Source of the DNA: Cyanobacteria bacterium P01_D01_bin.156
GTDB taxonomy: Bacteria; Cyanobacteriota; Cyanobacteriia; Phormidesmidales; Phormidesmidaceae
DNA: 64,000 nucleotides
Reading direction: 5' to 3'
NCBI GenBank assembly: GCA_039024555.1
Contig: JBCCQQ010000002.1
Coordinates: 128,001 to 192,000 of the forward strand
Made by a program: the position numbers and the translations under genes. Shown here one piece after another: positions 1 through 64,000 of the stretch. The notes below the pieces were generated by a model. That model searched no databases, was not told the origin of the DNA, and saw only the letters and a list, made by a program, of their open reading frames with translations. How positions within the stretch are numbered: position 1 is the first letter of the stretch; every line of letters starts with the position of its first letter.

Positions 1-617
1 TTGGGGCTACCCACGAATTAGGAGTTTTTGAAATGGTTTCCCAGGGTCTAGAAGAAGTTCCTAATCCATCAGCCCTGTTTATGGGTAACCGTGATGAACA
101 GGTGCCTGGCATTTCAACCATTGTGGCCTGTGAAGGGTCCCGTCCCCTGGTGGTTGAACTACAGTCGTTAGTAAGTCCCACCAGCTATAGTTCACCCCGA
201 CGATCAGCCACCGGTATTGAATACAACCGACTCTTACAGATTCTGGCGGTGTTGGAAAAACGAGTGGGGATTCCGCTGTCAAAGCTGGATGCCTATGTGG
301 CGTCATCAGGCGGACTGAGTGTGGGGGAACCGGCAGCAGATTTAGGAATTGCTTTGGCAGTGGCGGCTAGTTTTCGCGATCGCATTGTTGATCCAGAGCT
401 TGTCCTCATCGGTGAAGTAGGATTAGGCGGTCAGGTGCGTCCCGTTTCCCAAATAGAACTCCGGCTAAAAGAAGCTGCTAAACTCGGCTTCAAACGGGCC
501 TTGGTTCCGAAAGGTCAAAAAATGCCAGGCTTGCCCATGGAAATTACTGAAGTGGGTCGGGTCGTAGATGCCATTGCAACCGCCCTCGCATTTCAATTTG
601 ATACAGAAGACGAGTAA
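1..617 (+). CDS. radA: DNA repair protein RadA/Sms, C-terminal part (truncated by window start)
   Basis: Frame open from position 3 (GATHELGVFEM...); EGSRPLVVELQSLV, EPAADLGIALAVAASFRD and GEVGLGGQVRPV are RadA Lon-like domain motifs. Confidence 0.95.
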   Translation, partial: GATHELGVFEMVSQGLEEVPNPSALFMGNRDEQVPGISTIVACEGSRPLVVELQSLVSPTSYSSPRRSATGIEYNRLLQILAVLEKRVGIPLSKLDAYVASSGGLSVGEPAADLGIALAVAASFRDRIVDPELVLIGEVGLGGQVRPVSQIELRLKEAAKLGFKRALVPKGQKMPGLPMEITEVGRVVDAIATALAFQFDTEDE

Positions 618-638
618 GGAATTTGCCCTTCTGACCCC

Positions 639-2093
639 ATGACAGCCGTTCTTATAGATTTTTGGCAGCAGCTTAGCCAACTCTTTGACGCCAAACTATT
701 CGAGTTAGGCAACACCACCATCACCTTAAAACTGCTGGTTAGCCTATCCATTTGGTTCACACTCATTTTTTTCACCATCGGCCTAGTCAAGCGTTTTCTA
801 AAACGTCATCTTCTAGCCAGTATCGACCCCAACAACCGCGAAGCGATTGCCACACTTGTCAGCTATGCCGTAGGTGTCATCGCCCTTTTGGTAGCGATTC
901 AATACACCGGCATCAACTTGAGGTCCCTGGGCATTATCTTGGGCGGCTTAGGTGTCGGTATTGGTTTTGGTTTACAGCACATTGCCGATGACTTTATTAG
1001 CGGCCTCATTCTATTGTTCGAGCGCACTCTTAAAGTCAACGATCTGATTGAGCTCGATGACTATCGCTTCCAGGGACTCGTAGGACGCATCGTCGAAGTG
1101 AATCTACGTTCCACCATTATTCGCACCCTTGATGATGGAGATGTCGTTATTCCCAATAGTCAAATCATCAACAATCGTGTCCTCAACTGGAGCCATCGCA
1201 CCTCCGTTGCCCGCCTCAAAATTCCAGTAGGCGTATCCTACGATAGCGATCCTATTTTAGTCACCGAACTCCTACTCAAATCTGCCTACATGGAGCCTAC
1301 CGTCTGCAGCAAACCCATGCCCAAAGCGATGTTTATGGCCTTCGGAGAAGATGCCCTTGAGTTTGAGCTATGGATATGGGTCGATGTGAACAGGCGGTTT
1401 GAAGTCCAAAGCTCCTTGCACTTCAATGTTGAGTACAATTTTCGCCAGCACAACATCGAAATTGCATTTCCCCAGCGGGACGTATGGATTCGTAATTTGC
1501 CACCCCAGGATAACAACAATGAAAATGCACCATTCTTTAATCGACAGCTAGCCTTAAAACATCAACCCACTAACCCGCCACCACCATCCCTCAAGAACAT
1601 GCTCCGTCGAGTTAGCTATTTTGCCAATTTTAGTGATTTAGAAATTCGACAACTGATCGAAATCGGCAGCCGTCAGCACAAGGCAGCAGGCATCATCCTT
1701 TTTCATGAAGGAGAACCTGGAGATTCGTTCTATATCTTGTTGGAAGGCAAAGTTGAAATTCTAGCGGAAAAATTAAATCGTCATTTGGCTATGCTTGAAC
1801 CCGGTCAGTTTTTTGGAGAAGTAGCCTTGCTTTTAGGCGTACCTCGTACTGCAATGGCACGCGTTTCAGAAGATGCCTTGCTGTTTGTTATTAACCAACC
1901 GAGCTTTTCAGACTTACTAAGACGCTACCCTGACCTATCAAATCAAGTTTTGCAGGCTATGGCTCAACATCGAGATGAACTCGCTAAACGCCAGCATGAG
2001 ATGCGGGCCTTAAACCTGGTCGATGCCCTCGAAGATGATGCCAATCCGGTCTTATGGGCAAGAAATCGCCTGAGGCGTATGTTTGATTTATAG
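639..2093 (+). CDS. MscS-family mechanosensitive channel fused to C-terminal cyclic nucleotide-binding domain
   Basis: GLGVGIGFGLQ..DFISGLILLFER MscS motif, IPNSQII, IAFPQRDV; C-terminal LFHEGEPGDSFYILLEG..FFGEVALL..PRTA CNB motif. Confidence 0.9.
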   Translation: MTAVLIDFWQQLSQLFDAKLFELGNTTITLKLLVSLSIWFTLIFFTIGLVKRFLKRHLLASIDPNNREAIATLVSYAVGVIALLVAIQYTGINLRSLGIILGGLGVGIGFGLQHIADDFISGLILLFERTLKVNDLIELDDYRFQGLVGRIVEVNLRSTIIRTLDDGDVVIPNSQIINNRVLNWSHRTSVARLKIPVGVSYDSDPILVTELLLKSAYMEPTVCSKPMPKAMFMAFGEDALEFELWIWVDVNRRFEVQSSLHFNVEYNFRQHNIEIAFPQRDVWIRNLPPQDNNNENAPFFNRQLALKHQPTNPPPPSLKNMLRRVSYFANFSDLEIRQLIEIGSRQHKAAGIILFHEGEPGDSFYILLEGKVEILAEKLNRHLAMLEPGQFFGEVALLLGVPRTAMARVSEDALLFVINQPSFSDLLRRYPDLSNQVLQAMAQHRDELAKRQHEMRALNLVDALEDDANPVLWARNRLRRMFDL

Positions 2094-2094
2094 G

Positions 2095-2595
2095 TTAGCG
2101 ACTGAGTTTCATCTTAGCCCTAACATACCAAGGCCATTGGTGATGTTCTGCAATCAACCACATAACGATACTTGCATGGGCTAGCAGCGTTGCGAATGTC
2201 CAGATCACAGAGAACTGATTCAGACCGCCACTGTCAATGGGGGGGAACATATAGTTAGACAACATCACCAAACCCGCAGGGACACAGGCAATGGCCAGTG
2301 CAAAGCTCCACACAATAGCCGTTAACTTTTCTTCTGCACTGCGATGATGTTTCCAACGAGTCCCAGTCCAAAACCAAACCATTGGCCGAGCCCCATCAAT
2401 CATCTGAATTGACTGGGCATCCAAATTGACGGTAAAAATATGACGACAAAAATTACAAGCAAACGCTTCAGTCAGCGTCAATAACGATAATTCACCATGA
2501 CCACATACTGGACACGCATAAGTGTCGTGGTATTCAAGGGTACGCAGCGTTCTATCACCCGAAATATCGGCAATTATAGGATGCTGGTGACTCAT
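2095..2595 (-). CDS. Hypothetical membrane protein with N-terminal zinc ribbon
   Basis: CPVC...CNFCRH followed by two hydrophobic helices. Confidence 0.7.
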   Translation of the reverse strand: MSHQHPIIADISGDRTLRTLEYHDTYACPVCGHGELSLLTLTEAFACNFCRHIFTVNLDAQSIQMIDGARPMVWFWTGTRWKHHRSAEEKLTAIVWSFALAIACVPAGLVMLSNYMFPPIDSGGLNQFSVIWTFATLLAHASIVMWLIAEHHQWPWYVRAKMKLSR

Positions 2596-2816
2596 AGAAA
2601 CAAAGCATTAGGGGATAACTGTTCCCTAACGTAAAAGGTTTCCCAAGAGCCGGAATCGATTACGCTGCTTTTCTTAATATGACAGCGTCAACACGTAATA
2701 CCCCGTAACACAGGAGTAGCAATTAACGAAGTGCATCTACATAAAACAACCCTTAAAGGCACCCGGATTCGTAGAGATTTCTGTAGTTAAACAAAAGCTC
2801 CAGAAAACCAGAAGCG

Positions 2817-3032
2817 TTACTTACATCCCATGGCTTTAAGCTGCAATAGCAAAGCGTCCGCCTCAGCCTGCAAATGCAAAACTTCAACTTGGATATCAGG
2901 CTGATAAGGATACCGTTTTAGCTCAGCCATATAAATAGTTTTATCCCCCGATGCTGGCTGAGTTTCGCGTTTTACAACGCGGCCACCCGGCTCAGATTCA
3001 ACAATAGCTTTGGTCTCAGAAAAAGTTGTCAT
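2817..3032 (-). CDS. Small hypothetical protein
   Basis: ATG-initiated 71-aa ORF, same strand as neighbours, C-terminal amphipathic helix (EVLHLQAEADALLLQLK). Confidence 0.55.
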   Translation of the reverse strand: MTTFSETKAIVESEPGGRVVKRETQPASGDKTIYMAELKRYPYQPDIQVEVLHLQAEADALLLQLKAMGCK

Positions 3033-3340
3033 AACTATGTCGCTAGTAATATTTACTCAGCGCAGCAGCATGGAAATTTTAACCCAAAAGTTCCATGCAT
3101 TACTTCATCAAAATATACCAATATTTAATCTGTCCCTTCATATTTCCTACCCAAAAAGTATGAATCAACCTAAACGGCCATACGTTCAGGCGCTGAAAAT
3201 TCTTCAAAGCGGACATTTTGCAGCAATCAAACACAATCTAAGCGAGGCATTAGACGCAAATACGCGAGTGCACTCAAAGCAGTCAAGAATGGCCGCAGTT
3301 GCCATTAGAGGGACCGCTCAAACCTCGCTACAACCTACAG

Positions 3341-3829
3341 CTAATCAACGGAAAGGTTATCAGTGTCTGTTTTTTTGGTTATGAGGTCAATGGTATCGCC
3401 GAGTGCCGTTGTCAGATTTTGGCGTGTTTCTTCGTGGGCAGCCTGTTCGACCTTGAGCGCGCTAGCAAGTTGGTCGCATTGAATTAAGGATTCTGATAGC
3501 TGCGATCGCAGCTCCTCCAATGAATCCACTTGACTCACTTGAGCCAACACATCTTGTAAATTCTGAGGTGTATTCCCTTTACCGATCGAGGGAGACTGTT
3601 TCAAGAGCTCTAGCTCATTGGCCAAGGCCCGAATCCGTAGCTGACTTTTATCTGAATCATTCCGACGCTGTTCAGCTTCAGCCTCATATAAGCGACGCCA
3701 GTTAGCCGCACTCGCATAGGCCTGATCTCGTTCTTGACCAAGGGTTTGTAACTGCTGCCGTAATGATTGAATCTCTACTAGCCACTGAGATACGTCGTTG
3801 ACCATGGGCACTGTCTGCAACAAGGGCAT
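3341..3829 (-). CDS. Coiled-coil hypothetical protein
   Basis: Heptad Q/E/L-rich 162-aa ORF downstream of the atp operon. Confidence 0.7.
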   Translation of the reverse strand: MPLLQTVPMVNDVSQWLVEIQSLRQQLQTLGQERDQAYASAANWRRLYEAEAEQRRNDSDKSQLRIRALANELELLKQSPSIGKGNTPQNLQDVLAQVSQVDSLEELRSQLSESLIQCDQLASALKVEQAAHEETRQNLTTALGDTIDLITKKTDTDNLSVD

Positions 3830-3907
3830 TTACTTTAGAGTTCAGGATATAGCCTTTTTTCAAAAAGTAAAAATTTGGATATCCCGCACCAGACCAAACA
3901 ATCCGAT

Positions 3908-3936
3908 AAAAAAAGACAGTGCTATGGCACTGCCTT
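3908..3936 (-). terminator. Intrinsic terminator of the atp operon
   Basis: Minus strand AAGGCAGTGC-CATA-GCACTGTCTT followed by T-run, just after the gamma-subunit stop. Confidence 0.75.
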
Positions 3937-3974
3937 AAAGTATGGGGTTAGAACTGAGAGCAACTCAATTTCAA

Positions 3975-4919
3975 TTAGCCGAGGGCAGCTGCACCACCTA
4001 CAACCTCAAGAATCTCCTGAGTAATTGCCGCCTGACGGGCCTTGTTGTAGTCAAGCGTTAGAGTCTTCACTAGCTCACTGGCGTTATCACTCGCATTATT
4101 CATAGCCGTCATCCGCGCAGCAAGTTCACTAGCAGCTGACTCCTGAAGAGCACGCAAGATTTGGTTGTTAAGATACAGAGGCAATAGAGCATCCAAAATT
4201 TGAACAGGATCCTGCTCAAAAATCATGTCTTGGGGTAACTGCTTCTGCTCAGTCTCAACAGCATTTCTCTCCACTTGGAAATGGCCACCACGGCTAGTTA
4301 AACGGAAAACTTCATCTTCCTTATCTAAACCTTCAGGGTCCAAAGGTAGGAGAGTCTGAGTCACTGGACGAGAACTCACCAAAGAAAGGAACTTAGTAAA
4401 GATTAGCTCTACCCGATCCACCTCTTCCGACAAGAACAGGGATAGGGCTTGATCCGCAATCTTAGATGCCTCTTCTGCAGTAGGAATTTGCTCCAAGCTA
4501 TCAAACGTAGAGTCGATAGGATAATCACGATTCTGAAAATACTGAATCGCTTTACGACCAATTAACACCATTTGATAACCGATGCCCGCAGCCTTTAGCT
4601 CCTTAGCACGGTTCTCAGCACGGCGAATAATGTTGGCATTGTAGCCACCACATAAGCCGCGATCAGCAGAAATAACCACTAAACCCACATTCTTTACTTC
4701 ACGCTGCTGAAGCAAAGGCAGGTTTGCATCTTCAAACTTAAGACGAGTCTGAAGACCGTAAAATACCTGAGCTAATCGATCTGCAAACGGGCGAGTAGCT
4801 TCTACCTGCTCCTGGGCGCGACGGACCTTAGCCGCTGCCACCAGACGCATTGCTTCGGTAATCTTACGAGTATTTTTGACCGACTTAATGCGGTCACGAA
4901 TTAATTTGAGATTAGGCAT
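3975..4919 (-). CDS. atpG: ATP synthase F1 gamma subunit (atpC in cyanobacterial nomenclature)
   Basis: [58 protein letters not shown]. Confidence 0.98.
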
Positions 4920-4932
4920 ATGCGTTTTTCAA

Positions 4933-4975
4933 GCCCAATCGTTCAGGAAACAATATTGTTCCTGAACGATTGGGC
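4933..4975. repeat. Near-perfect 43-bp palindrome between atpA and gamma gene
   Basis: GCCCAATCGTTCAGGAA(A)CAAT|ATTGTTCCTGAACGATTGGGC, one unpaired A. Confidence 0.9.
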
Positions 4976-4986
4976 CAGTCTCCCTC

Positions 4987-6501
4987 CTATGCGGCCATGA
5001 AGGACTGCTTGCATTCAGCAATCGCTTCGCCAGCCAGTTCCTTAACCTTGTCAGTGAGCTTCTTACCTTCGTTGATTTCCTTAACCAACTCGGGCTTGCT
5101 GGTGTTGATGTAGTTACAAAGCTCTACCACCAGAGGAGCGACCTTATTAACGGGTACGTCATCAAACAAGCCGTTGATACCGCCGTATACGATAGTTACC
5201 TGCTCATGCAAAGCACGAGGAGAATATTGAGACTGCTTAAGCAGTTCTCGCAATCTGACACCACGCGCTAGCTGTGCTTGAGTGGCAGCATCCAGGTCAG
5301 AGGCAAACTGAGCAAATGCCTGCAGTTCGTCAAACTGAGCCAGTTCCAGCTTCAGCTTACCGGCAACCTTCTTCATTACTTTGGTTTGAGCTGCACCACC
5401 TACACGGGATACAGAAATACCAGCGTTGATGGCAGGACGCAGACCCGAGTTAAACAAGTCAGAAGACAAGAAAATCTGACCGTCGGTAATGGAAATTACG
5501 TTAGTAGGAATATACGCGGAAACGTCACCTGCCTGAGTTTCAATGATTGGCAATGCAGTCATACTACCTTCACCCAACTCAGGGCTTAGCTTAGCTGCAC
5601 GCTCTAGCAGACGAGAGTGAATGAAGAATACGTCTCCAGGATATGCTTCACGACCGGGTGGACGACGCAGCAGCAAGGACATTTGCCGATAAGCCTGAGC
5701 TTGCTTGGACAGGTCATCATAGATTACTAATGTCGCCTTGCCCTGGTACATAAAGTACTCAGCAATGGATGCACCAGTGTAGGGAGCCAAGAACTGTAGG
5801 GGGGCAGGCTCGTTAGCGTTAGCGGCTACCACTACAGTGTAATCAAGGGCACCACGCTCTTCAAGAACGCTGACCACCTGAGCTACAGAAGCTGCTTTCT
5901 GACCAACGGCAACATAAACGCAAATAACGTCTTGATCAGCCTGGTTCAAAATGGTGTCAATTGCGATCGCAGTTTTACCAGTTTGACGGTCACCAATAAT
6001 CAGCTCGCGCTGACCACGACCAACGGGAATCATCGCATCAATTGCAGTAATACCAGTCTGCATAGGCTCATACACAGACTTACGCTCAATGATGCCAGGT
6101 GCAGGTGCTTCCAGAAGACGACTAGTAGTAGTCGCAATGTCACCCTTGCCATCTATAGGCCGAGCAAGCGCATCAACCACGCGGCCAAGCATAGCGTCAC
6201 CCACGGGCACTTCAGCAATCTTGCCAGTAGACTTCACAGAACTACCTTCTTTCAGCTTGCGACCATCACCCATAAGTACCGCACCCACATTATCCTCTTC
6301 AAGGTTGAGGGCGATGCCGATGGTGCCATCTTCAAATTCAAGCAGCTCACTAGCCATTGCTTGTTCCAAACCGTAGATGCGAGCAATCCCGTCACCTACT
6401 TGCAGCACAGTACCCACGTTGGATACCTTGACATCCTGGTCATACTGCTCAATCTGCTGCTTAATAATGCTACTGATTTCGTCAGGTCTGATGCTTACCA
6501 T
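4987..6501 (-). CDS. atpA: ATP synthase F1 alpha subunit
   Basis: GDRQTGKT Walker [22 protein letters not shown]. Confidence 0.99.
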
Positions 6502-6629
6502 TGGAGTTGCTCTATTAACTCAGATATCAACAAAAAATCAATTAATCAAAATAGCCAAATTAAAGACGTAGCTTCAAACTTGACTGCGACGGAGACACTC
6601 CCCATACAAGGACACCCCATAGCGATTCA

Positions 6630-7184
6630 CTAGGCGAGGCCCAGCTGCATACCAATCCGCCGTAACTGTCCACGCAAACTGGCATCAACCACCTGTGAAC
6701 CAACTTTGATGATGACACCGCCCAAGAGGCTATCATCCAGACTGGTACTCAGCTCAACAGCCTTGGCACCGGTCATGGCAATCACCCTCTGACATACCGA
6801 ATCTCTTTGAGAATCAGACAGTTGTACAGCGGATACAACCTCAGCTAAAACAGTCTGATTGACATCTCTAACCAAAGACCGATATTGCTCCAAAATTGGC
6901 GACATCAAAGAAGCACGACCGCGATCTACAAGCAGTTGGAGGAAATTGAGGAAGTTGGCGTTAGCAGACTCGCCCAAAACTCGCTTGATAGTGCCCTTCT
7001 TGGCATCAGGAGAAACAATCGGACTAGCTAAAAAATCAACTAGCTCTTGAGACTCCTCTAACAAACCCATCAGTCCCTGAGCAAGGGAATTCACCTCATC
7101 GGTTGTGCCACTATCCTGGGTCAGAGACAAAAGCGCACGAGCATAGGGCTCAGCAATTTCGCTAGTAACAATTTTAGAATTCAT
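6630..7184 (-). CDS. atpH: ATP synthase F1 delta subunit (atpD in cyanobacterial nomenclature)
   Basis: IAEPYARAL; LLGGVIIKVGSQVVDASLRGQL; operon position. Confidence 0.96.
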   Translation of the reverse strand: MNSKIVTSEIAEPYARALLSLTQDSGTTDEVNSLAQGLMGLLEESQELVDFLASPIVSPDAKKGTIKRVLGESANANFLNFLQLLVDRGRASLMSPILEQYRSLVRDVNQTVLAEVVSAVQLSDSQRDSVCQRVIAMTGAKAVELSTSLDDSLLGGVIIKVGSQVVDASLRGQLRRIGMQLGLA

Positions 7185-7705
7185 GACTTACCTCCAAGCA
7201 GGGCAATACTTTGGTCGACCAACTTAGATTGCACATCCCCAGTCAATGCACCAGGTAAATTCGCTTCCACGCGGTCCAAAGCCATGGATGCAACACGCTG
7301 TTTGAGCTCGCGCAAAACTCGCTCCTGCTGGGTAGACAAGTCCTGCTGTGCAGATGCCTTCATCCGCTCAACATCTTTGTCGGCTTGGGCCAAAACAGCA
7401 ACACGTACTCTTTCGGCATTGTCACGGGCTTCCGCTTTAATACGCTCGCCCTCAGCCTGAGCTTCCTGCAACTGCTTTTGCTGCTCTGCCAAACCCAAGG
7501 CAGCCTTCTTCTGACGAGACTCAGCGTCCTTTATAGCAGTCTCAATTGAATTACGTCGCTCTGACAAGATTTTGCCAAAAAAGCTACCGCCAAAGTAAAC
7601 GAGTACGCCAATAATAATGACGAGATTAATTATGTTTGTCTCCAGAATGTCAAGGTTGAGACCAAAACCACCTTCTTCTGAAGCAAGCAACCAAATTGTC
7701 TCCAT
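7181..7705 (-). CDS. atpF: ATP synthase F0 subunit b
   Basis: GFGLNLDILETNIINLVIIIGVLVYFG; start placed at the ATG after GGAG (7705; 7714 alternative). Confidence 0.95.
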   Translation of the reverse strand: METIWLLASEEGGFGLNLDILETNIINLVIIIGVLVYFGGSFFGKILSERRNSIETAIKDAESRQKKAALGLAEQQKQLQEAQAEGERIKAEARDNAERVRVAVLAQADKDVERMKASAQQDLSTQQERVLRELKQRVASMALDRVEANLPGALTGDVQSKLVDQSIALLGGKS

Positions 7706-7800
7706 ATGCTCCATCCCACACTGCGCTTGGCAACCGGTCAACCACCAGCAGCACTTATAACTCATGAACCAGAGCGTACATAGGCACGCTCATTCACCCC

Positions 7801-8286
7801 CTATGCAGCGGCCCCTAAAAGCTTGCTCATAATCTGCTGACTCAAGGTGTCAACCTGCTGCTCTAAAGCAGTTAAGGCTGACTGCTTCTGAGCATCAAGC
7901 TCTTTCTGAACAGCCTCACGCTTCGCCTGAGCCTCTTGCTGAGCAGATGCCACTGTCTGAGCACCTATTTTTTGAGCCTCAGTCTGAGCCTCTTCAACAA
8001 TTTGCTTTGCCTCTAACCTTGCACTTGCAAGGGCTTGCTCGTACTCGTCCGCTAGCTTCTTAGCTTTAACAAGACGCTCTTCAGCATCAGCAATAGTAGA
8101 ACGGACATAGCCATCACGCTCATCAATCGCCTTACCAAGAGGCTTGTAAAAAACAGCATTTAAAACAATAGCCAGCAATACAAACTGTATGGCCATCAGA
8201 GGCAACGTTGCATCCAGGTCAAATAGACCGCCAGCTTCTTCAGCTGCAGCTTCGACAGCAAACAGCACTACACCAGTTATCATCAC
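7801..8286 (-). CDS. atpF2: ATP synthase F0 subunit b' (atpG in cyanobacterial nomenclature)
   Basis: [39 protein letters not shown]. Confidence 0.95.
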
Positions 8287-8473
8287 GTTCTATGCTCAAA
8301 TGTTCCGGGACTGCTACACGAAAAAAGATGCCACCCTGAAAATCAGACTTCAAAGAAGATTTTTCAAACATCCAAACAGAAAAATGTGAAAAACCTTGGA
8401 GAAGCCGATAAACGAAAGTGACAAGATGCAAGGGAGACGCTTGCAAAAAGTATCTCCCTCACCTCAAAGTCCC

Positions 8474-8791
<318 letters not shown>

Positions 8792-8883
8792 TCAGAACCG
8801 TCAGAAGCTAGTTCAGTCTCCTAGCCCTAACCAAGCAGGAGATGACCCAACGTCAAATCCCAACTGAATAGCCTCCTAGAAGA

Positions 8884-9630
8884 CTATCCATGCTCTTCTC
8901 CACCATGCCCCTCGATGGCCTCACCAATGTAGGCAGCCGCCAAGGTAGCAAAAATCAATGCTTGAATCGCACTCGTAAACAACCCCAACAGCATGACTGG
9001 GAGGGGAACGAACAAAGGCACTAACAAAACAAGCACCGCCACAACAAGTTCATCCGCCAAGATATTTCCAAATAGACGAAAACTTAGCGAAAGGGGCTTG
9101 GTGAAATCTTCAAGAACGTTGATCGGCAGCAGAATCGGAGTAGGCTCAATATACTTCGCGAAATAGCCCAATCCTCTCTCCTTAAAGCCTGCATAAAAAT
9201 AGGCTAAAGAAGTCAGCAACGCCAATGCAACGGTCGTATTAATATCGTTTGTTGGAGCAGCTAATTCACTGGCTGGAATGTGCAACAACTTCCAGGGCAT
9301 CAATGCCCCTGACCAGTTAGAAACGAAGATGAATAAAAACAGCGTTCCCACAAAAGGAACCCAGGGCCGATATTCCTTCTCTCCAATTTGGTCCTTTGCG
9401 AGGTCTCGAATAAATTCAAGGGCATACTCCATAAGGTTTTGTAACCCAGAAGGAATACGTTGAACCTTGCTAGAGGCTAATGCTGAAACCAAAATCAATA
9501 TAGCCGCAACAAACCAAGTAGTAAGAAATACTTGACCGTGGACCTTAATACCACCAAAGTGCCAGTACCAATGCTGACCAACTTCCAGCTCGGCCAGTAG
9601 TGAAAATGGAAAATTAAATGCGTTTAACAT
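8884..9630 (-). CDS. atpB: ATP synthase F0 subunit a
   Basis: [43 protein letters not shown]. Confidence 0.98.
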
Positions 9631-9687
9631 CTCCGTCCAGAATCTTAATTTTTTTCGCAGATGCTCACAGAAATACTGAAATTGCCC

Positions 9688-10140
9688 TTATCCTTTGATC
9701 ATCGATTCAGGTAGAACTGATGTCCAAAGGGTGTAAGCAATTAGTGCAGCCTTATAGGTTAGGAAGCCTAGAAAAACCGGCATAATCTCTAACTGTTGGT
9801 ACTGAGTTGCAAATACAATCAGCCCCATAAATACAGCCAGTCGACCACTACCCAGCTTGGTACGCTCGCGCCCTATTTTGGCAACGCTTTTCGCCAGCAT
9901 TCTTAAGTAAACCACACCGACGCACGCTCCTAGCAAATAATTCAGAGCAATGTGTCTGGAGTAAGCAAGCCAAACAGAGATGAAGATGAAAGCAGTAAAC
10001 CCTAACGTTGTCATCAACAAATTTTGTTGAAGTCTAAAATACTCACCCATTGCCTGATCGGAGGCTGGGGGTAGCTCTATAGGTTCATCTACCAGCTCAT
10101 CATTAGGTTGGGCCTCAGAGGCTTCCTCAGACGAAGTCAC
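9688..10140 (-). CDS. atpI: ATP synthase protein I (Atp1)
   Basis: First gene of operon, four TM helices, NYLLGACVGVVYLRMLA, FLGFLTYKAA; GTG start at 10140 inferred. Confidence 0.88.
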   Translation of the reverse strand: MTSSEEASEAQPNDELVDEPIELPPASDQAMGEYFRLQQNLLMTTLGFTAFIFISVWLAYSRHIALNYLLGACVGVVYLRMLAKSVAKIGRERTKLGSGRLAVFMGLIVFATQYQQLEIMPVFLGFLTYKAALIAYTLWTSVLPESMIKG

Positions 10141-10267
10141 AAGAATCTTAAAATGTAGAAGCCATATCTTGGGCCGTGACCTAACTACATGTAGCGTCAA
10201 GGCTCAAGACATGGCCAATCATATCACGGCATTAATACCTATTGGTGAGCTTTAGCGCGAACAGTCA

Positions 10268-11485
10268 CTATGTGTCGTCAGGGTTTCTAGGCGACAGCAC
10301 TATTAGCTGTCGCTTCTGGAGCGAGCGCACATCATCAAGGGTAAGCTCCGTATCCTTGACAAGTTCCGCCACGGTTGGGCCTTCTACAGTGTCGGGTTCT
10401 GCACAATCAGCCAGAAATTTATACTCTGCATCAGTCACAGTAGCTAACTGATAGTCATAGTCAAAAAAGCTCCTAGCAGGCCAGCCCGACATACAAGCAT
10501 GACGGCTAGGAACAGCTGCCATCAGTTCCGCTGGATCGGCCCAATCACTATCGGGTAATGGGGGACGTGAAAGGAAAAATTCATAGTGAGTTAATTCGGG
10601 ATCTAGTAATTCAATTAGTCGGTACTGCTCACGGACATTCAAGGTTTTAGCACGAGCCATTACATCCTCTGACTGGCCTACCAAGCGTTCGAGACTCCAG
10701 TAGCGAGGATTCGAAAAACCGACAAAATCTAACCCAGACGCATCAATTAACTCAAACAGGGTGTCAACGGTATAGTCCACTTCTTGGGGATGAACATACA
10801 TGTCAGCAAAACATTCATCCTGATGATTTTCTAATGCCCAACGCTGCTTGTCCCGTTGCACAATTCGGTTATTCTCCGGCAGCGCTGCAAACAGCTGTCG
10901 TCCCACATGAACCCCGTCGCGATAATCTCCTCGACGATCTCCTTGCAACATAGCAATTGCCTGCTGCATGAGAGAGATCTCCCAACGCCCCAACGCAGCG
11001 TAGACAAATATGTGCAGTAAGCCGCCGGGCGCTAACTTAGTCGCCAGAGCCTGAATTCCTCTAATTGGATCTGGCATGTGGTGCAAGACACCCACACAGT
11101 TGATCAGGTCATATTGCCCCTCTAGCTGAGCCACATCATAAATGCTCAGCTGCTGAAACTGCACCCGCTCAGCTCCCGAACGCTGACACCGCTCCTTGGC
11201 AACGGCTAGGGTACCGGCACTTAAATCAATTCCGGTCACCTGAGCCTCAGGATTAAGATGGGCCAGGTATTCAGTCCCCACCCCTGAACCACAGCCTGCA
11301 TCTAAGATGGTGATATCTCTGCGTTCGGGAGCACGCCCCGTGCAAAAACTGTAGGCTGATGGCCAATGCCAACGCCAGTTATAGCCTGGCGGCGGCTCAT
11401 CAATTAAGGGTTCTGGTGGAAATGGGTAGGTGTCATACAGTTTGGCTACCGCTGCGCTAACGGCAGCCTCATTCTCAGAAGTCAT
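10268..11485 (-). CDS. Class I SAM-dependent methyltransferase
   Basis: ILDAGCGSG motif I; GIDLS; INCVGVLHH; start uncertain (11485 or 11506). Confidence 0.9.
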   Translation of the reverse strand: MTSENEAAVSAAVAKLYDTYPFPPEPLIDEPPPGYNWRWHWPSAYSFCTGRAPERRDITILDAGCGSGVGTEYLAHLNPEAQVTGIDLSAGTLAVAKERCQRSGAERVQFQQLSIYDVAQLEGQYDLINCVGVLHHMPDPIRGIQALATKLAPGGLLHIFVYAALGRWEISLMQQAIAMLQGDRRGDYRDGVHVGRQLFAALPENNRIVQRDKQRWALENHQDECFADMYVHPQEVDYTVDTLFELIDASGLDFVGFSNPRYWSLERLVGQSEDVMARAKTLNVREQYRLIELLDPELTHYEFFLSRPPLPDSDWADPAELMAAVPSRHACMSGWPARSFFDYDYQLATVTDAEYKFLADCAEPDTVEGPTVAELVKDTELTLDDVRSLQKRQLIVLSPRNPDDT

Positions 11486-11545
11486 GGGAAATATGAGGAA
11501 ACTCAATGCTTGCCTTTCTCAAGACTGCCATCTTTTGAGAAAGGC

Positions 11546-11563
11546 TTCGTAAACTCAAGTAAC
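11546..11563 (-). promoter_or_regulatory. Possible HLR1 (RpaB) direct repeat upstream of apcE
   Basis: Reverse complement GTTACTTG-AG-TTTACGAA resembles (G/T)TTACA(T/A)(T/A)-NN repeat. Confidence 0.35.
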
Positions 11564-11834
11564 AAAACTTATTTTTCTTCTCATTAGCTTGTCGTCGTCT
11601 TTTATGATGATTTAATCGGCTAATGACAAGATGTTACACAGTCTTTAGACAGCTATCTTGGGGTTCCGTAATCGTTTTAATCTGGAACTATCTCAAGAGT
11701 CGATAGGCCCATCGCGCTGCTTGCTGGTGTTCATGATTTGCTCTAAGCAAGTTTAGGGCTGAGCTGCCCGGCGCTGAGGGAGGGGTCTGATGCAATCGCC
11801 TAATTGCAATCAACTATTAGAAGGGAGCCTTTGA

Positions 11835-14540
<2,706 letters not shown>

Positions 14541-14582
14541 TAAATAGAGCTGGCTTAACTGAATACTTGTAAGCAAATGGTT

Positions 14583-14622
14583 AAAACGACTGGGCTATTT
14601 AATTAAATAGCCCAGTCGTTTT
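14583..14622. terminator. Perfect 40-bp palindrome / terminator after apcE
   Basis: AAAACGACTGGGCTATTTAA|TTAAATAGCCCAGTCGTTTT followed by T. Confidence 0.85.
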
Positions 14623-14747
14623 TGTTACGTACCAATTTGCTTGCCGCAAATCATTAGCACCTTTGCCATCAGGCATGATAAAACCAAGTGCTAGAGATAT
14701 TTGGTGTATTTAGATGACTGGCTGTAATAGCAATTCTGAGGATGGTT

Positions 14748-14765
14748 GTTACGAAATGTTTCGCA
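14748..14765 (+). promoter_or_regulatory. Possible HLR1 (RpaB) direct repeat upstream of apcA
   Basis: GTTACGAA-AT-GTTTCGCA imperfect 8-2-8 repeat. Confidence 0.35.
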
Positions 14766-15033
14766 TCCCCATAGAAGGTTAACTGAATGCCGGAAAATAC
14801 TATCGGAAGGCGGTTGAGCTGACACAGGATTCATAGAATCTGAGGCACCTTTTAGGTGTACTTCAATTTTCGAGTCAGGCATTGCATGAGTAGATAGAAT
14901 GCGTGTCTGATTCAGGGTTAAAGTAAGTAGGGGCTAGTTTACATATCTCTTATAGAGATCAAGTAGACCTTAGCCCTTTGAAGGTTAAAACCAGGTGATT
15001 TATCTGGTTATATTCTTTCGGAGGAATCCATAA

Positions 15034-15522
15034 ATGAGTATTGTCACGAAATCTATCGTGAACGCTGATGCTGAGGCTCGTTACCTGAGCCCTGGCGAAT
15101 TAGATCGCATTAAAGGTTTTGTTACTTCTGGTGAGCGTCGTCTACGCATCGCCCAGGTATTAACAGAGTCCCGTGAGCGCATCATTAAGCAAGCTGGCGA
15201 CCAGCTTTTCCAAAAGCGTCCTGATGTTGTCTCCCCGGGTGGTAACGCCTACGGTGAGGAAATGACCGCAACTTGCTTGCGTGACATGGACTACTACCTA
15301 CGTCTTGTCACCTATGGCATTGTTGCTGGTGATGTGACTCCTATTGAGGAAATTGGTTTGGTGGGTGCCAAGGAGATGTACAACTCTCTGGGTACTTCCA
15401 TCCCCGCTGTTGCTGACTCAATTCGTTTCATGAAGAGCGTAGCATCTTCCCTACTGTCTGGTGATGATGCAGCTGAGGCCGCTTCTTACTTCGATTACGT
15501 TGTTGGTGCAATGTTGGGCTAA
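15034..15522 (+). CDS. apcA: Allophycocyanin alpha subunit
   Basis: [42 protein letters not shown]. Confidence 0.99.
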
Positions 15523-15585
15523 GGCATTGAGCTACCCATCAGATTGTTAAACCACATCGTCAAATCTTACTAAGGGATAAAAATC

Positions 15586-16071
15586 ATGCAAGACGCGATT
15601 ACTGCTGTCATTAATTCTTCAGACGTTCAGGGTAAGTACCTTGATCAGTCTTCTATGGATAAGCTAGCTGCTTATTTCCAAACTGGTGAACTGCGCGTTC
15701 GTGCAGCTACTGCTATTGGCGCTAATGCGTCTGAGATTGTTAAGGATGCTGTTGCTAAGGCGCTACTGTATTCTGACATCACTCGTCCTGGTGGCAATAT
15801 GTACACCACTCGTCGCTATGCCGCTTGCATTCGCGACCTTGACTATTACCTACGCTACTCCACCTACGCTATGTTGGCTGGTGATCCTTCCATCTTGGAT
15901 GAGCGTGTACTTAACGGCCTAAAAGAGACTTACAACTCCTTAGGGGTACCCGTTGGTGCGACTGTTCAAGCTATCCAAGCTATGAAAGAAGTTACTGCTA
16001 GCCTTGTTGGTGCTGACGCTGGTAAGGAAATGGGCGTTTACTTTGATTACATCTGCTCGGGCCTAAGCTAG
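15586..16071 (+). CDS. apcB: Allophycocyanin beta subunit
   Basis: [36 protein letters not shown]. Confidence 0.99.
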
Positions 16072-16447
16072 GTCATGTCGATGTAGTTGCTTAGCCGATA
16101 AGGTTAAGCTGTTTCGGAAGTCTGGAACGAGTGTTAGCGAGTTGTAATCTACTTGTCTGAAGGTTACTGCTGTTGGTCATTGGTTATTGGACTTCCGAAA
16201 TTTTGGGTCTAAGTCTGGAACAGCCATTTAGCCATTTCAGGTTCTGTCAAGCCTAAAGATTATTGGACCAACGCTATCAATGGGCAGTTTGAGAATTAGT
16301 ACTGGTTGAGCATTGCTTGTACACTTACTTAACTGACATTGAGCCGTATTTAACTAGGGTTAAAGCACTTAACGGTTTCGTTAGTGGGCTTTTAGCAATT
16401 AACTTGCAAAACAAAATTTTTGTTTGAGATTAGGAGACACCTCTGCT

Positions 16448-16651
16448 ATGCGTATGTTCCGGGTTACTGCCTGTGTGCCGAGTCAATCTCGCATTCGTAC
16501 CCAGCGTGAGCTACAAAACACTTTTTTTACTAAGCTCGTTCCCTACGACAGCTGGTTTCGCGAGCAGCAGCGAATTCAAAAAATGGGTGGAAAAATTGTC
16601 AAAGTAGAGTTGGCGACCGGCAAGCCCGGGGCAAATACTGGACTAGCTTAA
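16448..16651 (+). CDS. apcC: Phycobilisome core linker Lc 7.8 kDa
   Basis: MRMFRVTACVPSQSRIRTQRELQNTFFTKLVPY; AGGAG RBS before ATG at 16448. Confidence 0.97.
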   Translation: MRMFRVTACVPSQSRIRTQRELQNTFFTKLVPYDSWFREQQRIQKMGGKIVKVELATGKPGANTGLA

Positions 16652-16667
16652 AAGACTCAAAAATTAG

Positions 16668-16728
16668 TTCAGACCATAAAAAACATCGCTGGCAACTTAC
16701 TTACCAGCGATGTTTTTTATGGTCTGAA
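16668..16728. terminator. Long hairpin (25-bp stem), likely bidirectional terminator after apcC
   Basis: TTCAGACCATAAAAAACATCGCTGG-11 nt-CCAGCGATGTTTTTTATGGTCTGAA. Confidence 0.85.
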
Positions 16729-17028
16729 TACGAGAATATCGAACTTCTCACAGATTATTCAAACTCTATGCCAAAAGCTAGTAGCCAAGATTTGGATCTA
16801 CAACCTTAAGTCAATACTAGTGATACAGACTGGGATGATATGCATCACTTTTACAGAGTTTTTATTCTATTCACCACATTAGGAATTATGACTATTTTTG
16901 GCTAACACGACTAGCTGGCCTAAGTTAGGCAACTACTCAACAATTTTAACGAATACATTTCGCATACCTATAGAACCAATGGCAGCTAGTTCAGGATTTA
17001 TAGAACACATGCTGAACTAGAAACGAGC

Positions 17029-17241
17029 TTAGATAGGTAACCCTAACCAGGTAAAAAAGTCCTGACGGGTAAAAAGTTCGAGTATTAGGAGCGCCAGAAA
17101 ACCCACCATAGCAAAACGACCGTTAATACGTTCGGCATAGACGTTCCACCCAAAGCTTGGTTGTTCAACATCTTTTAACTCAGCTGATTGAGGACGTGAT
17201 GTATTGGTCTCGGGCGAATCAGATTTTGACATTTTTATCAT
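17029..17241 (-). CDS. High-light-inducible protein (Hli/Scp, single-helix CAB-like)
   Basis: FGWNVYAERINGRFAMVGFLALLILE (ExxNxR motif). Confidence 0.93.
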   Translation of the reverse strand: MIKMSKSDSPETNTSRPQSAELKDVEQPSFGWNVYAERINGRFAMVGFLALLILELFTRQDFFTWLGLPI

Positions 17242-17630
17242 TCAGGAGAGTAACAGCTAGTAACTAGCTATCCTTAAGCTTCACTATTCTATCGAACCCT
17301 CTTACGTATTATGGATTTTTCTCCGCTTGAGTATGCTGAGATGGCGTTATAGCTAATAGCTAAAGTAAGTTTTCTTTTAATATACTCATGTGTTTATATC
17401 AAGCCCTAAATATTTCTAAAACTAGATATTTAAAGCTCAATTGAAAGGTTAGCTTGAATAGGATTTTAAGTTTACACACTTTGGTAAAAACAGGTTTTTG
17501 GTCTGTTATAATCAGTTCCTGCCTCAAAAATTATTCCTAACCTATGCTAATGAACAAAGAGTTTTGGTCCTAGCTTTAGCAGTGTGATTCAATCTGTTTT
17601 TCTAGCTCTAATCTTTAATCTTCAAATCCG

Positions 17631-18014
17631 ATGGCTGATAGCAAAACAACGCCGCTGACAGGAAAAGCTCTACTTCAAAAGATGAAGGAAATCACCCATT
17701 TACCTAAGCGAGAGAAGGCTAAGGAATGTGGGTATTTCAGTATTACTAAAGATAAACAGGTCAGGGTCAATCTAACTGACTTTTATGATGCGTTGCTGGC
17801 TGCTCGAGGGATTCCATTAGGGCCTGAAAGTACAAAAGATGGTCGTGGACGAGAGCCTACTTACCGCGTAAGTGTTCATAAAAATGGCCAAATTGTTATT
17901 GGCTCTACCTATACTCAGGAAATGGGGCTTAAGCCAGGTGATGAGTTTGAGATTAAGCTTGGATATAAGCATATTCATCTAATTCAGTTGGATGATAGCA
18001 AGGATGAAGATTGA
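17631..18014 (+). CDS. Cyanobacterial AbrB-like transcriptional regulator (cyAbrB)
   Basis: LTGKALLQK; AKECGY; GRGREPTYRVSVHKNGQIVIGSTYT; GLKPGDEFEIKLGYKHIHL. Confidence 0.93.
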   Translation: MADSKTTPLTGKALLQKMKEITHLPKREKAKECGYFSITKDKQVRVNLTDFYDALLAARGIPLGPESTKDGRGREPTYRVSVHKNGQIVIGSTYTQEMGLKPGDEFEIKLGYKHIHLIQLDDSKDED

Positions 18015-18127
18015 TGCTCCAGCTACCCTTAGAGCTCACCATTCAACCGAGCTAAGTACTAGATAATCGAGTTTTATCTAGGCTTTGCTAAGGCTCTGTT
18101 TTTTGTTGTTCAACTACTTTCAAGAAT

Positions 18128-18174
18128 GAATAGTATGAGGCGACTGAAGTTATTTCAGTCGCCTCATACTATTC
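18128..18174. terminator. Hairpin between convergent genes
   Basis: GAATAGTATGAGGCGACTGAA-gttat-TTCAGTCGCCTCATACTATTC (21-bp stem). Confidence 0.85.
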
Positions 18175-18233
18175 TGCGCAATCGTGGCCGCTTAATAGGA
18201 GATTGCAAAACCCATCAATAGATTACCTGGCAG

Positions 18234-21200
18234 TCATCCATAAACCGGGGTTTCAATATGAGCAATCAGAGGTTCTTCTAAAGTTTGGGCTTTGTGCAGA
18301 AGTAAACGATTGCAGTAGGCGCGTAGTTGTTCGGCCTGGGGCTCATTGGGGATATAAATTTGGCCGCCTGACTCGGTCACAGATTTATTAAATAGGGGTG
18401 TTTGTAGCAATGCACGGTACGTGGGCAAATCAGTAGTGCGATCGCAAATTAACCCTCGATCCGCTGATGTGGGTACTAAGCCAGGGGGCAAATGGCCTTC
18501 CAACAATGCCAAAATATGCAAATGACACGCCTGGGTATTAATTCCCCGCTGTTCTAAGAGGTGCATGATCGCCCCCACCGGCAAGGGTTGCTGAGGAAAT
18601 ACCCGCAGTAGTTCCATCAGCAAAAAGTAATCACTGTATTGTTGTCGAGTAATATTAAACACCTGGGGATAGCGGGCAACATTGACTAAACCATAGGCCA
18701 CACGGCTACAGCTCTGGGGTAGATCCGCCGCATAGGTATCTTGAATGATGGTCGCATTGGGAAATTTTTGCCGGAGCCATCGAGCAATCGCTGGCAGTGA
18801 CGCTGAGCCCCCCGTACAGACAACTTGCTTAATCGATTGAGCATCGACCGTTTGTTTGCTCAGCAGCTTATCCAAAGCGCCGTTAATACGCTGAATGTAC
18901 GGCAAAAAGATCAGATTTTCGAGATGGCGTCGCTTGATCACCCAGCATTGCCCCCCTAAGCTCAGACGCACCTGATTTTTCTGTTGCAGTGCCCACTTGA
19001 GATGACGTGCTGCTGCCAATAAGCTTTGACCCAAATTTGAAGAGAGCAACCGTTGCTGTAGTCGATAGCGTTGCGCCCAATCCACATGGCCCACTGCCGG
19101 TAATGCCAGATCGCTTAAGTTTAACAGGCTCCAATCGGCATCCTGTGCCAATAGATGCCCCTGCCAATCCCAAGTGTTACTCGGATCTGTATTCTCAATC
19201 GATTGACGACGCTCATCGGGAATTAATAACTGACAAACGATATCTTGATCTAGGGCATCCCCAGCATAGGCAAAGCTGCGTAAGGCAAAGTCACTGTAGT
19301 CAAGATTATTAAGAGTCTGAGGCAAATCGACCAGAGCTAGTTCTGTCATCGTAGCGCCCGCACTGACAACGATTGTGCCTTCTTGCCATTGACAGTTGTA
19401 TAGGCTGGGCTGACGAGAAAGAGGAACAGTCTCAGCTACCGATATTTCGTGGGGGTCAGGCAATCCAGATAGAACTGTTGCGATCGCGTCCTCCACAAAA
19501 ATCACCTGTTCAGGATGCTCAATAATCCCTGCTGCCAGGACTGCTTCCCGCAAATTAAAACTGTAGGTATCAGGCCAATTTGTCGGATAGCCGACAATCA
19601 CACCCTGCAGTTCTCTCCAAACTTGATTTAAGGTTTGCTCATCTAACCCCACAGCCTGCCCATGGTTCATCACATATCTAAGCAACTGAACCATGGCTTG
19701 CAAAACCTGCAGCATCGGTAGCTCTACCCGATCGGACCAGCGGATCCAGGGGTCAGACATGGGTAACGTTTGACCATGCCCCACAGCCACCTTAAATAAG
19801 GGCTTTAAACGATTTACTCCCACCAACTCCGGCACCTCAGAACCGGCAACATTCAGCAATAAATCCTCAAAATCACCCAAAGCATCGTAGCCCACTGCCA
19901 CAGTCTCTTGGGCAGCCGTCATCACCGCCAAGGCTGGTAAACGAAAATGCTTAGCCTCGTCGGACGCATCAGTTTGCCAATACAGGGGATAAACCTGTCC
20001 AGTACGACGATTCATGAACACCACTGATATCCCAGTGGTGCCTACATCTAACCCCAAAAACCAAGCCCCTTCACTATCGACCGCTGGCAATGGTGTCTCC
20101 AAAGGTGGCCCTGAAGCAGCTAATGTAACTAAGGGAGTCGGTTCTTCTACATCCACCTCTGTCGCAATTCCAGCCAAATCTAGCAATGCATCCGTAGCTA
20201 CAACCTCTTCAGGAATATCCAGCGGCACAAAAGCATTAACCGCTTCAGCAGATTCTTCAACCAGAGATGCTGTATCCAGATCTAGCTGAGTCAATGACTC
20301 ATCCTCACTGAGTATCAAAGGATTATCTTCCAGAAATACCACCGCATCTTCGTCTTGAATTGACTCATCTTGTGAGGTTTCTAGATCCGGCAAGGAAGAT
20401 TCTGCCAAAGACGAACCATTGAAGAAATCGTCTAGATCATCCAACTCCTGAGACTCTTCATTGAAAGATAATTCACTCGGTGTAGTCGACTCTTCAACAG
20501 TCAACAAATCATCAAAATCCGACGCTATATCCCCATCAGCGCCAGATGCTATTCCACCATCAGAAGCCTTTGAAAGCGAAGCATCCTCATCAGTCGCCGT
20601 TTGTGTTTGCCAAAATGCCTGCTGCTCAGCCTGTAAAAACTCCTCAGAATCTGCCGACAAATCTAACTCTAAATCATCTCCTTCAAGCTCGAAAGACATG
20701 TCTGGCATAGAAGCTGAATTCAAGGCAGGAGGCTCTGCATCTATGACTGCTGGGGGAGCCTCAATCAGGTTATCCAGTAGCGGCGCTTCTAAATCAGAGA
20801 ACAGCTGCTCATCGTCATCATTAGCCTGCTGCGATAAGGCATTAGAACGCTGACTCAAGTCTGCCAGTTCATTGGCTAGCGAATCAGGGATACCATCATC
20901 CTCATCCAAAGGATCGCCGATGTCGGACCAATCTAACTCATCCGAGAGAGGAGCAGTAAAAGCGGCTATTACACTGTCTTGGCCATCTAACGGAGGATCC
21001 ATATCCACAGAATCTACAGAAAATTCTCTGAAGAGATCATCAGCGTCCGAAACTGAGCTACCTTCCGTAGGGTCCGTCACCAACAGTTCATCAGCATCCT
21101 TAATAGATGCGTCGTCATCAATAGAGGCGTCGCCATCCAAATCGCTACTTAAACTATCTTCAGAACTACTCTCCTCAGGACCTTCATCCATCTCTAAATC

Positions 21201-23270
21201 CCCGAAGTCAAGATCCTGGACGACGGTTTCTAACGTGTCTTGCTCGATGGATTCTAAAGCATTCTCATCTTGAACGGCATAATCTGTCGAAAAATCAACA
21301 TTTGCGAGCTTTTGCAAGTCCTCACCCAGTTGCTCCACCAGCGGGTCATCATCCAACTCAAGCAATAAATGCTGCTCACTGTCTGACTCCACTAAGTTGA
21401 TCAGATCTTCATCTGCAGATGCTGGAATATAGACATCATCAGGCAAATTCTCTGGAATATCTAGCACCGCATCCGCCGTCTGGGACTCTGGCAAAAGATC
21501 TGATAGAGATACTATGCTCTCAGGAGCTTCTACCTGAGGGCTAGTCTCAACAACTTCGGGAACACTATCGCCAAACAGAGTTTCAACCGTCGGTTCAGAC
21601 TCTTCAGCAATCACCTCTTCAGGGGTATGTGAAGATAGATGCTCTGATGCATCCTCTTCTATATTATTTTTACCAACATCCGAGCTCACGACTGACGACT
21701 GGTTAAACAATAGTGCCTCAGCCACCTGTTCAGCCTCAAGCAGCTCAGCTTCAGTCAGTGTTTCAGGCGCATCATCTGCAAAACTAAAGGCCAACAAATC
21801 TTCTGAAAGCGGCCTCAGCTCAGAATCAGGGGCCGATGGCACAGACTTAGTAAACTGTTGTTCCGCTTCATGGGACACAGAGCCTGGGGCGTCAAAATCG
21901 AGATCGAAGTTAAACAGCTCACCGTCAGAAGCTTCAGGTGACAGAGCACTCGATTCCATCGTCGCATCGGCATCAGCACTAACAGCTAAGAGCTCTAAAC
22001 TTTCCTCCACCCCCTCTAAAGAATCACTCAAATCAAGAGGTACAGCATCAAGATTGTCATCACTTGCCAAAAATGCTTCTTCTAAAGGATCGGAAACACT
22101 ATCTACATCAGCATCTTCCTGGATAGCTGCAACGTCATCACGCTCCACATCCGGCGCACCAAACTGAATAACCGTGATATCTCCATCTAAATCGATGTTG
22201 CCACCTTTTAGGTCAATATCCTCTTCTAAAAGAGCCAGATCATTCACATCCAGAGGGTTGGATTGCAGCAACGTAACCTCTTCGTCAGCTTCCGACAGCT
22301 GCAAATCAAGGTCGAGGGTCAGTTCCGACGACGCTGTAACATCACCAATCTCTTCTTCTAAAGCTAAATTTTCTAGGGCCTGTTCCAGCTCATTTAGCTG
22401 TACCGGCTCTACAACCTCAGTGACTCTAGGCTCCTCTAATGGAGCTGGCCCATTCAAGCTACTGGCCAGATAAGAGGAAGCATCTTGCCCAAGTTGTTGG
22501 GCGAGATGATTAATAAATGCATGGAAAATGACTTCCCCCTGACGCCCCAACCCATGCATTTGGGATAACCCTTCTTCCAAAGAATCCCGATAGCTGTCAA
22601 CACTTTTTTGCAACGAATCAAATACAGCGGTCAGAGTGGTATCTAGTTTGACTAATAGCTGATCTGACTGAGCCTGCAATAAACGTACTTGATCTAGACG
22701 TTGACCTGACAACATGGGTACGGGTGAAGTTTCCGCCGCCGACAGCTGCTCTACAGTAGCTGTCTCCATAGCAGCAAAATTCTGTACCATTTGCGCCGAC
22801 AGCTGCTCCTGGAGGCGTTGCATCAGCGTCTCCAAAAACGCATTCAGCTGCTCTTCAGACAGCACGGGTTCCGTACGCCGAGCTTCCAATACATTAATTT
22901 CTGCTTGTAGGCTTTCACGTTTTTGCCGTAGCGCCTCCAGCTCTTGACGCATCGGTCGCAGGGAATTTTCGCGCAGATAACGCATTTCCAACACCAGGCC
23001 CTGCAATACCTGGGAAGCAGCATCTTCTGTCTGGGCAGTCGAAACCTGTGGCGACACCAACTGCCCTGTGTCGGGATCCAGTGGCCCCCATCCCCCTGGA
23101 GATTCGAACATCTGCTCCAACGACTGAAGATAGTCGGATAATTCGCCCAGTAGTTGGCGTTGTCGATCGACTTCTTCCGCAAAGCCTAAGGATAGGCGAG
23201 ATGGTGGTTTAGCCAGAGCAGCTTCAATTTCAGCAATGAGGCGTTGGATTTGATCCTTTTGAGAAGTCAC
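18234..23270 (-). CDS. Large protein: N-terminal coiled coil, very acidic low-complexity linker, C-terminal Hsp70/actin-like ATPase-fold domain
   Basis: WFLGLDVGTTG (phosphate-1), GYPTNW, FVEDAIA, YAGDALDQDI, VVCTGGSASLPAI (adenosine motif); GTG start at 23270 inferred. Confidence 0.8.
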   Translation of the reverse strand: MTSQKDQIQRLIAEIEAALAKPPSRLSLGFAEEVDRQRQLLGELSDYLQSLEQMFESPGGWGPLDPDTGQLVSPQVSTAQTEDAASQVLQGLVLEMRYLRENSLRPMRQELEALRQKRESLQAEINVLEARRTEPVLSEEQLNAFLETLMQRLQEQLSAQMVQNFAAMETATVEQLSAAETSPVPMLSGQRLDQVRLLQAQSDQLLVKLDTTLTAVFDSLQKSVDSYRDSLEEGLSQMHGLGRQGEVIFHAFINHLAQQLGQDASSYLASSLNGPAPLEEPRVTEVVEPVQLNELEQALENLALEEEIGDVTASSELTLDLDLQLSEADEEVTLLQSNPLDVNDLALLEEDIDLKGGNIDLDGDITVIQFGAPDVERDDVAAIQEDADVDSVSDPLEEAFLASDDNLDAVPLDLSDSLEGVEESLELLAVSADADATMESSALSPEASDGELFNFDLDFDAPGSVSHEAEQQFTKSVPSAPDSELRPLSEDLLAFSFADDAPETLTEAELLEAEQVAEALLFNQSSVVSSDVGKNNIEEDASEHLSSHTPEEVIAEESEPTVETLFGDSVPEVVETSPQVEAPESIVSLSDLLPESQTADAVLDIPENLPDDVYIPASADEDLINLVESDSEQHLLLELDDDPLVEQLGEDLQKLANVDFSTDYAVQDENALESIEQDTLETVVQDLDFGDLEMDEGPEESSSEDSLSSDLDGDASIDDDASIKDADELLVTDPTEGSSVSDADDLFREFSVDSVDMDPPLDGQDSVIAAFTAPLSDELDWSDIGDPLDEDDGIPDSLANELADLSQRSNALSQQANDDDEQLFSDLEAPLLDNLIEAPPAVIDAEPPALNSASMPDMSFELEGDDLELDLSADSEEFLQAEQQAFWQTQTATDEDASLSKASDGGIASGADGDIASDFDDLLTVEESTTPSELSFNEESQELDDLDDFFNGSSLAESSLPDLETSQDESIQDEDAVVFLEDNPLILSEDESLTQLDLDTASLVEESAEAVNAFVPLDIPEEVVATDALLDLAGIATEVDVEEPTPLVTLAASGPPLETPLPAVDSEGAWFLGLDVGTTGISVVFMNRRTGQVYPLYWQTDASDEAKHFRLPALAVMTAAQETVAVGYDALGDFEDLLLNVAGSEVPELVGVNRLKPLFKVAVGHGQTLPMSDPWIRWSDRVELPMLQVLQAMVQLLRYVMNHGQAVGLDEQTLNQVWRELQGVIVGYPTNWPDTYSFNLREAVLAAGIIEHPEQVIFVEDAIATVLSGLPDPHEISVAETVPLSRQPSLYNCQWQEGTIVVSAGATMTELALVDLPQTLNNLDYSDFALRSFAYAGDALDQDIVCQLLIPDERRQSIENTDPSNTWDWQGHLLAQDADWSLLNLSDLALPAVGHVDWAQRYRLQQRLLSSNLGQSLLAAARHLKWALQQKNQVRLSLGGQCWVIKRRHLENLIFLPYIQRINGALDKLLSKQTVDAQSIKQVVCTGGSASLPAIARWLRQKFPNATIIQDTYAADLPQSCSRVAYGLVNVARYPQVFNITRQQYSDYFLLMELLRVFPQQPLPVGAIMHLLEQRGINTQACHLHILALLEGHLPPGLVPTSADRGLICDRTTDLPTYRALLQTPLFNKSVTESGGQIYIPNEPQAEQLRAYCNRLLLHKAQTLEEPLIAHIETPVYG

Positions 23271-23781
23271 AATGCGGCCTTTCAACAACGAACTCTGCAA
23301 ATCGGAGGATACCCTACCAAACCCTAGGGATGACAGGACCGACCAATGGAATGCCCAAAGTGTAAAGCAGGCTGGCTAAAAAAGCACAAGCTCCTTCTCT
23401 TTATGGGAATTCAGGAGGAAATCCTGACAGCCAACACAATGGATATCACAACCTAGCAACCGTCATCCTAGTCGATGGGTTGAACCCTAACATTTAGATA
23501 TGAAGTTAAGTTAAGGATCAAACTATAGGGGAAGCGAGCAATCGTGCTGTAACCTGTTTTAGGCAAATAAAACAATTAAAGACAAACTAATTCTTCATGT
23601 TTGATGCAGCCGTTGTCCTAACCATTAAGCGATGGGTTATCTAACCTTCGATGTCTAACTAAAGAGGTCAACAGGGTGGTGGCGTGCTAAGTGACTTGCC
23701 ATATATCTATCTCGAAAAAAGACCTCCATTCTTCGATTTTCCTGTTTTAATGAGTCCACATAACCATGGCCTCCACCTCCT

Positions 23782-24486
23782 ATGGACAGCAGATTCGGTG
23801 CCCGAGACACTTCAGCAAGTGACAATCTGATTGCCACTGCTCCTTTTTTCCAAGAGCTGCCTGAAGCTACGGTTCAGCAAGCAACAGCTCAGATTGTGAC
23901 GCGTCGCCATCCAGCTGGTCAGGTACTTCTATTGGAAAACGACTGGGGGAATTCGGTCTACTTTATCCTGGATGGCTGGGTCAAAATTCGCACCTATAAT
24001 TTGGACGGTAAAGAAGTCACCCTAAATATCTTGGGAAAAGGTGAACTGTTTGGCGAGATGGCACCTCTAGAAGCGGTACCTCGCTCCACAGACGTGATTA
24101 CTTTGGCTACAACAATGATTGGCAGTATGCCAGCCCAAGACTTTGTCAGCTTGCTTAACACTGAACCTCAGGCAGGTATTCGTTTGGCTAAGTTGATGGC
24201 GCGACGGCTACGCCAGGTTAACCGACGACTGCGATTGCGCGAATCAGATAGCCAATCTCGCGTAGCCGATGTTTTACTGTTTCTTGCCGATGGTCAAGGT
24301 ACTCAGGGAGCTGCTGGCGTAGAGATTCCCAATCTACCCCACCGAGAACTCAGCAGCTTGAGCGGACTAGCACGGGAGACAGTTACTCGCGTTCTCAGTA
24401 AACTTGAAAAAAAGGGATTAATCAGTCGCGAACGAGATATTGTTCGTATTCCCTCCATTGATAATTTAGAACGGTTGCTAGTCTAG
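23782..24486 (+). CDS. crp: Crp/Fnr-family cAMP receptor protein (SyCRP1-like)
   Basis: ENDWGNSVYFILDGWVKIRT; FGEMA..PRST; HTH HRELSSLSGLARETVTRVL; closely resembles Synechocystis SyCRP1 as recalled. Confidence 0.9.
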   Translation: MDSRFGARDTSASDNLIATAPFFQELPEATVQQATAQIVTRRHPAGQVLLLENDWGNSVYFILDGWVKIRTYNLDGKEVTLNILGKGELFGEMAPLEAVPRSTDVITLATTMIGSMPAQDFVSLLNTEPQAGIRLAKLMARRLRQVNRRLRLRESDSQSRVADVLLFLADGQGTQGAAGVEIPNLPHRELSSLSGLARETVTRVLSKLEKKGLISRERDIVRIPSIDNLERLLV

Positions 24487-24538
24487 CCATATCGATAGCA
24501 TCAAGATTAAGATTTTGGTTAGGTAACATTCCAACACC

Positions 24539-25339
24539 ATGGGGCAGCCAGACGAGGAACAGCAGTCAAAAATACAGGCACCAGGTGGAGCAAACGGTAG
24601 CAATTCAAGCGACTTCGACGACTTAGACTTGGATATTCCCTGGATAGAGGACGATGTAGCTGATCAGAGCCTGCCTGCACAGCGGATAACAGCATCTGGC
24701 AATAAGGGTCCCGTTGCACTGGTGGAAACCGCATTTTTAGCAAGTGCCGCTAGTTTAATGTGGCTGATTAATCTGTACTTTCCACCGGGTCCGTTATTAC
24801 GAATCTTATTCCCAGTTCCCATTGCACTGGTATATCTTCGCTGGAATCATCGGTCTGCATGGATGGCGACAGCTGTATCCGGTCTGTTGCTCGCCATCTT
24901 AATTGGACCACCCCGCAGCTTACTCTACGTGATTCCCTATGGAGCACTTGGCGTTCAGCTGGGCTACCACTGGCGACGCCAGACTTCATGGCTGATTTCT
25001 CTGCCTATCGGTGCTCTGATTGTTACCCTAGGTATTTTTTTTCGCATTTGGCTCCTGTCGTGGATGGCTGGTGAAGACCTGTGGGGATATCTGGTAGCTC
25101 AAGTGGTGCAACTATCAGATTGGCTCACCAACCGTTTGCTGGACTTTGGGTTGCTCGGCTTGGGAGCGATTGGCCAGCCTAGCCCCGGCATTATCCAGAT
25201 AACTGCTGTGTCTATGGTATTTCTGAGCAGCGTCGTATATCTATTTACGGTCCATTTGACGGCCTGGATTCTGTTGGAACGAATGGGTATCGAAATACCC
25301 AAACCGCCTCAATGGGTACAGCAAATTCTGGATGAATAG
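24539..25339 (+). CDS. DUF2232 membrane protein
   Basis: LVETAFLASAASLMWLINLYFPPGPLLRILFPVPIALVYLRW; multiple TM helices. Confidence 0.85.
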   Translation: MGQPDEEQQSKIQAPGGANGSNSSDFDDLDLDIPWIEDDVADQSLPAQRITASGNKGPVALVETAFLASAASLMWLINLYFPPGPLLRILFPVPIALVYLRWNHRSAWMATAVSGLLLAILIGPPRSLLYVIPYGALGVQLGYHWRRQTSWLISLPIGALIVTLGIFFRIWLLSWMAGEDLWGYLVAQVVQLSDWLTNRLLDFGLLGLGAIGQPSPGIIQITAVSMVFLSSVVYLFTVHLTAWILLERMGIEIPKPPQWVQQILDE

Positions 25340-26486
25340 CTTATCGACTGAACAGCATCAAGTTCCTGAGTATCCTTTGATTGCTCATCATACTGATATC
25401 GCACTGACCCAGCGTTGGCAAAGGCATTATCAAGGTCAGCGCCCTTGCTATGTATGTGTTCTAGGCTTTACAGAAACTGCTCTCATTGCAAAGATTTCGG
25501 CCGCAGGCAATAGCCCTACTGCTCGGATGACGACAGCCGTGGCGGATGCAGAGTTTATTTATCATGGTCCCAGCTTAAACCCACACTACACCCTACCTCC
25601 TCTACAGGCAGGGGTTTCACCAGCATTACTTGCCTACGCCATAATTGCAGGCCAAACTTTACCCACATATCTCTTCAATACAGGGCTTCCCAACACTCCT
25701 AGCGTTCCTCATATTGATGTGAACGGGAGCGTTGCCCAATGCGTTAGCTCTGGCAACGCCTTATCTCTACGAACAGTTCAACATCTCTTTCAAGCAGGCT
25801 TACACTGGGGCAGCATCCTGGGACGCCGGTTCTCTGGCAGTTACTTGATTGTGGGTGAATGTGTGGTGGCCGGTACAACCACCGCCCAAGCCGTACTCAC
25901 AGCCTTGGGACTTGATGTAGCGGGATTCATGGGAAGCAGTCACCCTAAATGTAACCATTCCCAGAAAATGGACCTGATTGAAACAGGATTAAGTAACAGC
26001 CAGCCTGAGATAGATTCGGTATGGGCTGCGATCGCAGCCGTCGGCGATCCAATGCAACCATTTACCCTAGGTATGACCATCGCTGCAAGTCACAACAGTG
26101 GAGTCCTGTTAGCAGGTGGTAGCCAAATGGTTGCAATATACACAATGCTGATGCAGCTTTATGAACATCACCCATGGAACAGAGAAAATGTGATCATTGG
26201 GACGACTCAGTGGATCGTTAACGATGCTACCAGTCAGTTTCTGGCATTAGCTGACATCGTCCCCACGCCCCCAATAATCAGCAGCAAGTTTTCATTCCAA
26301 GAATCTAACTATCCTCAGCTCAGCATTTTTGAAAAGGGGTATATCAAAGAAGGTGTTGGGGCAGGGGGATGTTTAATTGCAGGGCATTTACATCAAAACT
26401 GGTCGCAGCCAAAACTCCTACAAACAATGGAAACACTCTTAGAAAGCTGCCTACATATTTCCGCATCCCAACCCAATCACAATTAG
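25332..26486 (+). CDS. cobT: Nicotinate-nucleotide-dependent phosphoribosyltransferase CobT (TIGR00303-type)
   Basis: ISAAG; GECVVAGTTTA; VGDPMQ; LLAGGSQM; KEGVGAGG. Confidence 0.85.
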   Translation: MNSLSTEQHQVPEYPLIAHHTDIALTQRWQRHYQGQRPCYVCVLGFTETALIAKISAAGNSPTARMTTAVADAEFIYHGPSLNPHYTLPPLQAGVSPALLAYAIIAGQTLPTYLFNTGLPNTPSVPHIDVNGSVAQCVSSGNALSLRTVQHLFQAGLHWGSILGRRFSGSYLIVGECVVAGTTTAQAVLTALGLDVAGFMGSSHPKCNHSQKMDLIETGLSNSQPEIDSVWAAIAAVGDPMQPFTLGMTIAASHNSGVLLAGGSQMVAIYTMLMQLYEHHPWNRENVIIGTTQWIVNDATSQFLALADIVPTPPIISSKFSFQESNYPQLSIFEKGYIKEGVGAGGCLIAGHLHQNWSQPKLLQTMETLLESCLHISASQPNHN

Positions 26487-26502
26487 CAACGACTACACGC
26501 TT

Positions 26503-26883
26503 TTAGTGACCACGATAGGCCAACAGTTGCTCCTCCAATGCAGCAATCCGGTTATAAGCCGCCGTTAACTGAGCGGTTAAACGCTGCACTTGAATTTCAG
26601 GAGATAAAACCTGGCTACCCGACATTTGATCTATACCAAAATGAGGCTCATCATTCAGAATATCCTTATGATCAATCGCTTCTTCCAAGCCATTGATGGC
26701 CACCCTTTCAGGAGGACTAACACCAAACTTTGGTCGTCTCAAATCGCTACTGGAATCTTGACGTACCAGCAGGTCAGACACTTTACAATCAATCTGTTCT
26801 AACAGTTGATGCAAGGTATCGACACGATTTGACAAATGCACTACTTTTTCTGGAGCAATATCCATGGGCTGGCAAATTCTCAA
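26503..26883 (-). CDS. Hypothetical coiled-coil protein
   Basis: C-terminal PEIQVQRLTAQLTAAYNRIAALEEQLL coiled coil; divergent from patN-like gene. Confidence 0.75.
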   Translation of the reverse strand: MRICQPMDIAPEKVVHLSNRVDTLHQLLEQIDCKVSDLLVRQDSSSDLRRPKFGVSPPERVAINGLEEAIDHKDILNDEPHFGIDQMSGSQVLSPEIQVQRLTAQLTAAYNRIAALEEQLLAYRGH

Positions 26884-27500
26884 ATAACCCCTTCATCCTA
26901 AGAACGCCGGACCCAGTTGGAAAGCTTATTACTTATTGATTTAACCTTTGGTTGTCAAGCTTGGAATCATAGATAAATAGAATAGAAATCTTAGATTTTT
27001 GCCTATTTATCTACAGAAGATTTACAGATTTCGGTGAATTTGGCCGTCAGTAATAGAAGTCTGACAGCCGTTAGTCATGCTGTGGAGAAATTAATCAGCT
27101 TTTATTGAACATTACCGAATTTGAGAAGAATTTGAGAATGAAAAGGAGCTATCAACCTTGTCAAGGTGCAAGCTTTAAAGAGTAAACCATTCCAAAAACG
27201 AGAAAAGCCTAACTTTTTATTCATAGCTTTGAGAAACATTAGGGTATACTTCACGCAGTTATGACGTACATCCGAACACCTACCTAAAGAATAAAGCCTC
27301 ATAAAGCTGTTCCCTTTAATTGCGTGCGGTAGTATGAATAAGGCTTGACACCATAGTCAAACTCATATTCATATATGTAGTGATTTTGAAGAGATAGCTG
27401 GAATAAGGAGTCAAATAAGGCACTATTAGCCCATACAAATGCTAAAGGTTGTGACCACACTAATCATTATTTTGAGCTGTTGGGGGCAGTGAATTAATCA

Positions 27501-28184
27501 ATGTCACCCAGATCTTCAATGACTGATACAACTGCATTCGTGGCAGGATGTGCCACGACAGGTGTTGCTGTCTTAGTGTTGTTGCTAGCAAGAGTTGGGT
27601 TTCAAACCTCTACACCAACAGTAGAGTCAAGTGCTCCACCGCCAGAAACAGTCGTTCCGGTTCCTCAATCTCCCGTACAGTCCCTGGATGATGGCCTTAG
27701 TGAAGACATTAAGCAAGAATTAGACCGCCAGCGAGATCTAACAGCTAAGCTAGAAAATCAGCTAGTACAGCAGGAAATGCTGGCTCGAAACCTGGAAAAT
27801 CAGCTTAAACAGCAACAGGAAGAGACTCGGGCTGTACTTTCACAGCTGAGGGAATATCAGCGTTCAGTAGACACATTATCGTTGCAAAATGGTCAACTGG
27901 CGGCGGCTCAATCGAATCAGACGCAGCAATCTTCTAATATCCAAACCATCCTGCTTTGGATGGGTGGAGGTTTGCTATTGGTAATGGTTGTAGGAGGAGG
28001 GATTATCCTTCTCTGTTTGGTATTTGTTTCTGGGCGACGGCGTGAAGAGCGTTCTGTTCCAGTGGTATATCCATTTCAGATGCCCGTTCCCCCTAGTGGG
28101 TATCGATACTATGAGCAAGAATTTTTACCGCCACCCAATATGCGACCTAAACGAGCCAACGCCACTTATTACGATGTGGAATAG
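27501..28184 (+). CDS. PatN-like membrane protein (heterocyst differentiation-related family)
   Basis: N-terminal TM (AFVAGCATTGVAVLVLL), Pro-rich segment, Q-rich coiled coil, Gly-rich TM, tail RSVPVVYP..EFLPP..YD; matches recalled Nostoc PatN architecture. Confidence 0.6.
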   Translation: MSPRSSMTDTTAFVAGCATTGVAVLVLLLARVGFQTSTPTVESSAPPPETVVPVPQSPVQSLDDGLSEDIKQELDRQRDLTAKLENQLVQQEMLARNLENQLKQQQEETRAVLSQLREYQRSVDTLSLQNGQLAAAQSNQTQQSSNIQTILLWMGGGLLLVMVVGGGIILLCLVFVSGRRREERSVPVVYPFQMPVPPSGYRYYEQEFLPPPNMRPKRANATYYDVE

Positions 28185-28426
28185 GGTGTACACAATCCGA
28201 TCTTGATGACGGACAGTTCAGAGAGTATGAATGCTTATGAGAGGTAAGCGTTCAGCATTAGTGCTCAGAGAATTCTCTTTACGTCAAACCCATAGAATAG
28301 AAGCCACAAAATCAGCAATCACCCTGTTGGCTGCCAAATAAGTAAATGTAAGGATGATCACCATAAGGAAGCAGCTAAAACACTCGCTTCTGCCATTGTT
28401 GTTTCTAGTTAAAAGGACTTATGGTT

Positions 28427-28585
28427 ATGTCCAAGCGCAATCAGACATCTCAAAAAGTTTTATGGCAACCTATTTCTGGTAAGCAATCAGAAGTTGTAAG
28501 GGGTGGCTTCGGATTTAGTTCTGGAACTTCACCTTCAGGCAACTCTTGGTGTGCACAGACGAAGAACATCATATTTTTACGTTAG
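28427..28585 (+). CDS. Double-glycine leader peptide precursor 1 (52 aa)
   Basis: MSKRNQTSQKVLWQPISGKQSEVVRGG|FGFSSGTSPSGNSWCAQTKNIIFLR*; AAAAGGA upstream; in-frame ATG also at 28421; paralog of next two ORFs. Confidence 0.85.
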   Translation: MSKRNQTSQKVLWQPISGKQSEVVRGGFGFSSGTSPSGNSWCAQTKNIIFLR

Positions 28586-28669
28586 GCACAAACATCTTTT
28601 CAGTAGAGGTACGCCACATCCAGTGCAGTAGCCTTTTAATTTCCAAGATAAGGTAAAAAAGTTTTGGAA

Positions 28670-28712
28670 AGTCAAGCTAGGATTCCAGCGATACAGGGAT
28701 CCTAGTTTGACT
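28670..28712 (+). terminator. Hairpin downstream of precursor 1
   Basis: AGTCAAGCTAGGATTCC-9 nt-GGGATCCTAGTTTGACT (with G-U pairs). Confidence 0.6.
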
Positions 28713-29031
28713 ATTAGTGAATAACAGTTAACCCTATCTCACCTATGTAGGCTCAAAGGTAACACCCAAATTCGACCTAGGAATAAAAATGAGACAGTTA
28801 ACGACATGGCTGGATTACGGAAAATACAGAGACTGATTAGGAGAAATTATCAAGCGTTTATGGTCGCTCAGGTCTCTTTACCTTAGACACATAAAACACC
28901 AGTCACACGCTCAGCACTGCTACCCTTACTCAACCGAAGTGGAAATGCCAACATAGTTGACATGGAAAAGATACGCTAAAGCGCTTAATCCCGTCACTGT
29001 TCTTTCTACTTGAAAAGGTACAAGTTCTAAC

Positions 29032-29178
29032 ATGTCTAAGCAAAACCAATCTTCTAAAGAAGCTCTCTGGAAGCCCCTTTCCAATCAACAAGCAGAAGTT
29101 GTAAATGGTGGGTTGTTTCGGAGTTATTGTAACCGCACAAAAAAATCGATGTACCGTTGGCACAACTACGGGCAGTGA
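29032..29178 (+). CDS. Double-glycine leader peptide precursor 2 (48 aa)
   Basis: MSKQNQSSKEALWKPLSNQQAEVVNGG|LFRSYCNRTKKSMYRWHNYGQ*. Confidence 0.85.
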   Translation: MSKQNQSSKEALWKPLSNQQAEVVNGGLFRSYCNRTKKSMYRWHNYGQ

Positions 29179-29222
29179 GCAGAGTGGATTCAATGTGGCA
29201 AGGTTAAAATAATTACTAAACC

Positions 29223-29264
29223 AACGCTTGAATTTCGACAGTCTCGAAACTCAAGCGTTTTTTT
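29223..29264 (+). terminator. Intrinsic terminator downstream of precursor 2
   Basis: AACGCTTGAATTTCGA-cagtc-TCGAAACTCAAGCGTT then T-run. Confidence 0.75.
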
Positions 29265-29605
29265 AATGGCTAATTTAGACGATAGTGAACTATTTATGTA
29301 GAAACGGCCTAACAAAAAGGCCAACTGTCACATGGGTAAAACATCCATTCTTTAGTCAATACTCCGCAGCAAAGCCCTTATCAATGTGTGGAATAATTAC
29401 GTTCACCACAGATAGTCAGAATTGAAAGTAGAACTGGTTGCACAACGAAATATATGGAGGTCTGTGAAGCATTCATATTTGAAGAATCCTCTTTACACAA
29501 ATCCCATAAAGCACCCGCCAAAGATTCAGTGAACACACACTGACCTTATGAAGGTATAAATGCGAACATAGTTTTGCAAGTGATGTTCACCAAGATATAC
29601 GCTCT

Positions 29606-29770
29606 ATGTTCAAACATAACCAGTCATCGAAAACAGTTCTTTGGCAGCCTCTATCTAACAAACAAGAAGAAACCTTAAAGGGTGGCGGACGCCGTCGTGG
29701 CAGGAGTTATCAGTACAACGATTGGTGTGGTCGGACAAGGAAGGTCATGATTAAAACCGGTCGTAGCTAG
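29606..29770 (+). CDS. Double-glycine leader peptide precursor 3 (54 aa)
   Basis: MFKHNQSSKTVLWQPLSNKQEETLKGG|GRRRGRSYQYNDWCGRTRKVMIKTGRS*. Confidence 0.85.
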   Translation: MFKHNQSSKTVLWQPLSNKQEETLKGGGRRRGRSYQYNDWCGRTRKVMIKTGRS

Positions 29771-29912
29771 TTGCTACTTTGAGTCCTCTCGACGAGTGAG
29801 GGTTAGGTAAGAAAAATTGCATTGATATAGTTGGGGTCACTACTCTGATAGAACTCCAGCTTTTTCATATGCTACTTAAGAAATTAAGGGACTTTAATCG
29901 CCTAGTTTTCAA

Positions 29913-29983
29913 AGGCGGCACCCAGATTCGAACTGGGGATAAAGGATTTGCAATCCTCTGCCTTACCACTTGGCCATGCCGCC
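29913..29983 (-). tRNA. trnC: tRNA-Cys (GCA)
   Basis: Minus strand GGCGGCATGGCCAAGTGGTAAGGCAGAGGATTGCAAATCCTTTATCCCCAGTTCGAATCTGGGTGCCGCCT; cloverleaf, GCA anticodon, no encoded CCA. Confidence 0.97.
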
Positions 29984-30097
29984 GAATTGCCGAATTTCAA
30001 TATATCAAATTCTCGTCGCGTTCTAACTTAGGATTCAGTCGTAGGTCGCCTTTTTCTTGAAGTAGGGAGAAAATCAGTCTTCAACAACGCCATCTCG

Positions 30098-30973
30098 CTA
30101 TCTAATTTTGGCTAAAAGTTCATCAACCATTCGGTTAGCCTGGGCTTCGTAACCACCGCCAAATAGATTGAAATGGTTAACAATGTGATACAGGTTGTAG
30201 AGCGTTTTCCGTAGGGAATACCCGGATGACAGGGGATAAGATGCTTCATAGGCATCGTAGAAAGCTTTTGGGAAGCGACCAAATAGCTCGGTCATCGCTA
30301 AATCGACTTCACGATCGCCATAGTACATAGCCGGATCAAAAATCACTGGCTCTCCTGCTGTAGTAATGGCCGCATTTCCGGACCAAAGGTCACCATGCAC
30401 AAGAACAGGCACTGGATCATGACCTGCTAACAGGTCCGGTAAGGCATCTAATAACCGTTGTTGCTTTGGAAATGAACCACCCCGGCGTTTAGCTAAACGA
30501 AACTGATACCCTAAACGCTGATCGCGCCAAAAACTTAACCAGCTTTCTTGCCAGTCATTAGGTTGATGAGTTTCACCAATGGTATTCGCTCGATGCCAGC
30601 CAAACCCCAAATCGCTGGATACACGATGCATGGCTGCCAAGTGCTGCCCCATAGTGCTCCAGGCATTGCCACCACCAAGATTCAACCATTCCATAACGAT
30701 GTAGGAACTACCGCCAGCTAACCCTACACATAGCGGCTGGGGTACACGGATAGTTTGGCTGTTATACATATCTTTAAGGCCCGCCAGCTCTGCTTCAAAC
30801 ATTGCGAGCTTACTGGCCTGATTGAGCTTCACAAAGAAATTTCTCTGACCATCACTAACTTGATAAGCCTGGTTGATACAGCCACCACCAATGGAGGTTG
30901 TGTCCGCAACAACAAACGCTTGCCCGGTTATTTGGCGAATGTGCGCGGCAATATCTACCCAAATGACAGCCAT
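30098..30973 (-). CDS. Fructosamine kinase family protein
   Basis: GGGCINQAY; FFVKLN; LVHGDLWSGN; IFDPAMYYGDREVDLAM. Confidence 0.93.
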   Translation of the reverse strand: MAVIWVDIAAHIRQITGQAFVVADTTSIGGGCINQAYQVSDGQRNFFVKLNQASKLAMFEAELAGLKDMYNSQTIRVPQPLCVGLAGGSSYIVMEWLNLGGGNAWSTMGQHLAAMHRVSSDLGFGWHRANTIGETHQPNDWQESWLSFWRDQRLGYQFRLAKRRGGSFPKQQRLLDALPDLLAGHDPVPVLVHGDLWSGNAAITTAGEPVIFDPAMYYGDREVDLAMTELFGRFPKAFYDAYEASYPLSSGYSLRKTLYNLYHIVNHFNLFGGGYEAQANRMVDELLAKIR

Positions 30974-31002
30974 GATCTAGGCTCCTGACTTTTAGATGAG
31001 TG

Positions 31003-32310
31003 TTAGTTACTCTCAGGTTGCAATCTTAGAACACCGTAGGCATTGACCGGTAAATAACGCTTTACTGCAGCCTGAATCGCATCGGCATCGACTGTTTGGA
31101 TCGACCTAGGGTAGTTCAATGCATTCTCAATATCGCCAGTCATGGCGTGATAGTAACCATACATGTTGGCGCGATCGCTAGACGTTTCATTACCAAAGAC
31201 GTATCGATTAGCTACCTGAGTTCTCACCCGTCGTAGCTCAGCCTCGCTGACGGGTAAATTATGGAGTCGCTGAATATGCTCTAACACAGCCTTCTCCGCA
31301 GCTTCTAAACGGTCTACTGGTAGATGAGCAGAAATGTAAAATACTCCTTGCTCACCGTAGGTAATGTTGCTGGTGGAGATGCTGTTGACTAAGCCGCGAG
31401 TCTCCCGCAGATCCCGCACTAATCGGGCTGTACGCCCTTGGCCAAGGATTGAAGCCAAAACATCCAACGCATAGGTTTCTGAAAGCTGTTTCAGCCCTGG
31501 TACTCGCCAACTGAGTACTAAACGGGCCTGCTTTAATGTGGCATCCACATAATCTGCACGGGCAATGGATTGGAAGGGTTTTTCAAGGGAAGTAATAGGC
31601 ACTCCCTCTAGGGGCTCTCGAAGACTGTGTTGATGACGACGGGCCAGGGCCTTTTCAAAACTTTCTTCAACCGTTGCAATCAGCTGATCTACAGGCAAAT
31701 CGCCTACGACAACAGCGGTCATATTCTGAGGCTGATACCAGCGACGATGAAAGTCACGCATTTGCTCAGCCGACAGATTTTCAATTACTGATGTCGGCCC
31801 TAGTACAGGACGCCGATAGGGCAAATGTTCAAAGTTCAGCGCCATGGAGTGCTGAAAAATACGCCGCTTAGGATTGTCTTCGGACCGTCGAATCTCCTCT
31901 AAAATAACGGGCCGTTCTCGTTCAAAATCACTGTCGCTTAAATTGGCATTGAGCAAAAGCTCAACCTGTAGCGGAGCCAATTTTGAAAAGTCCTTAGGAG
32001 TCGTCGTAATGTAATAGTGAGTATAGTCTTGGCTTGTCGCTGCATTCGTGATCGCGCCTCGTTCTTCGATCAAACGCTCAAATTCACCACATTGCAGCTG
32101 GGGAGTGCCCTTAAAAATCATATGCTCTAAAAAGTGAGCCATACCGTTAATGGCATCGGATTCTACCCACGATCCCACTCGCAGCCAAATGTTTAGATTA
32201 ATCGCAGCAGTTGACATGTGCTCCGCAATAATCGTGAGCCCATTCGGCAAACGTTTAACAACAGGCTGATGGGTGAGTCGGGAGGGGGCTGGCGTCGCAA
32301 CCATGGGCAA
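31003..32310 (-). CDS. M16 family zinc peptidase (pitrilysin-like)
   Basis: GMAHFLEHMIFKGT (HXXEH); NAATSQDYTHY. Confidence 0.93.
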   Translation of the reverse strand: MPMVATPAPSRLTHQPVVKRLPNGLTIIAEHMSTAAINLNIWLRVGSWVESDAINGMAHFLEHMIFKGTPQLQCGEFERLIEERGAITNAATSQDYTHYYITTTPKDFSKLAPLQVELLLNANLSDSDFERERPVILEEIRRSEDNPKRRIFQHSMALNFEHLPYRRPVLGPTSVIENLSAEQMRDFHRRWYQPQNMTAVVVGDLPVDQLIATVEESFEKALARRHQHSLREPLEGVPITSLEKPFQSIARADYVDATLKQARLVLSWRVPGLKQLSETYALDVLASILGQGRTARLVRDLRETRGLVNSISTSNITYGEQGVFYISAHLPVDRLEAAEKAVLEHIQRLHNLPVSEAELRRVRTQVANRYVFGNETSSDRANMYGYYHAMTGDIENALNYPRSIQTVDADAIQAAVKRYLPVNAYGVLRLQPESN

Positions 32311-32406
32311 ACTAATATTGATTGATTTTGCTATTTCTTATTCTAGTCATCTAGGTACAGTAAAGTCTGGGTAAAAACAACCACCGCCATACGAGAGATA
32401 TCTGCT

Positions 32407-33105
32407 ATGGGCACTTGGATTAAGGAAACCGATAAAGCAATTTATTTGATGCAAGGAGGGTACTACATTTCTAAAATTTCTAAATATCCCTCTAAATCAA
32501 ACCCCAATGAAAAAGTGCTCAATATTAGCGGCATGAAATCATGGTTTCGTCGCTCAGATGCTCCCCGTGGGATGACCGTTTCCCAAACGGGGCCTGAACC
32601 TAAGCCCATCCCTAAGCCAACAACAGCTCCCGTTAATAGCGGTAGCTCATCCAGCACACGCCAGACCAATACCAGCGGTGTTGGTTTGATTAAATCTTTT
32701 GAGGGACTGCGACTGAGGGCTTATCAAGATGCCGTTGGTGTATGGACCATTGGTTATGGCACTACACGGGGTGTTAAGCCTGGTCAAGAAATTAGTGAGG
32801 CCCAGGCTGAAGCATTGCTAAAAACTGATCTCACTCGCTTTGAGAGCTCCGTTAACCAAGCTCTTCGAGTTCCTGTTAATGACAATCAGTTTGCTGCCCT
32901 AGTGTCGTTTACCTATAACGTGGGCTCGGGCGCAATGAGAAGCTCCACGCTCATGAGAAAGCTAAACCGACGCGATATTTACGGCGCTTCTAATGAGTTT
33001 CTTCGCTGGAATCGTGCTGGAGGCAGAGTGCTGGCAGGGCTTACCCGCCGCCGTAAAGCAGAACGAGCTTTATTTTTAGGCCAGGATTACCGCCGCTACT
33101 TATAA
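32407..33105 (+). CDS. GH24 (phage-type) lysozyme with extra N-terminal domain
   Basis: IKSFEGLRLRAYQDAVGVWTIGYG (E-x8-D-x5-T); QFAALVSFTYNVG; GLTRRRKAE. Confidence 0.93.
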   Translation: MGTWIKETDKAIYLMQGGYYISKISKYPSKSNPNEKVLNISGMKSWFRRSDAPRGMTVSQTGPEPKPIPKPTTAPVNSGSSSSTRQTNTSGVGLIKSFEGLRLRAYQDAVGVWTIGYGTTRGVKPGQEISEAQAEALLKTDLTRFESSVNQALRVPVNDNQFAALVSFTYNVGSGAMRSSTLMRKLNRRDIYGASNEFLRWNRAGGRVLAGLTRRRKAERALFLGQDYRRYL

Positions 33106-33228
33106 GATGGGCTACTCAAAAACTATCTGAAGGTTTCATAGCATCGTTTAATGTGCTTCGTTAGACGGTTTTCATGCTGACCGCAAAGCGTTATCCCATA
33201 TCCTGGGAAGGACACTCTCTTTCCCTAG

Positions 33229-34116
33229 ATGAACCGTACATTTCCTCGCTGGTTAGTTCCCTATGCATTTTTAGCCCCAGCCTTACTAGTGTTGGGGTTA
33301 ACCGTATTTTGGCCAGCCATACAGGCGTTCTATCTAAGCTTTACAGAATATGGCTACGACATTACCCAACCCCCTATATGGATTGGCTGGGACAATTTTA
33401 TTCGGCTGTGGAAAGATGAGCGGTTTTGGCAAACCCTTGGTAACACGCTAATTTACTTGCTCGGTGTTGTACCCATACTTGCGATCGCACCTCTACTATT
33501 GGCCATTTTGGTGAATCAAAAGCTCAAGGGCATTACCTGGTTCCGCATGGCTTATTACACACCAGTGGTCATTTCTATGGTGGTAGCTGGTATTGCTTGG
33601 CGCTGGCTCTATGCAGAAAATGGCCTATTTAATCAGGTATTAACGGGGCTTACCGGATACACCATCCGCATCCCTTGGCTAACCAGCCCGAACTTAGCCC
33701 TTTTCAGTGTCATGCTCGTCACCATATGGAAAGGCTTAGGCTATTACATGGTGATTTATCTAGCTGGACTCCAGGGCATTCCAGCTGACCTCTACGAAGC
33801 CGCTGCTATTGATGGCTCTGACCGCTGGCGCAAACACTGGGACATTACTATACCGCTGATGAAGCCTTACATGTTTCTAGTAGCTGTCATCTCTGCGATC
33901 GCAGCCACCAAGGTTTTTGAAGAGGTATATATCATGACCCAGGGAGGCCCCCGCAGCAGTTCTAAAACAGTGGTCTACTACGTCTATGAACAATTTATCG
34001 ATTTAGAAATCAGCTATGCCTGCACGATGGGACTGGCTCTCTTTATGGTTATTTTAGCCTTGTCTCTTATCCGATTACGCTTAGCCCCCGACGAATCAAA
34101 CAGCCCTCTTTTGTAA
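33229..34116 (+). CDS. Carbohydrate ABC transporter permease
   Basis: LAGLQGIPADLYEAAAIDG EAA loop; MTQGGP. Confidence 0.93.
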   Translation: MNRTFPRWLVPYAFLAPALLVLGLTVFWPAIQAFYLSFTEYGYDITQPPIWIGWDNFIRLWKDERFWQTLGNTLIYLLGVVPILAIAPLLLAILVNQKLKGITWFRMAYYTPVVISMVVAGIAWRWLYAENGLFNQVLTGLTGYTIRIPWLTSPNLALFSVMLVTIWKGLGYYMVIYLAGLQGIPADLYEAAAIDGSDRWRKHWDITIPLMKPYMFLVAVISAIAATKVFEEVYIMTQGGPRSSSKTVVYYVYEQFIDLEISYACTMGLALFMVILALSLIRLRLAPDESNSPLL

Positions 34117-34159
34117 GAACCGTCCAGGGAAACTGGCTAATCTTAAAAAATCGGAACGG

Positions 34160-34519
34160 CTAACAGGCTGTTGAAACCGCTACACCATAAGTTTCAACGG
34201 CATCCACACCATCTACGGTCATCGCCAGATTAACCACCTGATGCAGCAAATGGGGAGAAATAACCTGCCCAGTTAAAACCACCACACGACCACGCTGCCG
34301 AACCTTTAAACGTCTTAAGGCCAACTCATCAACATGGGTGCTCGCATTTAAGCAACGGCATACTCGTTTCGATAAACCGTAGTAGTCAAATTCGCCATGG
34401 AGTCCTCGACGCTCAGGGGGAATCGTGGAGAACCAATGCTGTTTACCTGGCTCCACATTCAACAGCCTGAATGGCTGAGACGCTTGATTTAGAGAAATCG
34501 CAATGGTTGAACCGTCCAT
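34160..34519 (-). CDS. BON-domain (phospholipid-binding) protein
   Basis: VRQRGRVVVLTGQV..AMTVDGVDAVET; start at ATG 34519 inferred. Confidence 0.7.
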   Translation of the reverse strand: MDGSTIAISLNQASQPFRLLNVEPGKQHWFSTIPPERRGLHGEFDYYGLSKRVCRCLNASTHVDELALRRLKVRQRGRVVVLTGQVISPHLLHQVVNLAMTVDGVDAVETYGVAVSTAC

Positions 34520-34723
34520 AACGCTATCTTTGCACCCCAATCGAACCGGGCATCCGCTAGCTTGCGCTAGCCTCACCTACCTACAAAACATCTCAAGGCA
34601 ATGTCAAAAAGTTCAAATTCATAACTTTTTTGCACTGTCCCGAATATATTTGTTAATTCTAAAAAGAATTTACGTGGGATTATGTATTTTCAGAAACTTT
34701 TTAACACAATTTACTCCTGCCAC

Positions 34724-35200
34724 TTACTGAACGAGTAGTACAACAGCGTAGGCAGCGATACCTTCTTCTCGCCCCGTGGGACCGAGTTTTTCATTAGTGG
34801 TTGCTTTAATCCCTACCTGATCAGCATCCAGGGTCAGACGAGCCGCAAGTTGCTGCTTCATCGTCTCAATGTGGGGCTTTAGCTTAGGGCGTTCGGCCAC
34901 GACCACCGAATCTATATTACCGATGGACCATCCCCGCTGCTTGACCAGTTGATAAACCTGGTCAAGCAGCTCCAAACTGTCGGCCCCCTTCCACTGGGGA
35001 TCCGTAGGTGGGAAATAACGCCCAATATCACCCAAACTCAGGGCTCCTAGCATGGCATCCATAATTGCATGGGTCAGCACATCAGCATCGCTATGCCCCA
35101 ATAGTCCTAGGGTATGGGGAATCGTAACTCCACCCAAAATCAAAGGACGTTCCGGCCCTAATCGATGAATGTCATAGCCGTTGCCAATGCGGATATTCAT
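34724..35200 (-). CDS. ispF: 2-C-methyl-D-erythritol 2,4-cyclodiphosphate synthase
   Basis: [29 protein letters not shown]. Confidence 0.98.
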
Positions 35201-35222
35201 AGCTTTTTAGAAAATTTTGAAG

Positions 35223-35372
35223 TCAGAGGTCGGAAGTCGAAAACAAAGCTTAGGCTGGCCAGCGTTACTTTTATTGTCTTGTAAGCGCTCAGAATTCCGA
35301 ACGCCAACTTCCGCACTCCCTAGATTGTCTCATTTCCGCAAGTACTCAGAATTCCAACTTCCGCACTCCGAA
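35223..35372. repeat. STRR-like short heptamer repeats between trmD and ispF
   Basis: CTCAGAATTCC(GAACGCC)AACTTCCGCACTCC at 35288 and 35345; related inverted GAGGTCGGAAGTCG near 35226. Confidence 0.6.
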
Positions 35373-35374
35373 TC

Positions 35375-36070
35375 TTACATCTCGTCCCGCTGTTGCCAGC
35401 GCTCATACAGATCTAGACGGCGCTCACGGGTACGGTCGACTTGTTGCTGCCGCCGCCATTGAGCAATGGCAGCATGATTACCGGAACGGAGAACATCCGG
35501 CACAGGACACCCTCGAAATTCTGCAGGGCGGGTGTAGTGGGGATAATCTAGCAATCCAGCTTCAAAGCTGTCGTAGTATAGAGAATCTCGCTTGGCCACA
35601 GTTCCTGGTAATAGACGAATCACACCATTTAAGAGGGCTAGGGCAGGAATTTCGCCACAGGTTAAGACAAAATCTCCCAGGGAAACTTCTCGAGTGACAA
35701 AATCGAGAACGCGTTCGTCAACACCTTCGTAATGACCACAAATAATTACCAGCTGGTCTAAATTTTTAGACCACTCCCATAAAAGAGGCTGATTCATGGG
35801 TTCTCCTTGGGGAGTCATCAATGCCACTTGCCGACGAGGGTGCTGGGGCAAACTTTCTAGAGCCGAGACAATGGGCTCTATTTTCATGACCATGCCTACG
35901 CCACCACCGTAGGGTTCGTCATCGACCTTGTGGTGTTTGTCAGTGGTAAATTCTCTAGGATTCGTAATATGAACCTGGGCAATCTGACGCTGCAACGCTT
36001 TACCAATTAAGCCGGACTGTAGGGGTGAGGTAAAAAAGTCAGGAAATAAGCTGATTAGATCAAACCGCAT
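35375..36070 (-). CDS. trmD: tRNA (guanine-N1)-methyltransferase
   Basis: VDDEPYGGGVGMV; CGHYEGVDER; SLGDFVL; YPHYTRP. Confidence 0.98.
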   Translation of the reverse strand: MRFDLISLFPDFFTSPLQSGLIGKALQRQIAQVHITNPREFTTDKHHKVDDEPYGGGVGMVMKIEPIVSALESLPQHPRRQVALMTPQGEPMNQPLLWEWSKNLDQLVIICGHYEGVDERVLDFVTREVSLGDFVLTCGEIPALALLNGVIRLLPGTVAKRDSLYYDSFEAGLLDYPHYTRPAEFRGCPVPDVLRSGNHAAIAQWRRQQQVDRTRERRLDLYERWQQRDEM

Positions 36071-37122
36071 TAGTCACTACCGTCCTGAACATCCTCAAAC
36101 CTAAGCAAGCGATTAAACAACTCAGCCTTAAGAGCCGTTTGATCTAGCGAGCGGGCCAATGCATAGGCCCATTCATACTGTTCTTTTGCCAGGGCTCGTT
36201 CACCAGTAGCTTCGTAAAACTCGCCTAAACGTTTATAGGTCAAGAGCCGTGCCCGAATATTATCTACGCTATCATCGCTGGTATTAAAGGTTAGAGCAAT
36301 GCGCTCATCCAAGTAACGACGTACCTGGGACCAATCGAGCTCCCCCATGTAAACGTCAATTAGACCGTCAATGGATTGTAGTTGCGCGGCCACATTTTCA
36401 CTTTCACGGGCATAGCTTAAGGCAACCAAATAAGGACCAATCGCTTTTTTCGGTTGGCCACTCGCCACATAAGCATCCCCTAGATTATTACCGGTGTTGG
36501 CACGCCCAGCGATGTTAGCTGAGCGAATTCGATAGTCTCCTGCCACTTCATAGTAGTCAATGGCAGCAGCATAATCACCTTGAGCGGCTGAGAGTAAGCC
36601 TAAATTACTTAAAGAAAGGCCAATCCCTTCATTGCTGTTGATGCTGTAGGCAATGTTGAGGGCTTCTTCGTAGGCTTGGGTAGCTGATTCAACGGCCCCC
36701 TGCTGGAGTTGCAATGTGCCCAATGCGTTCCATGCAAATACTTGTGTATTAAAGTTTTGATTGTCTCTTGCGATCGCAAGCTGTCGGCGCACAGCCGTTT
36801 CAGCACCGCTAAAATCGCCTAGCTGTCCATAAGCACGACCGATATTGCCATAGGCCCGCTCCATAGATGCGGCATCACCAATATCGTAATAAAGATCCGC
36901 TGCTCGACCCCAAGCTTTGATCGCCGATGTATAGTCCCCTTCCGCGGACTGACGTTCTCCTAGACGCAACAGTTGGTCAGCCACATCTCGCCGCTGATTG
37001 ATCCCGGCACGGTCGACCGGTTGACGCAACTGCTGATCTAACGATTCCCGAGCATAGGCCCCTGGCATGCCTATTAATGCCAGTAATGCGAAACCACCCA
37101 AACACCAAACTATACTGCGCAC
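36070..37122 (-). CDS. Tetratricopeptide repeat protein with signal peptide
   Basis: N-terminal hydrophobic signal; repeats AYGNIG, AWNALG, SLSNLG, TGNNLG. Confidence 0.88.
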   Translation of the reverse strand: MRSIVWCLGGFALLALIGMPGAYARESLDQQLRQPVDRAGINQRRDVADQLLRLGERQSAEGDYTSAIKAWGRAADLYYDIGDAASMERAYGNIGRAYGQLGDFSGAETAVRRQLAIARDNQNFNTQVFAWNALGTLQLQQGAVESATQAYEEALNIAYSINSNEGIGLSLSNLGLLSAAQGDYAAAIDYYEVAGDYRIRSANIAGRANTGNNLGDAYVASGQPKKAIGPYLVALSYARESENVAAQLQSIDGLIDVYMGELDWSQVRRYLDERIALTFNTSDDSVDNIRARLLTYKRLGEFYEATGERALAKEQYEWAYALARSLDQTALKAELFNRLLRFEDVQDGSD

Positions 37123-37156
37123 TTGCCAGGCTCCTTTCTCTCAAAAATATGATGGC

Positions 37157-37864
37157 TCATGTTTCCGGAGCTAAATTGGGTTGTTCTAAATCAAGATCGG
37201 AAACATTTAGTAAATCCGCCAAATCTTCTGGCAGATTTTCCTCGGCACTGCCCCCAGTATCCCCAAAGTAAATTGTCTGAATATCACTAGGGAGACTGCT
37301 TTTCAAAGAAGTCTGAGCATCCGCGAGCACTGTCGCCACGGCCTTTGGAGATATATGCTGCCCCTCTGCTCGCAAGTACGCCGCGATACGGGTTTTACTC
37401 CAGCGAAATGTTTGTGCCATCACAATCACTAACCGCTGAAGAGGCTGCAATCGTTCCAAAGCTTGAGTCACATAACACCACAGTGGAGGAGGTGCATCTT
37501 GCAAACTGTAATGAATCTCTTCTACATCCGGCAGTGCAGCCTGATTGATACACACCGCTGTCAGATTGACTAGCCAAGCCTGGAGAGAAAACTCTTTTGG
37601 AGGGTTAGGCGGCAGATCTAAACCACTTAGCTCGTATAAAATATGCCGCCAAGTAAGCGCAAATAGATACTCTGACTGTACCGTTGACCGCGCTGAGTGC
37701 CGAATCAGCGTGTACACGACCGAACTATAGCGACAAAAAATAGCTGTAAAGTACTTGCCTTCTTGTGGGTGCTGTTTTAAGCGTCGCACCAGATCGTAAT
37801 CGCTGTATTCAAAGAGCGATGTAACAATGGCATGATCACATTCAGGAAAATTGGGAATATCCAC
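37157..37864 (-). CDS. Sigma-70-like (ECF-like) conserved protein
   Basis: Region 2-like FTAIFCRYS..LFALTW..WLVNL and region 4-like ALERLQPLQRLVIVM..WSKTRIAAYL; GTG start inferred. Confidence 0.65.
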   Translation of the reverse strand: MDIPNFPECDHAIVTSLFEYSDYDLVRRLKQHPQEGKYFTAIFCRYSSVVYTLIRHSARSTVQSEYLFALTWRHILYELSGLDLPPNPPKEFSLQAWLVNLTAVCINQAALPDVEEIHYSLQDAPPPLWCYVTQALERLQPLQRLVIVMAQTFRWSKTRIAAYLRAEGQHISPKAVATVLADAQTSLKSSLPSDIQTIYFGDTGGSAEENLPEDLADLLNVSDLDLEQPNLAPET

Positions 37865-38209
37865 AGCAGTGCGAACCGAGCTCCTGACAATTTCGATACA
37901 GCAGACTAGACTAACCAGACTGAGGCTACCGTACAAATAGCCATTACTATACCCAGGATTGGTGGAATCTTAAAGATTCCCCAGAAAATCCTCAGCTAAT
38001 ATCTACCAAATCCATGCCGTGGCATCTTATCAAAGAGAACAGGTACTCCATCGAGCGAGAAAATCTCGGATAGCCAGTGAGTAGTCGATGGTGACTCGGA
38101 AAAGCTATAGGTGTGGCCATTACTAACAGTCAGCCGGTTTTACGCTTGATACACTAGAAGTATCCCAAGCCTCCATGTTATACAGACAGCCTATCGATCC
38201 AGATTCTCT

Positions 38210-38785
38210 ATGGATTTTTGCCTTACTTTCTTTACCCCTGCCCTAGCCTCAATCTGGCAAAGCTTACCCCTGGATAGTCTAGTTTCTACCCAGGGGATTA
38301 TGGTTCTTCTCCTGGTTGCCTATGCAGGTGCCATGTGGATGTTTCTGACCAGTGCGCCCAAAGTGCATACGGTCATGGTGTCTGATATAGATATCGCCCA
38401 GCGTTTTTATGAAGGCATGTTGGGGCTTTCAGCCGCGGATGTACCACTACATTATTACTACAACTATGAGCAGACCATGGGAGCCAGTATGGACCCCATG
38501 ATGGGTATGGGCACTAGTTTGTCACGACCGATGGAGCCTGGCACAGGTGACGGTCTGTGGTACCAATTGAAAAAAAATACTCAGTTACACGTCATCGCAG
38601 GCGCTAGTCGAGGGCATAAAAATCGTCAACGCCACGTGTGCTTTGACCGCGACTGTTTAGAGCTGCTGCTGCTGCAGGTCCAAACCAACGCAGTACGCCA
38701 TAAAATCCGCCGGGAAAGACCCCTCAACTTTTTAGTCAAGGACTACTCTGGCGAAGTCATTGAAATGGCGGAAGTTGCTGATTAG
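38210..38785 (+). CDS. VOC/glyoxalase-like protein with N-terminal TM
   Basis: VHTVMVSDIDIAQRFYEGMLGL; QLHVI; RHVCFD; VKDYSGEVIEM. Confidence 0.8.
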   Translation: MDFCLTFFTPALASIWQSLPLDSLVSTQGIMVLLLVAYAGAMWMFLTSAPKVHTVMVSDIDIAQRFYEGMLGLSAADVPLHYYYNYEQTMGASMDPMMGMGTSLSRPMEPGTGDGLWYQLKKNTQLHVIAGASRGHKNRQRHVCFDRDCLELLLLQVQTNAVRHKIRRERPLNFLVKDYSGEVIEMAEVAD

Positions 38786-38842
38786 GTTTGGGCATCGATA
38801 CTCAGACTATCCTGCAAAACAAGGTGTTTGATAGGCAATTCC

Positions 38843-39301
38843 ATGATCATCGATCTTTCTGCAATACCCGTGAGTCAAGGCACTGGCTATCCTGAACCAT
38901 TCCGTTCTGCTGTAGCTGGCCGCTCTCGCCAACGGTTGGGAAATGCAGCTGGTCTAACTAATTTTGGTGTTAACTTAACCACATTAGTTCCCGGTGCCCA
39001 GTCGGCCCTACGCCACTGGCATAGCCATCAAGATGAGTTTATTTATATGGTTTCGGGAGAATTGACGTTAGTCACTGATGAGGGCGAGACACGACTGACC
39101 TCTGGCATGATGGCGGGTTTTGCCGCAGGTGTTACCAATGGGCACCACCTGATTAATCGATCAGGGGAAAACGCGACGTATCTTGAAATTGGCGATCGCA
39201 CCCCTGGAGATCGCGCCGAATACCCTGACGATGACTTAATCGCGCTATCCAAACCTGAGGGAGGCTATGCATTTGTTCATCGCGATGGTGTGTCCTATTA
39301 A
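38843..39301 (+). CDS. Cupin domain protein
   Basis: GLTNFGVNL; RHWHSHQDEFIYMVSGE; NGHHLIN. Confidence 0.9.
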   Translation: MIIDLSAIPVSQGTGYPEPFRSAVAGRSRQRLGNAAGLTNFGVNLTTLVPGAQSALRHWHSHQDEFIYMVSGELTLVTDEGETRLTSGMMAGFAAGVTNGHHLINRSGENATYLEIGDRTPGDRAEYPDDDLIALSKPEGGYAFVHRDGVSY

Positions 39302-39420
39302 GAATTTGGTGCCCACGGCGCTTAATCACCATGGCTAAAACCTTCAAATAGCCCGAGCTCATTGCGCAGCAAAGCACACAGATCGCATTATTCCCTAAAT
39401 CAGCAACGGCAGAATTTCCC

Positions 39421-40125
39421 ATGGCATCACATCATTTTGGAGCAGCTGCTTTGGCTAAAACTCTGTGCTACGTCGCTCCGCTAATTCTGGCTGTAGTCAG
39501 TTGCCAAGCCACCCCAACACCAGACATAGCTGTCGAACCGCCCCCCGAAACATCGAATAATGCCACGGCTCCACCACCGCCGCCTGCGAATTCATATCTG
39601 GCTCAGCTATCACCTGAGGTGACTAATCAACTGAGAGCGTTAGACATTGAGATTGTTATTCCCACCTATCTGCCTGCTAACACCAAGCTCGCCACCTACG
39701 GTGTGGAAGCGGCCGCTGAGCCACTTTACTATTGGCTGGTTTATCGTGACGAGCAAAATCGTTGTTTTGCCATTGAATATGCTGCCACAGCAATCAACAG
39801 CATCTCCCTAGACAACAAAGAACCTATCAGTAGCAGTCTCTTTGGCGACGACTATCACCTTTATCATGGCAAACGTTCCAATGGTGGTGGTGGCGAATTA
39901 TTGATCAGCGATCTTTTAACCGATTGGATAAAGAGCAGGGATGGATTTTATAGGTTGGTGGGTGCAGGGATGGTAACTGGTCAAAGCTATGGGCCTAAAA
40001 ACTGCACTAACGTCACGGTGCAAGAGGCCATTGCGATCGCTGAGTCTCTCAGTTATTTACCTGAGGATATTCGCACGTTGGATGCTATACCCGCCCAACC
40101 CAACCCAGGTATCGAAATCCCCTAA
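39421..40125 (+). CDS. Putative lipoprotein, hypothetical
   Basis: Lipobox-like LAVVSC followed by Pro-rich linker; IVIPTYLP. Confidence 0.7.
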   Translation: MASHHFGAAALAKTLCYVAPLILAVVSCQATPTPDIAVEPPPETSNNATAPPPPPANSYLAQLSPEVTNQLRALDIEIVIPTYLPANTKLATYGVEAAAEPLYYWLVYRDEQNRCFAIEYAATAINSISLDNKEPISSSLFGDDYHLYHGKRSNGGGGELLISDLLTDWIKSRDGFYRLVGAGMVTGQSYGPKNCTNVTVQEAIAIAESLSYLPEDIRTLDAIPAQPNPGIEIP

Positions 40126-40169
40126 CAACAGCTAAATATAACTGTCTGACATCCTTACTTTTGAGACAG

Positions 40170-40197
40170 CAAAGGCTCGCTGTTTAGCGAGCCTTTG
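40170..40197. terminator. Hairpin between convergent genes
   Basis: CAAAGGCTCGCT-gttt-AGCGAGCCTTTG. Confidence 0.75.
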
Positions 40198-40246
40198 TCA
40201 AACGAGCGAATAGAGGATAATCTAGCTATCCATCACTTGCGAGCAT

Positions 40247-40780
40247 CTAAGCTTTGCTAGTTGCAGACGTATCCTTAGCATCCTTAGAGTCAGCAACAGT
40301 CTTAGTATCGGTGGCCACCTTCTCAGCGGCAGGCTTAGAAGATGGCGCAGTGGCTTTAGCTTGTTCAGCAGGAGCCGCCGCCGCTTTTGAAACGGCAACT
40401 TTTTTAGAGTTAGCTTTGGGAGCAGGACGTTCTAGCGTCTCTAACCCCAACTGCTCACGGGCTTTATCCAACAAGAAATTAGCACTGTTTTGACTGACAT
40501 CAAGGATGGCTTTACCCGTCGCTGCCGCCGTTTCATTACCATCAGCTGATGCGGTTTGCTGTTTTTCCCACCACGTTCGAGCCGTTTTTCCAGTGTTGAT
40601 GGAAAAATCCCCAAACCACGCTGCAAAGACAAATACGGAACAAATTAATAACCAGGCCAACAACGCCACTTCTTTAAATATTTGGCCGGTCAAAACCAAA
40701 ACATTTCTATAGGCGTCTGCTGTCTTGGGAGAAAAAAGTAACTGAGATACCACAGCAGCCTGAGCTTTAACGCGATCCAT
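40247..40780 (-). CDS. Hypothetical membrane protein with Ala/Lys-rich tail
   Basis: One TM helix, low-complexity C-terminus. Confidence 0.7.
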   Translation of the reverse strand: MDRVKAQAAVVSQLLFSPKTADAYRNVLVLTGQIFKEVALLAWLLICSVFVFAAWFGDFSINTGKTARTWWEKQQTASADGNETAAATGKAILDVSQNSANFLLDKAREQLGLETLERPAPKANSKKVAVSKAAAAPAEQAKATAPSSKPAAEKVATDTKTVADSKDAKDTSATSKA

Positions 40781-40852
40781 GGCTTCACCCCATCTAAAGT
40801 CTACAGATGCAAAAAAATTGATTAATTAAACGCTTAGAGTATACCCAACGGT

Positions 40853-41794
40853 TTAACTACCCCAAACTTTTTGCAACACATCTGCCGGGCTCAGATCCCC
40901 TAACTTAGCGGTGGCAGACTGCACGGCTAACGCACGAACCTCTCCATCACTGGGAGGTAGAGCTGTACTCAGACTCGTTTTCAAAACTAAGGTAAAGACT
41001 TGTAATGCTACGGCAACCTGACTGAGATAGCTATCGGGACTAATCACCAAGTCTGCCCCAGCTAAAACTGCTGCCATTTGGCCTAAGTTCTTCGCTGTAA
41101 TACTTTTTAGGCTACGCTGACGGCTTATCACTGCCAGCGCATCTTTGCTATCCGCCGTTTCCAACAAAACAATCGGTAATTGAGGCTGCTTGCTTTGAAA
41201 ATCATCGATAATCGTTAGCCAGCTTTCTACCGGATAGCTATCTGCCTCACTATTGAGACCGGGATACATCACAACGTAGCCACTACCTGCTAGTCCCAGC
41301 GCCTTACGCTGTTCGTCAGCCCAGCTTAGATCGCCCTCGGGCACATTTAACTGGATAGGTTCAAGGGAGGAGTCCTGAGCTAATCCCGTCAACAGCGCCT
41401 GGTATTGACCTTCTGGGTATTGGGCATCAGTGGTCACAGTGGTGGTGTACAACCAGGGGACTTGAGTACTGCTGTAGCCAATACGAGTAGGAATACCACT
41501 GAGCCATAACAAGACCCCTGCTTCCCAGCGATCGCTGGCACATAAAGCAAGTTCAAACTCGCGATCGCGGATAATACCTAATAAGTTGGCCCAGTCTGCC
41601 GGACTATTCTGGCCACGATAATCAAAGGGAATAACCTCCCCAACCGCGCTAGAAACCCGATAGGCCGACTTAGCTCCAGGTTCGACCACTACCGCAATGT
41701 CTGCGTTTGGATAAGTCTTTTGGATCGTTGTTAAGGTTGGGAAAAACTGAAGCTGATCGCTGATTCCACCAGGGACTAAAGCCAGGACGTGCAT
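40853..41794 (-). CDS. Glycosyltransferase family 9 protein
   Basis: PGGISDQLQFFPTL; GIPTRIGY; ADLVISPDS. Confidence 0.85.
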   Translation of the reverse strand: MHVLALVPGGISDQLQFFPTLTTIQKTYPNADIAVVVEPGAKSAYRVSSAVGEVIPFDYRGQNSPADWANLLGIIRDREFELALCASDRWEAGVLLWLSGIPTRIGYSSTQVPWLYTTTVTTDAQYPEGQYQALLTGLAQDSSLEPIQLNVPEGDLSWADEQRKALGLAGSGYVVMYPGLNSEADSYPVESWLTIIDDFQSKQPQLPIVLLETADSKDALAVISRQRSLKSITAKNLGQMAAVLAGADLVISPDSYLSQVAVALQVFTLVLKTSLSTALPPSDGEVRALAVQSATAKLGDLSPADVLQKVWGS

Positions 41795-41916
41795 GGGGTC
41801 TGGATAATACTTCGCTACTCATTCTAGAGGAAGCTGGCGATGCTAATGCTTCAGAAACAGGACTAAACCCTGAAAAAATAGAAAAGAAGATCTATAAACC
41901 TATTTAGCAGAACACC

Positions 41917-42597
41917 ATGCACCTACTTATACCGGCAGCAGGTGTGGGCAAACGAATGGGAGCTAATGGGAACAAGCTATTGTTACCATTGCTCGACTTG
42001 CCCATCCTCGGCTGGACATTGAAAGCAGCAATCTCAGCCCAAAGCATTGAGTGGATTGGTGTCATTTGTCAGGCTATCGATGAACCGGCTTTTGAAGCCA
42101 TTGTGACCCAGCTAAACCCGGCAAAACCCATCGTATTTATACGGGGAGGAGATACCCGCCAAGAATCCGTATTTAATGGATTGAACGCATTACCCACAGG
42201 AGCGCAGCAGGTGCTGATCCATGACGGGGCTCGCTGTTTGGCAACACCAATGCTATTTGATCGTTGTTCAGCCGCCTTTCAACAGTGCCAGGGATTTATC
42301 GCAGCGATCCCGGTAAAAGACACCATCAAACAGGTCAATCAGAATAAAATTATTACGGCCACACCTGAACGCGCTCACCTCTGGGCTGCTCAAACCCCCC
42401 AAGGCTTTAATGTGAACCTACTAAAAGCATCTCATCAAAAAGGATTAGCCCAGGGCTGGTCAGTTACCGACGATGCTGCCCTATTTGAGAAATGCGGCTT
42501 TGATGTACAAATTGTGGAAGGTGAAGAAACCAACCTTAAGGTGACTACACCCGTGGATCTTGCGATCGCAGAATTTATCCTGCGCCAAAGAGATTAA
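41917..42597 (+). CDS. ispD: 2-C-methyl-D-erythritol 4-phosphate cytidylyltransferase
   Basis: IPAAGVGKRMG; GGDTRQESV; IHDGARC; AAQTPQGF; NLKVTTP. Confidence 0.97.
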   Translation: MHLLIPAAGVGKRMGANGNKLLLPLLDLPILGWTLKAAISAQSIEWIGVICQAIDEPAFEAIVTQLNPAKPIVFIRGGDTRQESVFNGLNALPTGAQQVLIHDGARCLATPMLFDRCSAAFQQCQGFIAAIPVKDTIKQVNQNKIITATPERAHLWAAQTPQGFNVNLLKASHQKGLAQGWSVTDDAALFEKCGFDVQIVEGEETNLKVTTPVDLAIAEFILRQRD

Positions 42598-42653
42598 ACT
42601 CTGAAGTCCCAGTCTTTAAAGGATTCGGGCCATTAGTAACTTAGGCCATACCT

Positions 42654-42720
42654 AGACTCCCGGCTTTTGAAAAAGGTTCAAGTTATTCAAAGTTTGAACA
42701 CACCTAAAAACCGGGAGTCT
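42654..42720. terminator. Inverted repeat between convergent ispD and psb30
   Basis: AGACTCCCGG...CCGGGAGTCT with internal GTTCAA/TTGAAC stem. Confidence 0.6.
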
Positions 42721-42724
42721 GGAA

Positions 42725-42868
42725 TTAAAGATCGCCGCCCCGCGCCACCAGCAAAAACACAATAGCTGGACCTGAAATGACCACCATCGCCAACACCGTC
42801 AGCTGAGCAATCACCAAGAAATTAATATTGCTCAAAAAATCTAGACCCAAGATACCTAGAACAGCCAT
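42725..42868 (-). CDS. psb30: Photosystem II protein Psb30 (Ycf12), missed by ORF track
   Basis: MAVLGILGLDFLSNINFLVIAQLTVLAMVVISGPAIVFLLVARGGDL*; GGAGG RBS. Confidence 0.93.
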   Translation of the reverse strand: MAVLGILGLDFLSNINFLVIAQLTVLAMVVISGPAIVFLLVARGGDL

Positions 42869-42945
42869 TGAACCTCCGATGACCAGATAACCGTAACTTC
42901 TGCGCCCAAGCGCACGGTTATTTTACCTGGTTCGCTCCCACCAAG

Positions 42946-42963
42946 TTTAAAGAAGTTTACAAA
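42946..42963 (+). promoter_or_regulatory. Possible HLR1 (RpaB) direct repeat upstream of psb30
   Basis: TTTAAAGA-AG-TTTACAAA. Confidence 0.35.
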
Positions 42964-43065
42964 ATTCCAAGATTTTTCTTCATATCAGTGTCCTTTTTCT
43001 CATTCCCACCAGCCCCCATAGACTCGTATCCTGAGAAAGGATTATCTAGACGAAGGACAGCCTCC

Positions 43066-43422
43066 ATGGCCACTTGGCAGTGCGTAAAAAACTGTGGTGC
43101 TTGCTGCAACCTGACCCCAGCAGACCGGCCTGAATTAGCCAGCTATCTTACTCCTGAGCAGTTGGCAACTTACATGGGAATGGTGGGGCCAGACGGTTGG
43201 TGCATCAACTACGATCATGACCAACGGCTATGCAGGGTCTATGACCAGCGCCCCAGCTTTTGTCGTGTGCAACCCGATACATTTGAGGAAATGTTTAACA
43301 TTCCGATGGAAGACCTCAATGACTTTGCCATCGACTGCTGCCATGAACAGATTAGCGGCGTCTATGGTCCTAAAAGCGAAGAGTTGGAGAGATTTAGAAA
43401 CGCAGTTGGCCTAGAAGAGTAA
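43066..43422 (+). CDS. YkgJ-family cysteine cluster protein
   Basis: WQCVKNCGACC; GWCINYD..LCRVYDQRPSFCRV; ATG at 43066. Confidence 0.9.
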   Translation: MATWQCVKNCGACCNLTPADRPELASYLTPEQLATYMGMVGPDGWCINYDHDQRLCRVYDQRPSFCRVQPDTFEEMFNIPMEDLNDFAIDCCHEQISGVYGPKSEELERFRNAVGLEE

Positions 43423-43535
43423 GCTGCTTTTCATCAAAAGTTCGCCGTCCTAAGCAGTAGGCACTCCCCATTTCAAACTACCCTAGAGCTTGCTCTTGCC
43501 ATTCTTCTAGAAGATAATGAAAGAAATATGAAATT

Positions 43536-43898
43536 TTGCCTGTGACATCTCCTTCTCCCACGGGACCGACTACAGATGGCAATGTTGCATCCCAACCAGG
43601 GGTTCACTCGCCAAGCTCCACATTTTGGGGTGTCTTTTTGTCGACCTTTATCACTATTTTTTTAGCCGAGCTGGGAGATAAGACCCAAGTAGCTACACTG
43701 CTCATTAGTGCAGAATCCCACAAACCCATCATGGTCTTCGTTGGTGCAGCTCTGGCACTCATTTCGACAAGCTTAGTCGGGGTACTCCTGGGCCAATGGT
43801 TAGCCCGACGTATTTCTCCTGAAGCATTGGACACCCTTGCTGGCATTTTATTGCTGATTATTTCCGTCAGCCTAGTTGCTGACGTAATTGGTTCTTAG
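43536..43898 (+). CDS. TMEM165/GDT1 (UPF0016) half-transporter
   Basis: FLAELGDKTQ motif; three TM helices. Confidence 0.92.
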   Translation: MPVTSPSPTGPTTDGNVASQPGVHSPSSTFWGVFLSTFITIFLAELGDKTQVATLLISAESHKPIMVFVGAALALISTSLVGVLLGQWLARRISPEALDTLAGILLLIISVSLVADVIGS

Positions 43899-43933
43899 GC
43901 CATCCAAATAGTTCTTAAGGAGATACCGTAACC

Positions 43934-44224
43934 ATGCCATTTGACTGGAACTTAATTGGAGTCAGCTTTATAACCGTCTTTCTTTCAGAATTGGGGGATA
44001 AGAGCCAGCTGGCGGCTATTGCCCTTAGTGGTAGCTCTACTTCCCCTAAGGCGGTCTTTATAGGCACGGCTAGCGCCCTAGTACTCGCAAGTTTCTTGGG
44101 AGTACTGGTGGGAGAAGGCACAGCACAACTTCTACCCACCCAAGTCGTTAAAGGAACAGCCGCTATTGGCTTCGCACTGATGGCAATCCGCTTACTTTGG
44201 CCTGATACAGCAGTGAATGATTAG
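43934..44224 (+). CDS. TMEM165/GDT1 (UPF0016) half-transporter
   Basis: FLSELGDKSQ motif; three TM helices. Confidence 0.92.
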   Translation: MPFDWNLIGVSFITVFLSELGDKSQLAAIALSGSSTSPKAVFIGTASALVLASFLGVLVGEGTAQLLPTQVVKGTAAIGFALMAIRLLWPDTAVND

Positions 44225-44294
44225 ATTGAGACCTTAGTGAACTGATGATTACATCATTAGGGCGCTTATCTAAAGCATCCTTCTCCAGCGCACG

Positions 44295-44849
44295 CTACTG
44301 AGTAAACTGGGCTGCAATATCGTTGTAACAAAGACGTAACAAACATCCGAGTAAAGAGAGTTTTGTCACTTCTACGGTCCAATACAAACCATGCATCCAG
44401 TCCATGGCATCGGGCACAGTTGTCACTGTGCCAGGCAATTCAAGCACAAGACCCATGGCACCCATGACAGGCGTGATCACGTAAGCATAGAGCAGCGCGA
44501 TCGCAACTAACCCAACTGCCAATAGGAGTGACCAACGGCTACGACTACCGCTAATTTCAACAGCATCGTCAGCATGCGCCTGACGCATTGCCAGCACTCC
44601 GGTCAACATAAGACCTGCCAACAGCATTTCCACATGATTGAATACCTCGAATAGGCTGTAGCCAGCACTGGCAAATCCAGGAGTCGTCATCATGCCTCCC
44701 ATGTAAAGCATGGGCATCACTAATAGATCGAGGAACAGGCTACCTCCAAGCCAAAAGATAGCGACAAAGAGCACAGCACTATCCCAAGCAAATTGACGAG
44801 GGGACAGCTTTGGAAATGACAAAGGAAAGGAGTTCATAGATAAACGCAA
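44295..44849 (-). CDS. DUF4149-like membrane protein
   Basis: Four TM helices; FWLGGSLFLDLLVMP; FEVFNHVE; MHGLYWTVEVTKL. Confidence 0.75.
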   Translation of the reverse strand: MRLSMNSFPLSFPKLSPRQFAWDSAVLFVAIFWLGGSLFLDLLVMPMLYMGGMMTTPGFASAGYSLFEVFNHVEMLLAGLMLTGVLAMRQAHADDAVEISGSRSRWSLLLAVGLVAIALLYAYVITPVMGAMGLVLELPGTVTTVPDAMDWMHGLYWTVEVTKLSLLGCLLRLCYNDIAAQFTQ

Positions 44850-45059
44850 AGCTTTGGTGGATTTATCCCAAACCTAACGGATATATGCCCCAACAAACGT
44901 GAAAAAACGTTGCAGCCTTTACATTGCAACGTTTTCTTTAGATTCCAACTATCAAATATGACAAAAGCCAGGAAGCTTCGGTTATGGATAAATTCGGAGT
45001 TAGGACGTCAGATATCGGAAAATCAACCCAGGGTCCGAAGTTCAAGCTCTAAAGTCCCA

Positions 45060-46394
45060 CTAAGCACTGGCAGCTTCTTCTCCATGCATTGTCTTGACCC
45101 ATTTCAGCCGCTTAGGCCGCACCGCCATGCGAGTTGTCGCAAAGGCCATCACCAAAATCCAGTGGGTCATGTACAAAGTCCCTTGCACCGCTTTGACCAT
45201 CGCCAACAGTAGGGATACTTTCTGAGTGCGCTGAATTCCCATGGTCATCCCCCAGTAGGACATCGCCACTGCAAAGGTCGTCAGTGGAGCAAATACAGGA
45301 GGCTGACGGAGTGCGATCGCCAGAAGCAAATCGGGCAGGGCCACAATTGGCAACATGTATTGCAATATCCAATAGGCCAGCATATCAATCGATTTATTCC
45401 AACCCAACTGATTACGCAGCAACAGACGCCAATAATCTAGGTAACGCTGGTATCCCCCTTCAGCCCAACGATTCCGCTGATGCCAAAGCGCTAGACCACT
45501 GGTTACGCCCTCTTCCCCCACCGCTGGCATCGACAAAAATCCAATATTCCACTGATGCAAATGCAGCTGTACCGTTAGATCTAAGTCATCAGTAATCGTC
45601 ATTTCATTCCAACCACCGCATTGGGCGATGGCCGTCTGACGCACAAACTGCCCATTCCCCCGGAGCTCGCCGATACCACATCGTGCAGCCCGTTGTTCCT
45701 GGTAATAGCGATCTAACGCCATCTCAGCAGACTGCCCTCGAGTCCAAAAATTCGTGTCGCTATTCACAATATCCTTACGCACCTGGATCGCTCCAGTACG
45801 CTCGTTTGTAAACAGTGGCATCACACGGCGTAACAAATCGGCAGGCACTTGAGCATCGGCATCAAACACAGCCAAAATTTCTCCCGTAGTCCGTGGCCAT
45901 GCCAAATTCAGCGCTCCTGACTTACCTCCAGTAGCATCTGGACCCCGGTGAAGTACTTTCAAATTGGCATGCACTCGCGCTAGACCATCTAAAATCTTGC
46001 CTGTACCATCATCACTGTTATCGTTAATCACCCAAAGCTCATAGCGTTCCTCAGGGTAGTCCAGATGACATAGAGACGTAACTAAATTTGAAATGACCGC
46101 CGCCTCATTTTTGGCCGCCACTAACAATGAAACCCTTGGACACTCCTCTGCCGACAACACCGTTGGAATAGTCGCACTGTTGGGACTTAGTGCATACATC
46201 GCAGTGCCAGTGGCAATCCGCACCACATAAATCGCCACTAAAACAGTGACAGCCCACACCAGCAACTGCCCCCATGCTGCCCAATGCAGCATGGCCGTCA
46301 CAGACCACAGCAGCAGCAAAGTAGCCAACGCCTTCAGGCGACGTCCCTCCGAAAGATCGTCTAGGGAAACATCTGATATCATTTCAGTCGCCAT
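45060..46394 (-). CDS. mgdA: GT2 glycosyltransferase, probable monoglucosyldiacylglycerol synthase
   Basis: GGKSGALN; VFDADA; GELRGNGQFVR; TDDLDL; QRNRWAEGGYQRYLDYW. Confidence 0.85.
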   Translation of the reverse strand: MATEMISDVSLDDLSEGRRLKALATLLLLWSVTAMLHWAAWGQLLVWAVTVLVAIYVVRIATGTAMYALSPNSATIPTVLSAEECPRVSLLVAAKNEAAVISNLVTSLCHLDYPEERYELWVINDNSDDGTGKILDGLARVHANLKVLHRGPDATGGKSGALNLAWPRTTGEILAVFDADAQVPADLLRRVMPLFTNERTGAIQVRKDIVNSDTNFWTRGQSAEMALDRYYQEQRAARCGIGELRGNGQFVRQTAIAQCGGWNEMTITDDLDLTVQLHLHQWNIGFLSMPAVGEEGVTSGLALWHQRNRWAEGGYQRYLDYWRLLLRNQLGWNKSIDMLAYWILQYMLPIVALPDLLLAIALRQPPVFAPLTTFAVAMSYWGMTMGIQRTQKVSLLLAMVKAVQGTLYMTHWILVMAFATTRMAVRPKRLKWVKTMHGEEAASA

Positions 46395-46646
46395 AGGTAC
46401 GATGAGAAATAGGGTTACAGGTTATTAATATCTTATTGAAATCTGTTACATAGTATTGCTTTTCAACAGACCTTCGCAGTAATCCACCCCCCAACCATTG
46501 AAACAATCCACCAGCTAGACATTGAACGGGGACAAGTCTTCTGTGGGTAGACTGAATTTAGGTCTCGCAGATGAGCCACTGAAACCATAACCGCCTCTGC
46601 TAGCCCCACGTCCATACGTCAAGCTCAGACCCCACTGCTCAACACT

Positions 46647-47021
46647 ATGCCTATTGCAGACATTCAGCCCGCTCCCAAACAAGATGTCGGCGTTTATATG
46701 CCCTACTACCAAGGCAATAAACGAAAAGCGCTTCCCTACGCCATTGGACTCTACAAAAAAGGGAATCTGGAGGGAGAACGTCGCATCGAGGGAGGAGAAA
46801 GCATCGCCTTCTTAGCCACATGGAATGTATCCATGCTGCCCGCTGACCTCACTCGCTGTCGGATGCAGTTTGCTGGTGATGCTGAGCTAACCTACGAAAT
46901 CACCATGGCTACGTTTGAATTTGTTGATTTCTTAATCGATGTGGTTACCGCTATCCGGCTAAAGCGCTCACCCGATTTTTCCAAATCCTTTTACCGCAAA
47001 CTCTTGAGAATGGATGAATAG
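46647..47021 (+). CDS. ebsA: Type IV pilus biogenesis / biofilm-suppression protein EbsA
   Basis: DVGVYMPYYQGNKRKALPYAIGLY..LEGERRIEGG..PDFSKSFYRKLL recalled EbsA pattern. Confidence 0.8.
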   Translation: MPIADIQPAPKQDVGVYMPYYQGNKRKALPYAIGLYKKGNLEGERRIEGGESIAFLATWNVSMLPADLTRCRMQFAGDAELTYEITMATFEFVDFLIDVVTAIRLKRSPDFSKSFYRKLLRMDE

Positions 47022-47159
47022 CAACTGCCATAGATTCAGTCAGTCAGCTATTTCAATTCATCACACAACACTTCGTCAAAAGTTAAGCTTTTCCCCAGTT
47101 GCGCATTACTCTCCATGGCACAATGAGGATTAGCCCTATTGGTAGTTAGGAGTGATAGT

Positions 47160-48245
47160 GTGCCACATCCATCCAAGCATCTGCTGATTGGCTCAACAGA
47201 GCCCTACAGCGGCAAGTCAGCCACCATAGTAGGACTGGCATTACAGCTTCAGGATCGCGGAATTGATGTCGCCTACGCTAAACCAGTTGGCACATGCCCT
47301 AGTGAGCAGGCAGGTCTAGATGAAGACGTCCATTTCATCTCAAAAATATTAGATTTATCTACGTCAAGATTACGCCCAACCTTACTGTCTCTAGATGCTC
47401 AGACCATCGAGCAACAGTTAAAGGAAGAAACATCTGCTTTCGAACCTCAGAAAATGGCCACCTATCTAAAGGGCCAAGGTGAAGACCTGCTGCTAATTGA
47501 AGGTCCAGGCACCTTGGAAGAAGGCACGTTATTTGGCCTATCGCTGCTACAGCTTGCGCAAGCCACTGAAGCTCAGGTAATGCTGGTGGCAAGATTTCAC
47601 TCAGTCCTGATTGTCGACGGCCTTCTAGCGGCTAAACAAAAGCTAGGAAATCGGTTAATGGGTGTGCTTATCAATGATGTGCCAGAAGATCAGCTGCAGG
47701 CGGTAGAGACCTATGTTAAAACCTGTCTCGAACGTCATGGTGTACCGGTTCTAGGAATTTTACCCAGCACCCCTCTAATGCGCAGTGTGAGCGTTGGGGA
47801 ATTGGTGCATCAGCTAAAAGCCGAGGTCATTTGTTGCGAAGAGCGAATGGACCTGATGGTACAGAGCCTAAGTATTGGTGCGATGAATGTTAACTCAGCC
47901 CTTAAGTACTTTCGTAAAGCAGACAACATGGCTGTGATTACAGGCGGTGACCGGGCTGACATTCAGCTGGCAGCCCTAGAAACATCCACCCAGTGTTTGG
48001 TACTTACCGGCCACATTGCTCCACGTGCTGATATCATCAATCGCGCTCAGGACTTAGAAGTGCCGATCTTATCCGTTGATTTAGACACCTTAACCACCGT
48101 TGAAATTATTGAACGGTCTTTTCAGCAGGTCCGTCTACAAGAGCCGATTAAGGTCCAGTGTATTCAACTCTTAATGGAGAATCACTTTGATGTTTCTCGC
48201 CTGATGGAAGAACTGCAGCTATCTTCCCCTGCGGTGACAGCTTAG
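47160..48245 (+). CDS. Phosphotransacetylase N-terminal-like protein (BioD-like + DRTGG domains)
   Basis: STEPYSGKS; LLIEGPG; VITGGDRADIQLAALE; AGGAG before GTG at 47160. Confidence 0.88.
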   Translation: MPHPSKHLLIGSTEPYSGKSATIVGLALQLQDRGIDVAYAKPVGTCPSEQAGLDEDVHFISKILDLSTSRLRPTLLSLDAQTIEQQLKEETSAFEPQKMATYLKGQGEDLLLIEGPGTLEEGTLFGLSLLQLAQATEAQVMLVARFHSVLIVDGLLAAKQKLGNRLMGVLINDVPEDQLQAVETYVKTCLERHGVPVLGILPSTPLMRSVSVGELVHQLKAEVICCEERMDLMVQSLSIGAMNVNSALKYFRKADNMAVITGGDRADIQLAALETSTQCLVLTGHIAPRADIINRAQDLEVPILSVDLDTLTTVEIIERSFQQVRLQEPIKVQCIQLLMENHFDVSRLMEELQLSSPAVTA

Positions 48246-48447
48246 AAGTTACGTACTAAATTATTTCAGACAAAACTAGTGCACTGTAGAGGTGCTAGTG
48301 AGGCCTTACCATGGCATATCTTCAGTGAGCTTTGCTATCGGATTTCGATTCTCAATTACATGTCTTGCCGATTCACGCAAAGTAGAAGCGTAGCGCCAAG
48401 GGTTTGGTAGAATTGGCCAGTCCCTTCATTAAAAATATGTAAAGCCC

Positions 48448-48963
48448 TTGAGTCAGTCCCTTGATACCCCTATTGAATCCCTTAAGGTAGATGATTTTTT
48501 GCAAGAGCTTGCTGCCATTCAGCAATCGGGCTTTAAACGCATTGCTATCTTGGGTTCCAGACATGTTCCAATTACCCATCTACGGCTAATTGAATTGATG
48601 AGCTATGCGCTAGTGCTTGGGGGGAATCGTCTGCTTACCTCTGGAGCAACAGGGACAAATTCTGCAGCGATTCGTGGGGCGATGAAAGCGGATCCGAATT
48701 TATTGACGGTCATTTTGCCCCAGAGTCTTGACCGTCAGCCAAAAGAATCCCGTGAGCAACTAGATTCAGTCATTCATTTGGTAGAAAATTCCGCCAACGA
48801 TCGCCTCAGTTTGGCGGAGGCTAGCGCTATCTGCAACCAAGAGATTATTTCACGCTGCCAACAGTTAATCTGTTTTGCATTCCACGACAGCCATACACTG
48901 CTGAAAACCTGTAAGGATGCAGAAGAGCAGCGCAAGATTGTAACTCTGTTTTACTTCGATTAG
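48448..48963 (+). CDS. DprA/SMF-like Rossmann-fold small protein (DNA recombination-mediator A family)
   Basis: IAILGSRHVP; LTSGATGTNSAAIRGA; LICFAFHDS. Confidence 0.75.
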   Translation: MSQSLDTPIESLKVDDFLQELAAIQQSGFKRIAILGSRHVPITHLRLIELMSYALVLGGNRLLTSGATGTNSAAIRGAMKADPNLLTVILPQSLDRQPKESREQLDSVIHLVENSANDRLSLAEASAICNQEIISRCQQLICFAFHDSHTLLKTCKDAEEQRKIVTLFYFD

Positions 48964-49091
48964 CAGAATTCGTTCAAGCTTCTGCTGAGGAGCAAAATGA
49001 TGTCAGCACAACAGAGTTGGCTCCTTTTTTGAGGGACACTTGAGTGTAATGTGGCGTCTGATTGATTGTTGTTAACTAGCCAGATTCAGCT

Positions 49092-49529
49092 GTGAGCTTA
49101 CTATCCGCCCCTAATATTTTTTTGTATAGCCTGCCAGTTGCAGCATTTTTGATTTACGTGCCCTACATGCTTGTGGCCGCAGAGCGTGTAAAACTAGCTC
49201 AGTCTATGGATGATGCGATGGAGGTCTTTTCTCGACCGCGCTTCTATACGGATAAACTACCGGACTATGCCAAGCGGGCGAATTGGGCACATCAAAACTC
49301 GATCGAGTCGTTTATCTTGTATGCTCCAGCGGCAGTCATTGCATATGTTACAGGCCAGGACAGTACCAATGCGCTATTGGCAGTAGTTGCATATCTTGTT
49401 GCTAGGTTGCTGTTTTCGGGGTTTTACATTTTGAATGTGGCACCGTTGCGATCGCTGATGTTTGGCATTGGCAGCCTCAGCATTTTTAGCCTGTACCTGA
49501 TGAGCTGCAAAAGCATTTGGTTACAATAG
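49092..49529 (+). CDS. MAPEG family membrane protein
   Basis: [25 protein letters not shown]. Confidence 0.88.
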
Positions 49530-49557
49530 CGACCATCATTCATTCACGATTTTCACC

Positions 49558-50049
49558 ATGGCTTCCTCCTACTCCTTTGATGTTGTAAGTGACTTTGACC
49601 GTCAAGAGCTAGTCAATGCCCTAGACCAAGTGCGGCGCGAACTTAAAAGTCGCTATGACCTAAAAGACACTAAAACAACGCTGAACTTAGGAGAGACCAA
49701 CATCTCAATTGAAACAGCCAGTGAAATGACGCTGCAATCGGTCCATGACTTAATTCAAACCAAGGCGGCTAAACGCAACTTGTCGATGAAAATTTTTGAA
49801 TTCGGCAACATTGACGCGGCCAGTGGTAATCGAGTGCGGCAGGAAGTTGAACTAAAAAAAGGCCTGAGCCAAGAGATTGCCAAGAAGATCTCTAAAATGA
49901 TTCGCGACAACCTGAAAAAGGTGCAAGCCTCGATTCAAGGGGAAGCAGTACGGATTTCTGCAAAGTCAAAAGATGACTTGCAAGCGGCAATTCAACTAAT
50001 CAAAGAAGAAGATTGGCCCGTTGCACTGCAATTTCAGAACTATCGCTAA
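49558..50049 (+). CDS. yajQ: YajQ family nucleotide/c-di-GMP-binding protein
   Basis: [34 protein letters not shown]. Confidence 0.95.
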
Positions 50050-50150
50050 ACTTTAATTCGTAAAGGTCATAGCCAGTTTTCCATCCTAGGAATAACCTGA
50101 TTATCTAAAGCGGGCTTGAAAATACTGACAATAGTCTGAGAAATAGGCAT

Positions 50151-50906
50151 TTGACCTTTATGAGAAATGAATCAGATAGGCCATCTCAACAAATGCCAGC
50201 TACCGCTATTGCAGCTGAAATTTCCACGTCTCTTCAAATAGGAGGCTTGCAAGTACAAGCAGCTCTAGATAATTCCACTTTGTTAGTCAAACTGAAAGCT
50301 CCAGATGATCTTGAGCAAAGCTCAATATGCAATCAGTTAAGAAATCTACTGTTACAAACGAACTTCTCAGAAATTAACAGCTGTAAGGTAGCTTGCTTTG
50401 TTCCTCACAATTCTCAAGCGCTTTGGATCGAAGAATTCGAGCTTTATACTTCTGCTGAACAACTCGCAGATTTTGAACCTCTAGAAGCACCACCGATAAC
50501 TTCTAGCGATTCTAGTCAACCAATGCATCCGATCCCTAAACATATTGCTGAAGAAGGAAAGAAGCAATCTGCTGTAAAACCAAATCGATGGAAACTACCA
50601 GGTGTAAACTTCTCGGAGTTGCATAAGGTTGGTAGTCAAGTTACAGGACAAGCCGTCAAAGCAGCTCAGGAAACTGCATCTACTGCGACAGAGCAAGCAT
50701 TGCGAAGTTCCATTGATCAAACAATGAATGCTTTCCAGATTGCTGTTGAACAAATTTATGCAAGAAAAATTCCTGCAAAAATGACTGCTTTGACAGGCAC
50801 TATCAATGTTGGAGTAATTCAACTAAGTATTCGTGTTGATATTCCTATGGATGAAGAAACTGGGGAAATTACATTCGAAGTAAATGATAAAGATACGTCG
50901 AATTAG
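50151..50906 (+). CDS. Hypothetical protein
   Basis: 251-aa open frame, AT-richer than flanks, no recognised motif. Confidence 0.65.
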   Translation: MTFMRNESDRPSQQMPATAIAAEISTSLQIGGLQVQAALDNSTLLVKLKAPDDLEQSSICNQLRNLLLQTNFSEINSCKVACFVPHNSQALWIEEFELYTSAEQLADFEPLEAPPITSSDSSQPMHPIPKHIAEEGKKQSAVKPNRWKLPGVNFSELHKVGSQVTGQAVKAAQETASTATEQALRSSIDQTMNAFQIAVEQIYARKIPAKMTALTGTINVGVIQLSIRVDIPMDEETGEITFEVNDKDTSN

Positions 50907-50926
50907 ATTGAAGCTTGCTAGATTAA

Positions 50927-51415
50927 TCACCTCTCTAAATTTAATGTCATCCAAATCGCTGCCGATTGATAGCCTTGACCTTTATAAAGTTTCAAAGCTG
51001 GTAAGTTACTGGTAAAAACTTGCAAACTCAACTCCTCATAGCCTTGCATCAGTGCCCAGCTTTTAGCGTGATTCATTAGTTTGCGCCCTAATCCTTGTCG
51101 ACGATAGGCAGGGTCAACATAGACCAAATAAATATAAGCCTGGAGTGTGCCAGTCAATTGATTGATTGATTGTCCTAACCAAAGACAACCAATGTCATTC
51201 GCCTGGTCAGCAGTAAAACCCATACGCGAGCTATTTGCTTTTGCTAACCACCACAGCATTGATGGTCCTTCAAGGTAAAGTTCTACAGTTTTAGTCAAAT
51301 GCCCTAGCTGAGTCGCTCCCAATTCCCGGTAAGCACTGGCCATAGTCGCCAACAACCGTGACCGATCCAGGCTAGAGCCTTCCACCAACTGATATCCCTC
51401 AGGCCAATCAGACAC
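50927..51415 (-). CDS. GNAT family N-acetyltransferase
   Basis: VYVDPAYRRQGLGRKLM; NLPALKLYKGQGY; GTG start at 51415 overlapping upstream stop. Confidence 0.88.
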   Translation of the reverse strand: MSDWPEGYQLVEGSSLDRSRLLATMASAYRELGATQLGHLTKTVELYLEGPSMLWWLAKANSSRMGFTADQANDIGCLWLGQSINQLTGTLQAYIYLVYVDPAYRRQGLGRKLMNHAKSWALMQGYEELSLQVFTSNLPALKLYKGQGYQSAAIWMTLNLER

Positions 51416-51584
51416 CAAAGCTATTAAGCAACAACTTCCCCACCATCGCCAACTCCTCACCATCGATCGGAGCCGGAGCTAGCATATCGCTGGGTAGCCA
51501 AATACGAGCACTAACAGCCAGCATGGCAAATAGAAATACCAGCAAAATTAAAAAAGGAACAACGTAGGAACGAATGATGGACAT
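51408..51584 (-). CDS. Small single-TM protein, missed by ORF track
   Basis: MSIIRSYVVPFLILLVFLFAMLAVSARIWLPSDMLAPAPIDGEELAMVGKLLLNSFGV*; stop overlaps GNAT start (GTGTCTGA). Confidence 0.75.
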   Translation of the reverse strand: MSIIRSYVVPFLILLVFLFAMLAVSARIWLPSDMLAPAPIDGEELAMVGKLLLNSFGV

Positions 51585-51683
51585 GACAAAAATCTAAAAC
51601 TAGCTAGGTGTTATGGAGTAAGGCTGGCTATTAAGTATCGTAACGTTTCTTAGTCAGCCATATACAGACAAATCAGCACTCAT

Positions 51684-53480
51684 CTAAGACCACAAATCAT
51701 CGTCATCCAATCCAGGACGAGGCACTGGTGCAATAGGTTGCAGATTCAGCTTTCGTAACCACCACCAACCACCAACCGCAATAATGAGCGAACACCAGCC
51801 GAGCAGGGACCGTAATAACAAGAAGCCACCCACCGCAAACATGGCTCCAAATAACAGCAACAATGATGCGACAACTCGTTTGATTTCCAAACCAAGATTT
51901 TGCCAGGGGCGCACCCCAGTGCGTTGTCGCTGTTTGCGCCAGCCGGGACCGCCGGGACGGACGCGCCGATAGAAGTTATCCAAGGTTTCATCGGATTCGG
52001 GCGGTGTGAGCAGCATGACCACTAGCCACACAACGGTTGTGATGCCCGCTGTGACCAATAACCGTAGTCCAAAGTCAGAAATTTGAATTACTTTGACTAC
52101 GCTGGTCAGTAAACCAATCACAAAGCCAGTCACCATGGAACTGAGTTCAGCTGCGGCATTAATGCGCCACCAGAACCAGCGCAAAATGAGCACCAGTCCG
52201 GGACCTGTTCCAATGGCAATTACCAAACGAAATACCGTTGCCACATCGGAAGCAAAGAAGGCCGCTATAGCGCCTAGAATGGTTACTAAAACCGATGTAA
52301 TTCGTCCCACATTGACCAGTTCAGCCTGGGTAGCGTTGGGATTGATAAATCGACCATAAAGATCGTTCGTTAAATAGGATGCACCCCAGTTAATCAGGGT
52401 GGATACCGTGCTCATAAAGGCGGCGATTAGGGAGGCGACCACCAGTCCCAGCACTACCGGGGGCAAAAAGTCGAGCATCAGCTTGGGATAACCCAATTCT
52501 CGATCGGCTAAATCTGGGTAAATGGCCACCGCCGCCAACGCCACAACAATCCAGGGCCAGGTGCGAATCACATAGTGCAAAATGTTAAAAAACCAGGCGG
52601 CCTTCTCTGCTTCGTTTTCATCCTTGGCCGCCACCAACCGCTGGATAAATTCACCACCCCCGTCACTGCGGCGAAAGGCCCACCATTGCAAAAACACATA
52701 GGCCATAAAGGCACTAGCGGGGATGCCGGCTGCCGTACTCCAGCCAATGCCACCATCAAAGGCAATAGGGACAATGCTAAGGATGTCGAAGTCGGTGTTT
52801 GCTTGGGCCTGGTTAATCAGGTTTTGCATACCGCCGACGGAGGCAACCGAGGCAACCGCCACAATAATCGCCCCAATTAACGCCAGGAAGAACTGGAAAA
52901 AGTCCGTGGCCACCACGCCCCACAGGCCTGAAAATCCAGCGTAGAACAGCACCAAAATACTGACTACAATCACGCTCCATAGCTTCAGGCTGTCATTGGG
53001 TTGAATGCCGACGCTTTGCCACAGTTCCAACGCATCCACCACTTTGACCATGGCCAACATGGCATAGCCGATGCCGATGCAGTTAATGGGAACTGCAAAC
53101 AGAAATGCTTTGACTCCACGCAAAACCGCCGCCGTTTGACCGCCATAGCGAATTTCCGTTAGCTCCGCATCGGTCACCACTTCCGAGCGTCGCCACAATC
53201 GGGCAAAGACATAGATCATCACCACGTGGGCAATGCCAAAGCTCCACCATTCCCAGTTACCGGCAATGCCACGAGAGCCGACTACACCCGCCACATACAG
53301 AGGCGTATCAATGGAAAAGGTGGTTGCGGCCATACTCGTTCCGGCTAACCACCAGGGTAAGGAGCGCCCAGAGACAAAGAAATCCACTAGGCTACCCGAG
53401 GCTTTGCGCGATAGGTAAACACCGAGAGCCATCGTAAAGATGAGGTAAGCCAGTACGATTAGCCAGTCAATAAGAAGCAT
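51684..53480 (-). CDS. Sodium:solute symporter family protein
   Basis: FFVSGRSLPWWLAGTSMAATTFSIDTP; GLWGVVATDFFQ; AAFMST. Confidence 0.95.
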   Translation of the reverse strand: MLLIDWLIVLAYLIFTMALGVYLSRKASGSLVDFFVSGRSLPWWLAGTSMAATTFSIDTPLYVAGVVGSRGIAGNWEWWSFGIAHVVMIYVFARLWRRSEVVTDAELTEIRYGGQTAAVLRGVKAFLFAVPINCIGIGYAMLAMVKVVDALELWQSVGIQPNDSLKLWSVIVVSILVLFYAGFSGLWGVVATDFFQFFLALIGAIIVAVASVASVGGMQNLINQAQANTDFDILSIVPIAFDGGIGWSTAAGIPASAFMAYVFLQWWAFRRSDGGGEFIQRLVAAKDENEAEKAAWFFNILHYVIRTWPWIVVALAAVAIYPDLADRELGYPKLMLDFLPPVVLGLVVASLIAAFMSTVSTLINWGASYLTNDLYGRFINPNATQAELVNVGRITSVLVTILGAIAAFFASDVATVFRLVIAIGTGPGLVLILRWFWWRINAAAELSSMVTGFVIGLLTSVVKVIQISDFGLRLLVTAGITTVVWLVVMLLTPPESDETLDNFYRRVRPGGPGWRKQRQRTGVRPWQNLGLEIKRVVASLLLLFGAMFAVGGFLLLRSLLGWCSLIIAVGGWWWLRKLNLQPIAPVPRPGLDDDDLWS

Positions 53481-53739
53481 GGAATGGGGGGAATTCTGAA
53501 GCGATAGCCCAAATCATCCCACACAGGGCCGCTGTCGCCAAAGGCGAATGCTGTTTATCTGAACATGGGTAGGGATGAAGGGGTTTATGAAGGTTGCGAT
53601 CGCACACTTCACCCACAACAGATAGCCTCGCACTTCAAGTAATTAGCTCTAGACGATCGGTCGGCATTAGGGTGTTATGTGGCTATTTTTCGAAGCGCTG
53701 ATCTCTAGCTAATGCTTCAGTAACTTCAGTAAAACGTAT

Positions 53740-54024
53740 TCAGGTCCTTAGCCAAACAATGATGTTAATTAGGGCTGTGACCCCAGCGCACAGAACAACA
53801 CCTTGTACCAGGCTGGATTCATGTCGATGATTGAGCCAGCGAACAAGCGGGATTACATAGAGCAGTTGCCAAAACAGCAAACCCTTTGCCCCTAAGTACC
53901 AGACCTGAATGAATACGTAGCCTGGAAAAATGAGTGCGACCAAGCCAATGACGAAGATGATTATGGCTGCGATCGCATGCAGCAGCAATAGCAACAGACT
54001 TCCTTTAATGATGTCTACACTCAT
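53740..54024 (-). CDS. Small hypothetical membrane protein
   Basis: Three hydrophobic segments; QLLYVIP; ATG at 54024 inferred. Confidence 0.6.
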   Translation of the reverse strand: MSVDIIKGSLLLLLLHAIAAIIIFVIGLVALIFPGYVFIQVWYLGAKGLLFWQLLYVIPLVRWLNHRHESSLVQGVVLCAGVTALINIIVWLRT

Positions 54025-54125
54025 AGACCTGACGACCTCGGTATCCCCAAAAATACAGCCCACACCCTACGAAACCTCATTCTCAGCCACTGAAGTCTCC
54101 TAAGCATTCCTTAAAAAACCACCCT

Positions 54126-54668
54126 ATGCTACGCACCCTCTCAGTTCTTTCCTTTGCCACCAGCGCCGCCTTTCTCATGGTTCCAGCCGCCAGCGCCAAC
54201 GGCCTTTCTCTTTCTAGCCGAGATACCTTCGAGCGGATGGACAATATAATACTGCCGGTGGAAGCAACATCAGGCAGCTGCCCTAGCACGGTAGAGCTGT
54301 GGCAGGAATCTGCGGTTAGCTACGAAGCGGGCGACCACAGTGGTTTGATGCTGAATGTGGTTGCGATCGCCCAGGGAAACACCGAATTTATCGATAGCCA
54401 GGAATATTCCGTCACCTTTCGCTCGCCGCTCAAACCAGAGTTCTACAGCTGCGTTGCCTACCTGGGCAATGACGCAAACTTTGATGAAATTGCCCAGTAC
54501 TACCGGAAGCTATACGACATTTGGTTTAGCCAGGGCCATGTTTATTTTCGGCTAGACATCAGCCCCATTGCCCCAGAACCCCACGAACGAGACTGGTATT
54601 ACGCGAACATTACGCACCAGGAAATTGTCGGCCAGTATCCCTATGTGCGTTGGGCCGTTGGAGACTGA
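54126..54668 (+). CDS. Secreted hypothetical protein
   Basis: Signal peptide ending in ASA; two Cys; C-terminal PYVRWAVGD. Confidence 0.7.
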   Translation: MLRTLSVLSFATSAAFLMVPAASANGLSLSSRDTFERMDNIILPVEATSGSCPSTVELWQESAVSYEAGDHSGLMLNVVAIAQGNTEFIDSQEYSVTFRSPLKPEFYSCVAYLGNDANFDEIAQYYRKLYDIWFSQGHVYFRLDISPIAPEPHERDWYYANITHQEIVGQYPYVRWAVGD

Positions 54669-54679
54669 CCTTTAAACCA

Positions 54680-55315
54680 CTACACAAACAGAGCTTTCAG
54701 CCAGTCGGTAAACCTGATGGCAATTTCTGTATTGGGACGCAGTGCTTGTTTCGTAATCGCTCTTCCCAGTGGTGTTCCTGGCTCATCATGCCAAGCTAGA
54801 TAGGTATGAATAATTGCTTTACTTCGATGAACTGATTTAAAGGTTGTTAAACCTTGTGTCTGAGCTTGTTCTACACATTTCTGAGCACACTGTAATGAAG
54901 ATTCCTCCGCTAGCTCCATACAAAAATCATCGAGCATTCCAGAGTCTTGATTATTTGGCATCAGCCAAAAGCCTAATTTAGGCTCTTCCGACTCACTTTC
55001 CACAAAGGTACCATTGGGAGTAGGAGTATCTGGAATTTCATAGCTGTAATGCCTTAATTTCTGCTGCACACTCTTCCACCGACCTGATAACGAAGGACTA
55101 TCGGCATCAAGCATGACACCTATTACGTCTGGAGGATCAGGACTGATAATCAAGGCATTCAAGCGACTCAGTACCTGATCATCAGAACCACATTGGTAGA
55201 TCCCAAACGTTTCAGGAACAGTATGAGCCTGGCAAAGAGCCATCACCACATGGCAGTCGTTATCTCCTTCAACCAGTAGAACTTTATCGGTATCTTGTTT
55301 ACAAATATTGTTCAT
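54680..55315 (-). CDS. DUF3226-like TOPRIM-fold protein
   Basis: LLVEGDND (TOPRIM Glu) and MLDAD (DxD); MPNNQDSGMLDD; KAIIHTYLAW..PG. Confidence 0.75.
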   Translation of the reverse strand: MNNICKQDTDKVLLVEGDNDCHVVMALCQAHTVPETFGIYQCGSDDQVLSRLNALIISPDPPDVIGVMLDADSPSLSGRWKSVQQKLRHYSYEIPDTPTPNGTFVESESEEPKLGFWLMPNNQDSGMLDDFCMELAEESSLQCAQKCVEQAQTQGLTTFKSVHRSKAIIHTYLAWHDEPGTPLGRAITKQALRPNTEIAIRFTDWLKALFV

Positions 55316-55320
55316 ACTGG

Positions 55321-56445
55321 CTATCTGACTTCAACATCCATCTCAATCGCATCGGTCAGAGTTTCAGATGTATACTCCGTTACTTTGATGTGGCCATCTT
55401 TTGCATCAAGTCTGAAGAACGCGCCCTGATTAGGATACTTATTCCAAGCACTATCAAATCCAGCTACGCAGTCTCGACTGTGAGTTGTTGCAAACACCTG
55501 AACATTGAGCCTTTCTGCTAACTGAAAAACAATATTCCAAACCTTGGGCTGTACGCTCCAGTGCAAGCCATTTTCAAATTCATCGATGAGAAGTAAGCCG
55601 TCCTGAGCATTCACCAGGGCCACTACTATATGGAACAAGCGAGTCATACCATCACCCATACTCTTCAAAGGCAATGGCTCATCAACACCCTTAACTTTTA
55701 CGAGAGGAATTCGATTATCAGATGAACGTCGTTGACTGTCTTCTACAAAGGCAATTTTTGAAACTCTACTATCAATGAGCCTAAGTGCTGATATGACCTC
55801 TGACTCTAAGTCTGTTAAGCTAGTCAAATCCCAAAGTTCTGCTAATTTTTGATTAGGCATATTGTCTGTTGAAACAGTTTGACACCTATACCTAAACTTA
55901 GGTTCTTGAAGGCTGTATAACCTCTTACGTCTTCGTACTTGTATATCTCTGATATCTCTGTCTAACCTAAAAAGCCTTCTTGATTTGCCCCCTTCTTCCA
56001 AAACTAGAAAAAAATCAATATCAGAAACATCTTCATCAATCAGAAATTCATCAAACCGAGTGATTCTGACCATGCCTGCATCATCATACTTACGGTGATA
56101 AGGTGCTACACCAATATGAATCTCTGAGTTAGAATTAGCTTCTCCAAGAAGAATGCCTCTTTCACTAATTTCAGGCAGTCTATGGCCGAAGAAAAGATGC
56201 CTGACAGGATTTTCAAAGGAACCTTGAGGCTGAGATTGTAACTCACTAAACCAATTTTCTTGCCTAGAATCCACTAGATCAATGAGTACACCCGTAGAAG
56301 CGTTGCTAGAGTAAAGTTCTAATGCTTCAAGAAAAGTACTTTTTCCAGCGTTATTTTTACCAACAATTAGGTTTACTCGACTTAATTTTTTAACTTTAAT
56401 GTCTTGAAAAAGCCTGAAGTTTCTCACCTGAAAGGAACTTAGCAT
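55321..56445 (-). CDS. ABC-type (AAA_15/AAA_21) ATPase
   Basis: NFRLF; GKNNAGKS Walker A; SMGDGM signature; LLLIDEFENGLH Walker B; ATTHS H-loop. Confidence 0.92.
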   Translation of the reverse strand: MLSSFQVRNFRLFQDIKVKKLSRVNLIVGKNNAGKSTFLEALELYSSNASTGVLIDLVDSRQENWFSELQSQPQGSFENPVRHLFFGHRLPEISERGILLGEANSNSEIHIGVAPYHRKYDDAGMVRITRFDEFLIDEDVSDIDFFLVLEEGGKSRRLFRLDRDIRDIQVRRRKRLYSLQEPKFRYRCQTVSTDNMPNQKLAELWDLTSLTDLESEVISALRLIDSRVSKIAFVEDSQRRSSDNRIPLVKVKGVDEPLPLKSMGDGMTRLFHIVVALVNAQDGLLLIDEFENGLHWSVQPKVWNIVFQLAERLNVQVFATTHSRDCVAGFDSAWNKYPNQGAFFRLDAKDGHIKVTEYTSETLTDAIEMDVEVR

Positions 56446-56628
56446 TGAAACTCCTACCATTGTCTAGGGCTAGCTGATAAGTTTACAGCGCTTGCAAACG
56501 TCTCACCAAAATTTCTGAGTTATTTTAGCAAAGCATATCTGACAGCCCTGTCAATTTCTTAGCTTGATATTACGATGACTTAAGTCTTCTGAGGTATGGG
56601 GTAGTACTACAAATTCAGTAACCAGGAT

Positions 56629-57384
56629 TTAAAAATCCTCTTGCTCAATTTCTTCAATTACTTGTAAGCCTCTGGCATCTCCCAAATTCAAGATCGCGGC
56701 GCGAGCATCATCCCTCACGCCTAGATCCTCATCATCGATAAAGGTTTCAATCAGGGCATCAATGGCGGTGGCATAGACCACGTTGTAGGTAATATCGGTA
56801 CACAGTTCCCCAATGGACCAGGCGCAGTTGCTCCGCACAATGGAAATGGAGTCATTGCGCATGGTTTTTACTAAGGCCGGAATCGCTTTGAGTGCAGCTT
56901 CGAAGCTAATTTTGCCCATTTGGCCCAGGGCACTCGCCGCCCAAAGCCGCACTACAGACATATCAGTCTCAATGGCGTCCACTAAAGGAGCCACTGCCTT
57001 TTCATTTTGGCAATTGCCCAAGGCCCACACCACAGCCTTACGTACATAACCATGGGAATCGTGGGTGAGCTGATTGATTAAAGCATCAACCGCTGTCTCG
57101 CTAGGGTTCCTTCCTAGGGCATAGGCTGCATTTACCCGCACCAACGGACTGTCATCCTTAAGCAGTTCAATGAGTCGGGGAATCGCACGAGGTTCTTGAA
57201 TTTTATAAAATGCTCGGGCCGCCAGCATACGCTGCTGCAAAATCTCTGAATGCAACAGGGGTAGCATTTGGTCGGGATTGTAGCGAGGGGACTCATCCTT
57301 TAGGGGAATGTCATCCAAAGGATCGATAGGGGCATCTAACCCCACCTCAGCTTCTAAAATATTAAGAGCATCAATATCATCCAT
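56629..57384 (-). CDS. HEAT-repeat PBS-lyase-like protein (NblB-like)
   Basis: Repeats VRVNAAYALG, VRKAVVWALG, VRLWAASALG, VRSNCAWSIG. Confidence 0.85.
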   Translation of the reverse strand: MDDIDALNILEAEVGLDAPIDPLDDIPLKDESPRYNPDQMLPLLHSEILQQRMLAARAFYKIQEPRAIPRLIELLKDDSPLVRVNAAYALGRNPSETAVDALINQLTHDSHGYVRKAVVWALGNCQNEKAVAPLVDAIETDMSVVRLWAASALGQMGKISFEAALKAIPALVKTMRNDSISIVRSNCAWSIGELCTDITYNVVYATAIDALIETFIDDEDLGVRDDARAAILNLGDARGLQVIEEIEQEDF

Positions 57385-57497
57385 GAATTGAAATCGGGAA
57401 CAGCCGCACGCGTAGATTTAGTAAACCTTGTCCACGTCCAGAAAAGTCGCTTTACCGTAGAAGAAACTACAGGTTTCAATTTGAACGTGGTTCAAAA

Positions 57498-57531
57498 CTT
57501 GGGTAATAGCCGATATCGGCTATTACCCAAG
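57498..57531. repeat. Perfect 34-bp palindrome downstream of hemL
   Basis: CTTGGGTAATAGCCGAT|ATCGGCTATTACCCAAG. Confidence 0.9.
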
Positions 57532-57632
57532 ATGATATCTATAGCAAATATGAGCGTTACTGATTTCGCAACCAGTAGGCCGGAAATCAGTAACGGTAAT
57601 TCTAGAAAGGCTGCTCTCGACAGCCCATATTT

Positions 57633-58934
57633 CTAGATTGAGGACAGTACAGTACGAGCGGCAGCCAACGTATTGGCAATGTCATCATCGGTGTGGGCCA
57701 GAGACGTAAAGCCTGCCTCAAACTGAGAAGGTGCTAGATATACGCCCTGCTCTAACATGCCCCGGTGGAAACGGCTAAACTTCTGCAAATCAGACTGCTT
57801 AGCATCGTCATAGTTATGCACCGGACCTTCGGTGAAGAACATGCCAAACATGCCGCTAATATTGCCACCGCAAACGGCATGACCATTTTGACGAGCAATT
57901 TCAAGCAGACCGTTGATCAGCTTATTGGTGGTTGCTTCTAGCTGCTCATAAGTACCGGGACGACTCAGAATCTCCAGAGTTTTGATACCTGCCGTCATGG
58001 CGAGGGGATTACCAGATAGAGTACCAGCCTGATACACAGGACCTGCAGGCGCAACCATTTCTAGAATCTCGCGACGACCACCGTAGGCTCCTACAGGTAA
58101 GCCACCGCCGATGATTTTGCCCAGGGTGGTGAGGTCAGGCGTCACACCCAGCTTTTCTTGCACACCGCCGTAGGCAATGCGGAAGCCGGTCATCACTTCG
58201 TCAAAGACAAGCAGGGCATCGTTTTCTTGGGTGATTTCCCGTAAACCTTCTAAGAAACCAGCATCGGGAGTAACAAAACCAGAGTTGCCGACAATGGGCT
58301 CTAGAATCACACCGGAAATTTCGCCAGGATGCTGGGCAAACAGTGCTTTAACAGCTTCTAGATCGTTATAAGGAGCCGTTAGTGTAGCAGCGGTCGTACT
58401 TTTGGGAACACCGGGAGAGTCGGGCAAACCTAGAGTGGCCACACCAGAACCGGCTTTAACCAGGAACATGTCAGCATGACCGTGGTAGCAGCCTTCGAAC
58501 TTGATTACCTTGTCCCGTCCGGTAAAAGCGCGCATCAGACGCAGTACCGCCATGCAGGCTTCAGTACCGGAGTTGACGAAGCGTACCATTTCGATGCTGG
58601 GTACGGCCTTGATTACCATCTCGGCCAGAACGTTTTCGAGATAGCAGGGAGCGCCAAAGCTAGTCCCTTTTTGCAAAGCTTCTGTCAGGGCCGCGTTTAC
58701 TTCGTCATTAGCATGGCCGCAAATAGCAGGTCCCCAAGTGCCGACATAATCAATGTATTCGTTACCGTCAACGTCCCAAATGTGAGAGCCTTTGACATGG
58801 TCAAAAACAATGGGCTGACCGCCAACAGACTTGAATGCGCGTACAGGAGAGCTAACGCCTCCGGGCATCAAGCTTTGGGCAGCCGAAAAAATCTCATCTG
58901 ATTTTGTCGTTTTTAAAGATGTGGTAGTAACCAA
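57633..58934 (-). CDS. hemL: Glutamate-1-semialdehyde 2,1-aminomutase
   Basis: [43 protein letters not shown]. Confidence 0.99.
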
Positions 58935-59139
58935 CGGGCTCTCCTTATCGTTTAAATTCGTTTACCTAAGGGATGGATGACAGCCCGCAATGGCTGCCGT
59001 TGTGAATGCTTGCTGAAGATTGCAGTATTCTCAATCCTATCGTTTGTGAGAGTAACGATTGCAATATGTTAAGGAATGTAGCAATGCGGGTAAAGCCCGC
59101 AAACTGCGACAATGGCACCGATACTAAACCGACCCAGCA

Positions 59140-59781
59140 ATGAGTACTCCGCTTTCCTTCGTAGGCGCTATCCCCACTGACAAGATTCGATACAACGATC
59201 AAGGTTTGGTACCTGCGATCGCACAAGATTACCTCGACGGCACAGTGCTGATGATGGCCTGGATGAACCAGGAGTCGTTAACAAAAACGCTAGAAACTGG
59301 AGACGTATGGTACTGGAGTCGTTCCCGTCAGGAACTGTGGCATAAGGGAGCTACATCCGGCCATTTGCAAAAGCTCAAAGCCATCCGCTACGACTGCGAC
59401 AGTGATGCCCTACTGCTCACCATCGAACAGGTGGGCGATATCGCTTGCCATACTGGGAAACGCAGCTGTTTCCATCAGGTAGATGGAGGAATTACCCCCC
59501 CAGCAGCAGATACGTTATCGCAAGTGTATGGGGTCATCTGCGATCGCAAAGCCAACCCCAAACCAGACTCTTACACCAATACGCTCTTTGCCGGTGGCGA
59601 TAACAAGATCCTTAAAAAAATTGGCGAAGAAGCCGCTGAAGTGGTGATGGCCTGCAAGGATGACGAACCGGATGAAATTGCTGGAGAAGTGGCCGATTTG
59701 CTGTATCACACCCTAGTTGCGATCGCTCACCACAACGTAGATATCAAGGACGTTTACCGCAAGCTACAGTCAAGAAGATAG
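59140..59781 (+). CDS. hisIE: Phosphoribosyl-AMP cyclohydrolase / phosphoribosyl-ATP pyrophosphatase
   Basis: [42 protein letters not shown]. Confidence 0.97.
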
Positions 59782-59867
59782 AGAAATCCTTTAGAGCATG
59801 GGACATGTCTACTTGATTCTCAGACCCATGGCAAAATAGCAGTACAAATGCCCTACCTGCGTTGTCC

Positions 59868-61031
59868 ATGGCTATCAAACCGTCCCAGCTTCAGACGATT
59901 CTGCAAAATAAACGTAGAGAATTCGAAGGTTTCACTCGGGGACAGCAAACCAATCTGGAACGGTACCAGTTGGCGTGGCAAACACTGTGCCAAACCACTG
60001 ATGAGGAACTGAAGAGTTGGCTTAGCGCCCGCCATGGCAACATAGGTGCCCGACCTCTGGAGAATCTAAACACCCACGGAATCTGCCATAGCGGACTAGA
60101 GTGGGGCAATCGAGAACATAGCCTGCAATGGGTGAATGAGCATCTACAGGGCATCACTACATTTGCGGTGGATGGTTCACAAATTTTTCCGAGCAAAGAT
60201 CTATCCCCACCCATTGCCCTGGTACAAATTGGCTGGTTTGAAAATCCACACACATCAACAGCGGACTATATCAAAGACATCGAATTAGATGTGATGACTC
60301 CTAAGGATTTAGAGCTGGGAGATGCTTCAAAGCCCTTAGACCGTCTGGTAAATAAGCACCGTTTCAAGATGGAAGTGGGCCGTTTGGTGGAGTACATCGA
60401 GACGGTTAAAGATCCTGAACATTGCCTGGTGTTTTTTGATGGGGCACTGGTGGCCACCTTTGCCGATGCCTATGAAGATGAGGATCGCAAAGATTATGTT
60501 GAAGCGTTAGTGCGCTTACTACAGGCGAGTGAGACCCATCGAGTACCGCTAGTGGGCTATGTGGACACCAGCTCTGCCCATGATTTAACAACACTTTTGG
60601 AACACCATTCCTCTAGTGTTTCCATGATTCCTAAGGTCACCGATGCCCAGATGCTCAATCGCTACATGCAATGGGGGGATTGTACGCCCGTTTTTCAATG
60701 CGATCGCACTGGCATTCTCACCGAATACAAACAGCATAAAGAGCGGGTGATTTTCACCTATCTAAAAACCAACCAAGGCTATCCCGCTCGCGTTGAAATG
60801 CCTAAATGGATCCATGAAGCAGGCATCACCGAGCAAGTTCTTAATTGGGTTAGGGCAGAAGTCATCGTCGGTGGGGGCTATCCCTACGCCATTGAAACCG
60901 CCGATCAAACCGCAGTGCTCCAAACCAGCGATCGCCAAGTCTTTTTTCGCATTCTCCAGGACTGGGCCAACCATGAAGATCTACAGCTGCGATGGTCACG
61001 CAAAATGATGAGCAAATTGCGGCGACGTTGA
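59868..61031 (+). CDS. nurA: NurA-family nuclease
   Basis: FAVDGSQ; FFDGAL; GYPYAIETADQTAV. Confidence 0.85.
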   Translation: MAIKPSQLQTILQNKRREFEGFTRGQQTNLERYQLAWQTLCQTTDEELKSWLSARHGNIGARPLENLNTHGICHSGLEWGNREHSLQWVNEHLQGITTFAVDGSQIFPSKDLSPPIALVQIGWFENPHTSTADYIKDIELDVMTPKDLELGDASKPLDRLVNKHRFKMEVGRLVEYIETVKDPEHCLVFFDGALVATFADAYEDEDRKDYVEALVRLLQASETHRVPLVGYVDTSSAHDLTTLLEHHSSSVSMIPKVTDAQMLNRYMQWGDCTPVFQCDRTGILTEYKQHKERVIFTYLKTNQGYPARVEMPKWIHEAGITEQVLNWVRAEVIVGGGYPYAIETADQTAVLQTSDRQVFFRILQDWANHEDLQLRWSRKMMSKLRRR

Positions 61032-61509
61032 TGACAGCCAAGACTCTACGCCAACAGCTTTTTTTAACGCCTGGCATTGCTAAACCTTGGGATCATCTCC
61101 CAGCATGGATTGCATGACCCTATCGAAACACACTGCAAGTAACAGAGTATTGCTTTTTCTAAGGTTAATCCCTACGTTCCTAATGAGTATCGAAGATAAA
61201 ACCCTATGGAATTTCAGTGAGTATTTTCACCTATTAGCAATCCGCTAAAGGGTTACAGCAACTCCATAGCCATTAAAGACAACCATGGGTCTGATCAATG
61301 GTTACTGAGACAATTATTGACTTTTGTTGTGTTTGATTGCGTTTCCGTACATTTTTTTTAGGCGGTTCCCAGCATATTCCTAGACTGAGACTACCGGAGG
61401 ACGAGAACTCCCTATATAACTGCATTTTGGGCGATTGTTCATTTGAGTGATTGCCCTGCAGTTTTTCCCTAGCGTCAGGTTTATTGATACGCAAAAGGAT
61501 TTAAATTTA

Positions 61510-62250
61510 ATGACTTTACCTTTGTTAAGCTATCCCACCAGTTGTCAAAACCAGCGTGTAAATGGTTTTGAAATCCCTGGTGATGAGCAACCCCGCATTT
61601 TTTCCACAGCACTTCTGCCTGATGCCCAGGAAATTGACACGCTAATTTTTGCTGCCTATCGCCGCATTTACAACGAACAGCAACTGTTAGCCTGCCATCG
61701 AGATCGCTTTCTTGAGTCTCAGCTGCGTAGCAATCAGATTTCTGTTCGAGACTTTATTCGTGGCCTGTTGCTATCTGAGTCATTTCGACGTCTTAACTAC
61801 GAATGCAGCAACAACTATCGCTTTGTTGATATGTGTGTGCAGCGCGTCCTCGGTCGTAAGGTCTACGATCAGCGTGAAACGCTAGCCTGGTCTATCGTAC
61901 TGGCTACTGACGGTATCCAAGGCTTTGTAGATGCTTTGCTCAACAGTGATGAGTATGTCAACACCTTTGGTGAAGACACCGTCCCCTATCAGCAGCGACG
62001 GATTTTACCTCAGCAGTCCATGGGCGAGCTTCCCTTCGAACGCATGCCTCGCTATGGCAGTGACCACCTAGAGAAACTCCAAGCACTGGGGAATGATTTC
62101 TCTGCTACTGGTGAAGGTTTAGTTGGCAATGGATTACCATCCGAAAAAATCCAAAAGGTGGGCGCAGCCATTACGATTGCGGGTGCTATTGTGCTGACCA
62201 GCGGCTTAGCTGCTGTCATCCTTTCCTGGTTTGGTTGGCTCAAGATCTAA
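61510..62250 (+). CDS. cpcL: Phycobilisome rod-membrane linker CpcL (CpcG family with hydrophobic tail)
   Basis: [39 protein letters not shown]-terminal TM AAITIAGAIVLTSGLAAVILSWFGW. Confidence 0.85.
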   Translation: MTLPLLSYPTSCQNQRVNGFEIPGDEQPRIFSTALLPDAQEIDTLIFAAYRRIYNEQQLLACHRDRFLESQLRSNQISVRDFIRGLLLSESFRRLNYECSNNYRFVDMCVQRVLGRKVYDQRETLAWSIVLATDGIQGFVDALLNSDEYVNTFGEDTVPYQQRRILPQQSMGELPFERMPRYGSDHLEKLQALGNDFSATGEGLVGNGLPSEKIQKVGAAITIAGAIVLTSGLAAVILSWFGWLKI

Positions 62251-62270
62251 TCTCCTCCCAAGAGCCTATT

Positions 62271-62302
62271 AAAGCCCTAGACACTCTGTATCTAGGGCTT
62301 TT
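62271..62302. terminator. Terminator hairpin between cpcL and DUF3685 gene
   Basis: AAAGCCCTAGA-cactctgta-TCTAGGGCTTTT. Confidence 0.75.
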
Positions 62303-62317
62303 CTGCTATTAATAGAA

Positions 62318-64000
62318 CTATTCCCACTCATTAAAGGTGGGCGGAGCCTGTCGTTGACTAGACCGACGAGTATCTTGCCAAGCGCTACCAATGCCCTGCA
62401 AAATGCCGCGCCCCACCAAACCAATGCCGCGCCCCACCACTTCAGTCAGAACATACACGACACTACTGCCCACCAGTGCAACCAATGCCCGTACCCGTGG
62501 ACTCAACGCATCACGAGTTTCCAACAGCAGAGTCATGGCCCAGGGTAACCCAGACAACCGATCGAGTTCTGCACGCCGGGGGGCATATACGGGCGTTAGC
62601 AAAATACCGCGAGGTCCTAAGGTATATAAGCGATACTGACTTTCAAACATGGCCGTGGGGTCATTGACCAATCGATTCCAGCGATAGCGCCAGGAAAGAT
62701 CATTACGAAATCGCTCAATGTCTCGGGTGGAAATCAGCCGCCGACTATACAAACCTTTTTTGATCACCTCAACATCGGCAAGGCGATTGAGCAGGGGCTG
62801 CATTACCCCATTACCCATCTGAATTAGCAGATTTTCCAATAGTTTTTCACTGTGAGCCAACGCTTCAGGAGCTGTCGCGATGTAACTTGTACCTTCAACC
62901 ACCATGGCATCTTGAAATAGCCAGTGGGAGAGCAGTTCAGGCACTAGGGGAATGGGCTTGAGAATTTCTCGCTCGACGACTTCTTTTTCGTTATAAAGAA
63001 CCGCCACCAGTTCCTGTTCCACACCGTTCAGTGGAACCGTATAGTAGCGACCAAAAAATTCTTCTATAGTGGCCACCCACAGATCACGCAAGATTTGTGG
63101 CGATTTTTCCCGTAGCTGTCCTGGCTGGGGAACAGACTGACGTAAATCATCGAGTAAGTCTTCAAATCGACGCAGAATAATAAATAACAGCTCTCGTTTT
63201 TTATCGAGACGCAAAATATCGATTTCTAACGGCTCATCGGTGGTGTTTTGCAAGTCGGTTTGCAGCTTAGCAAACACAGCTTCGAACACCATATTCTGGA
63301 CATCACCACTGCGCAAACTCAGGGGCGCAGACTCTGGTTTAGTCAGTGCTGCCGCTGCACCTAAAGAAGAGGGCACCCCTCCAGGTCGCTGTCGAGGAGG
63401 CTCTGCTGCACGGCGAGAGAGGTTTTTGGCCCAACTAGCATCGGGGTATTGTTGGGTAGCCCAGAGCTGGCGCATACACCAGCGGGCAGCTTTAAGTTCA
63501 CGCATTTGCCCCACTAAAACCTGACGTTCCAGCCAAGGTAACCGGGGACGACGTAGGGCAGCCGTGGTTTTAGCAAGCTGTTGATCAATTTTGTCCAGGC
63601 CCGCCAGCCGCATGCTTAACCGCATGGCAGTCAGCGGTCCAGGAATTTTAGACGGTAGCTGGGGGCGTTTCGGCGTGGGTTCACGCTGGCCCCTGGCCAC
63701 AGAACGAATTAACTGAGCCAGTTCGCGCACAGGCATACTGCGGGTGCCATACCCATCAGCGCCCACTTGACGAGCGGCGGCTTCTAGCACTGGCTCTGCG
63801 CGGGCACTCAGCACCAAAACCGATAGTTTAGAAAACTCAGTTTTGATGGATTTACACAGCTGTAGCCCAGAACTGTTGACAGGGTCAGTTCCAGCCTCGT
63901 TAGCACCCAAGCCCAGATCAACAATCACCAGGTCAATGGTAGATTTTCCACGCAGGGTGGGATCGGTAAACGCTTGGGCTTGAGTGCGATCGCACTTTCT
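62318..64000 (-). CDS. Receiver-like + DUF3685 (Ycf55-like) protein, truncated by window end
   Basis: Frame open to window edge; IDLVIVDL..GLQLC..VLVLS receiver motifs; STRDIERFRNDLSW, LLETRDALSPR. Confidence 0.85.
   Translation of the reverse strand, partial: RKCDRTQAQAFTDPTLRGKSTIDLVIVDLGLGANEAGTDPVNSSGLQLCKSIKTEFSKLSVLVLSARAEPVLEAAARQVGADGYGTRSMPVRELAQLIRSVARGQREPTPKRPQLPSKIPGPLTAMRLSMRLAGLDKIDQQLAKTTAALRRPRLPWLERQVLVGQMRELKAARWCMRQLWATQQYPDASWAKNLSRRAAEPPRQRPGGVPSSLGAAAALTKPESAPLSLRSGDVQNMVFEAVFAKLQTDLQNTTDEPLEIDILRLDKKRELLFIILRRFEDLLDDLRQSVPQPGQLREKSPQILRDLWVATIEEFFGRYYTVPLNGVEQELVAVLYNEKEVVEREILKPIPLVPELLSHWLFQDAMVVEGTSYIATAPEALAHSEKLLENLLIQMGNGVMQPLLNRLADVEVIKKGLYSRRLISTRDIERFRNDLSWRYRWNRLVNDPTAMFESQYRLYTLGPRGILLTPVYAPRRAELDRLSGLPWAMTLLLETRDALSPRVRALVALVGSSVVYVLTEVVGRGIGLVGRGILQGIGSAWQDTRRSSQRQAPPTFNEWE

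Follow-up and report, generated by a model that had tools for sequence, protein, structure and literature searches.

The three small genes that lie between positions 28,427 and 29,770 of the window (the whole 64,000-nucleotide stretch that was analysed) are best read, from their sequences, as members of an undescribed family of secreted peptides of the cyanobacterial double-glycine kind, distinguished by a leader signature of its own, a conserved core built around a Cys turn and an unusual scatter of self-contained cassettes at a distance from the exporter. The reading that we prefer, with a probability of roughly 0.6, is that these are exported, unmodified hairpin peptides, whatever their role. 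The family is large, is under coding constraint and has a common cassette anatomy; in the window it occupies an insertion beside a tRNA-Cys gene, with no processing genes nearby, and an intact exporter is encoded on another contig. No published description of the family was apparent in the full-text literature, a coverage outside which most subscription journals lie, and within it no literature paired "Leptothoe" with "double glycine". The features of the array are as follows.

28185-29910, no strand: lineage-specific insertion of ~1.73 kb, 40.7% GC against 47.1% for the window
28223-28420, plus strand: upstream module 1 (nhmmer E 7e-13, this copy having been excluded from the profile; direct repeat D1; folding z 0.44)
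28427-28585, plus strand: precursor 1, 52 aa, a 27-aa LW/GG leader (28427-28507) and a 25-aa core with W-C-x-x-T-K
28670-28712, plus strand: hairpin after precursor 1 (−26.8 kcal/mol, z −6.2; inverted repeat I3)
28753-28787, plus strand: decayed tRNA-Cys 3'-end copy, which matches 29909-29943 over 35 nt at 80% identity
28815-29023, plus strand: upstream module 2 (nhmmer E 6e-28, a training member; folding z 0.09)
29032-29178, plus strand: precursor 2, 48 aa, a 27-aa leader (29032-29112) and a 21-aa core with Y-C-x-x-T-K
29223-29268, plus strand: hairpin and T-run after precursor 2 (−19 kcal/mol, z −5.6), intrinsic-terminator-like
29447-29603, plus strand: upstream module 3 (nhmmer E 1e-19, a training member; folding z −1.71)
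29606-29770, plus strand: precursor 3, 54 aa, a 27-aa leader (29606-29686) and a 27-aa core with W-C-x-x-T-R
29829-29866, plus strand: weaker hairpin and T-run after precursor 3 (−14.5 kcal/mol, z −2.2; 7 of 200 shuffles fold equally well)
29913-29983, minus strand: tRNA-Cys(GCA), whose 3' end borders the insertion

An earlier note on this DNA had described three plus-strand ORFs with 27-aa leaders ending in GG, and the positions and leaders proved to be as it gave them; precursor 1 has a second in-frame ATG at 28421, and the leader of precursor 3 ends in GGG, which leaves its cut site ambiguous by one residue (the core is 26 aa if the cut falls after GGG). The cores are cationic, as had been proposed, with net charges of +2, +5 and +8 for ORFs 1, 2 and 3. 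They had also been called divergent and hypervariable; the first term has to be qualified, because all three cores have [WY]-C-x-x-T-[KR] in common, and the second does not hold, since the Cys is invariant and the Thr near-invariant among the aligned members. In the leader, GG is invariant, with L/I-S at −12/−11, V/L/T at −4 and W at −15, so that hydrophobic residues at −4, −12 and −15 accompany the GG cleavage motif, the pattern by which C39 double-glycine precursors are recognised. The E-(I/L) at −8/−7 of the Gram-negative consensus, as quoted in the accessible part of PMC3140520, is absent, with Q at −8 and A, S, E or Q at −7, and a CTB-bacteriocin member in genome G211 departs from it likewise.

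The whole genome (G000, the source genome; 6.6 Mb, 99% complete) was searched in all six frames. At E<1e-5 the leader profile recovered 21 frames, and nothing in the reversed sequences scored better than E 0.047, so the array is not a chance occurrence; a broader leader profile recovered 24 members at E<0.05 and none in the reversed-sequence control. The search proposed in the earlier note thus yielded 24 paralogues, which lie on 16 contigs as singletons and as arrays of two or three; downstream analyses took 23 of them, omitting C33:25829. The comparison of leader and core that the same note had suggested gave a pN/pS of 0.50 and a corrected dN/dS of 0.29 for the leaders over 351 non-independent pairs, and a pN/pS of 0.49 for the 8-codon core motif, at which synonymous sites are saturated. 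In the closest pair, the core differs by 2 non-synonymous against 7 synonymous changes, third codon positions are the least conserved among the members, and the invariant Leu is encoded by all six Leu codons across the family. These patterns show that the leaders are under purifying selection and that the three ORFs, which had been put forward as coding paralogues with a double-glycine leader, are almost certainly real genes. Monophyly of the three window copies was considered and set aside, the bootstrap being only 45-59 in a tree that omits six copies without a comparable upstream region.

Cores of another type, which lack the Cys motif, occur in the same genome (C46:24091-24225, C61:4992-5174, C7:71013-71159 and C33:26448-26597) and on contig C4 of genome G013 (locus L034). 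They often end in Arg-Gly or Arg-Arg-Gly and their upstream region looks partly different; one could speculate that the C-terminal Gly is an amidation or recognition signal. One member at C77:11951-14058 (L006) adjoins genes that, on visual inspection, look like a plasmid-partition pair, with an NHLP-type exporter 5 kb away.

Each of the three units of the array is ~600 nt long (repeat spacing 599 and 615) and consists of an upstream module, the ORF and a hairpin. The module is common to most members of the family. In the alignment, the leader region of module 3 is shorter than in the others and its ribosome-binding site is weaker. A profile built from the 215 nt in front of 17 motif-bearing genes found 17 places in the genome at E<1e-5, 16 of which precede family genes (4 of them untrained) and one of which is an orphan; pairs of upstream regions from different contigs scored >30 in 31% of 97 cases, against 0.6% of 780 control pairs. 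Modules without an intact precursor, at C14:41693-41586, C50:2122-2213 and C7:66800-66690, are possibly dead cassettes or other members of a regulon. A structured RNA was rejected as the identity of the module: Rfam gave no match for it (only a weak FuFi-1 match, E 0.18, over hairpin 1) and none of the three copies folds better than its shuffles, and the module is therefore read as a DNA element. A scan for sigma-70 promoters returned no site. By inference from its sequence and position, the module is probably a promoter with regulator sites, a 5' UTR and a ribosome-binding site. On the downstream side, the hairpins of 23 members have a mean folding energy of −21.0 kcal/mol against −11.2 ± 2.9 kcal/mol for shuffled sequences, and the one at 28670-28712 is a probable terminator or stabilising stem.

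The insertion that carries the array is flanked by a conserved gene for a 227-aa membrane protein and by tRNA-Cys. Both flanks were visible in 13 of the 20 relative loci, with a gap of ~20-420 nt between them against 1.73 kb here; the array is absent from all 13, and none of the 20 loci gave a leader match. The decayed tRNA copy between units 1 and 2 has a local score of 42 against a maximum of 23 in 300 shuffles, which fits either tandem duplication or one integration event. Serial tRNA integration as the origin of the whole family was rejected, with one significant tRNA scar and only 3 of 23 members, those of the window, less than 3 kb from a tRNA. The three-gene array on contig C67 is also an insertion, with gaps of 310 and 417 nt in the only 2 genomes, out of 5, in which synteny is kept, against ~1.9 kb here.

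Neither an exporter nor a modifying enzyme adjoins the window array, and the neighbours that were scanned include fructosamine kinase, an M16 peptidase and CobT. Elsewhere, the most conserved neighbour of Cys-type genes is a gene with a filamentous-haemagglutinin domain (C106 of the source genome, G013, L132, L133): the G013 copy is 73% identical to that on C106 and accompanies four precursors, the L133 copy is 56% identical, and the gene beside the L132 precursor is broken. The ancestral Cys-type site was thus likely to have been beside such a gene, as far as these neighbourhoods indicate. Double-glycine arrays at L072 (G033), L075 (G032), L120 (G016), L032 and L034 also stand head-to-head or in line with filamentous-haemagglutinin-domain genes encoding 900-1200 aa, and the source genome has 22 matches to the filamentous-haemagglutinin N-terminal domain. 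The window itself also encodes a very acidic 1688-aa protein (18234-23300, minus strand) with a C-terminal Hsp70/actin-like region (weak, E 0.0016) and a phage-lysozyme-family gene (32407-33105, plus strand, E 2e-52).

Of the 23 cores, 16 have the motif [WFY]-C-x-x-T, usually followed by K or R; in 10,000 shuffles the mean number was 0.27 and the highest 4. An alignment of 32 members, each either picked because it has the motif or recovered by a profile based on it, shows no variation at Leu, Gly-Gly and Cys and almost none at Thr. Across the family, the cores are 17-35 aa long (2-3.9 kDa). AlphaFold2 models of ORF3 and ORF2 contain two-strand hairpins (E34-41/E46-53 and E28-33/E38-43, respectively), in both of which the Cys ends strand one and is followed by a four-residue turn; pLDDT is 82-92 over the hairpin core, the leader is of low confidence and pTM is 0.28-0.30. 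Cys-x-x-Thr is accordingly predicted by these models to form the turn of a beta-hairpin, and the C-x-x-T-G/K turn presumably resembles half of a zinc-ribbon knuckle. No solved structure matched: a fold search returned nothing at E<=0.001, and the best hit of a PDB sequence search had an E of 0.73. Loci L135 (G515) and L136 (G522) have family leaders followed by 3-residue cores, probably truncated genes.

The full-length profile matched 4 of 22 genomes of the genus, 10 of 173 of the taxonomic family and 5 of 401 of the class, and the leader-only profile 13 of 401 class genomes at E<=0.01. Among 1.84 billion representative sequences, 27 proteins reached E<=0.001, of which 10 belong to this genome, 15 are others (13 of these with the Cys motif) and two were discarded as false matches (P0016, a repeat protein, and P0022, ankyrin-like). 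Members come from Leptothoe kymatousa, Phormidesmis sp. RL_2_1 and two "Cyanobacteria bacterium P01" bins, and all of these proteins are annotated as hypothetical; the host of the array would accordingly be, in all probability, a filamentous cyanobacterium similar to Leptothoe. No bacteriocin cluster in L. kymatousa TAU-MAC 1615 is reported in the accessible portion of PMC8225149; the record from this strain (L070) encodes a family member. The leader class extends more widely than the Cys-type core; the latter was seen only in genomes of this taxonomic family and in unplaced metagenome proteins. A metagenome contig scan with P0002 confirmed no member, and a protein-cluster feature comparison returned only unnamed clusters, at up to 0.90. 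In passing, a ~100-nt intergenic element at L008:5155-5261 has at least 11 matches in G013 at ~80% identity and is probably a small dispersed repeat.

The earlier note had proposed that a C39 peptidase exporter processes the precursors, and this is likely, judging by the gene neighbourhoods in other genomes, where the leader lies beside C39 exporters of one clade together with HlyD. The source genome has five C39 matches, two on contig C49 and one each on C46, C38 and C77. The 714-aa exporter at C49:25528-27672 and the exporter at C46:28945-31158 both keep the Gln, Cys, His and Asp and both adjoin an HlyD gene; two leader genes lie ~4-5 kb from the latter, and no precursor was detected adjoining the former. 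The other C39 proteins are a second one on C49 without the His, a degenerate one on C38 and one of NHLP type on C77; a long-type 994-aa transporter was dismissed as a shared processing enzyme, as it is without the catalytic residues. For comparison, active and degenerate C39 domains are distinguished in the accessible part of PMC10986499. The C49 exporter is 74-78% identical to its orthologues in G016, G032 and G033, with which it groups at 100/100 support, and in all three genomes leader genes lie directly upstream. When loci were found by peptide search alone, a ~714-aa C39 exporter adjoined the leader genes in G033, G032, G048, G083 and G189, with HlyD in four of these loci. In seven loci from genomes outside the leader profile, a tally that omits one further weak leader match, the exporter was adjacent in four, HlyD only in one and neither in two. 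At L133, a Cys-type precursor is flanked by an exporter on one side and on the other by the filamentous-haemagglutinin gene, which is 56% identical to one beside two members here. The presence of an exporter is by itself weak evidence, since C39 exporters are frequent in genomes without detected family genes (20 of 22 at E<=1e-150).

At the loci L150 (G415), L073 (G083), L071 (G048) and L074 (G189), arrays of as many as eight double-glycine genes are accompanied by an exporter and AraC regulators. Two of these arrays have a PatA/PatG-like protease (with a family match for L073), and similar cores recur across distant genomes, between L150 and L071 and among L150, L073 and L074.

No Pfam or NCBIfam model exceeded its cut-off for these genes when matches to known families were sought, as the earlier note had advised. 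The closest relative is the CTB model NF038167 (cyan_ocin_like; cut-off 32 bits), which gave 15.7 bits for ORF2 and no match for ORFs 1 and 3, weak leader-only matches for 5 of 29 members (best E 0.0026) and, on the whole genome, four matches of which none exceeded the cut-off. Both groups have a cyanobacterial double-glycine leader of similar shape and tandem arrays, and a true CTB member in G211 (64.9 bits) stands beside an exporter 54% identical to that on C49. The present leader, in contrast, has an invariant Leu-Trp, the cores are short and cationic with an invariant Cys as against the 72-position CTB model, and the genes are mostly dispersed far from the exporter. We take the leader to be a sister of the CTB-bacteriocin leader; the family, which would behave as a substrate of double-glycine exporters, is not a member of CTB. 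Phosphate limitation induces CTB genes, according to the accessible part of PMC9846622. A different precursor-like double-glycine ORF with a repeated core, at C31:29786-30046, is the best match to the CTB model in the genome (20.9 bits, under the cut-off).

The EbfG peptides of Synechococcus elongatus are GG peptides cleaved and secreted by the C39 exporter PteB, as described in PMC4997328. EbfG1-4 are likewise encoded by small, previously unannotated GG-motif genes, and they show that peptides of this kind need not be antibiotics, but in the same account their cores are 6-7 kDa and their genes are cotranscribed and clustered with pteB, which by description sets them apart; the present cores of 2-3.9 kDa are encoded in separate cassettes. 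With class II microcins, class II bacteriocins and ComC pheromones, the family has in common the double-glycine leader and a cationic core read as unmodified, but its cassettes have no exporter, sensor kinase or evident immunity gene, it comprises 24 paralogues and it matches none of those profiles; ComC and type-A lantibiotic clusters were only weak feature neighbours (0.82-0.87). The prochlorosins (ProcA/ProcM) also have many paralogous precursors with a common leader served in trans, and the procA genes are dispersed; unlike them, the present family was found with no LanM/LanC and no Nif11 leader match, and its core keeps a fixed motif. Nif11/NHLP leaders gave no Pfam or NCBIfam match among 29 members at E<=10, the leaders here being 24-34 aa long. 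In PMC3140520, as far as its accessible text goes, a stand-alone LanM is noted and 290 cyanobacterial precursors were sought within 20 kb of clusters; strings of the LW type in five of its supplementary files, which may not list precursor sequences, gave one unrelated match. PMC12267927, accessible in part, is a further paper among those cited for known relatives.

The RiPP label of the earlier note found no support, as no fitting modifying enzyme was found. If the peptides were true RiPPs, a trans-acting enzyme would modify Cys-x-x-Thr, by thioether formation, S-glycosylation or other Cys chemistry, with one enzyme serving many scattered precursors. In favour of this, a lone invariant Cys with Thr as the third residue after it is the kind of motif that modifying enzymes read; the leader, moreover, exceeds the length required by an exporter, and conservation extends in part to its N-terminal portion. 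The only SPASM radical SAM gene of the genome (C55) lies ~1.3 kb from two members. This gene was rejected as the maturase, since it belongs to the core genome of the genus: 20 of 22 genus genomes have it at 86-92% identity, most of them lacking the peptides, and it was not found in the peptide-bearing G013. Radical SAM RiPP maturase models gave nothing near their cut-offs. LanC-like domains, present in 5 of 22 genus genomes, were found neither in the source genome nor in G013; the source genome gave no match for YcaO (controls responded), DUF4135 (a search without a responding positive control) or a PatA/PatG-like protease, DUF692 was missing from all four genomes searched (controls responded), and no enzyme gene recurs beside the listed member loci, for which mostly ORF lists and some scanned genes were available. 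This search covered LanC/LanM, YcaO, DUF4135, DUF692, PatA/PatG-like proteases and, of the 20 radical SAM genes, the one with a SPASM domain. Since LanC, YcaO and DUF692 were not found and the SPASM radical SAM gene is genus-wide, the label is unsupported and RiPP status seems rather unlikely; the cores probably undergo no enzymatic tailoring.

It is less likely again that the products are small proteins which are not exported, or are exported by another route, and have inherited their leader from exporter substrates; they would then act inside the cell, or leave it uncut through the degenerate long-type transporter or with their filamentous-haemagglutinin neighbours, whose gene is so often the one beside Cys-type members. 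G013 is the genome that speaks for this, for it retains at least 9 intact leader genes, its sole C39 match is a degenerate long-type protein without the catalytic Cys and His, and no active C39 exporter was found, both syntenic exporter sites being empty inside gap-free contigs. Because that genome is only 75% complete, and also misses the SPASM gene that 20 of 22 genus genomes have, the gap is a caution and not a refutation; the invariant GG, the fact that the exporter-facing positions are the most conserved part of the precursor, and the two exporters of the source genome (C49, C46) that fall in the expected clade and retain the catalytic Cys and His all count against non-export. Selfish or neutral copying of a small cassette, leaving decaying repeats of little peptide function, is very improbable: a patchy occurrence in 4 of the 22 genomes of the genus, an insertion that left a scar at a tRNA end, the orphan modules on C14, C50 and C7 and the 3-aa cores in G515 and G522 would all agree with it, but dN/dS well under 1 and the codon-position pattern would not, the window copies keep all their frames open at only 56-59% DNA identity (upstream region and leader), the insertion contains no transposase or integrase, and tRNA proximity is confined to the three members of the window.

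For exported, unmodified hairpin peptides, the following course can be proposed. Each cassette would be transcribed alone from a common, co-regulated promoter, and the leader would dock on the C39 domain of the 714-aa C49 exporter, the C46 exporter being a second candidate. That domain would cut after GG, and the core would exit via the neighbouring HlyD adaptor and a channel in the outer membrane. The released cationic core of 17-35 aa, probably unmodified, would fold into the two-strand hairpin with its Cys-x-x-Thr turn, where the single Cys may cap the turn or link two peptides. As to their role, the leading though tentative suggestion is a diversified arsenal of microcin-like or class II bacteriocin-like peptides against competing microbes; it is weakened by the insertion, in which no obvious candidate immunity gene was evident among ATG ORFs of at least 25 aa. 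A signalling role is doubtful, a matrix or surface role by analogy with EbfG somewhat more so, and any other role quite improbable.

A bolder proposal, which we consider unlikely, is that the Cys-x-x-Thr hairpins are a new class of peptide secreted by cyanobacteria. Their single Cys would either receive a novel modification from an enzyme acting in trans, or serve to bind metal or to cross-link, so that 16 different monomers could pair combinatorially, and the promoter-gene-terminator cassettes would form one regulon away from the exporter. Genome mining would miss most of the 24 genes, because such searches centre on exporters or modifying enzymes. The family provides 16 natural variants of one 17-35-aa scaffold, directly synthesisable for assay, and thus a clean test of the function of cyanobacterial double-glycine peptides, as well as a test of how a library of secreted peptides spreads and is co-regulated away from its exporter.

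Follow-up and report, generated by a model that had tools for sequence, protein, structure and literature searches.

Peptides with double-glycine leaders are common in cyanobacteria and, to our knowledge, EbfG1-4 are almost the only ones whose role has been tested. Genome mining tends to take any conserved Cys/Thr for a modification site; in the prochlorosin/ProcM-type lanthipeptides many dispersed precursors share one leader and have variable cores in which the spacing of Cys and Thr is free. For EbfG1-4 of Synechococcus elongatus PCC 7942, the accessible text describes tandem small double-glycine genes and the C39 transporter PteB (PMC4997328), divergent mature parts with a short common motif, and an extracellular role in biofilm (PMC4997328; 10.1101/2022.07.13.498973). 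Cyanobacterial bacteriocin clusters, in the available part of one survey, combine a short C39 transporter and HlyD with several divergent double-glycine precursors (PMC3140520), and the CTB family (NF038167) likewise comprises tandem cyanobacterial double-glycine genes. In these respects all three resemble the peptide family described below.

The window analysed here is a stretch of 64,000 nucleotides of the Cyanobacteria bacterium P01_D01_bin.156 assembly (G000:C2:128001-192000), which is 99% complete. The original prediction drew attention to three short stretches (NSWCAQTKNII, RSYCNRTKKSM and NDWCGRTRKVM) aligned on a single Cys, and all three were found on the plus strand, in frame after Gly-Gly leaders (Table 1). 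The leaders of the three peptides are 59–63% identical in pairwise comparison and the cores 19–28%. A Pfam scan of the three peptides gave no family, and precursor 2 matched the CTB model weakly (15.7 bits, cut-off 32). A public contig spanning 28200-29940 is identical throughout, although this is a single contig that may itself be the source of this DNA. A frameshift in gene 1, suggested by a brief stretch of DNA similarity with gene 2, was rejected, as this covering (and possibly source) contig has no indel.

Table 1. Features of the peptide array (window positions; motif coordinates run from the aromatic residue through +7, with Cys as 0 and Thr as +3).
Feature	Coordinates	Strand	Details
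Upstream element, gene 1	28248..28423	+	44-nt core 28274-28317; held-out HMM E 4e-9; repeat family D1
Precursor 1, 52 aa	28427..28585	+	alternative ATG 28421; leader 28427-28507 to Gly-Gly; 25-aa core; motif 28547-28573
Stem-loop after gene 1	28670..28712	+	17-bp stem; z -6.2 versus shuffles
Decayed tRNA-Cys 3'-end copy, between genes 1 and 2	28753..28787		80% over 35 nt; repeat D2
Upstream element, gene 2	28834..29027	+	44-nt core 28873-28916; held-out HMM E 5e-19; repeat family D1
Precursor 2, 48 aa	29032..29178	+	leader 29032-29112; 21-aa core; motif 29125-29151
Stem-loop and U run after gene 2	29223..29265	+	z -3.2; missed by consensus scan
Upstream element, gene 3	29459..29593	+	44-nt core 29488-29531; held-out HMM E 8e-11; repeat family D1
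Precursor 3, 54 aa	29606..29770	+	leader 29606-29686; 27-aa core; motif 29723-29749
tRNA-Cys(GCA)	29913..29983	-	peptide array on its 3' side

A leader-only HMM, seeded from the full-length profile of the three window genes and then iterated, revealed 19 paralogues at E<1e-8 on 13 contigs of the assembly, and 16 of them (10 contigs) carry [WYF]-C-x-x-T, so the motif is indeed conserved across homologues. The same leader without the motif is present in the other 3 strong matches and in 4 weak ones (E 0.013–0.13), several with an -RG end, and in one further gene among the full-length profile matches in this genome. Shuffled window cores contain [WYF]C..T in approximately 1% of cases each (1e-6 jointly), for a pattern picked after seeing the data; the paralogues outside the window provide the stronger test because they are out-of-sample, and there the motif occurs in 13 of 16, against 0.23 expected from shuffling those 13 cores. 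Judged by leader and motif, the three window genes belong to a 16-member family of otherwise dissimilar peptides with a common Cys-Thr motif.

The alignment of 28 rows, selected for carrying the motif, gave the consensus [WYF]-C-[NPGS]-[RQT]-T-[GKR]-[KR]-x-[MVLI], with the following residues at successive positions: W14/Y6/F6 (and Asn or Arg in the remaining 2 rows), C28, N14/P4/G3/S3, R15/Q7/T3, T28, G11/K10/R3, K17/R4, a variable position, and M15/V7/L3/I2/F1. Thus, +4 is Gly, Lys or Arg in 24 rows and +7 is hydrophobic in all 28. The shared motif of the original prediction is real and wider than described, whereas its exact consensus, [WY]-C-x-[QR]-T-[KR]-[KN], was too narrow: it fits 6 of the 16 motif genes, and across the 8.04 million residues of the six-frame translation it has 7 matches, of which 6 are family members. 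The Cys was correctly described as a lone one, 27 of 29 aligned cores having a single Cys. In a comparison of 20 genes, codon positions 1 and 2 of Cys and Thr showed 100% identity and position 3 showed 56% and 44%, respectively, while the flanking codons are ~25–35% identical at every position; fixed residues with varying third positions point to selection on the residues and not to recent copying. The distance from the cleavage site to the motif varies from 4 to 20 residues. The cores comprise 17–35 aa, are aromatic-rich and have a mean net charge of +2.8 (range 0 to +8).

Motif genes were also found in two relatives: a tandem of four in G013 and a single one in G145. When a core-only profile was run against 173 genomes of the same taxonomic family, the motif was found in G000, G013 and G145 only, a fourth match being rejected as a 25-codon frame without a leader. 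A class-wide sample gave weak leader-only matches in 9 of 400 genomes, and none of the seven outside the family had the motif. In a protein database search, which used a profile that included the core, 18 of 20 short matches contain C-x-x-T (P0006 and P0025 do not), and of 9 short matches from other sources 8 do; alignment A2 omitted P0006, P0025 and copies of the G000 and G013 proteins, and five long matches (P0019, P0021-P0024) were dropped as repeat artefacts. The exact leader pattern had a sole match over genome contigs, in the record of the cultured strain Leptothoe kymatousa TAU-MAC 1615, where four family genes lie head to head with a gene for a TPS-family protein; no match was found in viral contigs. 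The metagenome scan with query P0002 gave no match, and metagenome scans yielded 14 distant TPS loci (26–36% identity), none with such peptides. Longer fused forms of the peptides were absent among 7995 candidates, which is weak evidence. As far as these searches go, the range of the family is narrow.

Several other small genes were noted during the searches: (i) a small Cys-rich ORF at G000:C4:130847-131062 (minus strand) with C-x-x-T-G-R-V-V near its end, which resembles the peptide turn; (ii) double-glycine peptides of several genomes (L085, L092, L152, L154 and L155) with the common core start L-L-P-A-V-Q-A-A-R-E, which we take to recall a pilin-like helix; (iii) near-identical Gly-rich precursors with a terminal Cys (G000:C46:24439-24654 and C90:18620-19018), one adjoining HlyD and C39 transporter genes; (iv) a double-glycine precursor with another leader and a repeated core unit (G000:C31:29786-30046); and (v) DUF1838 genes (L028:817-1608 and L036:15070-15873) ~5 kb from motif genes (G000 C51 and G013 C12), possibly by chance.

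Each window gene is preceded by one upstream element (~150–195 nt) common to the paralogues, and an HMM trained without the window genes recovered all three elements. The element is likely a promoter and 5' leader; a sigma-70 scan found no site. Two other copies in the genome (G000:C14:41591-41693 and C50:2122-2213, E 7e-11 and 5e-8, respectively) have no peptide gene behind them. Of the structures downstream of the window genes, the stem-loop after gene 1 is likely a 3' end or stability element and that after gene 2 is likely a terminator, while gene 3 has no clear stem-loop behind it. In a tree of upstream-plus-leader DNA the three window genes form one clade (support 0.88), and local duplication is therefore likely.

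The gene on the far side of the array (27501-28184) encodes a predicted membrane-anchored coiled-coil protein of 227 aa with no family above cut-off, which is 73–81% identical in 13 congener loci and adjoins tRNA-Cys there. The distance between the two is 24–428 nt in these 13 of 20 congener loci, as opposed to 1.7 kb here (of the others, 2 are cut short at their ends and 5 have no flanking gene in the 1.5 kb seen), and none of the 20 loci has a peptide gene at the tRNA-Cys site. The decayed tRNA-Cys 3'-end copy within the array is likely an integration scar, and in G013 the same site is occupied by a different two-ORF insertion (L176:8529-9936). Because congener loci are devoid of the array, a tRNA scar is present and G013 carries a different insertion, we conclude from this comparison that the array is a lineage-specific 1.7-kb insertion at tRNA-Cys, and the site looks like an insertion hotspot. 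A general targeting of tRNA genes by the family was rejected, as only 1 of 16 loci lies near a tRNA.

The leaders have Gly at -2 and -1 and Leu, Ile, Val or Met at -12 in all 28 rows, and Val, Ile or Leu at -4 in 26; at -7 there is a small residue (Ala, Thr or Ser), unlike the usual double-glycine leader consensus, which has Leu at this position. The genome contains 5 C39-domain matches, and the transporters on C46, C77 and C49 (one of two) keep the Cys and His motifs, whose residues we presume to be catalytic. The C49 transporter is 74–76% identical to those of G020 and G021 and 53% identical to that of G158. In these three genomes, same-leader genes lie between a TPS (haemagglutinin-type) gene and a C39 transporter gene, with no evident enzyme, and in G021 and G020 an HlyD gene (identified by reading) follows the transporter. 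G013, which is 75% complete, has four motif genes and only a weak C39-like match. The C49 locus itself (L077:7957-18544) contains two facing C39 transporter/HlyD sets, and one transporter has Arg at the position of the His in the others. A split TPS gene adjoins these sets, and the locus yielded no peptide gene.

The genome has 24 TPS protein matches; at 4 of the 16 family loci a TPS gene is found no more than 5 kb away, where chance would give 0.48 (P 0.001). For motif loci this holds in only 2 of 10, the window array not being among them, and the neighbour of the peptide locus on C5 is an unrelated TPS-CHAT protein. The TPS gene of interest is head to head with a peptide pair on C106. Its orthologues, searched with 4 candidates scored per genome, were found in 4 of the 173 genomes (E<=1e-100), with a split copy in G145, and form one clade with support 99 (one C-terminal fragment was left out of the tree). 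In 4 of these 5 genomes (G000, G013, G145 and G158) a Cys peptide is encoded upstream, its start 325–907 nt away; that of G158 has Ala in place of Thr. In G142 the orthologue lacks the upstream peptide and a transposase remnant (a label given by reading) is there instead. The hypergeometric value of this co-occurrence, 1e-5, is overstated owing to gene linkage and the relatedness of the genomes, and the adjacency may be simple cassette inheritance.

Other TPS clades adjoin other core classes. A second class with the same leader and often an -RG end (L035, L037 and L039, i.e. G000:C33, G013:C4 and G021:C32) lies upstream of its own TPS clade (69–72% identical), and Tyr-rich and Gly/Phe/Pro-rich cores with the same leader were observed between a C39 transporter gene and a third TPS clade (L082:9358-10209 and L083:7917-9260). 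The TPS-peptide-C39 arrangement would be the ancestral-type locus of the family.

At the motif the original prediction envisaged a thioether, an aromatic-Cys crosslink or S-glycosylation, for which no enzyme came to light; its other options, a recognition site, an intermolecular disulfide and metal binding, may still apply. Among 192 ORFs of at least 100 aa flanking 19 loci, scanned against Pfam together with two window neighbours (the other window genes were read only), no RiPP enzyme recurs and no P450 is present. LanC-like cyclases (LanC/LanM/LanK) are absent from G000 and G013 in a search that was positive in 5 of 21 congeners. TIGR04085 (SPASM), DUF692/MNIO (PF05114) and YcaO (PF02624) gave 0 matches in G000 with positive controls, and no SunS-type S-glycosyltransferase exceeded the cut-off of 350 in five genomes (best in G000, 43.8 bits). 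PqqD has a single match, on C65. Of 28 radical SAM candidates, 20 matches were named: 17 exceed the cut-off of a housekeeping or unrelated model and 2 are best named below cut-off (a QueE-like protein and a B12 protein on C6). A radical SAM/SPASM protein on C55, encoded 1.3 kb from the C55 peptide pair, was rejected as a maturase, being genus-wide (19 of 21 congeners, 86–92% identity) and not found in G013. Four P450s are encoded elsewhere in the genome, and two of them, compared with G013 proteins, show 44% and 86% identity; the P450 on C65 was rejected, as it has no orthologue relation in G013. The glycosyltransferases are ordinary ones, unlinked to the peptide loci. The aromatic-Cys crosslink also sits poorly with the Phe, Asn and Arg rows described above, which would fit packing better. 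Enzymatic modification of the cores is, at the level of sequence, unsupported. The searches also showed two full NifB genes in this one genome (G000:C59:25627-27129 and C71:13956-15527).

AlphaFold models of two precursors suggest what the motif might do. For precursor 3 they predict a disordered leader and a hairpin (strands 34-41 and 46-53) with pLDDT 85–94 over residues 31-50, and for precursor 1 a hairpin in the same register (38-42 and 47-51); the two models rest on near-identical alignments and have a pTM of 0.24–0.30. In both, the motif lies at the turn, where Cys, paired to +5, closes a four-residue loop holding Thr at +3 and Gly or Lys at +4. By comparison with GB1-type hairpins, we assume that Thr at +3 and Gly, Lys or Arg at +4 fit a known turn type. 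The Thr, formerly proposed as a modification site, would thus be a turn residue. The 20-residue hairpin may be unfolded when free. In aligned cores +7 is hydrophobic in 97% and -4 and -6 in 62% each, and by strand alternation Cys, +7 and -4/-6 would lie on one face. Structural comparison added little: a PDB sequence search gave 0 matches for profiles A2 and A3 and only noise (E 0.1–3) for single cores, Foldseek had no match at E<=0.001 and VIA none at Z>=2, the hairpin being too small for these to be informative, and the best ESM Atlas match (0.86) is only a lead. The possibility that Cys is a general stand-in for Asp or Asn at such turns found no support: in long ORFs of G000 it was seen 17 times at this position against 16.2 expected, with Asp and Asn 1.3-fold enriched. 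As Cys is not enriched there, it is probably the thiol that matters, and an intermolecular disulfide or a partner contact would be its simplest use.

That 16 genes retain the motif although no maturase was recognised points to a role in fold and binding. The reading we favour, tentatively and with slightly less than even confidence, is that the peptides are unmodified hairpins that are exported by C39 transporters and work alongside a TPS protein in the matrix or on the surface. The gene anatomy is observed, and the later steps are predicted: a C39 peptidase transporter encoded elsewhere in the genome would likely cut and export the precursors, releasing probably unmodified cationic peptides with the motif as a hairpin turn. 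The Cys may stay a free thiol on the hairpin face and could then form an intermolecular disulfide or contact a partner or second hairpin, with the variable arms giving specificity. At the cell surface the peptides would probably work together with a secreted TPS-family protein, in a matrix or adhesion role as for EbfG1-4. An extension of this, which we hold distinctly unlikely, is that one TPS surface platform with 16 interchangeable C39-exported peptides generates a combinatorial surface identity without any modifying enzyme: the peptides would dock or disulfide-link as homo- or heterodimers through the constant Cys-Thr hairpin while the arms vary, and the remaining core classes (-RG ending; Tyr- or Gly/Pro-rich) would have partners in other TPS clades.

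The cationic cores fit equally well with antimicrobials, here unmodified hairpins resembling class II bacteriocins or microcins and exported in the same way, in which the conserved face would bind one target in competing bacteria while the arms diversify. The short length and aromatic richness of the cores and the 16 diverged copies also speak for this. Partial sources add a similar turn, Y-C-N-R-R-T, in a thanatin analogue (PMC11720011) and reported antibacterial activity of L. kymatousa TAU-MAC 1615 extracts (PMC8225149). We nevertheless consider this unlikely, since the i,i+7 disulfide which, in the available text, thanatin requires is absent here (PMC11720011), no candidate immunity gene recurs among the ORFs of at least 100 aa beside the loci, the core profile has no PDB sequence match, and the TPS link is left unexplained. 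Taken together, surface and antimicrobial action share the exported, unmodified hairpin, which we regard as reasonably probable. The turn does not explain the thiol-specific conservation, and this, with the invariant Cys and Thr (despite synonymous variation) and a short motif at varying distance from the leader, would suit RiPP precursors, dispersed as in prochlorosins, on which a single distant or unrecognised enzyme acts in trans (thioether, crosslink or S-glycosylation); candidates would be the B12 radical SAM protein on C6, the four P450s, of which one has the 86% identical counterpart in G013, and the glycosyltransferases. The enzyme-free cassettes of the relatives, the null results for RiPP enzymes in an almost complete genome and a radical SAM set that is mostly housekeeping or unrelated speak against it, and we rate it rather unlikely. 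We give little credence to a pheromone role in which CHASE2 kinases or cyclases in the membrane would sense the peptides, with the hairpin as receptor epitope. A CHASE2 kinase gene does lie ~3 kb from the C55 pair, and genes for a GGDEF protein and for DUF928/CHASE2/CHAT-like proteins, with the CHASE2 and DUF928 labels given by reading, adjoin the G158 and G145 cassettes; however, of the 10 motif loci in G000 just one has such a sensor in its scanned flanks, and 16 different ligands sharing one epitope would be odd for a single signal. Finally, the motif resembles the CPXCG zinc knuckle, a tight beta-hairpin turn in the accessible part of one report (PMC4999995), with the second Cys replaced by Thr in 28 of 28 rows (all chosen for the motif), and several peptides with one Cys each might jointly bind an extracellular metal as half knuckles. 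This appears very improbable, as the peptides offer a single Cys without a conserved His, a site built from two to four chains would presumably be weak, and no metal genes recur at the loci. The preferred surface reading can be tested in the cultured L. kymatousa TAU-MAC 1615, and the repeated occurrence of the TPS-peptide-C39 cassette gives a starting point for work on TPS proteins, many of which are uncharacterised.

Compared with the systems introduced above, the family differs from prochlorosins in having no LanC-like enzyme (G000 and G013) and a fixed Cys/Thr spacing. From EbfG, whose mature parts, in the available text, are of 6–7 kDa, have an amyloid hotspot and come from genes next to PteB (PMC4997328; 10.1101/2022.07.13.498973), it is set apart, by description, by its much shorter cationic, single-Cys predicted hairpins, by the tie to a TPS gene and by genes that are scattered across 10 contigs and individually preceded by an upstream element. 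The CTB model matches the leader in 6 of 15 peptides at 14–20 bits, all below its cut-off (best homologue 19.6), and the core motif lies outside the match. Thanatin shares a cationic beta-hairpin, an aromatic-Cys-Asn-Arg turn start and a Thr in the loop, but is, in the part of the source available, an insect peptide with a longer loop that needs its disulfide (PMC11720011), and the likeness is likely convergent. The genome paper of L. kymatousa TAU-MAC 1615, in its available part, reports no bacteriocin cluster in the strain (PMC8225149). A literature search of sources available in part (including PMC3140520, PMC8225149 and PMC9846622) gave no description of the motif or of the TPS-peptide-C39 cassette, although supplementary Tables S3 (PMC3140520) and S2 (PMC8225149) could list relatives. 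In contrast to the very little core conservation in the accessible part of the bacteriocin survey (PMC3140520), a nine-position motif is kept here across 16 paralogues. The family would thus belong to the known double-glycine exported peptides, outside the CTB family and RiPPs as presently delimited, with a motif and a cassette that are apparently new.
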